Shown: positions 1-26,172 of the stretch, piece after piece
How positions within the stretch are numbered: position 1 is the stretch's first letter
Layout: each line of letters begins with the position of its first letter
Origin: an uncultured archaeon
GTDB lineage: Archaea; Asgardarchaeota; Lokiarchaeia; Sigyniarchaeales; SOKP01
Assembly (NCBI GenBank): GCA_964447495.1
Contig: CAYUTF010000032.1
Location: 1-26,172, forward strand
Reading direction: 5' to 3'
Length of the DNA: 26,172 bases
Program-made: the position numbers and the translations under genes
Notes under the pieces: model-generated
What the model was told of the DNA's origin: nothing
The model's input: only the letters and a program-made list of their open reading frames with translations
The model's database searches: none

Positions 1-566
1 GAATGAGAGCCATACTAATATTCTTTACTTTAGATATTTTTATCTATGGTATCTCATTATCGATTTATTATGGCGGTTTAAATGATTATTATCATTTAGC
101 AACCAATCAAATTTCATCCATAGTAATATGGATGAATATTACTAATATGGTTTTTCAAATCCCCGCGGGTCGAATAGCCGATAAACTTGGAAAAATGAAA
201 TCCCTTCTTTTAAGTGAATGTTTTGGATTAGGTTTTTTTGCTTTCAATATAGCAGCAGCAATTCTCTGGGCTAACTCAATTACAGAAACGATTATTCCTT
301 TATTAATATTTGGCCATATTTCCTTTGCTTTTTCAATAGTTACATTTATTCCATCTGAACAAATAATCCTTACAGATTTGGGTAAAAATAAGAAAGCAGA
401 ATCGTACGGTGTAGTTGCATTCGTTAGAGGTATTGGATATATTCCTACTGGAGTGATTGGGGGTATTCTTATCGAAAAAGTTAACTATTTAGCTCCTTTT
501 ATAATAACTTCAATAGGTATAGTTTTTGAAATTTGGTTTTTATTAAAATATTTTAAACATGAATAA
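1..566 (+). CDS. MFS transporter, C-terminal half (probably truncated by the window edge)
   Basis: Several hydrophobic helices and MFS motif A 'AGRIADKLGKMK'. Only about 6 TMs are present and the frame is open to the left edge. Confidence 0.8.
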   Translation, partial: MRAILIFFTLDIFIYGISLSIYYGGLNDYYHLATNQISSIVIWMNITNMVFQIPAGRIADKLGKMKSLLLSECFGLGFFAFNIAAAILWANSITETIIPLLIFGHISFAFSIVTFIPSEQIILTDLGKNKKAESYGVVAFVRGIGYIPTGVIGGILIEKVNYLAPFIITSIGIVFEIWFLLKYFKHE

Positions 567-683
567 TAAAAATCCTAGTTTCAAAGAGTATTTAATTTAG
601 AAAGAATAAGAATTAAAAAAATGCAACAATTCTATGTATTAATTTTAAAAAATAATAATATCAAGTCATAATAGGTTGGAAAA

Positions 684-1943
684 ATGACAAAACTAGCTAG
701 AAAAGTAGCGTTAGTGGGAGCTGGAATGTCTAAATTTGGAAATCATTTCCCAGTCAAACGAAATCCCGATCTATGGATTGATGCTTGGCTTAACGCTAAG
801 GAAAGTGTAGATAATGGAATTGAACCAAAAGATATTGATGCGTGTTATGTGGGAAATTATTCTTCGGATTTATTCAATCATCAAGGACATTTAGGTCCCC
901 AAATGGCTAATTTAGTTGGATTAACGCCAAAACCCGCACCAAGATTTGAAGGTGCTTGTGCCAGTAGCGGCATAGCTCTAAGGCAAGCGATAATTGCAAT
1001 TGCCTCGGGAATCCATGATGTTGTTGTCGTATGTGGAGTAGAATGCATGACAGAACTCCCAACCGCAGGGGTTACAGATGTATTAGCAACGGCATCCGAC
1101 AGTTTATTTGAGTATCCTGCAGGAGCCACCTTTCCAGGTTTATATGGTACTTTAGCTTCCGCTCACTTTAAAAAATATGGAACTACTGCAGAAGATTTAA
1201 TGAGAGTCGGAATTAAGAACCATAGCAACGGTGCTGAGAATCCTTACGCTCAAATGCAGCAATCCATTAAGGATATGATGAATAGTAAAATGAAAAGATA
1301 TGAGAAGGAAGGAAGAGAAATTCCTGATTGGTCTGATGAATTTGACTTTCTTAAGAGTTCAGCTAATCCAATTATTGCTTATCCATTAAGGCTCTTCGAT
1401 TGTTCTCTGATTACTGATGGGTCAGCATGCTTATTCTTAGCATCAGGAGACAAAGCGAAGAAATTCACAGATACACCTATATGGATAACCGGAACGGGTC
1501 AAGGAAGTGCTGCTCTTTCACTTCACGACAGAGATTCTTTGACATCATTTATTGCAGCAAAGGAGGCATCAAGACAAGCATATCAGATGTCTGGATTAAA
1601 GCCGAAAGACATACAAATAGCTGAAGTTCATGACTGTTTCACCATAGCGGAGATAGTGGCAATGGAAGATTTAGGATTTTATGAACAAGGAAAAGCTGTT
1701 GAGGCTATAAAAAACGGAGAATCAAAAAGAGATGGGTCACTTCCAATTAACACTTCAGGTGGACTTAAAAGTAAAGGACATCCCGTTGGAGCAAGTGGAG
1801 CGGCTATGCCCGTCGAGATATTTAAACAAATGAGAGGAGTTGCGGAAAGAAATAGACAAGTTAAATTCGATGTTGAACGGGCTCTTACGCATAATCTCGG
1901 TGGAAGTGGAGGAACCTGTGTAGTGACAATATATCAAAAATAG
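684..1943 (+). CDS. Thiolase (acetyl-CoA C-acyltransferase), archaeal/SCP-x type
   Basis: EGACASSG with the catalytic Cys, LFDCSLITDG, EVHDCF, NTSGGLKSKGHPVGASG, HNLGG. Confidence 0.93.
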   Translation: MTKLARKVALVGAGMSKFGNHFPVKRNPDLWIDAWLNAKESVDNGIEPKDIDACYVGNYSSDLFNHQGHLGPQMANLVGLTPKPAPRFEGACASSGIALRQAIIAIASGIHDVVVVCGVECMTELPTAGVTDVLATASDSLFEYPAGATFPGLYGTLASAHFKKYGTTAEDLMRVGIKNHSNGAENPYAQMQQSIKDMMNSKMKRYEKEGREIPDWSDEFDFLKSSANPIIAYPLRLFDCSLITDGSACLFLASGDKAKKFTDTPIWITGTGQGSAALSLHDRDSLTSFIAAKEASRQAYQMSGLKPKDIQIAEVHDCFTIAEIVAMEDLGFYEQGKAVEAIKNGESKRDGSLPINTSGGLKSKGHPVGASGAAMPVEIFKQMRGVAERNRQVKFDVERALTHNLGGSGGTCVVTIYQK

Positions 1944-1959
1944 AGGTGAACTTGAAAAA

Positions 1960-2382
1960 ATGACAGAAAATGAGAAGGATTTTACTATACAAAATTATTT
2001 GGAATTCTTGGAAAATAAAAAATTAATGGGTTCTAAATGTAAAGATTGTGGTACTTTATACACACCTGTAAGAAAATTATGCCCGAAGTGTGATACAGCT
2101 AATATGGAATGGGTGGAGATGTCTGGAAAAGGTGAATTGGCAGCTTTTACAAGCATCACCGTTGGAACGCCTTATTTCATTCAAAAAGGATATGATAGAA
2201 ACAATCCATATTGTTTTTCAATAATTAAACTAAAAGAAGGTTCTATGATTTCAGCTCAGCTTGTTGGAGTTGATGAGAAAAACCCAGAAACAATCAAGAT
2301 AGGCATGCCAGTAAAAGTTAAGTTCTTAGAAACTGAAATTAAAGGAGAAACTAAAACTGATTTAGGTTTTGAACCAATTTAA
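1960..2382 (+). CDS. DUF35 family Zn-ribbon/OB-fold protein (thiolase partner)
   Basis: CKDCG...CPKC rubredoxin-like ribbon followed by an OB fold ('GMPVKVKF'). It lies directly after the thiolase, with RBS GAGGTGA at about 1943-1949. Confidence 0.9.
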   Translation: MTENEKDFTIQNYLEFLENKKLMGSKCKDCGTLYTPVRKLCPKCDTANMEWVEMSGKGELAAFTSITVGTPYFIQKGYDRNNPYCFSIIKLKEGSMISAQLVGVDEKNPETIKIGMPVKVKFLETEIKGETKTDLGFEPI

Positions 2383-2467
2383 AATCAAAAATATTATTTT
2401 TTATTTTTCATTCTATTAGCTTAGTTAATATTTTTAAGCTTTTTATTGGTGATCTAGAGTTAAAAGA

Positions 2468-3631
2468 ATATATAAAGCATTTGTAATCATAACGTTAATT
2501 CTTATAATTTCATTACCTCTGATTTTTCCAATATTTTTATTATTTGGCAATGATATTCGTAATATTGAATTTCCACTACAATTTAGCGGTAATAATGCAT
2601 ATTCTTATGTTGAGGATCAACTTAATATTAATACTACGCAATTTAGAATTCCTGGAACGCAAGGTAGAGAAGAATGCGCTGAATATTTTGTAGAAAAGTT
2701 TAAGGATATCGATGTGAATTTTACCTATATATTCCATAATTTTACTGTTCAATCAATTGATTGTCAAAATGTGTTATTTAAACTTAATGAACATTTGAAT
2801 AATATTGTCATATTAAGTTCACATTATGATTCTCGAGCAAGAGCAACAAAAGATCCAGATGTGCTTAAGAGAGATGATCCCATACCGGGAGCCAATGATG
2901 GGGCTAGTGGGTGCGCGGTGTTAATTGATTTAGCCAGAATTTTCTATACTCTTAAAGATAACTTGTCATGTCAAATTTGGTTTCTTTTTTTTGATGCAGA
3001 AGACCAAGGATATGATTATGGTCCTGGTATTAGTGGATGGGATTGGTGTGAAGGATCTAATAAATTTGTTGAAGATATAGACTTTTTTTTTAATTCTTCT
3101 TATGAATTATTTGACGCAATGATATTATTGGATATGGTAGGTGGTGTTAATTTAGAATTTATTAATGAACAGTACTCTACTTCTTCTCTTATTGAAGAAC
3201 TATTTGAAATTGGACAGCAATTAGGATATACTTCAGAATTTCCTGGAAGTCCGACGGTTGCTTCTATTACTGATGATCACGTTGCTTTTATTAATTATGG
3301 AATTCCTTCAGCAGATTTAATAATTAATTTTTGGAATAACCCGAGCTGGCCTTTCCATCACACGGTTAATGATGATCTTACTTCTATTTCAAACAACAGT
3401 CTTGAGGTAACGGGGAAAACAGTTGAACAATTTATATATAATAATTATCTCATGCAAAATAAAACTTATACAGGGAATTACCCTTGGACAGGTGATATTA
3501 ACCTTCTTAGCACAGAAGTGGTTAATATAATATTGATTATTGCTTTTCTTTTTTTTGGAATTACGATCTTTTTCTTGATTAAAAGATATTTAGTAAAAAA
3601 AAGACAATCTGATTTGATGGATAATAATTAG
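2468..3631 (+). CDS. M28 family metallopeptidase / glutaminyl cyclase-like, membrane-anchored; true start lies upstream of the tracked GTG at 2714
   Basis: HYDSR, GANDGASG, FDAED, LDMVG, TDDH and HHT motifs, plus a C-terminal TM with a basic tail. The frame is open back to TGA 2450-2452 and encodes an N-terminal hydrophobic segment and 'FRIPGT'. The start (ATA 2468 or GTT 2459) is uncertain. Confidence 0.8.
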   Translation: MYKAFVIITLILIISLPLIFPIFLLFGNDIRNIEFPLQFSGNNAYSYVEDQLNINTTQFRIPGTQGREECAEYFVEKFKDIDVNFTYIFHNFTVQSIDCQNVLFKLNEHLNNIVILSSHYDSRARATKDPDVLKRDDPIPGANDGASGCAVLIDLARIFYTLKDNLSCQIWFLFFDAEDQGYDYGPGISGWDWCEGSNKFVEDIDFFFNSSYELFDAMILLDMVGGVNLEFINEQYSTSSLIEELFEIGQQLGYTSEFPGSPTVASITDDHVAFINYGIPSADLIINFWNNPSWPFHHTVNDDLTSISNNSLEVTGKTVEQFIYNNYLMQNKTYTGNYPWTGDINLLSTEVVNIILIIAFLFFGITIFFLIKRYLVKKRQSDLMDNN

Positions 3632-3703
3632 GACAAGCACATCCAAAAGGCAAGAATGTTTAATATATGATAGATATTAATCTTTTGTTAAATACTTCTA
3701 CTT

Positions 3704-4171
3704 ATGATAAAGTTCCAAGATATCAAAAATATCAGCAATAATTTTGATAAAGAGTTTTGTAAGGCAATTAACGAGAGTTCTGAATATAGAATCGCTGCAA
3801 AAGGGTGGGGTATCGATTTTGAAGGAGGCACGCTATACATTTTTGAAGCTTCTGGAGAAGTTATAGATAATATAAAAATTTTTATGGACTTAAAAGATGG
3901 GATGTGCCTAGGTGTAAAATTGCTTGGACCAAATGATGATATCCCCAAACCAGCAATTTTAACTATAAAAGCACCGTTTCATGTGTGGAAAAAGATTCGT
4001 TTAGGACAACTAAAATTAATGAATGCTATAATGAGTGGACATGTGAAAATTGAAGGTAATATAAGTTTGGTTATGAGATATTCTAAGGCAGCGATGATCT
4101 TAGGAAATATTGCTAGAAAGCAGAAGTTTTTTAATGATCTTTTGAATATTTATACTCTTGATGACTTTTAG
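3704..4171 (+). CDS. SCP2 sterol/lipid-binding domain protein
   Basis: SCP2 signature 'WKKIRLGQLKLMNAIMSGHVKIEGNISLVMR'. Confidence 0.8.
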   Translation: MIKFQDIKNISNNFDKEFCKAINESSEYRIAAKGWGIDFEGGTLYIFEASGEVIDNIKIFMDLKDGMCLGVKLLGPNDDIPKPAILTIKAPFHVWKKIRLGQLKLMNAIMSGHVKIEGNISLVMRYSKAAMILGNIARKQKFFNDLLNIYTLDDF

Positions 4172-4173
4172 AG

Positions 4174-4800
4174 TTAATCTCTCTTTTCTGCTAATAACGC
4201 TCTATGTTTTGTCTCATCAACATAGAGTTGAAGAATTTTAAAAGATTTAAATAATTGATATATCTCGTCTTTTGTGAAAAAGTGGTGAGGCAAACCTCTT
4301 TCTGGCCCCTTTTGAGGAATAAAAGTCCCTTTTTCGATCTCTTTCAGATCCCATTGTTCTAATTTTGAACCTACTCCAAAAAGAGGAAATGTGATAAAGA
4401 TTAATCCTTTTGATTTTAGAACCCGTTTCATCTCATTTATCGTAAATTCGATGTCTTTTAATAAATTGTGATGAATCACTTGTATAGAAATTAGAGCATC
4501 AAAATACTCGTCAGAATAGGGAAATATATCTTCAATTCGATGTAATTTTAAATCACAAAAACGTCCCTCTTCTTTTAACCACTCATTTGAAATATCTAAA
4601 GCACTTGGTGAAGCATCTATTCCAAATATCTCAAAACCCCTTTTAGAAAAAAAGACTAGATGACGACCTGATCCACATCCAATATCTAAGATTTTACGGA
4701 TATCCCTTTTCTTAAAAAGTGTGGATATCCTTTCCATATCGGGATGTGGTGTTTCAAATACTTTACCGTCTTTCTTAAAAATATCCTCCCAATCAGGCAT
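4174..4800 (-). CDS. Class I SAM-dependent methyltransferase
   Basis: ILDIGCGSGRH (motif I), GIDAS, FDALIS, RVLKSKG. Confidence 0.9.
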   Translation of the reverse strand: MPDWEDIFKKDGKVFETPHPDMERISTLFKKRDIRKILDIGCGSGRHLVFFSKRGFEIFGIDASPSALDISNEWLKEEGRFCDLKLHRIEDIFPYSDEYFDALISIQVIHHNLLKDIEFTINEMKRVLKSKGLIFITFPLFGVGSKLEQWDLKEIEKGTFIPQKGPERGLPHHFFTKDEIYQLFKSFKILQLYVDETKHRALLAEKRD

Positions 4801-4842
4801 AAAATCAGACTAGAAAAAGGTTATTAGAAATTAGATTTCAAT

Positions 4843-5814
4843 TTAGTGTGTACATTCCCACATATAATGTCCATATTTTTGTTTGAATTCTTCTGCAAAT
4901 TCATTTGTTTTCGGTCGTATGAATTCATAACCATCTTGAATGCATTCATAATTAACAGGAAGTGATCCTAATACTTCACCATCAACTTGGCATACATAAG
5001 GCTCATCTTCAAACGTCCTCATTTCTACTCTTACTCTCTTACTCTGATATTCTTGAATATCAGGATGTGGGAGTAACGAGGCATTATACATTCTTCTGAA
5101 TTGCCTAGCTAACTTAACCTTGTCAATATTTACAATGCTGATATCAAAAAGACCGTCTTCAATACTAGCTCTTTGGCAAATAAACATACCCCCACCATAT
5201 GCTCCAGAAAGCCCCACAGCGGCAAGATTTGCTTCACCTTCGTATGTATCATTATCCATTTTCACGATGATCTCTTGGTTTTCCCATTCTTTTAATAAAG
5301 TGAGAATTATCATATTATAATCTTTTTCTTTATCTTCATTAGATCTACGAGCGACTTCGCTATCAAAGCCTTGTGAGCCTATTCCTAAAAAATAACGTTT
5401 CGTACCGTCATCTCTTTTAGCATAACCAATGTCACATTTACTAGAGTGACCTTCAGCAATAATTTCACAAGACCGCTTGATATCTGCTCTATAACCTATT
5501 GCTGCAGGAATATCATTACCCGAGCCCATAGGTATAAAGCCTACAAGAGCGTTTGTGTTTGAAATAATGGTTCCGTGCATTATTTCATTACACGTTCCAT
5601 CCCCTCCAGCAGCAATTACGCGATATCCTTCCTTAGCTAATTGTGTAGCAAGTTCGATGGCATGTTGGGCATATTCTGTCTGAAAGAGCTTGTATGATAT
5701 CTTCAAATCATCTAAACAATTACACATATACTCTATATCCTTTTCCGTCTGCTCTGCCTTTCCAGCAATAGGATTATATATGATTGCATGATCTGCTTCC
5801 ATACTTTTCACCAT
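4843..5814 (-). CDS. Diacylglycerol/lipid kinase family (YegS/DagK-like)
   Basis: YNPIAG, AGGDGT, PMGSGND, YGGG, DGLFD, QVDGE. Confidence 0.9.
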   Translation of the reverse strand: MVKSMEADHAIIYNPIAGKAEQTEKDIEYMCNCLDDLKISYKLFQTEYAQHAIELATQLAKEGYRVIAAGGDGTCNEIMHGTIISNTNALVGFIPMGSGNDIPAAIGYRADIKRSCEIIAEGHSSKCDIGYAKRDDGTKRYFLGIGSQGFDSEVARRSNEDKEKDYNMIILTLLKEWENQEIIVKMDNDTYEGEANLAAVGLSGAYGGGMFICQRASIEDGLFDISIVNIDKVKLARQFRRMYNASLLPHPDIQEYQSKRVRVEMRTFEDEPYVCQVDGEVLGSLPVNYECIQDGYEFIRPKTNEFAEEFKQKYGHYMWECTH

Positions 5815-5963
5815 AACTTTTAAATTTTTAAAATAAGTATTAATTTTATTTATAATATTTTAAACTATGATCTATTTAAAAGTTATTTAAATAACAGAGA
5901 CTTCTCGCTAATAGAAAGGACAAATCGAAAGAGATAGGGAAAAATAGCGATGGAGGGGTTTTC

Positions 5964-6497
5964 TTAACTTTCGTGCCAAATACAGCCACAACCATCGCAA
6001 CTGTATTTTTTTCCATAAATTTTTGGATAATGGCTAATTATATAATTTTTATCTATAGATTCATGGATCTTAAAAAAACTTTCATCATTTCCACAAATTG
6101 GACAATATCTTCTTCCTTCAGTTTTAGGAATAGTTAATATTTCACCCGTGTATCTAAATAAACTATCCTCTGTAATCGAATTAATTAGTTTTCTTTTTTT
6201 TAAGAAATTCTTTATTATGGGTTCAATCTCTTCATTTAAGGTATTATCTTCATTTTTTAATGAATGATGTTCATGATCAAAAGAACTTTGTTCAAGACTT
6301 TTTAGGTAACTTTTCGCTATCGGTTTAATTTCAACCTTCTTGGGTAATCGGTTATATTTTTTCTGGAAATTTTCGATAAAATCTTCAACAAATATTTTTT
6401 CAATTGAAAAACCTTCATTCTCAATTTCTTTGATAATATCTCCTACGATATATTCTTTTATAAATGGACCTTCCATATACAAGAGGTTTTCCCTCAC
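5964..6497 (-). CDS. Hypothetical protein with C-terminal zinc ribbon
   Basis: 177-aa ORF with CPICG...CDGCG at the C-terminus; GTG start is uncertain. Confidence 0.6.
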   Translation of the reverse strand: MRENLLYMEGPFIKEYIVGDIIKEIENEGFSIEKIFVEDFIENFQKKYNRLPKKVEIKPIAKSYLKSLEQSSFDHEHHSLKNEDNTLNEEIEPIIKNFLKKRKLINSITEDSLFRYTGEILTIPKTEGRRYCPICGNDESFFKIHESIDKNYIISHYPKIYGKKYSCDGCGCIWHES

Positions 6498-6900
6498 CCT
6501 AATAATTTAAATGAATCATAAAATCTTCATTTACTCAATAGTTCTTGATTAAGATATTATTCTTTAAAATATTTTCTTAATTTTAGTCGGATATTTTGGA
6601 ATAGAAAATTAATAATTTGGAATTGAATATGTTAAATCTGGAAATTTAATCTTTAAGTTTTCCAAAATCCTATATATAATATAACCTATTACTAAAGATG
6701 TATATTTACTTAACTTTCCCCTAAAAAAATCATACTCTCAATTTACTTTCAGCTATTCACATACAGTTGGGTTATTTATTTTTAATTTTAAACTCCATAA
6801 TCATACTTAACTATAAATCTAAACTCATTTGATAGGATTAACCAATATTTATATTGATTTTTTTATTTATTTAGTCAAAGAAGAGAATATAAATAGTATT

Positions 6901-7545
6901 ATGGAAAGAAATCATAAAAAGACTAAACAAGAAGATCAAAAGGAACCTAAAAGCCGGAAAAAAATAATATATGCCGTAATAATGATATCCATTGCTTTTT
7001 TGGGCTCTTTTTTACTCTATTTCATACTACAAATAACTCTAAATACGGAAACTCCCATAGTTGTGGTTGAGTCTGGCTCAATGGAACCGGTTATAAGTCG
7101 AGGAGACTTGTTAATAGTGAGAGGTGTTCCCCCAAGTGAAATTCGGAATGGTACTATAGAAGATAAAGATGGAGATATTATTGTTTTTGACGCTCATGGC
7201 GTATGGTCAAATCCTCCAGAAGAACCTATAGTCCATAGGGTCGTAGATAAGAAATTTGAAGGCGGTATCTGGCAATTTAGAACCAAAGGTGATGCAAACT
7301 ATTTAGTAGATGAAGGATGGGTACCTCAAGAAAACATATTCGGAATTGTGGTTTTTAAGATACCCTTGCTCGGTTGGGTAAAAATTTTCTTAACAGAATC
7401 AGGTTTATTAATACCATTATTAATAATTATTTCAATTCTACTTATCGTTAGTATTATAATTGACATTTATAAAAAAGAAGAAACAAAAGCTAAAGATAAA
7501 GATAAAACTGAGGAATTTAAGAACCAAAATAATAAGTTTGAGTAA
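6901..7545 (+). CDS. Signal peptidase I, archaeal/Sec11 (S26B) type
   Basis: TM followed by VVESGSMEP (catalytic Ser), IVHRV (His) and TKGDAN..D, then a C-terminal TM. ATG 6901 is preferred over TTG 6829. Confidence 0.92.
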   Translation: MERNHKKTKQEDQKEPKSRKKIIYAVIMISIAFLGSFLLYFILQITLNTETPIVVVESGSMEPVISRGDLLIVRGVPPSEIRNGTIEDKDGDIIVFDAHGVWSNPPEEPIVHRVVDKKFEGGIWQFRTKGDANYLVDEGWVPQENIFGIVVFKIPLLGWVKIFLTESGLLIPLLIIISILLIVSIIIDIYKKEETKAKDKDKTEEFKNQNNKFE

Positions 7546-7908
7546 TATAGAATCACTTTCCATCTTATCTTCATACTTTAAATAAAAAAAATATATAAAA
7601 AAACAATTACGAGGTATTATTGGTTTAGCTTCAATATTTCTTTCCTGGTTTCTGTTTTATCTTGGAGTACAATTAAAAGGTATGTAAAATTCGTAATCCT
7701 TTTTTTTTTTTAATTACTTGCAAAAATGCACTTTTTTTTAAGAATTATCTCGAAAAATTATTAAATTGATAATAAAATTTTTATGAAGAAAAAAATTCAC
7801 ATAAATGGTAATACTCGTAATTTGAAATTACGATTATACTTTAATGCAGAAATACAAAACTACAAAAAAAAATCAATTATAAACAAAAAAAACTTAGAGG
7901 TTATATAC

Positions 7909-8187
7909 ATGGCAAAAGAAGCAAATAGCGTTTTTGTTGGCCGTCGCCCAACTATGAATTATGTTATGGCGACAATGATGATCCTCAATAAAGGTGAAGA
8001 ATGCACCGTAAAAGCTCGTGGCAGAGCAATCTCTCATGCAGTCGATGTGTGTGAGATTTTAAGAAATCGATTCTTAAAGGGAACTGAATATAGAGACATA
8101 AAGCTTTCCACAGAGCAACTTGAGGGTGAAAACGGGCAAAATAATAATGTGTCAAGCATTGAAATTGTACTTGCTCCACCAAAGTAA
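7909..8187 (+). CDS. albA: DNA/RNA-binding protein Alba
   Basis: VFVGRRPTMNYV, VKARGRAISHAVDVCE, VSSIEIVL. ATG 7909 follows RBS GAGGT and gives 92 aa. Confidence 0.95.
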   Translation: MAKEANSVFVGRRPTMNYVMATMMILNKGEECTVKARGRAISHAVDVCEILRNRFLKGTEYRDIKLSTEQLEGENGQNNNVSSIEIVLAPPK

Positions 8188-8242
8188 ACTTAGAGAAATA
8201 ATATTCTCTTTCTCTACACTCAAACAAATTAACTAATATTAC

Positions 8243-8260
8243 CTTTTCTTTTTTTTCATT
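8243..8260 (+). terminator. Probable oligo-T terminator after alba
   Basis: T-rich run about 55 nt after the stop codon, as typical of archaeal terminators. Confidence 0.4.
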
Positions 8261-8619
8261 TCATTTGATGGAACTAATTTATACTTATACTACTAAATTC
8301 TAAGAGATGTATTTTCTTTTATAGTAGATATGCGAAAAATACATCAAATGATAATTCTTATTTATTTCATTATTAAATGGTTGATAGACTTCTACAGTTT
8401 TCAATTTTGAATTCATATAAAATTCCATTGAAGATAAAGTTAAGAACCTTATGAAAACTCAGATAATTAAAAAAATGTGATTTAGAATAGAATTTTCAAA
8501 AAGATTTAAAAACTCATATGTTAATAATTTATATTAATAACAAATGAAATTCCTTTAAATTTAATCAGATTAGAATTAAGGTATAAAAATAAAAAATTAT
8601 TAAAAGAGGATGATGAGTA

Positions 8620-8808
8620 ATGGCAAAAGTAGAACCCCTATTTGTAAAATCTAAAGTACGGGAATTTATAAAGGCTAAGGAATGTAACACTTCAAGTGGT
8701 GTTCTTGATGGAGAAGCTCTTAATAAAATAATTATAGAAATGCTTGATGAAGCAGTTAAAAGAGCAAAAGCTAATGGTCGTAAGACAGTAAAAGCAAGAG
8801 ATTTATAA
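8620..8808 (+). CDS. Short histone-fold protein (alpha3-truncated type)
   Basis: 62 aa ending in 'AVKRAKANGRKTVKARDL' (RKT..D histone signature) with no extended alpha3. RBS GAGGA lies upstream. Confidence 0.85.
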   Translation: MAKVEPLFVKSKVREFIKAKECNTSSGVLDGEALNKIIIEMLDEAVKRAKANGRKTVKARDL

Positions 8809-9010
8809 AATTAATAAATACACAATTTTCTTCAAATTTTTTTTTTATTCTCTAAGAGTAAGTATTTTATTTTTGAATTTTCATATTCCATTTCTGATTT
8901 TAAAATTGTATTACACATTTCTTTCATATGTAATTTGAATGACCCTATAGATTTAAAAAGCCTAACGTTATATGCATCATAGAAAACCAAACTATTAACA
9001 AACATAAAAA

Positions 9011-9538
9011 ATGGGAAATCCATTTATATTTCTTGTAATAGTTGGCATTATATTCTTATTGATTTTAATCCTGATATACTTTGGAATTAAAAAGTATAAA
9101 AATAAAAGTAAATTTAACAAGAAAACAGAGAAAATTAGCACATTTAGATGTCTAGATGGACATTTAGTTAAGTCTAAAGGTGAATTAATTATAGATAACT
9201 ATCTTTTCTTCCTTGGAATTCAGCACATCTATGAAAAGGTCATCAGTTTACGGGGAAATAAAGTTAAATGTGATTGGTATTTACCGAAATACGATATATA
9301 TATAGAATATTGGGGTTATTATGGGAAGCGATACAATAAAAGGAAAAAAGAAAAACTAAGACTATACCAAAAAGAAAATATAAAAATTATTTCCATTGAC
9401 AATTCTATGTTTTATGATATTTACACAAATATAAATAAAATGTTAAAAAAATATATTAAAAACTATAAAGAGAATTATTGGAAAGCTGAAAAAAAATATT
9501 GCTACAATTGTGGTAAAGAATTAGATGAAAGATTTTAA
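9011..9538 (+). CDS. Membrane-anchored PD-(D/E)XK nuclease-like protein
   Basis: N-terminal TM; 'DGHLVKSKGELIIDNYL...YE...CDWYL...YIEYWG' pattern; C-terminal CYNCG. Confidence 0.6.
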   Translation: MGNPFIFLVIVGIIFLLILILIYFGIKKYKNKSKFNKKTEKISTFRCLDGHLVKSKGELIIDNYLFFLGIQHIYEKVISLRGNKVKCDWYLPKYDIYIEYWGYYGKRYNKRKKEKLRLYQKENIKIISIDNSMFYDIYTNINKMLKKYIKNYKENYWKAEKKYCYNCGKELDERF

Positions 9539-9546
9539 TTACAGTT

Positions 9547-10731
9547 CTATTTCAAAAAGTCCTCTAAATGATTATAAACCTTTTCTAAAGTCTCTAATTC
9601 AGGTAAAAAAGTCAGTCGAATATGACCTTCACCATACTTGCCAAAACCAGAACCATATACAGAACATACTCCTGTTTCCTTAAGTAAATCGATGGCAAAC
9701 TCCTTATCATTTTTCCATTTATTAAATTCTTTTAAATCAACTTTAGGAAATAAATAAAAAGCTCCGCTCGCATTAACGCAACTAATACCTTCTATCTGGC
9801 GCAATCGTTTATAAGAATAATCCCTCCTTTCCTTTAATGTTCTAACCATTTCAGATGTATGGTTATTCTTTCTCTTGAAAATCTCTATCGCTGCATATTG
9901 TGCTATCGTACTCGCGGATAATCTAGCACGAGCTAATTTTGCGATACCATCCTTAAGATCTGCTAATTTATTTTCTGGATCATGATAATACAAATATCCT
10001 AATCTCCAACCAGTAACTAGATGTGCTTTTGAAAAACCATTCATTCCAATTATCGGGACATCCTTGCTTAAAGATGCAGGTGAAACATAATCTCTCTCAT
10101 AGGTAATTTGATCATAAATCTCATCAGAAAGTATGGGTAAGTTATACTCACCAGCTAAATCAATTATTTCTTTCACTTTTTCTTTGCTAAATAGTCCGCC
10201 TGTAGGATTATTCGGGGAACATATTAATATTGCTTGGGTCTTTTTAGTAATCTTTTTTCTTAGATCATCGATATTAGGTTCCCAATCATCTTGTTCATTA
10301 AGTTCATATTCCACAGGGACACCATCGTAAAATTTTGTATTATTGATATATAAGGGATAAGTTGGGCCAGGAATTAGCAGTTCTTCTCCGTTCTCAATCA
10401 TTGCTGCCAAAATAAAGTATATTGCCTCAGTTACACCTGTAGTGATCACAATATCGTCGCTGCTTACATCAAGATTATCTTTTTTCTTTAAAAATTTGCT
10501 AATCTCCTCCCTTAATTCAATTACACCGATTGAATCGGCATAAAAGTTTTTTCCACTATAACTTGCGTTAGCTAAAGCTTCTGATATAAAACTTGGGGTT
10601 CTAAAATCATACTTTAGAGGATCTCCAATATTAAGATGAAAGACCTCCTTTCCCGTTTTTTTTACTTGCTCTGCTATTACTGCGATATCTCTTATCGCAT
10701 ATTCTATGTCTCTTACCCTTCTAGATACCAT
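9547..10731 (-). CDS. PLP-dependent aminotransferase class I/II (alanine aminotransferase-like)
   Basis: IEYAIRD, LNIGDP, SPNNPTG, SDEIYD, GFSK (PLP Lys), TGWRLG, HIRLTF. Confidence 0.92.
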   Translation of the reverse strand: MVSRRVRDIEYAIRDIAVIAEQVKKTGKEVFHLNIGDPLKYDFRTPSFISEALANASYSGKNFYADSIGVIELREEISKFLKKKDNLDVSSDDIVITTGVTEAIYFILAAMIENGEELLIPGPTYPLYINNTKFYDGVPVEYELNEQDDWEPNIDDLRKKITKKTQAILICSPNNPTGGLFSKEKVKEIIDLAGEYNLPILSDEIYDQITYERDYVSPASLSKDVPIIGMNGFSKAHLVTGWRLGYLYYHDPENKLADLKDGIAKLARARLSASTIAQYAAIEIFKRKNNHTSEMVRTLKERRDYSYKRLRQIEGISCVNASGAFYLFPKVDLKEFNKWKNDKEFAIDLLKETGVCSVYGSGFGKYGEGHIRLTFLPELETLEKVYNHLEDFLK

Positions 10732-10941
10732 AAACAGTCACTTGACTTTATACAATAATAATGAAATGATTTAATCAGTAGATTTAAATTATATAATTAA
10801 ATCTGTCATTTAAACTTAAATCTCAAATTACCTTTTATATATAAAAAGAATTATATTTTAAAGCATATCTTCAAAAAGACTATTTGATTACTTAAGAAAA
10901 TAAAGAGATTGTAAAAAGAGGAGTAAATTTTTTAGAAATTT

Positions 10942-11187
10942 CTATCTCATTTTAGATTGTAAATTATTAATTAGGATTTTAAGATACTGAGCATTGTAGG
11001 AATTCTTATTTTCAATCTCTCGATAAGCTTTTAAATAATCGTTTAATTGTTTTTCTTCTTCAATCAATTCTAATTCAAGGTATCCTTCCGAGAATTCTTT
11101 GATAAATTCATTTTTTTCACTCTTATAGGGATAATGCTCTAAATCTCCTACCACATTTACCAATATTTCCATTTTTTTCACTTCCAT
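10942..11187 (-). CDS. Small helical protein homologous to the central part of the 15483-16097 product
   Basis: FSEGYLELELIEEEKQLNDYLKAYREIENKNSYNAQYLK aligns without gaps to YAMGYLYEEIVEKQELQNELFEEYKNIDNKESYKGLSLK. It has its own conserved promoter. Start is GTG 11190 or ATG 11187. Confidence 0.7.
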   Translation of the reverse strand: MEVKKMEILVNVVGDLEHYPYKSEKNEFIKEFSEGYLELELIEEEKQLNDYLKAYREIENKNSYNAQYLKILINNLQSKMR

Positions 11188-11210
11188 CACTTTTTTAATG
11201 AGTTTTAACT

Positions 11211-11293
11211 CTAAGTAAATTATTATTATCTAAGAATTTAAAAAATTTGATAAGAAAAATTATGGTACTTTTGACAAATTAATTTTTCAAAAT
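11211..11293 (-). promoter_or_regulatory. Promoter/operator copy B (TTTAAA box with TTTGAYAA sites)
   Basis: Ungapped similarity to 16143-16225. Imperfect palindrome TTTGACAA-N6-TTTTCAAA at 11270-11291 and a half-site at 11246-11253. Confidence 0.65.
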
Positions 11294-11359
11294 CAGAATT
11301 AAACAAAAAAAATTATTAAGATCTTTTTTTTAAAAAATAGGAGATTAAAAAAAAAAACC

Positions 11360-13609
11360 TTATCTGTAAATTTCCTCAGGAGTTTCTTTTAATGACTTTT
11401 GATAGGACATTGCGGCTTTATCTGCGCCTTTCTTGATGATTTCTATAGCCTCTTCAAAATCATTTTGAGTTATTTTTAATTTTCCATAGGATTGAGCATC
11501 TAAAACATTTAAATTTAATTCATATATTCCTCGTCTTATTGCTAAAATCGTTGCTTCTTCACAAATTGCTTTAATATCTGCTCCAGTATAACCCTCAGTC
11601 ATAATTGCTAATTTATTTAGTTCGGTATCATCTCCTAATGGACGTCCATTGAGATGTATAGCAAATATTTTTTCTCGTGATATTTGATTTGGTACGGGAA
11701 TTTCAATATGTCTACCAAATCTTCCTGATCTTAAAATTGCAGGATCAAGCAAATCTGGTCGGTTTGTAGCTGCAATTAATATGACGTTTTCTATCTTCTC
11801 TAAACCATCCATTTCTGTTAGCAACTGAGCAACAACTTGTTCTTCAACTCGTGAACTAGAAGAATCAGACCTACGTGCTGCAATCGCATCAATCTCATCA
11901 AAAAATATGATGCACGGTGCTGCAGCTCTTGCCTTTCTAAAGGTTTCTCTAACTGCTTTTGCACTTTCACCAACCCATTTAGATAAAAATTCAGGTCCTT
12001 TTATCGAGATAAAATTTACTTCAGTCTCATGAGCCAAAGCTTTTGCTAATAAAGTTTTTCCCGTTCCTGGAAGACCAAAAAGCAATATACCACATGGAGG
12101 TTTAGATTTCATGTACTCAAAAAGTTTTGGATATTTAAAAGGCCATTCAATAGTCTCCCTCAATTGCTGTTTAGCCATTTCTAAACCACCTATATCATCC
12201 CAAGTCTCTGTAGGCTGGGTTATGAGGACCTCTCTGAGTGCTGATGGCTCAACACTTGCAAGTGCCTCTAAAAAATGAGTAATTTTTATTTTTAGATTAT
12301 TTAATATCTCTTCTGGTAATGGAGTATCTAAATTGATATTTGGAACAACTTCTCTAATTGCTAGCATAGCTGCTTCTTTACATAATGATTTAATATCTGC
12401 GCCAACAAAACCATGAGTTTTCTCAGCAATTAAATCAAGATCTACATCTTTCTCTAATGGCATTCCTCGAGTATGGATAAGTAAAATTTCAAGCCTCCCC
12501 TTTATACTAGGAACTTTTATTTCAATCTCTCGGTCAAATCTACCTGGTCGTCTTAAGGCAGTATCAATATTATTTACTTGATTTGTGGCTCCAATTACTA
12601 TTATTTCCCCTCTCCTTTTTAAACCATCTAATAGGGACAATAATTGAGCTACAACGCGAGATTCTACTTGAGCCTTTCCATCCTCTCTCTTTGATGCTAA
12701 TGCATCCAATTCATCCAAAAATATAATTGATGGAGATTTTTCTTCCGCTTCTTTGAATATATTCCTTAAATTTTCTTCACTTTGGCCAAAAAACTTGCTC
12801 ATTATCTCAGGACCACTTACACTTATAAAGTGAGCGTCGGTTTCATAAGCAACCGCTCTTGCTAACAATGTTTTTCCTGTACCTGGAGGACCATATAATA
12901 AAACTCCTTTTGGTGGCTCTATACCAATTCTTTCGAATAATTCTGGATGTCTTATAGGTAATTCAATAATCTCTCTCACTTTTTGTATAGATTCTTCTAA
13001 TCCTCCGATATCTTCATACGTTACTTTATTACTTATCTCCATTAGTTTCTCTTTGATATTGCTTATCGTTTCATATTTGTATTTCGGCTGTTTTTCTACT
13101 GATTGTGTTAGTGACTTTTCAGAAAAATCAATATTAGTATTTAGACTAATTTTAACAGCTTCTAATTTGGGTGAATAATCAACAACAATAAGATCAATCC
13201 TGTGAGCCATAGCATAGAAACTCAAATTATCCCCTTTAGTAAATACCCTATTTTCTAATTTCCTAGTAAGAGTTTGAGGATCACGTGGAATTAAGGTGTC
13301 ATTTAGAGCAGCAAACGTTACTTTTTCTGCAGTTTGCGCTTCAATCTTCTTAATTTCGACAAAGTCATCAATTGAAATCTTTAAATTTCGTCTAAGAGAT
13401 GGATCCATTCTTATAATCCTTTTTCCTTTATCATTTATTTTTCCACTTGCAAGTCTTGCAACAGTATTCCTATCTGATAAGGAATGACTAATTTTTATAA
13501 TATCTCCGACTTTGAGATTTAAAAAATTTGAAATTTCAGGATCAATTCTTACTATACCTCTTCCAGCATCTTCTTTAAACGCATCTTTAATTCTTAGCTT
13601 TTCATCCAA
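11360..13609 (-). CDS. cdc48: Cdc48/VCP (VAT) AAA+ ATPase
   Basis: N domain ([10 protein letters not shown]), D1 [22 protein letters not shown]2 [14 protein letters not shown], and a C-terminal HbYX-like 'IYR'. TTG start follows GGGTGA. Confidence 0.93.
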
Positions 13610-13706
13610 TATCGATTCACCCTATTCTGTTTTTATTTTCTTAAAAAAAAAAATTTAATTAAAAAAATCTTGATTGTTACTATTTTTACTCAATTTTTTG
13701 AATATA

Positions 13707-14693
13707 TTACTTTAATAAAAGTTCTGTTGCTATATCAAAAGCTATATTATAATCGAAATTTTTTTTACCACGAGTCAATGCGGCTTCTTTAAAAATTTCT
13801 TTCTCAACATTGTATTTAAGTTTTCCAATATCAAGTGCGCCAATTCCATATATTCCCGGATAAAACTCTGTATTATTCATACTAGGATCCATCCCTTCTA
13901 CTCCATAGGGAGGCACTAAATTAATATCAACTACAACTTTATTCGGTGATAATTTCTCCATCACTTCTTTTGAAACCATTTGCACTCCCGCTTTTCCTAC
14001 AGACCAGATAATATCTGCATCTTTTATTATTTCATAATGGTCATCCTCTGAATTTGCTGCAGCTCCTAAAATTTTGTTAGCACCCTTTCCTGCTTTACTT
14101 GTTAACAATTTTGCCAAATCCTTCACATAACCCTCTCTTCGTGATGTGATTATTACATTAGCATTATGTTTCGAAGCAATTAAAGCAGAAATTTGTCCAA
14201 CTGGTCCTGTACCGCCTAAAACAATCACATTCTTTCCCTTCAGGCCTTGATGTCCATGTCTTTTTATGGATTTAATAGTCTTAGCGACAATAGCTGCTGC
14301 AGTAGTATGTGATCCTCTAGGGTCGATTATGATTGGAACTTCAAATGGTGGTACTAATGCATTTATTACATTCTCTGCTATTTTATCGCATTCTTCAACA
14401 TCGGAACCTCCAATAAAAAATACCGTTGGTGCTCCGACTTTTCTTGAAAACATTGCATCTTGGACAAGTTTAACAACGTGATCTGCCCTAATTTTGCAGT
14501 ATGGAATTACTACATCAAATCCTGCATCATATCCCATATTCGTATCAAAAGGGGAACAATATTCGTCTGTATCAAAAAAATAACAAATTTTATCTGATTT
14601 TTCCTTTTTTTTAATAATGATAGGGGTTAATTCGATAATTGATTTTTTTCCCAGCATATTCTCAACTTCTTGATTATTATTATTTTGCACCAT
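13707..14693 (-). CDS. NAD(P)-dependent methylene-H4MPT/H4F dehydrogenase (MtdA/B/C family)
   Basis: SPFDTNMGYDAGFD, LVQDAMFSR, FIGGSD, PPFEV..DPRGSHTTAAA, LGGTGPVG, DINLVPPYGVEG, GIGALDIGKLKY. Confidence 0.85.
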   Translation of the reverse strand: MVQNNNNQEVENMLGKKSIIELTPIIIKKKEKSDKICYFFDTDEYCSPFDTNMGYDAGFDVVIPYCKIRADHVVKLVQDAMFSRKVGAPTVFFIGGSDVEECDKIAENVINALVPPFEVPIIIDPRGSHTTAAAIVAKTIKSIKRHGHQGLKGKNVIVLGGTGPVGQISALIASKHNANVIITSRREGYVKDLAKLLTSKAGKGANKILGAAANSEDDHYEIIKDADIIWSVGKAGVQMVSKEVMEKLSPNKVVVDINLVPPYGVEGMDPSMNNTEFYPGIYGIGALDIGKLKYNVEKEIFKEAALTRGKKNFDYNIAFDIATELLLK

Positions 14694-14733
14694 TTTTTCA
14701 TCATCTCTTTTCTTAACTTTACTCCTATAAAAT

Positions 14734-15465
14734 TTATTTCAAAAGAGCTATTTCAATCTCATCTTCAAGTGCTTTTTCTACTTCCAGGGATTTTATTCTC
14801 CTCTTTATCTTTACTTGTTCGGTTTGAATACCTAGATCTGAAGCCAATTTTTCAATACCCGCAAAATGGCGAGTATCACAGATAAATATCCCTTTTATTT
14901 TCTTATCTTCAATGTCTCTCGCTAAATTTAAGATATTCATCATCATCCAAGCCTCCCTAACATTATATCGTACCTTATCTTCCTCTTGTTCATAATCTTT
15001 TTGCATGTATTCTTTCCAAAGAACAAGTCGTTGGAAAAAGTCATCATTTTCAAAAGCTTTACCTTTTATCTTTAAAATTTGCGTAATCTTTTTTTCTAAA
15101 CTTTTAATCATTTCTCGATGTTCGCTTAAGGCAGCAAAAAGATAATTCTCAGCATTTTCCGAAATGTCTGTTTGCTTAAATGGTATATCTTTTCTTTCAA
15201 ATAATGCTTTTAAAGGATCCACTGAATTAAGGGCGTTATTCCAAAAATTTGGTCTCTCTTCTAATACTAAATGAGGCTTATACTTCTCAATTAATATTTC
15301 CATCAGTTCGATATATTCTTTAGAAATTAAATGAAGATTCCAAACGATATTATCCTTCATGGTTTCAGGAACTTCAAACCACCAGTCTATTGGAAATTCG
15401 CTTTCAACCAAAATCAATTTTAACATTTTATTTTTTAATGGTTTTAATTCTAATACTTCAGGCAT
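14734..15465 (-). CDS. Hypothetical protein, possible TraB/GumN/ChaN-superfamily fold with helical insert
   Basis: 'YKPHLVLEE', 'REAWMMMNI' and 'IFICDTRHFAGI' resemble the TraB-type E, R..xM and GxxH.G motifs. RBS GGAGGT. Confidence 0.55.
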   Translation of the reverse strand: MPEVLELKPLKNKMLKLILVESEFPIDWWFEVPETMKDNIVWNLHLISKEYIELMEILIEKYKPHLVLEERPNFWNNALNSVDPLKALFERKDIPFKQTDISENAENYLFAALSEHREMIKSLEKKITQILKIKGKAFENDDFFQRLVLWKEYMQKDYEQEEDKVRYNVREAWMMMNILNLARDIEDKKIKGIFICDTRHFAGIEKLASDLGIQTEQVKIKRRIKSLEVEKALEDEIEIALLK

Positions 15466-15482
15466 TTTTCTTTTACCTCCTT

Positions 15483-16097
15483 TTAAAATATAATATTTTG
15501 AATAGTATGTTTTTTATTATAAAATACAACCTTTACATCTAAATCTCTTAAATATTGACTTACTTGAGGACAAATGTCTTCACATATGTCTTTTTGGATG
15601 AAATGAATGAAGGAAACGGTTTGATTGTTAAAATTTTTTACTAAATCTAACATTTTCTTTACTATCCATTGCGGTCTCAGTGTCAAACTTAAATAAATTT
15701 CTTTTTGTTGGATTTCTTCTCCCAACATATCAATCCAGTTTTTTAGACTTAAACCCTTATATGACTCTTTATTATCAATATTTTTGTATTCTTCAAACAG
15801 TTCATTCTGTAATTCCTGTTTCTCAACAATTTCTTCGTATAGATATCCCATTGCATACTCTGGAATATCTAACTGATAATAAGGAATATTTAAATCACTT
15901 AATGCTTTAGCAAACGGTGTTTTATGAAATAAACTTATATCCACTTGAAAATCTACGGTAACAAAATTGATTTCTCTTTCTCTAAGAAAGTCAACCAATT
16001 TAGATGTATTTTCATCTTGAAAATATTCTGCATTTTCTTTTGAAATCATATATGTAATTACTTTTTTTTTTACTTTCTTTAATTCTAATACTTCCAT
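15483..16097 (-). CDS. Hypothetical protein, paralog of 14734-15465
   Basis: Shared N-terminus EVLELK; NIPYYQLDIPEYAMGYL vs DIPFKQTDISENAENYL; RPQWIVKKMLDL vs REAWMMMNILNL. RBS GAGGT. Confidence 0.7.
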   Translation of the reverse strand: MEVLELKKVKKKVITYMISKENAEYFQDENTSKLVDFLREREINFVTVDFQVDISLFHKTPFAKALSDLNIPYYQLDIPEYAMGYLYEEIVEKQELQNELFEEYKNIDNKESYKGLSLKNWIDMLGEEIQQKEIYLSLTLRPQWIVKKMLDLVKNFNNQTVSFIHFIQKDICEDICPQVSQYLRDLDVKVVFYNKKHTIQNIIF

Positions 16098-16142
16098 TTT
16101 CTAACAAACCTCTCTAATTATAGATTTTAAAGAAATACATTA

Positions 16143-16225
16143 CTAAGTAAAAAAACATATGGTCGGAATTTAAAGAATTTGACAAGAAGAATTTTATCAA
16201 ATTTGATAATTTTAATTATCAAAAT
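16143..16225 (-). promoter_or_regulatory. Promoter/operator copy A for the minus-strand operon
   Basis: TTTAAA box at 16169-16174; perfect palindromes TTATCAAATTTGATAA (16194-16209) and TTTGATAATT-TT-AATTATCAAA (16202-16223). Confidence 0.7.
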
Positions 16226-16340
16226 TCTAATTTGAGGAGACAAGATAGTCTTATTAAAAATGAACGTTATATTGATCAATATTCTACATACTATGATCGA
16301 AATGCAACAAACTTATATTTGAGAAAATCAATATTATCAT

Positions 16341-16380
16341 AGAGATAAAAAAAATTGTCAAAATATCATTTTTAATAAAT
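16341..16380 (+). promoter_or_regulatory. Degenerate operator copy plus AT-rich TATA-like box upstream of the HTH-HdrA gene
   Basis: agaGATAA-N6-TTGTCAAA (16341-16362) followed by TTTAATAAAT. Confidence 0.45.
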
Positions 16381-16405
16381 TAAATTATAAATAAGGGGGA
16401 GCTAT

Positions 16406-18955
16406 TTGATGGATATTTATTCGATATTATCGCATCCGTTTAGGCGTAAAATATTAAATTTACTCGAAAAAGAAGGTTTTATTCCGTACACTGTCTTAAT
16501 GGACAAATTAGGGCTTGATCAGACGGGACAACTTAATTTTCATTTGAAAAAGTTAGGAAATTTAATCGATAAAGATAAAAAATCATATTTCCTCACTGAA
16601 GACGGTAAACGTATAATTCGCATTATGAATTTAAACAAGAGAGTATTATCTGGGGAAGATATAGAATATTTAAATAATAATGCAACTGAGATTAACAGGA
16701 TTGGCGTGATTTTATGCAATTGTAACACGGAAATTTCGAATGTAATAAACATTAATGCACTTCAGTCCTATCTTGAAAAGATTAATAATGTTGTATCAGT
16801 TCAAATTTTTGATAATCTCTGTCAAGAAAAAAACTTAGACAAAATTACCAATTGGATAAAAGAAAATTTTATTAATAAAATCACAATTGCGGCATGTTCT
16901 CCTAAAACTCACCAACATATATTTGAAAGAATCTTTGAGGGAATAATAGATCGTTCTAATATTGAAATAGCAAATATAAGAGAAAATTGTTGTTGGGTCC
17001 ATTATTCTAGTGAGAAACATATGGATTCCCTCATTACTCTAAATAAAGCTCAATTACTCATTGAAGCTGCTATAGAACGAGTTTCTTTGCAAAGAGAAGT
17101 TAAACTTAAACGTGTAGAAGTCGAAAAAAGTTGTGCTATAATAGGAGGAGGGATAGCAGGTATGACCTTAGCTTTAAATTTATCAAGAGCAGGAATAAGA
17201 GTGTACATTATCGAAAAATCACCAACATTGGGAGGTAAAATAGCAAGATGGAGTCGGATTTCTAATATTGGAGATTGTTCAATTTGCTTTATGTCTGAAC
17301 TAATTGGAGAGATAGTGAAAGAAAAAAATATTGAAATATACACTAATACAGAAATAGAGAATGTTTCTGGAGAAGTAGGCAATTTTTCAATAGATTTAAT
17401 TCAAAAACCGCGGTTTGTGGATGAATCTAAATGTACTGGATGTAAACAGTGTATAGAAGTATGTGGACGAGAACAAAAAAATCAATATGAATATGGTTTA
17501 ACCAAAAGGAAAGTTATTTATATTCCATTTCAAAATGCTTATCCTTATGTTCCTATTATTGATGAAATCGATCATGAAACATGTCTTGATTGCAGAATAT
17601 GCGAACGCGCTTGTATCAATAAAGCCATTAATTTAAATCAACAGGCTGAACAAATCAAAATCCGAGTGGGAGCAAAAATTATAGCGATTGGTGCCGATAT
17701 TTCTTTCGATTTAGAAGAATATTCCTATAATCCATATAACAATATTATAACCTCAGCAGAATTTGAAAGAATGCTTTCTTCAGATGGATTTACTGGAGGT
17801 AAAATATCCAAATTAAATGATAAGGGTAAAGTTAATTCAATTTCAATTATACAAGAGGTTGGTCCGTCAAATTACTTATGTGAATACTCAGATATATTAG
17901 CACTAAAATACATTGATGCTATAAAATTACAAAATCCAAATTGTGAAGTTAATGTGTTTTACGATTTAAGTAAATTAACAATTAAAGGTGAAATTCTTTT
18001 GAAATCAACAAATCAAAATTTTATTTATGCCAATCATGTTTCAATAGAAACAAGAGAAGATATTAATTATGTGATTGCCGATTCAATAGAATTTCCAAGT
18101 GATTTGATCATTTTGAATTTGGAATTGATCCCTAATAAAGATATAGCAAATCTAAGAAAATTTATGCACCTTACCATTAATGATAAAGGTTTTATGAGTG
18201 AGGAAACCTTAGCGTCTGGAATATATGGTATAGGGACAATATATGGTCCATTAAATTATAATTCTACAATTTCAAGCTCGAATAATGTTGCATTGAAAAT
18301 AATATCTTTATTATCAAAAGATTATTTATACACGGAATTTAGTGGTATTGAAATTAATCATGATAAATGTGGCTTGTGTGGGTTATGTGTGAATTCTTGT
18401 GATTTTAACGCTATTAATATAGAAGTAGATAAGATTAAAATTGATAAATTCAAATGTAAAGGATGTGGTACTTGTGTTGCTATTTGTCCTACAAATGCGA
18501 TTGAAATGAATATTAATACTTCTGAGAAGATATTTAAAACACTTGAAATTTTTTCTAAATTTAAAAGTAAACCGAAGATTATTGCTTTTTGTTGCCAATC
18601 ATGTGGGTATGCCGCAGCAGATGATGCTGGGTTAAAAAAGATACTCTATAACCCTAATACTTTCATTATTAAAGTTCCCTGTACTGGACGAGTTGATACA
18701 GAATTCATTTTAAAATCTTTTGAACTTGGTTTTAATGGAGTAATGATTTTGGGTTGTAGTAAGAATTCCTGTCGCTATATTAATGGCATTGAAAAAGCTC
18801 AAAAAAAGGTACATCTCTTAAAACAAATTTTAGAACCAAATAAGGCTAAAAGAATTATTATTAAAAGTATAACCGCGATTGAGGGACAAAAGTTTGCAGA
18901 TATTTCAAATAAATTTTATGAACAATTAAGTAGAGGGATAAAAAATAATGCCTAA
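16406..18955 (+). CDS. wHTH (ArsR/DUF-like) - HdrA-like flavoprotein - MvhD triple fusion
   Basis: N-terminal 'ILSHPFRRKILNLL...GQLNFHLKKL...YFLTEDGK' wHTH; HdrA N-domain CNC, AACSP, ANIRENCCWVH; IGGGIAG FAD motif; four CxxCxxCxxxC ferredoxin motifs; MvhD FCCQSC, VPCTGRV, GCSKNSC. Start is TTG 16406 or ATG 16409. Confidence 0.88.
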   Translation: MMDIYSILSHPFRRKILNLLEKEGFIPYTVLMDKLGLDQTGQLNFHLKKLGNLIDKDKKSYFLTEDGKRIIRIMNLNKRVLSGEDIEYLNNNATEINRIGVILCNCNTEISNVININALQSYLEKINNVVSVQIFDNLCQEKNLDKITNWIKENFINKITIAACSPKTHQHIFERIFEGIIDRSNIEIANIRENCCWVHYSSEKHMDSLITLNKAQLLIEAAIERVSLQREVKLKRVEVEKSCAIIGGGIAGMTLALNLSRAGIRVYIIEKSPTLGGKIARWSRISNIGDCSICFMSELIGEIVKEKNIEIYTNTEIENVSGEVGNFSIDLIQKPRFVDESKCTGCKQCIEVCGREQKNQYEYGLTKRKVIYIPFQNAYPYVPIIDEIDHETCLDCRICERACINKAINLNQQAEQIKIRVGAKIIAIGADISFDLEEYSYNPYNNIITSAEFERMLSSDGFTGGKISKLNDKGKVNSISIIQEVGPSNYLCEYSDILALKYIDAIKLQNPNCEVNVFYDLSKLTIKGEILLKSTNQNFIYANHVSIETREDINYVIADSIEFPSDLIILNLELIPNKDIANLRKFMHLTINDKGFMSEETLASGIYGIGTIYGPLNYNSTISSSNNVALKIISLLSKDYLYTEFSGIEINHDKCGLCGLCVNSCDFNAINIEVDKIKIDKFKCKGCGTCVAICPTNAIEMNINTSEKIFKTLEIFSKFKSKPKIIAFCCQSCGYAAADDAGLKKILYNPNTFIIKVPCTGRVDTEFILKSFELGFNGVMILGCSKNSCRYINGIEKAQKKVHLLKQILEPNKAKRIIIKSITAIEGQKFADISNKFYEQLSRGIKNNA

Positions 18956-19694
18956 ACTTTTAATTCATTCATTAACAGGTTGCAGTGGTTGCATCGCAAG
19001 CTTGATGGCTTCTGAGATTTTTCCAAATTTACTTGAACGAGTAGAAGTAATCTCTTTTCCCTTTATATATGATGAAGAGAATATGGAGGATTGTGATATT
19101 GCTTTAATCGAAGGTTGTGTGTCTCAAAAAGCACAAATCGCGATTTTAAAAGAAATAAGATCAAATGCAAATAAAGTAATTGCTTTAGGTACTTGTGCTT
19201 CTTATGGTGGAATTCTCAATCTTTCGAAAGAAAAAAAAGCATATGCCATTTCTGAGTACATAGAAATAGATGGGGTAATTCCTGGATGCCCTCCACCGTC
19301 AAAATTACTTGGAAATAGTATAATGAGATTAATTGAAAATAAAAATTTGGAATTATCAATGAAAAACCTATGTCATAATTGTCCACTAAATGACCTAACT
19401 GATAATACATTTAACACTTTAATCAAAAAAGTTGACTTTTCTTCTGATCCTACAAAAAAAAACGATAAGAATAAATGTTTTCTTCGAAGAGGGGTCTTAT
19501 GTTTAGGTCCAATTACTCGTGAGGGGTGTGATCATACATGTATCAATAATGCTGTACCCTGTGAAGGTTGTTTAGGTCCAGCATCCAAAGATTATACCTC
19601 TAATTTAGTAAACTTACTAAGTATGTTAGATATTTCCAAAGATATAGAATTAGATAGAAGTATTTTTTTTCGTTTCTCTAAACCAAAAACTTAA
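18948..19694 (+). CDS. mvhG: [NiFe]-hydrogenase small subunit, group 3 (MvhG-like)
   Basis: GCSGC, EGCV, GTCASYGG, PGCPP, CHNC, CF...CLGPITREGC..TC...PCEGC. It overlaps the previous stop codon. Confidence 0.85.
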   Translation: MPKLLIHSLTGCSGCIASLMASEIFPNLLERVEVISFPFIYDEENMEDCDIALIEGCVSQKAQIAILKEIRSNANKVIALGTCASYGGILNLSKEKKAYAISEYIEIDGVIPGCPPPSKLLGNSIMRLIENKNLELSMKNLCHNCPLNDLTDNTFNTLIKKVDFSSDPTKKNDKNKCFLRRGVLCLGPITREGCDHTCINNAVPCEGCLGPASKDYTSNLVNLLSMLDISKDIELDRSIFFRFSKPKT

Positions 19695-19705
19695 GGTGAT
19701 TTAAC

Positions 19706-21007
19706 ATAGATAAAATTATAGATGTATGCAAAAGGGTTGAAGGTCATGGCACAGTTGATTATCTAATTCAAAATGAAGCGATATCCCATGTAGAATTCAA
19801 AATAAATGCATTTAGGGGGTTTGAAAACATTCTTGCTGGAAAAAACTTATTCGATATCCCCAAGATTGTCTCAAGAATTTGTGGATTATGTCATACGTCT
19901 CAAACAATTGCAAGCTGCAAAGCTATTGAAAGTTTATTTGAGATAACTCCAAATGCTTTCTCTCTATATTTAAGAAGAGTATTAATGTGTGCTGAATTGA
20001 TAAACTCACATATAATGCATTTCTTTTTCCAAACTTTACCTGATCTAATGGAGATATTTAAAATGGAAAATAATCTGAAAAATCCCTCTAAATTAATTAA
20101 TTTTGATCTGGAATTAACTAAAAATGTATTTAATCTAATAAAAGCATCTAAAGAAATTAATGAACTATTCGGAGGTCGAAGTATTCACTTAATTACAATA
20201 GTGCCGGGAGGAATGTTATACACTCCCTCTCAAAAGAATTATATTTTTCTTCAAAAATTATTGCACAAAATAAGAGTGGAAATTGAATCCATTATTCATA
20301 AATTTATTTCATTGTTCTCGGAATTTCAAACACCAGTAGAATATAATTTATCCAATCCATTTCTAATTGGATTATATAATAATAGTAATTATGACAGATA
20401 TGATGGTAATATTAGAATAAGCAATTGTAGTAATTATGATGAAACCTTCGAGAAAGAAAATTATTCCAACTATTTTGATAAAAACATTAGTCTATTTGGC
20501 ATTAATTTTAAACAAAATAATGAAGACATCGTATTAACAGGTCCGTATTCTCGATATTGGTTACATAATTGTCATAAAAATGAAATAATAGGTGAATTTT
20601 TAAATTCATTTGATAAAGCTTGGAAAATATCGTTAATTTTTACAAGTTTTTTACAATTGGTTGAAATATATAATGAAATTCAATATTGTTTGGAAAATTT
20701 AGATGAATATCAGCTAAATAGCAAATTAAAAATTCCAACCTTAAATAAACTAAAAAAAGTAGATGGAATCGGTATAATTGAAGCTCCAAGAGGGTTTCTC
20801 ATGCATCGCTATCAGTTAAACAAGAAAAACAATGTTGAAAAAGTAAAATTATTCATCGCAACAGAAATAAATATCCCATTAATAAATATGATGATTGAAA
20901 ACTATGCTCAAAAACAATATGAAAAGAAAGATATGGATATAATTAAAAAAAATATACAAATAATGATACGACTTTTTGATCCATGTATTTCTTGTGCTAC
21001 GCATTAA
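19706..21007 (+). CDS. mvhA: [NiFe]-hydrogenase large subunit, group 3 (MvhA-like); ATA start, 433 aa
   Basis: In-frame extension upstream of the tracked ATG 19985 encodes RVEGHG, RGFE and L1 'RICGLC'. EAPRG and L2 'DPCISCATH*' are present. RBS AGGTGA sits 6 nt before ATA 19706, with an in-frame TGA at 19697. Confidence 0.85.
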   Translation: MDKIIDVCKRVEGHGTVDYLIQNEAISHVEFKINAFRGFENILAGKNLFDIPKIVSRICGLCHTSQTIASCKAIESLFEITPNAFSLYLRRVLMCAELINSHIMHFFFQTLPDLMEIFKMENNLKNPSKLINFDLELTKNVFNLIKASKEINELFGGRSIHLITIVPGGMLYTPSQKNYIFLQKLLHKIRVEIESIIHKFISLFSEFQTPVEYNLSNPFLIGLYNNSNYDRYDGNIRISNCSNYDETFEKENYSNYFDKNISLFGINFKQNNEDIVLTGPYSRYWLHNCHKNEIIGEFLNSFDKAWKISLIFTSFLQLVEIYNEIQYCLENLDEYQLNSKLKIPTLNKLKKVDGIGIIEAPRGFLMHRYQLNKKNNVEKVKLFIATEINIPLINMMIENYAQKQYEKKDMDIIKKNIQIMIRLFDPCISCATH

Positions 21008-21135
21008 TCAGAAAATTAAATTAAGAAATTAATAATAAACTTTTATTGAATAGAAATGAAGAATCTAGCAAATAAACCAAGACAAAAAAGATCGAGATCC
21101 AAAGAAAATAAAATAAATCAGATGCTAATATACAC

Positions 21136-22275
21136 TTATTTTTCTCCTAGTCGCTTAATTAAGTAATCTTTCCATTTCAGAATCAATGTTTGATTTATTT
21201 TTTCTCCTGAATCTGAATTTGCAAGCATAATAAGCCCAGTACCAATTTTCGGAATACTCATCATCTCTAAACTCCATCCAGTATTACCACCGCTATGTTG
21301 AACAATTTTTATTCCTGGGAATTCTTGTGGAAAACTGAGAAAATATCCAAGTCCTATTCCTGATGGATATCCCATTTCACTAGGTGTATCCATAACTTTT
21401 GTAAACATTAATTCAATGGTTTCTGGTGTTAAAATACCCCGTCCTGGAGGTTCTTCGTTAGGTCCTTTCATCGATGCAATAGTAAATTTAGCTAAATCTC
21501 TTGCGGTTGCATAACATCCTGTAGCTGCAAGAGCAGTGTAACGATAATTCGGAAGAAGAGTTCCTAGAACACTGTAAGATTTTGGTGTTTTAGGTTGTAA
21601 GTCCTCTCTCCACACAAAACTACTATCTATCATGCCTAAAGGGCGCAAAATTGTCTTTTCTAAATATTCTGAGAACGATGTTCCAGTAAGTTCCTCTATC
21701 AGCAATTGTAAAACAGTATAACCTCCCCCAGAATAACTAAATTTTGATCCAGGAGGATATATTACACGAACTATTCCACCTGCAGATTCTCCTGATAAAG
21801 ATTCTTCGATTGTTGGTAATTCATTATCTGGATCGTTTCCAGGATATCCATAAACCGATAGTCCAGCAGTATGACTTAATAGTCTCCGTATGGTCATTTC
21901 ATCATAGTTAATTATCGAGTCAAGATCTTCTAGGTTAGGACAATATTTTTGAAGTACATACTTCTCATAATCAGTTGGAATTTTCCACCGTGTCAGGTAT
22001 TTAGAAATAGGTTCATCTAGTCCGATTTCTCCCTCTTCAACCAGCTTCATAACAGCCCATGCTGTTATTGGTTTGGAAATAGAAGCTAATTGAAAAACCG
22101 CATCTTCTCTCATTGGAACCTTATTTTCCATATTAAAAAACCCAAATGAGTGAATGGATGATATCTGAGAATTGTTGATAATTGCAATATTTATTCCGAC
22201 TCCATTGTACATCTTAAGTAATTTCGGAACCAATTGATCTAATTCATCGAATTCTTCTTCTGGTAATTTTTCCAT
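21136..22275 (-). CDS. Serine hydrolase, beta-lactamase class C/esterase family
   Basis: LASISK (SxxK), LLSHTAG, FSYSGGGY, LRPLGM, HSGG. Confidence 0.9.
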   Translation of the reverse strand: MEKLPEEEFDELDQLVPKLLKMYNGVGINIAIINNSQISSIHSFGFFNMENKVPMREDAVFQLASISKPITAWAVMKLVEEGEIGLDEPISKYLTRWKIPTDYEKYVLQKYCPNLEDLDSIINYDEMTIRRLLSHTAGLSVYGYPGNDPDNELPTIEESLSGESAGGIVRVIYPPGSKFSYSGGGYTVLQLLIEELTGTSFSEYLEKTILRPLGMIDSSFVWREDLQPKTPKSYSVLGTLLPNYRYTALAATGCYATARDLAKFTIASMKGPNEEPPGRGILTPETIELMFTKVMDTPSEMGYPSGIGLGYFLSFPQEFPGIKIVQHSGGNTGWSLEMMSIPKIGTGLIMLANSDSGEKINQTLILKWKDYLIKRLGEK

Positions 22276-22314
22276 AATATTCCACTAGTATTTGATTATT
22301 TTTAATTCATAAAC

Positions 22315-22693
22315 TTCTATCCCGCTATCCCAAAAATTTTTGAGTCGGGTGAATAGGTGTCATATAATACAAACCTCTGTCCATTCGGATTACGTTTAAC
22401 GTTCAAATGACGTTTTCTATCGAGTTTTATATTCTTTCTATTGGCTCATGCTACGCATTCGCCTTTTGATTTACCGTTTGGACTCCCTACCCGCACTTCT
22501 TACTTAAGTCTTCTAAATGTGTTGGGGTTTATATATTCATGCGATCCCCGTCCAGTTTTTCCGGACTTAATCTCCGCCCTTCTGTCACTAGTTTCTTAAC
22601 ATCTGATCGTGGCTCTACTCGTGGTGCTGGCTTAGATTTCGGACTTTTTTTGGATGGTTTAGGTTTTGGAAAAGTGGATATAGTAGGATAGAA
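22315..22693 (-). ncRNA. Candidate large structured ncRNA, RNase P/MRP-like topology; identity unconfirmed
   Basis: About 41% GC by hand count, against very AT-rich neighbouring intergenic DNA. It has a terminal stem, nested long-range stems, a pseudoknot, and hairpins with G-U and tandem G-A pairs on the minus strand. Confidence 0.55.
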
Positions 22694-22709
22694 TTTAATT
22701 AGAAAAAAC

Positions 22710-23078
22710 CTAGAATTGTAATTCCCGATTTCTTAATTTTGATACAAGATGCCCCCTAGAGAGAAGCTGAATTCCGAACTGTGAAGAATAATCCCTCGAG
22801 AAATCTGTAGCAATATTACATATCATAATACCTCCTTCTATATCGGGAACATCTATACATGCTTTATGAAGTTGTCTAAGTTGAGTGATAGATATCTCTC
22901 TTTTCCAATCACGTATAAATATTCCAAATTTCCCATACTTTCCATTATTTACTATGGCATTAAACTCCCAAGTCCTCCCAGAATTTCCTTTTAGTTTTTG
23001 AGGGCCTTTAATAAAATCATATTTTTCAGAAAGGACTTTTTCTGCTAATTCATTTAAATTTTTATCAGAAAAGTTCAT
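22710..23078 (-). CDS. Mrr/restriction-endonuclease-like domain protein, probably inactive
   Basis: 'LKGNSGRTWEFNA...IFIRDW...ISITQL...GGIMIC..F...GIQLL' follows the Mrr_cat pattern, but the PD..(D/E)xK residues are altered. Confidence 0.6.
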   Translation of the reverse strand: MNFSDKNLNELAEKVLSEKYDFIKGPQKLKGNSGRTWEFNAIVNNGKYGKFGIFIRDWKREISITQLRQLHKACIDVPDIEGGIMICNIATDFSRDYSSQFGIQLLSRGHLVSKLRNRELQF

Positions 23079-23267
23079 GAAATCACAAATAATTTATTTA
23101 AATATATTTACACTCAATTATTTAAATGTTATTTGTATAGTTGTTAATACTTATCATAAAAATATGTAATACCCAGATGATATCCACATAATATCCATTG
23201 GTGTTAACCTATTCTTCAATATAGATAAAAAAGTGATTATTCCGACAAAAAACTATTAATGTTGTTA

Positions 23268-24113
23268 TTATTTAATAGTGCTATTAAATAGCTTAAATAA
23301 AGGATACTCTCCCTCAGAATCTGCACCATTAATTCTTATGTATTCCAAAATATGCTCCTCAAAATACTCTATTAATTTGAGACTGATCGTCTCACAGATA
23401 TGTTTACATTCTAAAAAATTATTAGTTCCAAATTCACATTTTGGATTTAATGCAGCACAAAATTTTTTCATTTGAAGGGAATATCCTTCTGCAGATAAAG
23501 ATTTAAATTCATTCCAAGAATCTTTAAAACCACCTAATTTACTTGGTGCTATTGTTTTTAATGATTCTTTTAAACCCATTTCGCTATTCAATTTTTCTGG
23601 ATATTTACTCTGTTTTATTCTATTTTGAATCTCACACCGCTCCTTTCGTTCTTCTATTTGGCATAGGAAAATGTATTTTTTTAATAATTTTTCAGCTTCA
23701 AATGTTTTTTTTTCATCTTTTATCACCCAACCATCTAATCTTTTACAAGATATGCTTTTATTTGATGGATTTGAAAAGTTTGTCGGATAAATCCAACATT
23801 GGGGTGGTTTAATTCCTGAATTATGTACACTGCATCCATTTAATTCTTTGCTAAATAAAAAACATTTACCTGTTTTCTCACTAAATCGCAAATAAAATGT
23901 AAATACATTACTTCGGATGAAATCACTTTCTTGAGCATATCCTCTTTCAATATATTCCTCTGCTAAGATTTTTGGAACATCAATTTTAATAGAACAACAA
24001 TCACCCTGGCAATTTTTAGGATCAGTACAGTCAGGGCTTTCAATAGCTTCCTTCATTAATGAATTATATTTTTCTAATATCTCCCAAAAATAGATATCTT
24101 TTTTCTTTCCCAT
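23268..24113 (-). CDS. YkgJ/CxxCxxCC family cysteine-cluster (Fe-S/Zn) protein
   Basis: CTDPKNCQGDCC, KCFLF...GCSVH...KPPQCWIYP, plus further C-terminal Cys. Confidence 0.7.
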   Translation of the reverse strand: MGKKKDIYFWEILEKYNSLMKEAIESPDCTDPKNCQGDCCSIKIDVPKILAEEYIERGYAQESDFIRSNVFTFYLRFSEKTGKCFLFSKELNGCSVHNSGIKPPQCWIYPTNFSNPSNKSISCKRLDGWVIKDEKKTFEAEKLLKKYIFLCQIEERKERCEIQNRIKQSKYPEKLNSEMGLKESLKTIAPSKLGGFKDSWNEFKSLSAEGYSLQMKKFCAALNPKCEFGTNNFLECKHICETISLKLIEYFEEHILEYIRINGADSEGEYPLFKLFNSTIK

Positions 24114-24242
24114 TTTAATTGAGTAATTGTAATTAGATTTATAAAAGTCTCTATTTCCTTAAATTTAAATTTCATAAGTTTATCTTCAATTAAATTTTAA
24201 ATAATAAAATTTAATTAACTAAAATTTTTTTAAGTGAACACT

Positions 24243-26172
24243 ATGTCAGATCTAATAATAGTTGATATTACTGATACAGAAAAAGCTGTATTAGATGGAA
24301 AGTCAAACCTAAAAGAAATAAATGGTCAAGGCAAGATATCTATAAAGAATCCAACTCAAAAAAGTAGATTATGGAATTTAACTTGTGACTTAAAAGAAAT
24401 TGTTAATACAACCATGAATTCAAGAGAATTAAATGTTGGGGTTTTAAACAGCAATCAAGAACATTTAACAACTTATCAAATTCAAAATCTAAAAAAACCA
24501 TCATTAAAAGTAATAGAAGAATTTGATACAGAACTAGAAATTCATGAAAAAATAAATAATACATTTCGATTTGAAAGTGAAAATAAGTGTAGATTAAAAT
24601 TACATATTACCAATCCATTAAAACAGCCAATAACAAACATTAAACTAACTAGAGATATCCCTGGACACTTTCAAGAAATTGAAATTCAGAAAACTAATAT
24701 AGGTGTCGCCGGTATTCAAGGGACGGAAGAAAGCAGATATTTAAATTGGGATATCGTTTCACTTGAAGGAGAACAAGAAGCTCAACTTGAAGTTATGTGT
24801 ACAATCCATACAAAAGACAATGAAATTAAATCTTTAGGCTCTTTAAATGTGAATTATTTAATTAACAATTATAAATTGACCTATTTTATTCCTGAGATTC
24901 GGGGACTTACTGATTCGATGAGTGGTATTGACAGAGATGAGAGTTCTCAACCTGGATTTTGGGATTGTGATGTTGAATTTAGTAATGACTCTGAATTTCA
25001 AGTAAGATTAGAAGATGTAAAGGTTACACATAGAATCCCTACTGGAATAGAAACAGTTGTTTCTCAAACTCCCAATCGTTTACTCAATCCAAATCAGGAG
25101 TGGAATTACTCTTTTCAAGTTGAATCAAAGGATGTACCTGAATTGAATTCAACTATAGGATTTACTCCTTTATTTGTTGTAATCACGAGGGTTACCGGAG
25201 AAATACACAAAGAATCAACGCAATATTCGGTATTAAGTGCAACCATCGATAAGAAAATTAATCCACCTGAAGTTGATGCTTATGCTAATACAGATTTAGA
25301 AATTCAGAATTCTGTATTTAATTCAGGAAGTTCCAATATCAAATTTCTTGAAGTTTCTGATGAATTACCTTCAGACTTTATTCCACCATTACTCAATCAA
25401 ATAAAAATTCAGCTTGGAGATATGGATATTAGTGCTAGGACAGAATATACTAAAAAATTTGATATTTCCCCAGACAACCAAAATCCAGAATATAAACATT
25501 TAATTAATCTAGTTCTCGATAATTTAAATTTTCCACCAAATTCCCGTTTAATAATAAAATACCCTCTGAAAGCTCGAAATCCTCGACCACCAACAGAAGT
25601 ATTATATAAAACACCTGTAAAAATAAAGATAAATTCTCCGATAGAAGGTAAATTGTATGAGAAAACCCCTAATATTGAACCCGAAATAAAGGTTCAGTAT
25701 GTGAAAAGAAAGCTTAAAACTTTAAAGAGCATCAAACCAGGTGTTTCTGAAGGAGAATTCTCTGTGACTGTTAGGATTCAAAATAAGGGAACTGTTGAAT
25801 TAGAAAATATTTTTATAAAAGATATAATTCCACAAAACTTTAATATAACAGAAATCAACTTTGAAGTGTATAAATTGGAAAAAATGGGCGATAATTCAGA
25901 ATTACATGTCAGAATTAACGAATTAAAGGGAAATGAATCATTTACTCTAAATTATAGTTGTTCAGGTCAAGGAGAATATCCCCGATATGAACCTTTAGTA
26001 TCAGTCTTAGGAAGAGAATCAAGTGAAAACGCAACCGTACAAGGTTCCCAGCAATCATCAGCTGAAGAAATTTCAGAAATTACCATCTCATCATTAAGCT
26101 TAGAAATGAAATCAAACCTCAATGACTTATTTAAAGAAATATTCAAAAAAATTGATCAAGCTATAACTGGTA
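24243..26172 (+). CDS. Large beta-sandwich protein, partial (runs off the window); mu-homology-domain-like N-terminus
   Basis: Absent from the ORF track because it has no stop. Open from ATG 24243 (MSDLIIVDITDTEKAVLDGK...) for over 640 codons, with repeated Ig/DUF11-like motifs (NKGTVELENIFIKDIIPQNF) and no signal peptide. Confidence 0.75.
   Translation, partial: MSDLIIVDITDTEKAVLDGKSNLKEINGQGKISIKNPTQKSRLWNLTCDLKEIVNTTMNSRELNVGVLNSNQEHLTTYQIQNLKKPSLKVIEEFDTELEIHEKINNTFRFESENKCRLKLHITNPLKQPITNIKLTRDIPGHFQEIEIQKTNIGVAGIQGTEESRYLNWDIVSLEGEQEAQLEVMCTIHTKDNEIKSLGSLNVNYLINNYKLTYFIPEIRGLTDSMSGIDRDESSQPGFWDCDVEFSNDSEFQVRLEDVKVTHRIPTGIETVVSQTPNRLLNPNQEWNYSFQVESKDVPELNSTIGFTPLFVVITRVTGEIHKESTQYSVLSATIDKKINPPEVDAYANTDLEIQNSVFNSGSSNIKFLEVSDELPSDFIPPLLNQIKIQLGDMDISARTEYTKKFDISPDNQNPEYKHLINLVLDNLNFPPNSRLIIKYPLKARNPRPPTEVLYKTPVKIKINSPIEGKLYEKTPNIEPEIKVQYVKRKLKTLKSIKPGVSEGEFSVTVRIQNKGTVELENIFIKDIIPQNFNITEINFEVYKLEKMGDNSELHVRINELKGNESFTLNYSCSGQGEYPRYEPLVSVLGRESSENATVQGSQQSSAEEISEITISSLSLEMKSNLNDLFKEIFKKIDQAITG

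Follow-up and report, generated by a model that had tools for sequence, protein, structure and literature searches.

A winged helix domain fused to the HdrA-MvhD subunit of a [NiFe] hydrogenase and a palindromic candidate operator conserved with it in Asgard archaea

Analysis of a contig from an uncultured archaeon (Asgardarchaeota; Lokiarchaeia; Sigyniarchaeales) revealed a gene in which an ArsR-type winged helix (wHTH) domain is joined to complete HdrA and MvhD sequences, followed directly by genes for both [NiFe] hydrogenase subunits. The candidate operator core, a palindrome GAYAA-N6-TTRTC, occurs in the promoters of both the fusion gene and the genes that face it, and it is conserved together with the fusion across distant Asgard families. 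The presence of a built-in winged helix, along with matching sites before its own genes and before mtd, indicates that the enzyme itself probably controls gene expression. The reading favoured here, with somewhat more confidence than doubt, is that the fusion has two functions, as a "trigger enzyme" comparable to PutA: it would work as a redox enzyme and in addition regulate a local set of genes. The observations of the original prediction were confirmed, while its interpretation is supported in part, namely for the fused domain and the shared operator but not for the repurposing of the hydrogenase as a sensor. Here "the window" refers to the whole stretch of DNA analysed, 26,172 nucleotides in length.

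The fusion gene and the hydrogenase operon

The plus-strand operon consists of the following features:

16409..18955, plus strand: fusion gene, wHTH + HdrA + MvhD (Pfam, PDB sequence matches, NCBIfam, orthologues)
16409..16660, plus strand: DNA-binding-type wHTH domain of the fusion, about residues 2-85, with recognition helix TGQLNFHLKKL and basic wing DKDKK
18948..19694, plus strand: mvhG, [NiFe] hydrogenase small subunit, MvhG/VhuG-like (PF01058; NCBIfam VhuG, E 1.5e-39)
19706..21007, plus strand: mvhA, [NiFe] hydrogenase large subunit, probable ATA start (Pfam, ligand motifs, PDB)

The tight operon described in the original prediction was confirmed. The fusion ORF (16406-18955, 849 aa) contains three parts in the order DUF7347 wHTH, HdrA-type FAD/Fer4 core and FlpD/MvhD domain (residues 725-842, E 6e-35). 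Since the orthologues start with MDIY, the true start is assigned to the ATG at 16409, with the Shine-Dalgarno sequence GGGGGAG at 16393-16401. The alignment of residues 97-714 to solved HdrA (5odc_A, 4-647 of 654, E 2e-104) runs from one end to the other, and residues 722-841 align with MvhD (5odc_D, 5-126 of 140), so that both parts are of full length. The best NCBIfam match is HdrA2 (NF040770; residues 98-842 to positions 1-769 of 777, E 1e-169), which agrees in architecture and scores 566 bits against a cut-off of 1100 bits. The 120 orthologues listed are 64-74% identical, and in the 106 of them that are 840-860 aa long 29 of the 33 cysteines are at least 95% conserved, and the FAD motif GGGxAG at residue 247 is conserved as well. 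Judged from sequence, the HdrA-MvhD part retains every flavin and iron-sulfur site.

The mvhG start overlaps the end of the fusion gene by 8 nt. The large-subunit frame, open across 19700-21007 (435 aa), carries RICGLC and a terminal DPCISCATH; it contains no ATG, GTG or TTG start, and translation likely begins at the ATA at 19706, behind GGTGA. Both CxxC Ni-Fe ligand motifs are present and the gene adjoins HdrA-MvhD, as in group 3c. The best PDB match is MvhA (5odc_F, E 2e-43), and the best NCBIfam matches are nearly tied between ShyA of group 3b (2.2e-45) and VhuA (2.1e-42), so that its best matches are group 3 enzymes (MvhA, sulfhydrogenase) and not the regulatory hydrogenases of group 2b. 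The chain stops at the final His of DPCISCATH and lacks a C-terminal extension, whereas 5odc_F continues for 25 residues beyond the aligned His; solved sulfhydrogenase chains likewise finish at about this residue.

The predicted lack of hdrB, hdrC and a maturation protease gene holds for the window but not for the genome or its relatives. Six close relatives possess an hdrC/B-like gene 0.6-1.7 kb past mvhA, the orthologue of which in the genome analysed here is located on contig C114, and frhB-like and hdrC/B-like genes flank the hydrogenase operon in relatives. The genome also has 37 CCG-domain matches, one HycI-type protease outside the window, and a second hydrogenase, of the Sec type, adjoining hdrCB and hypDEF. 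Together with MvhG and MvhA, the fusion most likely forms a working cytoplasmic group 3 [NiFe] hydrogenase, acting as a flavin-based electron-bifurcating (or confurcating) module.

Residues 3-73 of the fusion match PF24038 (DUF7347) with an E-value of 7.6e-11 and 42.5 bits, above the cut-off of 27.6 bits. The AlphaFold model of this domain (pLDDT 82) displays the ArsR topology alpha1-alpha2-alpha3-alphaR-beta hairpin-alpha5, with helices at residues 2-9, 11-23, 28-35, 40-53 and 65-81 and strands at 54-57 and 60-63. The top Foldseek matches are ArsR/SmtB regulators (TM 0.57-0.71), and the best structural neighbours (3f6o, 1y0u, NolR 4omz and 4omy with DNA, CadC, Rv0081) are all DNA-binding regulators; the Foldseek E-values are modest, 2.6e-3 or weaker, which counts against a regulator. 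A profile search of the PDB also returned 1y0u, annotated as "arsenical resistance operon repressor, putative" (E 0.004). The domain is basic (pI 9.5) and is the best conserved segment of the fusion, with a mean column conservation of 0.88 among the same 106 orthologues, compared with 0.78-0.83 in the other domains. All 19 distant sequences compared, with overall identities down to 35%, retain its recognition helix, TGxLN[FY]HL[KT][KQ]L. A search of the domain for metal or thiol ligands of the usual ArsR kind found none, and the fusion has no Cys before residue 104; if the domain is regulated, the signal must therefore originate in the enzyme part or in a partner.

The facing gene cluster and the candidate operator

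The facing genes and the promoter elements are as follows:

15483..16097, minus strand: unk204, free-standing paralogue of the Mtd-associated domain, heading the facing operon
14734..15465, minus strand: unk243, Mtd-associated domain, separate from mtd here and fused in most relatives
13707..14693, minus strand: mtd, MtdA/MtdB-type methylene-tetrahydromethanopterin dehydrogenase (PF09176, E 5.7e-24)
11360..13609, minus strand: cdc48, Cdc48/VCP-type AAA+ ATPase (Pfam)
10942..11190, minus strand: mini82, 82 aa, paralogous to the central part of unk204 and preceded by a class A promoter of its own
16166..16223, unstranded: class A promoter element upstream of unk204, about 58 nt (nhmmer E 5e-9 to 3e-12)
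11234..11291, unstranded: further copy of the class A element, located before mini82, with palindrome 11270-11291 (one mismatch to the core)
16303..16372, plus strand: class B promoter block ahead of the fusion gene (sole genome match of the class B model, E 3.3e-7)

The suggestion that the cluster contains two paralogous genes and a third, miniature paralogue stands, the similarity being low: unk204 is 23% identical to unk243 (E 7e-7) and 34% identical to mini82 (E 5e-4). The paralogy, judged from these alignments, is weak but real. Neither unk204 nor unk243 has a Pfam or NCBIfam match, and the best hit of unk243 in a PDB profile search reached only E 0.098. The structure model of unk243 (pLDDT 84) has no clear structural relative: Foldseek found no structure with TM above 0.36, and VIA-align returned SUMT 1v9a (Z 8.8, 99 residues aligned), CbiL 2qbu (Z 8.7, 114) and ChaN 2g5g (Z 7.8, 146), a range of Z (7.8-8.8) that the tool rates as common. 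Relatives of unk243 number only 111 among 1.84 billion representatives; 17 of its 21 matches lie in ORFs of at least 557 aa, joined to Mtd, and one relative (P0164) carries the fusion in reverse order. The analysis thus exposed unk243/unk204 as an apparently Asgard-restricted domain that is fused to Mtd in most relatives. A role of unk243 as a substitute methenyl-H4MPT cyclohydrolase was ruled out, as the genome has two Mch genes.

The mtd product comprises an Mpt_N domain and a Rossmann domain, with matches to NAD(P)-binding domains, and the PF09176 match assigns it to the MtdA/MtdB type and not to F420-dependent Mtd. The gene is present in a single copy in the genome.

Promoters of the minus-strand cluster share a palindromic site, as proposed. 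The element 16166-16223 contains a TATA-like TTTAAA, the 17-mer AATTTGACAAGAAGAAT, a palindrome with an 8-nt spacer (16178-16201) and a perfect 22-bp palindrome (16202-16223) that includes the operator core at 16205-16220. The palindrome model accounts for the invariant 17-mer only in part, which counts against the regulator reading. Before the fusion gene the original prediction recognised a degenerate site only; this copy exists (16319-16339), and the class B block also holds a TATA-like CTTATATTTG (16312-16321) and an exact core, GATAAAAAAAATTGTC (16344-16359).

The 3.81-Mb genome, with a GC content of about 30%, contains 32 exact cores, two of them in the 308-nt spacer between unk204 and the fusion gene, where simple arithmetic predicts 0.0026. 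Only the two class A sites listed above occur in the genome, and a whole-genome search with the composite class A and class B models gave no match outside the window. One-mismatch palindromes occur genome-wide at the level of chance (14 found, compared with 14-21 in Markov controls), so that they give no basis for widening the regulon past this locus. A third exact copy of the 17-mer (C76:2059-2075), between GATase-like and CitMHS transporter genes, lacks the palindrome and was regarded as unrelated.

Distribution of the fusion and the operator in Asgard archaea

A search for the fusion architecture across Asgard genomes found the form of about 850 aa in at least eight families. In 18 distant loci, 15 exact cores are located in the 9,522 nt upstream of the fusion gene, distributed over ten of the loci, compared with ten in the remaining 231,173 nt, where the core is about 36-fold rarer. 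Five of these ten other cores lie between mvhA and unk243, and two in the divergent promoter of frhB-like and hdrA-Sec genes. The core is also found in two GC-rich genomes (L066 and L067, GC 0.54-0.60). The close relatives have 24 exact cores in 200 kb, of which 21-22 are inside class A or class B elements, the class B element being present in nine relatives. These data support the proposed operator link between the hydrogenase operon and the facing operon.

The element is found upstream of unk243-mtd in all five fusion-bearing relatives of the L028 type. In five sister-genus genomes (92-97% complete) that keep unk243-mtd and lack the fusion, neither an operator nor a promoter element was found within 3 kb upstream of this gene, which in these loci may be a paralogous copy from outside the regulon. 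Another genome (G257) keeps a class A element while the fusion gene was not found in the assembly, in which the contig ends less than 2 kb from the expected position. Two families count against the regulator reading: one (f28) carries the fusion, with no exact operator in three loci and no unk243 in five genomes, and the other (f5) has no exact operator in two loci.

Cdc48, named as a target in the original prediction, is dropped from the candidate regulon: cdc48 adjoins the cluster in only one of 30 related loci (L024), in which an orthologue of mini82 with the same promoter element was also found. The conserved candidate targets are the operon of the fusion itself and the two-part unk243-mtd gene.

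In one relative (L084) a free-standing 90-aa wHTH gene is located 5 nt ahead of unk243-mtd at a locus with no hdrA or mvh genes, and a one-mismatch operator lies about 170 nt upstream. A small ArsR-type gene heading an operon is the classic layout of a repressor. In two families (f19 and f31) the hydrogenase genes and unk243-mtd belong to one gene string, a sign of metabolic coupling.

A putative trigger enzyme and alternative explanations

HdrA is dimeric in solved complexes, and the dimer would therefore bring two N-terminal ArsR-type winged helices together. Once paired, these could bind the palindrome GAYAA-N6-TTRTC, in which 11 bp, roughly one turn of the helix, separate the centres of the half-sites; the wHTH of the fusion is the presumed operator-binding protein. 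The operators are placed in two ways: in the promoter of the fusion's own operon the site directly follows the TATA box, a repressor-type position that suggests the sign of regulation, and in that of the facing unk204/unk243-mtd operon it directly precedes the TATA box. The latter arrangement also precedes a Sec-containing hdrA paralogue in relatives. How much of the enzyme is present, or in what state (FAD and Fe-S redox state, or complex assembly), would feed back on transcription, covering the hydrogenase and the methylene-H4MPT dehydrogenase step of one-carbon metabolism.

A more far-reaching version, offered tentatively as a possibility that we rather doubt, is that the [NiFe] hydrogenase-HdrA complex acts as an H2/ferredoxin-driven redox transcription factor, a one-protein circuit that needs no kinase and would be of ancient origin among Asgard archaea. 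In this version the redox state of the HdrA flavin and Fe-S chain would depend on electrons supplied by H2 or ferredoxin and would be relayed to the fused winged helices of the dimer. The complex would then bind or leave the GAYAA-N6-TTRTC operators, switching the hydrogenase operon and the Wood-Ljungdahl methylene-H4MPT dehydrogenase step; regulation could accordingly depend on redox state or on H2. Models of Asgard physiology and of syntrophy in eukaryogenesis give H2 metabolism a central place. The trigger-enzyme proposal puts forward a regulator domain, operator coordinates and a small conserved set of targets joining hydrogenase to a one-carbon enzyme; if true, this would be the first hydrogenase/Hdr complex doubling as a transcription factor, an archaeal counterpart of the PutA-type trigger enzymes. 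No description of a wHTH-HdrA-MvhD fusion and no paper on DUF7347 was found in the full-text literature, paywalled papers and supplements aside.

Trifunctional PutA (proline utilization A) of enterobacteria, a bacterial proline/P5C dehydrogenase with a ribbon-helix-helix domain and a switch that involves the membrane, is released from DNA upon flavin reduction. One report describes it as a flavoenzyme with an N-terminal DNA-binding domain and an autogenous repressor of its own regulon (PMC5293562). The fusion has a parallel layout, in that its DNA-binding domain is likewise N-terminal, its enzyme part carries flavin and Fe-S clusters, and a candidate operator lies in the divergent promoter region of the gene itself, but its domain is an archaeal ArsR-type wHTH on the HdrA-MvhD subunit of a [NiFe] hydrogenase, for which switching is only proposed here. 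It resembles MvhADG-HdrABC of methanogens and HdrA2 of Methanosarcina in the full-length HdrA/MvhD match and the adjacent MvhG and MvhA, and differs in the extra 96-residue N-terminal wHTH, which has no counterpart in solved HdrA, where the alignment begins at residue 4; from MvhADG-HdrABC it is further set apart by the lack of hdrBC in the window and of the C-terminal extension of 5odc_F. With ArsR/SmtB repressors (A. fulgidus 1y0u, NolR, CadC) it shares the fold, an HLxxL recognition helix, a palindromic candidate operator in its own promoter and the free-standing 90-aa form of L084; unlike them, its wHTH has no Cys and is covalently joined to a redox enzyme of roughly 750 residues.

An alternative that we consider unlikely is that the wHTH is a structural docking module holding a partner (unk204, unk243-Mtd or another subunit), while an unlinked factor reads the palindromes. 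In class II benzoyl-CoA reductase, the BamF wHTH contacts BamI and is described as a protein interface (bioRxiv 10.64898/2026.04.10.717634); a wHTH in this enzyme class can thus be purely structural. BamF is similarly an MvhD-type adaptor with a wHTH in an HdrA-like bifurcating complex, but this wHTH is internal and no operator is known for it. Relatives also encode, in the same neighbourhood, another redox protein in which an HTH is embedded (MvhD-HTH_DeoR-Fd-FrhB), which counts against the regulator reading, and a protein partnership would explain equally the wHTH-unk243-mtd adjacency in L084 and the placement of unk243-mtd in the hydrogenase gene string of f19 and f31. However, the near structural neighbours of the domain are all DNA-binding regulators, its most conserved residues are those of the recognition helix and basic wing, and the 90-aa gene at the head of the L084 operon has the usual repressor layout. 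Within the genome the operator elements are confined to this locus, which makes a distant global factor less probable; the cluster has no other conserved regulator gene, and the only other DNA-binding protein gene found in the window encodes Alba.

The repurposing suggested by the original prediction, in which the Mvh-HdrA module would have lost its metabolic role and become a dedicated H2/redox sensor whose H2 electrons switch the fused factor, is improbable and was not supported, because the cofactor sites are conserved. In known H2 sensing (HoxBC-HoxJ-HoxA and HupUV-HupT, group 2b) a histidine kinase relays the signal to a separate response regulator, and regulatory hydrogenases lack the C-terminal extension of the large subunit, as does the present enzyme, which leaves none for a maturation protease to act on. 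A [NiFe] hydrogenase tied to gene control is a further likeness; hdrBC is absent from the window, and the second, Sec-type hydrogenase could do the metabolic work. These points are outweighed by the full cofactor set, under strong purifying selection in orthologues 64-74% identical, by the full-length HdrA and MvhD, by the group 3 affinity of the large subunit and the similar end of sulfhydrogenase chains, by the hdrC/B-like and frhB-like genes flanking the operon in relatives, and by unk243-mtd in the hydrogenase gene string. No kinase partner gene was found in the 26-kb window, and the DNA-binding domain is located on the electron-transfer subunit.

It is very improbable that the palindromes are ordinary AT-rich promoter sequence duplicated along with paralogous genes, with no dedicated regulator: the low genomic GC content, the chance frequency of one-mismatch palindromes and the paralogy of unk204 and mini82, owing to which shared upstream sequence could be inherited, are consistent with this, but the core recurs before non-paralogous genes (fusion, frhB-like, hdrA-Sec) and at 54-60% GC, is about 36-fold enriched in the relevant spacers, and has only 32 exact copies in 3.8 Mb.

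Domain architecture of the fusion protein

The window is contig C32 (1-26172) of an assembly that has a size of 3.8 Mb, with about 30% GC, and is 98% complete. The main genes and DNA elements are as follows.

11234-11291, class A element before mini82, a minus-strand gene paralogous to unk204 and unk243
14734-15465 (-), unk243, a gene of unknown function preceding mtd
15483-16097 (-), unk204, a paralogue of unk243
16166-16223, class A element before unk204
16303-16372, class B block in degenerate form
16409-18955 (+), fusion gene
18948-19694 (+), mvhG, overlapping at its 5' end with the 3' end of the fusion gene
19700-21007 (+), open frame of the hydrogenase large subunit (mvhA), with both CxxC motifs

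The ORF at 16406-18955 (+) was found by Pfam to contain a DUF7347 winged helix (wHTH) at residues 3-73, HdrA FAD and ferredoxin signatures, and an FlpD/MvhD domain at residues 725-842. The start was placed at the ATG at 16409, because orthologues begin with MDIY. Searching the sequences of solved structures aligned residues 97-714 with positions 4-647 of the 654-residue HdrA 5odc_A (E 2e-104) and residues 722-841 with MvhD 5odc_D; the fusion thus unites full-length HdrA and full-length MvhD behind about 96 extra N-terminal residues that are absent from solved HdrA. The top NCBIfam model was HdrA2, a known HdrA-MvhD fusion, with a score under the model cut-off.

The wHTH model (AlphaFold, alignment of 12 orthologues, pLDDT 82) has ArsR topology. 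Its best PDB neighbours identified by Foldseek are all DNA-binding regulators, namely the ArsR-family proteins 3f6o and 1y0u, NolR, CadC, Rv0081, YodB, BigR and PagR, with TM scores of 0.57-0.71 and modest E-values (2.6e-3 or weaker). A profile search of PDB sequences also matched the Archaeoglobus fulgidus ArsR-like protein 1y0u (E 0.004). The domain is basic (pI 9.5), contains no cysteine, and is the best conserved part of the fusion, with a mean column conservation of 0.88 vs 0.78-0.83 elsewhere in an alignment of 106 orthologues of 840-860 aa, out of 120 listed. The recognition helix TGxLN[FY]HL[KT][KQ]L and the N-terminal HPxRxxIL were present in all 19 distant sequences examined.

Distribution and gene neighbourhood

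The best 120 database matches to the fusion are all 815-855 aa long, with 64-74% identity. PF24038 was recognised in 113 of them; the remaining seven (815-819 aa) were probably shortened by start-codon calls. At E 1e-5 the wHTH profile had matches in 316 of the 400 Asgard genomes, strong matches being frames of about 850 aa in the families f1, f4, f5, f6, f19, f21, f28 and f31, and weak ones being other, shorter DUF7347 proteins. Family f3 includes three single-contig genomes that lack the fusion; the best matches there are paralogues with 30-34% identity starting near residue 90.

Downstream of the fusion gene come mvhG and mvhA in 10/10 close loci extending far enough and in 17/19 distant ones, the exceptions being L078, which ends just past the fusion gene, and L082. 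The wHTH-HdrA-MvhD, mvhG and mvhA arrangement described in the original prediction is confirmed. A role of cdc48 as a target of the regulon is not supported: among relatives, cdc48 and mini82 lie beside the cluster in locus L024 alone. At L082 (G279:C1, genome 63% complete) a 646-aa wHTH-HdrA lacks the MvhD part, and the 5 kb downstream contain neither mvhG nor mvhA. The contig L031 (DATKTP010000251.1, 4.4 kb), whose title names a bacterial Deferrimicrobium MAG, bears the Asgard unk204 / unk243-mtd / wHTH-hdrA arrangement and is probably mis-binned.

The unk204-unk243-mtd genes diverge from the fusion operon in the window, as in 7/11 close loci and the families f21, f4 and f1-g2. Families f19 and f31 have unk243-mtd downstream of mvhA on the same strand. 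In 17 of 21 matches unk243 and mtd form one ORF of 557-638 aa, the two being separate genes in the window and in L024. Among 1.84 billion representatives, the unk243 profile retrieved only 111 relatives, and in one of these the unk243 and mtd domains are in reverse order. The unk243/unk204 proteins (also L026-L080) constitute an Asgard-restricted family, almost always fused to an MtdA-type dehydrogenase in either order; their invariant residues include E6, W28, S48, R170, E171, W173 and H200, and no clear structural relative was found for the confident unk243 model (best Z 8.8). The mtd gene of the window is the only MtdA-type gene in its genome.

In relatives of the L028 type, a Sec-containing hdrA paralogue (hdrA-Sec) and an frhB-like gene are inserted between the two operons, and downstream of mvhA come an hdrC/B-like gene and one encoding HdrA-HdrA-MvhD; orthologues of these extra genes in the genome of the window are dispersed over other contigs. 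L028 also encodes (1401-3317, -) a 638-aa protein comprising MvhD, an internal HTH_DeoR-type HTH, ferredoxin, and FrhB N and C domains, which occurs in the genome of the window at C5:21763-23784. In relatives this makes two redox proteins with an embedded HTH in the neighbourhood, and the 638-aa one is reminiscent of the BamF adaptor.

Palindromic elements and their candidate reader

The palindrome noted earlier as shared between promoters of the locus is real, and stronger than the sequence alone could reveal. The class A composite element of about 58 nt, AATTTAAArAATyTGATAAsAAAAAT-N9-TTTGAyAA-N6-TTrTCAA, has 14 further copies in 8 relatives, in constant orientation, the gene downstream on the minus strand always being unk204, mini82 or the hdrA-Sec paralogue. 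The class B block, a canonical TTTATATA box immediately followed by TTTGACAA-N6-TTATCAT, precedes the first gene of the plus-strand operon (frhB-like or fusion gene) in 9 relatives. Neither nhmmer model had another match in the genome of the window. The 17-mer AATYTGAYAAGAARAAT has a third exact copy in the genome (C76:2059-2075), between GATase-like and CitMHS transporter genes; this copy contains no palindrome and is probably unrelated.

The operator core GAYAA-N6-TTRTC occurs 32 times in the genome, two copies being inside the 308-nt spacer between unk204 and the fusion gene (16205, 16344). In close loci, 21-22 of 24 cores lie within class A or class B elements. In the distant loci, the 9.5 kb preceding the fusion gene contain 15 cores and the other 231 kb contain 10; seven of these 10 are located before unk243-mtd or in the frhB-like/hdrA-Sec promoter. 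The core is retained in genomes with 54-60% GC (L066, L067). All these ratios overstate the statistical weight, since related genomes are not independent.

We infer that the wHTH may read this operator, since the operator is confined to the fusion locus, the cluster contains no second conserved regulator, and the recognition helix and operator core are both invariant across the same lineage range. The locus L084 points the same way: a stand-alone 90-aa wHTH gene lies 5 nt before unk243-mtd, with a one-mismatch operator upstream and with hdrA and mvh genes absent from the locus. Five fusion-less genomes (92-97% complete) keep unk243-mtd, and in all five the 3 kb upstream of it are free of operators and promoter elements; their unk243-mtd gene may be a different paralogue. 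Against the assignment, family f28 has the fusion, yet no exact operator and no unk243, and genome G257 retains a class A element although the fusion was not found in the assembly, in which the contig ends less than 2 kb from the expected position of the gene. A preprint also describes a wHTH with a structural role in the MvhD-type adaptor BamF (bioRxiv 10.64898/2026.04.10.717634). Comparative genomics gives the proposed regulon good support.

Catalytic potential and the proposed circuit

The accompanying idea of a repurposed sensor is unsupported, as the cofactor sites of the fusion are all conserved (29/33 Cys at at least 95%, plus GGGxAG) and the large subunit retains four Ni-Fe ligand cysteines. 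That subunit has no ATG, GTG or TTG start at 19700-19712; it probably begins with ATA at 19706 behind GGTGA, or else contains a base error, relatives using a standard start codon, e.g. GTG in L028. It terminates exactly at the His of DPCISCATH, unlike the methanogen MvhA chain 5odc_F, which has 25 residues more. Regulatory hydrogenases are likewise not known to carry a C-terminal extension; solved sulfhydrogenase alpha chains end at about the same place. Judging from the sequence, we see no reason to think that catalysis has been lost. That unk243 is repeatedly fused to Mtd, and in two families belongs to the hydrogenase gene string itself, suggests that H2 and the methenyl/methylene-H4MPT step are metabolically linked.

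A second hydrogenase is encoded on contig C76 (L021, 3616-12977), where hypF, hypD and hypE on the minus strand are followed by hydrogenase subunits (small, 415 aa; large, 434 aa, without the C-terminal CxxC motif), then hdrC and hdrB. A small VhuU-like ORF from 11317, between the large-subunit gene and hdrC, supplies this motif, reading ...DCULSCAAH once its in-frame TGA is taken as Sec. The locus appears to encode a split [NiFeSe] Vhu-type enzyme, which would make the window hydrogenase a Cys-type isoenzyme.

On balance, we lean slightly towards a circuit in which the HdrA dimer of the fusion would set two winged helices on the operator, with half-sites 11 bp apart, and control the class A and class B promoters. 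A site directly after the TATA box is the usual position for archaeal repressors, and the operator of class B, just past the TATA box, would thus serve autorepression. In class A, the sites adjoin TATA/BRE directly on its upstream side; a factor bound there could block TFB/TBP or recruit them. The circuit might respond to the redox state of the flavin and the Fe-S chain, by analogy with PutA, whose DNA-binding switch is set by flavin redox state, or, equally possibly, to assembly of the subunit into its complex.

We file the fusion as a variant of the trigger-enzyme kind. Asgard metabolism papers treat the enzyme as MvhADG-HdrABC (e.g. PMC7015854), and passages of an archaeal fusion survey list HdrA-MvhD and HdrA-HdrA fusions, with no DNA-binding domain mentioned there (PMC11237513). 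Literature searches covering the main text of open-access papers found no description of a winged helix on HdrA and returned no paper on DUF7347. The proposed circuit is of high interest, being small, conserved and open to direct test.

Of 15 MvhD (FlpD) matches in the genome, four contain two in-frame TGA codons (C25:14680-15048, C51:4111-4479, C5:23410-23778 and C126:2585-2950). In-frame TGA also occurs in several hdrA paralogues of relatives, and this points to a sizeable selenoprotein set. Elsewhere in the window, 684-2382 and 7783-8187 hold a thiolase gene with a DUF35-type OB-fold/zinc-ribbon gene behind it, and an Alba chromatin protein gene too; a thiolase and DUF35-type pair of this kind partners archaeal acetoacetyl-CoA thiolase/HMG-CoA synthase.

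Follow-up and report, generated by a model that had tools for sequence, protein, structure and literature searches.

HdrA2 of Methanosarcina and Methanothrix is an HdrA-MvhD fusion that works with HdrB2C2. PutA of enteric bacteria, a flavoenzyme, uses a DNA-binding domain at its N-terminus to repress its own divergent operon and releases the DNA upon reduction of its flavin, and the regulatory [NiFe]-hydrogenases of group 2b, HoxBC/HupUV, report H2 to transcription via a histidine kinase. For HdrA of the MvhAGD-HdrABC complex (structures 5ODC of M. thermolithotrophicus, 8RVU and 7BKB), excerpts of PMC9012536 give the C-terminal ferredoxin domain as the entry side from MvhD, the inserted ferredoxin domain as the low-potential outlet to ferredoxin, and Cys197 as completing the N-domain cluster of the partner within the HdrA dimer; Lys409 hydrogen-bonds N5 of FAD in the legend to Figure 6C of PMC6405883. 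The exit from FAD to HdrBC is the cluster of the thioredoxin-reductase domain (PMC9012536, legend to Figure 7; PMC13580544), and the high-potential electron passes from FAD through HA4 to HdrB (PMC13580544, PMC12350162). An excerpt of bioRxiv 10.64898/2026.04.10.717634 has E4 of BCRII connect the bifurcating FAD with BamD, and describes in class II benzoyl-CoA reductase, an HdrA-type complex, a winged helix-turn-helix on the MvhD-family subunit BamF that serves as a protein-protein interface, contacting BamI.

The protein encoded in the window (the whole 26,172-nt stretch of DNA that was analysed) belongs, as its Lokiarchaeia form, to an archaeal HdrA-MvhD subfamily with an N-terminal ArsR-type winged helix and its own MvhG/MvhA. 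It shares with HdrA of MvhAGD-HdrABC the domain order from residue 97 onwards, the FAD site, the Lys409 equivalent, the N-domain cluster with the DCSIC cysteines, both ferredoxin domains and an MvhG/MvhA partner. Unlike that protein, it has an added winged helix and MvhD domain, lacks the cluster of Cys386/399/403/404, reads GPLNY for GPKDI, has lost eight residues of one loop, and has no linked hdrB or hdrC. The best NCBIfam match is HdrA2 (NF040770; 566 bits over residues 98-842), but this score is far below the equivalog cut-off of 1100; HdrA2 lacks the winged helix and retains the four cysteines, and a Methanothrix HdrA2 cluster (P0136) was among the relatives found.

The fusion gene and its neighbours

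The gene lies between a divergent operon and two hydrogenase genes:

13707..16097, - strand: divergent operon of unk204 (15483-16097), unk243 (14734-15465) and an MtdB-like gene with Mpt_N (13707-14693)
16409..18955, + strand: winged-helix-HdrA-MvhD fusion gene, 848 aa from ATG or 849 from TTG (16406)
18948..19694, + strand: mvhG-like [NiFe]-hydrogenase small subunit, its start overlapping the hdrA stop by 8 nt
about 19706..21007, + strand: mvhA-like [NiFe]-hydrogenase large subunit with RICGLC and DPCISCATH (frame 19700-21007)

The reading frame from 16406 (TTG) or 16409 (ATG) to 18955 on the + strand is uninterrupted for 849 codons (residues are numbered here with the TTG codon at 16406 as residue 1), and a ribosome-binding site, GGGGGAG, is found 6 nt upstream of the ATG. 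An ArsR-type winged helix is followed by HdrA (phmmer against PDB: 5odc_A, E 2.1e-104, residues 97-714) and then MvhD (5odc_D, E 1.6e-23). The junction between winged helix and HdrA is spanned by contigs of three other sequencing runs (X2, X3 and X4), while a degenerate cluster site at 17852-17908 is fully covered by contigs of X2, X3 and X6 and mostly (to 17891) by one contig of X4; no insertions or deletions are listed. More than 100 independent assemblies contain the same fusion, and a search at E<=1e-140 finds the architecture in 126 of 400 Asgard genomes, a few of these matches being without the winged helix. Values of pN/pS are 0.18-0.33 across all domains, nonsynonymous change being well under synonymous. 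The original prediction of a winged helix and HdrA in one continuous frame is therefore upheld by a single open reading frame with Pfam and phmmer domain calls; the concern that the junction might be an assembly artefact is answered by the bridging contigs and the shared fusion; and the view that the gene is not decaying agrees with this selection and with the invariance of its other cofactor sites among 120 relatives. The names given to these proteins by NCBI are only 'hydrogenase iron-sulfur subunit', 'FAD-dependent oxidoreductase' or 'DUF7347 domain-containing protein'. No published description of the fusion was found, the term 'DUF7347' returning no papers and the remaining literature being judged mostly at listing level.

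The hydrogenase genes match PF01058 (Oxidored_q6-type small subunit) and PF00374 and the large subunit has both the N- and the C-terminal CxxC Ni-Fe motif of group 3 (Mvh/Vhu type), while VhuG, ShyA and VhuA, the NCBIfam models that fit best, all score under their cut-offs; the mvhA-like frame offers no ATG, GTG or TTG start. The order hdrA-mvhG-mvhA is conserved in all ten complete loci and in six of seven loci from other families, the seventh (L057 of family f4) having one 613-aa frame with a NiFe large-subunit domain after hdrA. The hydrogenase subunits are 48-56% identical, compared with 67-70% for the flavoprotein. The genome, which is 98% complete, has only two genes for [NiFe] large subunits, one of them in this operon, and encodes seven further full-length HdrA paralogues. 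The divergent operon, which encodes a methylene-H4MPT-dehydrogenase-like (MtdB-like) protein, is a conserved neighbour of hdrA-mvhGA, and a protein with Mpt_N adjoins the operon in families f19, f31, f21 and f4 as well as in the window.

Cofactor sites kept and lost

The sites of the HdrA and MvhD parts are as follows, all on the + strand:

16694..17110: HdrA N-terminal domain with [4Fe-4S] ligands Cys104/106/139/164, in 120/120 relatives
17144..17161: FAD dinucleotide-binding motif GGGIAG, residues 247-252, in all 17 aligned rows shown and in the window
17273..17287: DCSIC pair Cys291/Cys294, equivalent to Cys194/Cys197 of M. thermolithotrophicus, in 120/120 relatives
17432..17614: inserted ferredoxin domain with two [4Fe-4S] motifs, Cys343-353 and Cys393-403, in 120/120 relatives
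17759..17770: EFER, of which the second Glu (454), kept in the window, aligns with Glu356 of 5odc_A, a residue with a role at the flavin
17852..17908: degenerate thioredoxin-reductase-domain [4Fe-4S] site, residues 483-501, reading QEVGPSNYLCEYSDILALK and ending with the kept Lys501
18188..18211: 8-residue deletion (GFMSE|ETL) relative to the (A)HPKLRPV loop of canonical HdrA
18245..18259: GPLNY replacing GPKDI, residues 614-618
18368..18487: C-terminal ferredoxin domain with two [4Fe-4S] motifs, Cys655-665 and Cys684-694
18578..18931: MvhD (FlpD, PF02662) domain with [2Fe-2S] cysteines, 120.4 bits against a Pfam cut-off of 22.3

Pfam recognizes the FAD Rossmann fold at residues ~243-285, the ferredoxin motifs, and FlpD/MvhD at residues 725-842 (E 6e-35). 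All eight cysteines of the inserted ferredoxin domain, Lys501 (the equivalent of Lys409) and the MvhD cysteines (Cys730/733/759/784/789) are invariant in 120/120 relatives, as are seven of the eight cysteines of the C-terminal ferredoxin domain, the eighth (Cys687) being found in 119/120. The cysteines of the N-domain, DCSIC, the ferredoxin domains and MvhD are also kept in the HdrA paralogues of the same genome. The characters of HdrA that are present thus include the FAD fold with GxGxxG and the Lys409 equivalent, the N-domain cluster and both ferredoxin domains; those that are absent are the thioredoxin-reductase-domain cluster and the genetic partnership with HdrB/HdrC.

At residues 483-501, where 5odc_A has C-x12-C-x3-CC (Cys386/399/403/404) and 7/7 HdrA paralogues of the same genome retain all four cysteines, the window has E/L/S/D at the ligand columns once the nearest cluster-keeping relatives serve as anchor for the alignment, with Cys492 one residue off; three or all four ligands are lost, depending on the choice of alignment. 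Among 120 relatives, none of the four cysteines is present in 91, one in 28 and two in a single protein, and more than two in 0/120. The Lys of GPKDI is replaced in family f1, and the 8-residue deletion is common to all examined winged-helix-fused relatives. Judged from these alignments, the cluster loss is clade-wide and not a strain-specific decay, and the sites for FAD, Lys409, five [4Fe-4S] clusters and the [2Fe-2S] cluster of MvhD are shown to have stayed invariant despite the loss of the cluster between FAD and HdrC/HdrB.

The four cysteines (CCCC) are kept by winged-helix-fused proteins of families f28 (5 loci), f19 (4) and f31 (4) and by P0122, P0123 and P0128; P0124, from a genome named Bathyarchaeia, aligns as C-CC but has four cysteines by eye. 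All four are thus retained in winged-helix-fused relatives of three other Asgard families and Bathyarchaeia. In a tree built without the columns of the winged helix and of the cluster, the 27 fused rows group together as a single clade (SH-aLRT 100), on which the winged helix requires one change of state and the cluster loss at least one. Because the deeper fused lineages retain four cysteines, the fusion is older than the cluster loss and independent of it, and did not require catalytic dismantling. The fusion is shown to be real and ancient and the fused proteins to make up a single clade, in one sub-branch of which the cluster was lost.

[quoted passage not shown] The question whether the cysteines recur as lost in all homologues with a winged helix has a divided answer, yes for all 120 close ones and no for f19, f28, f31, P0122-P0124 and P0128. 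The idea of partly dismantled catalytic wiring stands as to the loss of a cluster and needs correction as to which one: it is that of the thioredoxin-reductase domain, the exit from FAD to HdrBC and not part of the hydrogenase input, so that the dismantled part is the heterodisulfide-reductase branch. CCG/HdrB matches are absent from the contig of the window, 37 being found elsewhere in the genome, and neither hdrB nor hdrC was found in Pfam scans of the window and six related loci. The loss of the heterodisulfide-reductase branch agrees with the lack of hdrB/hdrC near the gene.

The winged helix and the shared promoter element

The features that bear on regulation are:

16166..16226, no strand assigned: conserved composite promoter/operator element AATTTAAAgAATyTGAyAAgAAaAAT-N9-aTTTGAyAA-N6-TTrTCAA
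16310..16362, + strand: proximal promoter of the hdrA operon, TATA-like CTTATATTT, then conserved ATTATCATAGAGA...TTGTCAAA
16409..16660, + strand: ArsR/SmtB-type winged helix (Pfam DUF7347, PF24038), recognized by Pfam, PDB profile and AF2 model
16523-16555, + strand: recognition helix TGQLNFHLKKL within the winged helix

DUF7347 matches residues 3-73 with 42.4 bits (E 8e-11) in the whole protein and 47.6 bits (E 2e-12) when the domain is searched by itself, both above the cut-off of 27.6, whereas the ArsR-type Pfam models stay under theirs (HTH_20, 19.6 bits against 27; HTH_5, 12.3 bits against 22). A profile search of PDB found 1y0u_A, a putative ArsR repressor (9.8e-6), and the AF2 model (pLDDT 85.8) has the topology a1-a2-a3-aR-wing-a5. 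Nearly all of the Foldseek matches listed for it are winged-helix transcription factors, at TM <=0.69 by model and <=0.78 by target, with a best E-value of 3.5e-3. A homodimer model with an a1 + a5 interface scored 0.50, compared with 0.00 for the best of three controls, and the runs agreed on at least 66% of contacts with a partner pLDDT of at least 86; the mark applied is reached by 20/30 proteins whose solved structures are pairs of one chain and by 1/23 whose structures are single chains, and the pass may reflect only likeness to ArsR dimers already solved. In the models, both the ArsR/SmtB fold and the a1/a5 dimer are recovered. The domain thus resembles the ArsR/SmtB repressors (1y0u of Archaeoglobus, NolR-DNA 4omy, CadC 1u2w) in profile, topology and modelled dimer, and differs from standalone members in being joined to a 760-residue redox enzyme. 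As aligned between the window and 38 loci, conservation is highest in the winged helix (median identity 0.79, versus 0.67-0.71 for other domains and 0.55 for the 11-residue linker), and the recognition helix TGxLN(F/Y)HL is retained across overall identities of 36% to 74%.

The composite element contains four half-sites, TTRTCAA/TTGAYAA, at 16179, 16194, 16203 and 16216, and a strict palindrome at 16203-16222; the 308-nt intergenic region as a whole has five TTRTCAA sites. Nowhere else in the genome are TTRTCAAA sites so dense (4 in 39 nt, of 1144 sites in 3.81 Mb), and the strict palindrome has its single occurrence in the 3.8-Mb genome here (0-2 in shuffled sequence); these counts are partly circular because the motif was derived from this region. 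Twelve copies of the element in eight genomes have 29 invariant columns, and where an inserted hdrA paralogue separates the two operons, the element stays at both. At the proximal promoter, a block TTTATATA/TTTAAATA ... ATTATCATGAAGAnAAAtAAATTTGTCAAA recurs in most loci of the same genus, and ATTATCATAGAGA...TTGTCAAA probably spans the expected transcript start.

Three or more sites lie within 300 nt upstream in 23 of 39 loci of family f1, many of these and other loci being close kin rather than independent (L013/L042 and L014/L050 are apparently duplicate records). Strict palindromes number 21 in 294 kb of f1 loci, and there is one in each of 3/3 f21 loci. In six of the 39 f1 loci, the 300 nt upstream contain no site; the five of these with 6-kb flanks all have a cluster ~1.3-1.6 kb upstream, before the preceding co-directional gene (positions for five loci, sequence inspected in four). 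Upstream of f4, f5, f19, f28 and f31, the strict palindrome is found in 0/16 loci and half-sites show only mild enrichment (0-2 per 300 nt); of seven relatives that lack the winged helix, none has a half-site within 300 nt upstream. An operator-like GAYAA repeat and palindrome is thus shown, by comparison of loci, to be conserved at the promoters of the hdrA operon and of unk204-unk243-mtdB-like. Apart from the winged helix, no domain of DNA-binding type is encoded in the conserved gene cluster to which these two promoters belong. A role of the winged helix as a regulator is plausible on these grounds.

Function of the complex

The tentatively favoured reading, which falls somewhat short of being probable, is that the protein is an HdrBC-independent hydrogenase flavoprotein that, like PutA, also regulates its own genes through predicted DNA binding. 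The complex would run without HdrBC, moving electrons between H2 and ferredoxin via the flavin, and a second acceptor beside ferredoxin may take part; since the flavin has one outlet only, bifurcation would need such an acceptor. The link to HdrBC may have been abandoned first, after which the cluster would have become dispensable. The HdrA dimer would pair two winged helices, and the pair would bind GAYAA sites and regulate both operons. Because the winged helix is attached to the N-terminal domain of HdrA, part of the mobile arm, a redox-driven swing of that arm could affect the winged helices and modulate DNA binding. The likeness to PutA lies only in this proposed way of working: the folds are unrelated (ribbon-helix-helix and proline dehydrogenase in PutA, winged helix and HdrA here), and the protein is not a member of that family.

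A serious rival, possible although unlikely, is that the protein is an enzyme only, with the winged helix as a structural or docking module that could hold the unk204/unk243-MtdB-like proteins or a hydrogenase subunit, while a separate transcription factor binds the element. By analogy with the excerpted account of BamF (bioRxiv 10.64898/2026.04.10.717634), such a fold in an HdrA-type setting need not bind DNA, although the helix of BamF is in an adaptor and that of this protein at the N-terminus of HdrA, and the two are likened by description. The conservation of the winged helix would suit a protein interface equally well as a DNA interface, the ArsR-type Pfam models remain under their cut-offs, the strict palindrome is missing in 16/16 loci of five other families with the same winged helix, and another regulator could bind the element. 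Against this, the predicted ArsR topology is complete, including the a1/a5 interface recovered by the dimer model, the recognition helix persists over 36% to 74% overall identity, no other DNA-binding-type domain is encoded in the cluster, and the half-sites are absent upstream of the seven relatives without a winged helix.

Beyond the favoured reading, in which enzyme and regulator are one, it is doubtful that MvhGA/winged-helix-HdrA-MvhD is a one-component H2/redox-sensing transcription factor and the first archaeal 'regulatory hydrogenase'. Fe-S clusters and flavin would then connect the [NiFe] site with a DNA-binding domain of the same polypeptide, the arm that bears the hydrogenase would by its swing put the two winged helices on or off the GAYAA palindrome, and H2 pressure would set the expression of the operon itself and of the methylene-H4MPT-dehydrogenase-like operon. 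Unlike HoxBC/HupUV, this group-3-like enzyme would connect directly to its DNA-binding domain. It is quite improbable that the complex is purely a sensor of H2 or redox state without significant metabolic flux, a counterpart of the bacterial regulatory hydrogenases in which cluster loss marks the end of catalysis. The missing high-potential branch and GPKDI Lys (f1), the lower conservation of the hydrogenase subunits, the seven HdrA paralogues that could carry flux and the single strict operator, as expected of a dedicated autoregulator, would fit; but winged-helix-fused relatives retain the full cluster set, the ferredoxin-output domain and Lys409 are invariant, the operon holds one of the genome's two [NiFe] large-subunit genes, and published reconstructions count Asgard Mvh genes, perhaps including these, as an H2-evolving enzyme (10.1101/726976). 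The earlier proposal of a sensor rather than a decaying gene therefore holds as to decay, whereas a sensor in place of an enzyme is not established in view of the conserved ferredoxin output and the scarcity of [NiFe] genes. A decaying gene or assembly chimera, to which one degenerate cofactor site and an mvhA lacking a canonical start codon might point, is scarcely conceivable and was rejected on the open 849-codon frame, the spread over 126/400 genomes, the indel-free bridging contigs of three other runs and the pN/pS values.

Lokiarchaeia Mvh-Hdr genes are treated in the excerpted reconstructions as 'electron-confurcating MvhADG-HdrABC' (10.1101/726976). The flavoprotein at this locus cannot be wired to HdrBC and has no linked hdrBC; if this locus is the Mvh counted in the reconstructions, the models need another partner or reaction. 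That the MtdB-like operon is a conserved neighbour suggests that the process served or controlled is the C1 (H4MPT) branch. Asgard archaea are the closest archaeal lineage to eukaryotes, and syntrophic H2 metabolism is central to models of eukaryote origin. If the winged helix binds the operator, the protein would combine flavoenzyme and regulator in the manner of PutA, but on the basis of a hydrogenase, and would, if this is true, provide a case of H2/redox state being read into transcription in Asgard archaea.

The fusion gene and its conserved neighbours

The original prediction that a winged helix and an HdrA are joined in one continuous frame is borne out by the open frame itself, by Pfam domains and by phmmer searches against the PDB. 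The DNA of the window is AT-rich (25-40% G+C) and belongs to contig C32; its host genome measures 3.8 Mb and is 98% complete, and the database records of its relatives are named Promethearchaeota or Lokiarchaeia. Residue numbers of the fusion protein count from the TTG codon at 16406.

Features of the fusion gene and the hydrogenase genes
16406 (TTG) or 16409 (ATG) to 18955, + strand: winged-helix-HdrA-MvhD, single open frame
Residues 3-73, + strand: DUF7347 winged helix (Pfam)
Residues ~243-285, + strand: FAD Rossmann domain (Pfam)
Residues 725-842, + strand: FlpD/MvhD domain (Pfam)
18948-19694, + strand: mvhG-like gene, overlapping the hdrA stop by 8 nt
19700-21007, + strand: mvhA-like frame with RICGLC and DPCISCATH motifs

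The hdrA ATG at 16409 lies 6 nt after a GGGGGAG ribosome-binding site. Ferredoxin motifs are also found by Pfam, residues 97-714 match HdrA of the MvhAGD-HdrABC complex of M. thermolithotrophicus (5odc_A, 2.1e-104), and the MvhD part matches 5odc_D (1.6e-23). The best curated NCBIfam family is HdrA2, for which the fusion scores far under the cut-off; in NCBI records the relatives and the fusion type go by 'hydrogenase iron-sulfur subunit', 'FAD-dependent oxidoreductase' or 'DUF7347 domain-containing protein'. No Rfam match at gathering threshold lies within the window.

Near the 5' end of mvhA (19695-19730) there is no ATG, GTG or TTG: a GGTGA ribosome-binding site is followed by TTT AAC ATA GAT AAA ATT ATA GAT GTA TGC, identically in contigs of three other sequencing runs. 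Orthologues of mvhA start with TTG, ATG or GTG 3-6 codons ahead of a conserved VDVC.RVEGHG, and for the window a start at ATA or ATT, or translational coupling, is implied. The order hdrA-mvhG-mvhA is found in 10 of 10 complete related loci and in six of seven loci of other families; in the seventh (L057, family f4), hdrA is followed by one 613-aa frame with a NiFe large-subunit domain. Only two [NiFe] large-subunit genes are present in the genome, the mvhA of the window and another, 24% identical to it, on contig C76. According to PMC11227280, hdrA and frhD/mvhD are always adjacent in Asgard genomes. At loci L015, L017-L021 and L023, a co-directional gene lies about 0.1-1.4 kb upstream of hdrA, and its C-terminus (C..C.DF.NIYADISFGG.G) resembles the FrhB/FdhB family by eye.

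One neighbour is constant: a protein carrying the Mpt_N domain known from methylene-tetrahydromethanopterin dehydrogenase.

Placement of the Mpt_N protein
Families f19 and f31, directly after mvhA: 564-565 aa
Families f21 and f4, divergent strand, behind a 214-222-aa unknown protein: 557-559 aa
Window, behind unk204: counterpart in two parts, unk243 and an MtdB-like protein of 328 aa

By its size and by tblastn hits, unk243 corresponds to the N-terminal half of the long Mpt_N form. Together, unk204, unk243 and the Mpt_N protein form a conserved operon adjoining the hydrogenase operon. The Asgard-specific paralogues unk204 and unk243 (14734-16097, - strand) have no Pfam or NCBIfam family, and in the ESM Atlas they match Asgard hypothetical clusters only, plus a weak lead (0.83) to TraB/GumN. 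For unk243, the AF2 model (pLDDT 82.5) has no Foldseek hit at E<=0.001; in a wide VIA search its best match (Z 8.8) is a tetrapyrrole methylase N-domain with 98 residues aligned, and the match to ChaN (Z 7.9, 143 aligned) is within the stated noise range of the tool.

The degenerate cluster site and the age of the fusion

The cluster motif that had been read as missing three of four cysteines is indeed degenerate. Residues 483-501, QEVGPSNYLCEYSDILALK (nt 17852-17908), align with the stretch of 5odc_A that holds Cys386, Cys399, Cys403 and Cys404 (numbering recomputed here from the 5odc_A alignment). When anchored on the nearest cluster-keeping relatives, the ligand columns read E, L, S and D, and the lone Cys492 is off by one position. 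The genome's seven further full-length HdrA paralogues each keep the four cysteines. GPLNY replaces GPKDI at residues 614-618, and the 8-residue (A)HPKLRPV loop of canonical HdrA is missing (18188-18211). This deletion is common to every winged-helix-fused relative examined, whether or not the cluster is kept, and is a second signature of the clade.

Selenocysteine in place of the missing cysteines was ruled out, there being no in-frame stop and ordinary residues at the ligand columns, and inspection by eye for a replacing NAD(P)-binding site found no GxGxxG in the stretch ISIIQEVGPSNY. A T>C variant at 17848, just before the degenerate site, occurs in contigs of runs X3, X4 and X6 and therefore represents population variation; no variant in the contigs of other runs restores a cluster cysteine. 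The host genome has at least seven more full-length HdrA paralogues as well as double-HdrA fusions of ~1000-1200 aa; several of these have in-frame TGA codons (likely selenocysteine), and the winged helix is absent from all HdrA paralogues found in it.

Canonical HdrA carries six [4Fe-4S] clusters in total, and its Glu356 has a role at the flavin. The fusion protein is expected to carry five [4Fe-4S] and one [2Fe-2S], compared with six and one in the f28 and f19 relatives. The other cofactor motifs are kept, as predicted. In a MAFFT alignment of the window protein with 119 others, drawn from the best 120 of 1213 search matches, the four N-domain cysteines, two DCSIC cysteines, eight inserted-ferredoxin cysteines and five MvhD cysteines are invariant (120/120), as are seven of the eight cysteines of the C-terminal ferredoxin, the eighth being present in 119. 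Equally invariant is Lys501; the residue it aligns with, Lys409, makes a hydrogen bond to N5 of the bifurcating FAD (PMC6405883, Fig 6C legend).

The degenerate motif is part of the thioredoxin-reductase domain, after the inserted ferredoxin domain and before the C-terminal one. Passages in PMC13580544 and PMC12350162 trace the high-potential electron route from FAD through HA4 to HdrB, and bioRxiv 10.64898/2026.04.10.717634 has the equivalent E4 cluster of benzoyl-CoA reductase linking the flavin to BamD. From its position and these routes, the cluster that was lost is the electrical link to heterodisulfide reductase, outside the hydrogenase input. The original proposal of a preserved hydrogenase input with partly dismantled catalytic wiring stands, the dismantled part being the exit to heterodisulfide reductase. 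The gene content agrees: the genome's 37 CCG (HdrB) matches all lie on contigs other than that of the window, and no HdrB or HdrC domain was found in window ORFs of at least 100 aa or among 40 neighbouring proteins scanned at six related loci.

A word-indexed search returned 1213 proteins at E<=1e-10 out of 7998 candidates scored. The best 120 of these (815-855 aa, 64-74% identity) all have at least the recognition helix, and 106 have the entire winged helix; the other 14 start at an internal Met. In one such case that was inspected (L013), the frame extends upstream and encodes a conserved winged helix after a non-canonical start. The sub-lineage concerned (L013 6001-6012; P0052, P0053, P0057, P0058, P0060 and others) has ACG for the hdrA ATG and, one codon upstream and right after the ribosome-binding site, ATT; gene callers begin at the internal Met, giving 815-819-aa forms, and the upstream frame still encodes the winged helix. 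With the mvhA start, this is a second hint at non-canonical start codons in these genomes.

Matches at E<=1e-140 occur in 126 of 400 Asgard genomes scanned, including 91 of 134 from the family of the window, and in 33 of 90 high-quality genomes; a few of them, in families f10, f11, f20 and f26, have no winged helix. Remoter fused proteins with 36-40% identity (P0122, P0123, P0124 and P0128) came from a full HMMER search against 1.84 billion representatives. P0124 is a winged-helix-HdrA-MvhD protein whose cluster members are named Bathyarchaeia in NCBI records, so the fusion is not confined to Asgard archaea.

The expectation that the cysteine losses recur in all winged-helix homologues holds among the 120 close relatives, none of which has more than two cysteines at the four ligand columns (none in 91, one in 28, two in 1), and loci of f21 (n=3), f4 (n=3) and f5 (n=1) also have 0-1. 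It fails further out, where the columns read CCCC in loci of f28 (5), f19 (4) and f31 (4) and in P0122, P0123 and P0128; P0124 has four cluster cysteines as judged by eye. In a maximum-likelihood tree of 45 proteins, from which the winged-helix and cluster columns were taken out beforehand, the 27 fused proteins all group in a single clade (SH-aLRT 100). Next to it, as sister, stand two HdrA-MvhD fusions that have no winged helix (P0130/P0137). One change explains the winged helix; cluster loss needs a minimum of one, the f21/f28 fork lacking resolution. By the tree and the cluster-keeping fused lineages, the fusion is older and the cluster was lost later, in the branch of f1 (the family of the window), f4, f5 and probably f21.

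The winged helix and a candidate operator

A profile of 23 N-termini of fused proteins (A1) matches the putative ArsR repressor 1y0u_A (9.8e-6) and PagR (0.0048). The AlphaFold model of the winged helix (pLDDT 85.8; order a1-a2-a3-aR-wing-a5) has no Foldseek hit at E<=0.001; the matches listed are nearly all winged-helix transcription factors (YodB, NolR on DNA, ArsR, CadC and HlyU), with TM up to 0.69 by model and 0.78 by target. Two copies of residues 1-92 are modelled as a dimer via a1 and a5 with a score of 0.50 (best of three controls 0.00), at least 66% agreement of contacts between runs and partner pLDDT of at least 86. The mark for this score is met by 20 of 30 proteins solved as one-chain pairs and 1 of 23 solved single, and because ArsR dimers are already in the PDB the model is a likeness rather than proof. 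The recognition helix TGxLN(F/Y)HL is conserved throughout the fused clade. Two other proteins were considered as source of the domain or true binder and dropped: a 244-aa winged-helix frame on contig C215, which is membrane-anchored and cut by the contig end, and a 248-aa ArsR-family gene beside the f19 operon (L066), whose translation looks unrelated by eye.

The 308-nt intergenic region between unk204 and hdrA contains five TTRTCAA/TTGAYAA sites (16179, 16194, 16203, 16216 and 16355). Nowhere else in the genome are TTRTCAAA sites as dense as at 16179-16216, where there are four: the total is 1144 in 3.81 Mb, and just three further 150-nt windows have as many as three. The strict palindrome TTGAYAA-N6-TTRTCAA has a single copy in the genome, at 16203 (0-2 in block shuffles). 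All these counts are partly circular because the motif was read from the same region. Conservation is independent evidence for the element: a 56-nt composite, AATTTAAAgAATyTGAyAAgAAaAAT-N9-aTTTGAyAA-N6-TTrTCAA, is present in 12 copies in 8 genomes with 29 invariant columns, even though the synonymous sites of the neighbouring gene are saturated. At L017, L018, L020 and L023, the hdrA and unk204 operons are kept apart by an inserted hdrA paralogue plus one more gene; there, one copy of the element is at the promoter into hdrA and another at the unk204 promoter. At L015, L017-L021 and L023, the conserved operator-like element lies upstream of the co-directional gene preceding hdrA.

Among 39 loci of the window's family, which include two pairs that look like duplicates, 23 have at least three half-sites within 300 nt upstream and six have none. 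Strict palindromes number 21 in 294 kb of these loci; one is found in 3 of 3 f21 loci and none in 16 loci of f4, f5, f19, f28 and f31, which have 0-2 half-sites per 300 nt. Within 300 nt upstream of seven Asgard HdrA-MvhD genes without winged helix there are no half-sites. Nearer hdrA comes a TATA-like box and, after it, a conserved ATTATCAnGAnGA...TTGTCAAA block, which would cover the transcript start. Ten sites genome-wide match the palindrome with at most one mismatch, and no wider regulon is definable from these matches; one of this kind, TTGACAA-N6-TTTTCAA, lies at 11271-11290 between CDC48-like and aminotransferase genes.

Possible functions of the fusion

The main rival to regulation by the fusion protein itself is that the winged helix is a docking module and that the element is the target of some other factor. 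BamF has a winged helix with such a docking role in an HdrA-type complex (bioRxiv 10.64898/2026.04.10.717634), and this explanation is considered possible, if rather unlikely. A pure sensor, as originally proposed, appears improbable. The accompanying claim that the gene is not decaying agrees with the near-invariance of the other ligands and with the comparison of the window with 38 loci of its family, in which non-synonymous differences are 0.16-0.25 per site, synonymous sites are close to saturation (0.67-0.84) and the non-synonymous/synonymous ratio, 0.24-0.33 in the rest of the protein, falls to 0.18 in the winged helix. Amino-acid identity is highest in the winged helix (0.79), followed by the other domains (0.67-0.71) and an 11-residue linker (0.55). 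With run X1, which may be the source sample, left out, the winged-helix/HdrA junction is bridged by contigs of X2, X3 and X4, and the cluster site is covered fully by contigs of X2, X3 and X6 and mostly (to 17891) by one of X4, with no insertions or deletions listed over either. Against these ratios and bridging contigs, decay or an assembly artefact has a negligible chance of explaining the gene.

No publication was found under the domain name DUF7347. The fusion is not described in the accessible parts of PMC11227280, PMC13580544, PMC11237513 and bioRxiv 10.64898/2026.04.10.717634, and the archaeal fusion survey PMC11237513 has, in those parts, HdrA-HdrA and HdrA-MvhD fusions only. The fused form might already stand in the supplementary HdrA-group alignment of PMC9012536 or the gene tables of the Imachi paper.

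For the enzyme part, the best reading is a hydrogenase-flavoprotein complex that works independently of HdrBC. Because lineages with an intact cluster have no linked HdrBC either, the connection to HdrBC had probably fallen idle by the time of the ancestor of the winged-helix clade; the idle cluster would then have decayed in the Lokiarchaeia branch, the parts still in use staying fixed. A second electron, if there is one, may go to the H4MPT C1 branch or to NAD(P), judging from the constant MtdB-like neighbour. The winged helix is attached to the HdrA N-terminal domain. In complexes of this type, a figure legend in PMC12350162 assigns that domain, the C-terminal domain and the hydrogenase to one mobile arm. 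HdrA occurs as an obligate dimer (PMC9012536). A dimeric ArsR-type module would bind the GAYAA element, and its geometry would follow the redox-driven arm. Like PutA, in which enzyme and regulator are one protein, the fusion may couple a GAYAA-binding ArsR-type dimer to a redox-driven arm as an enzyme-regulator, a tentative reading whose chances are put at slightly short of even.
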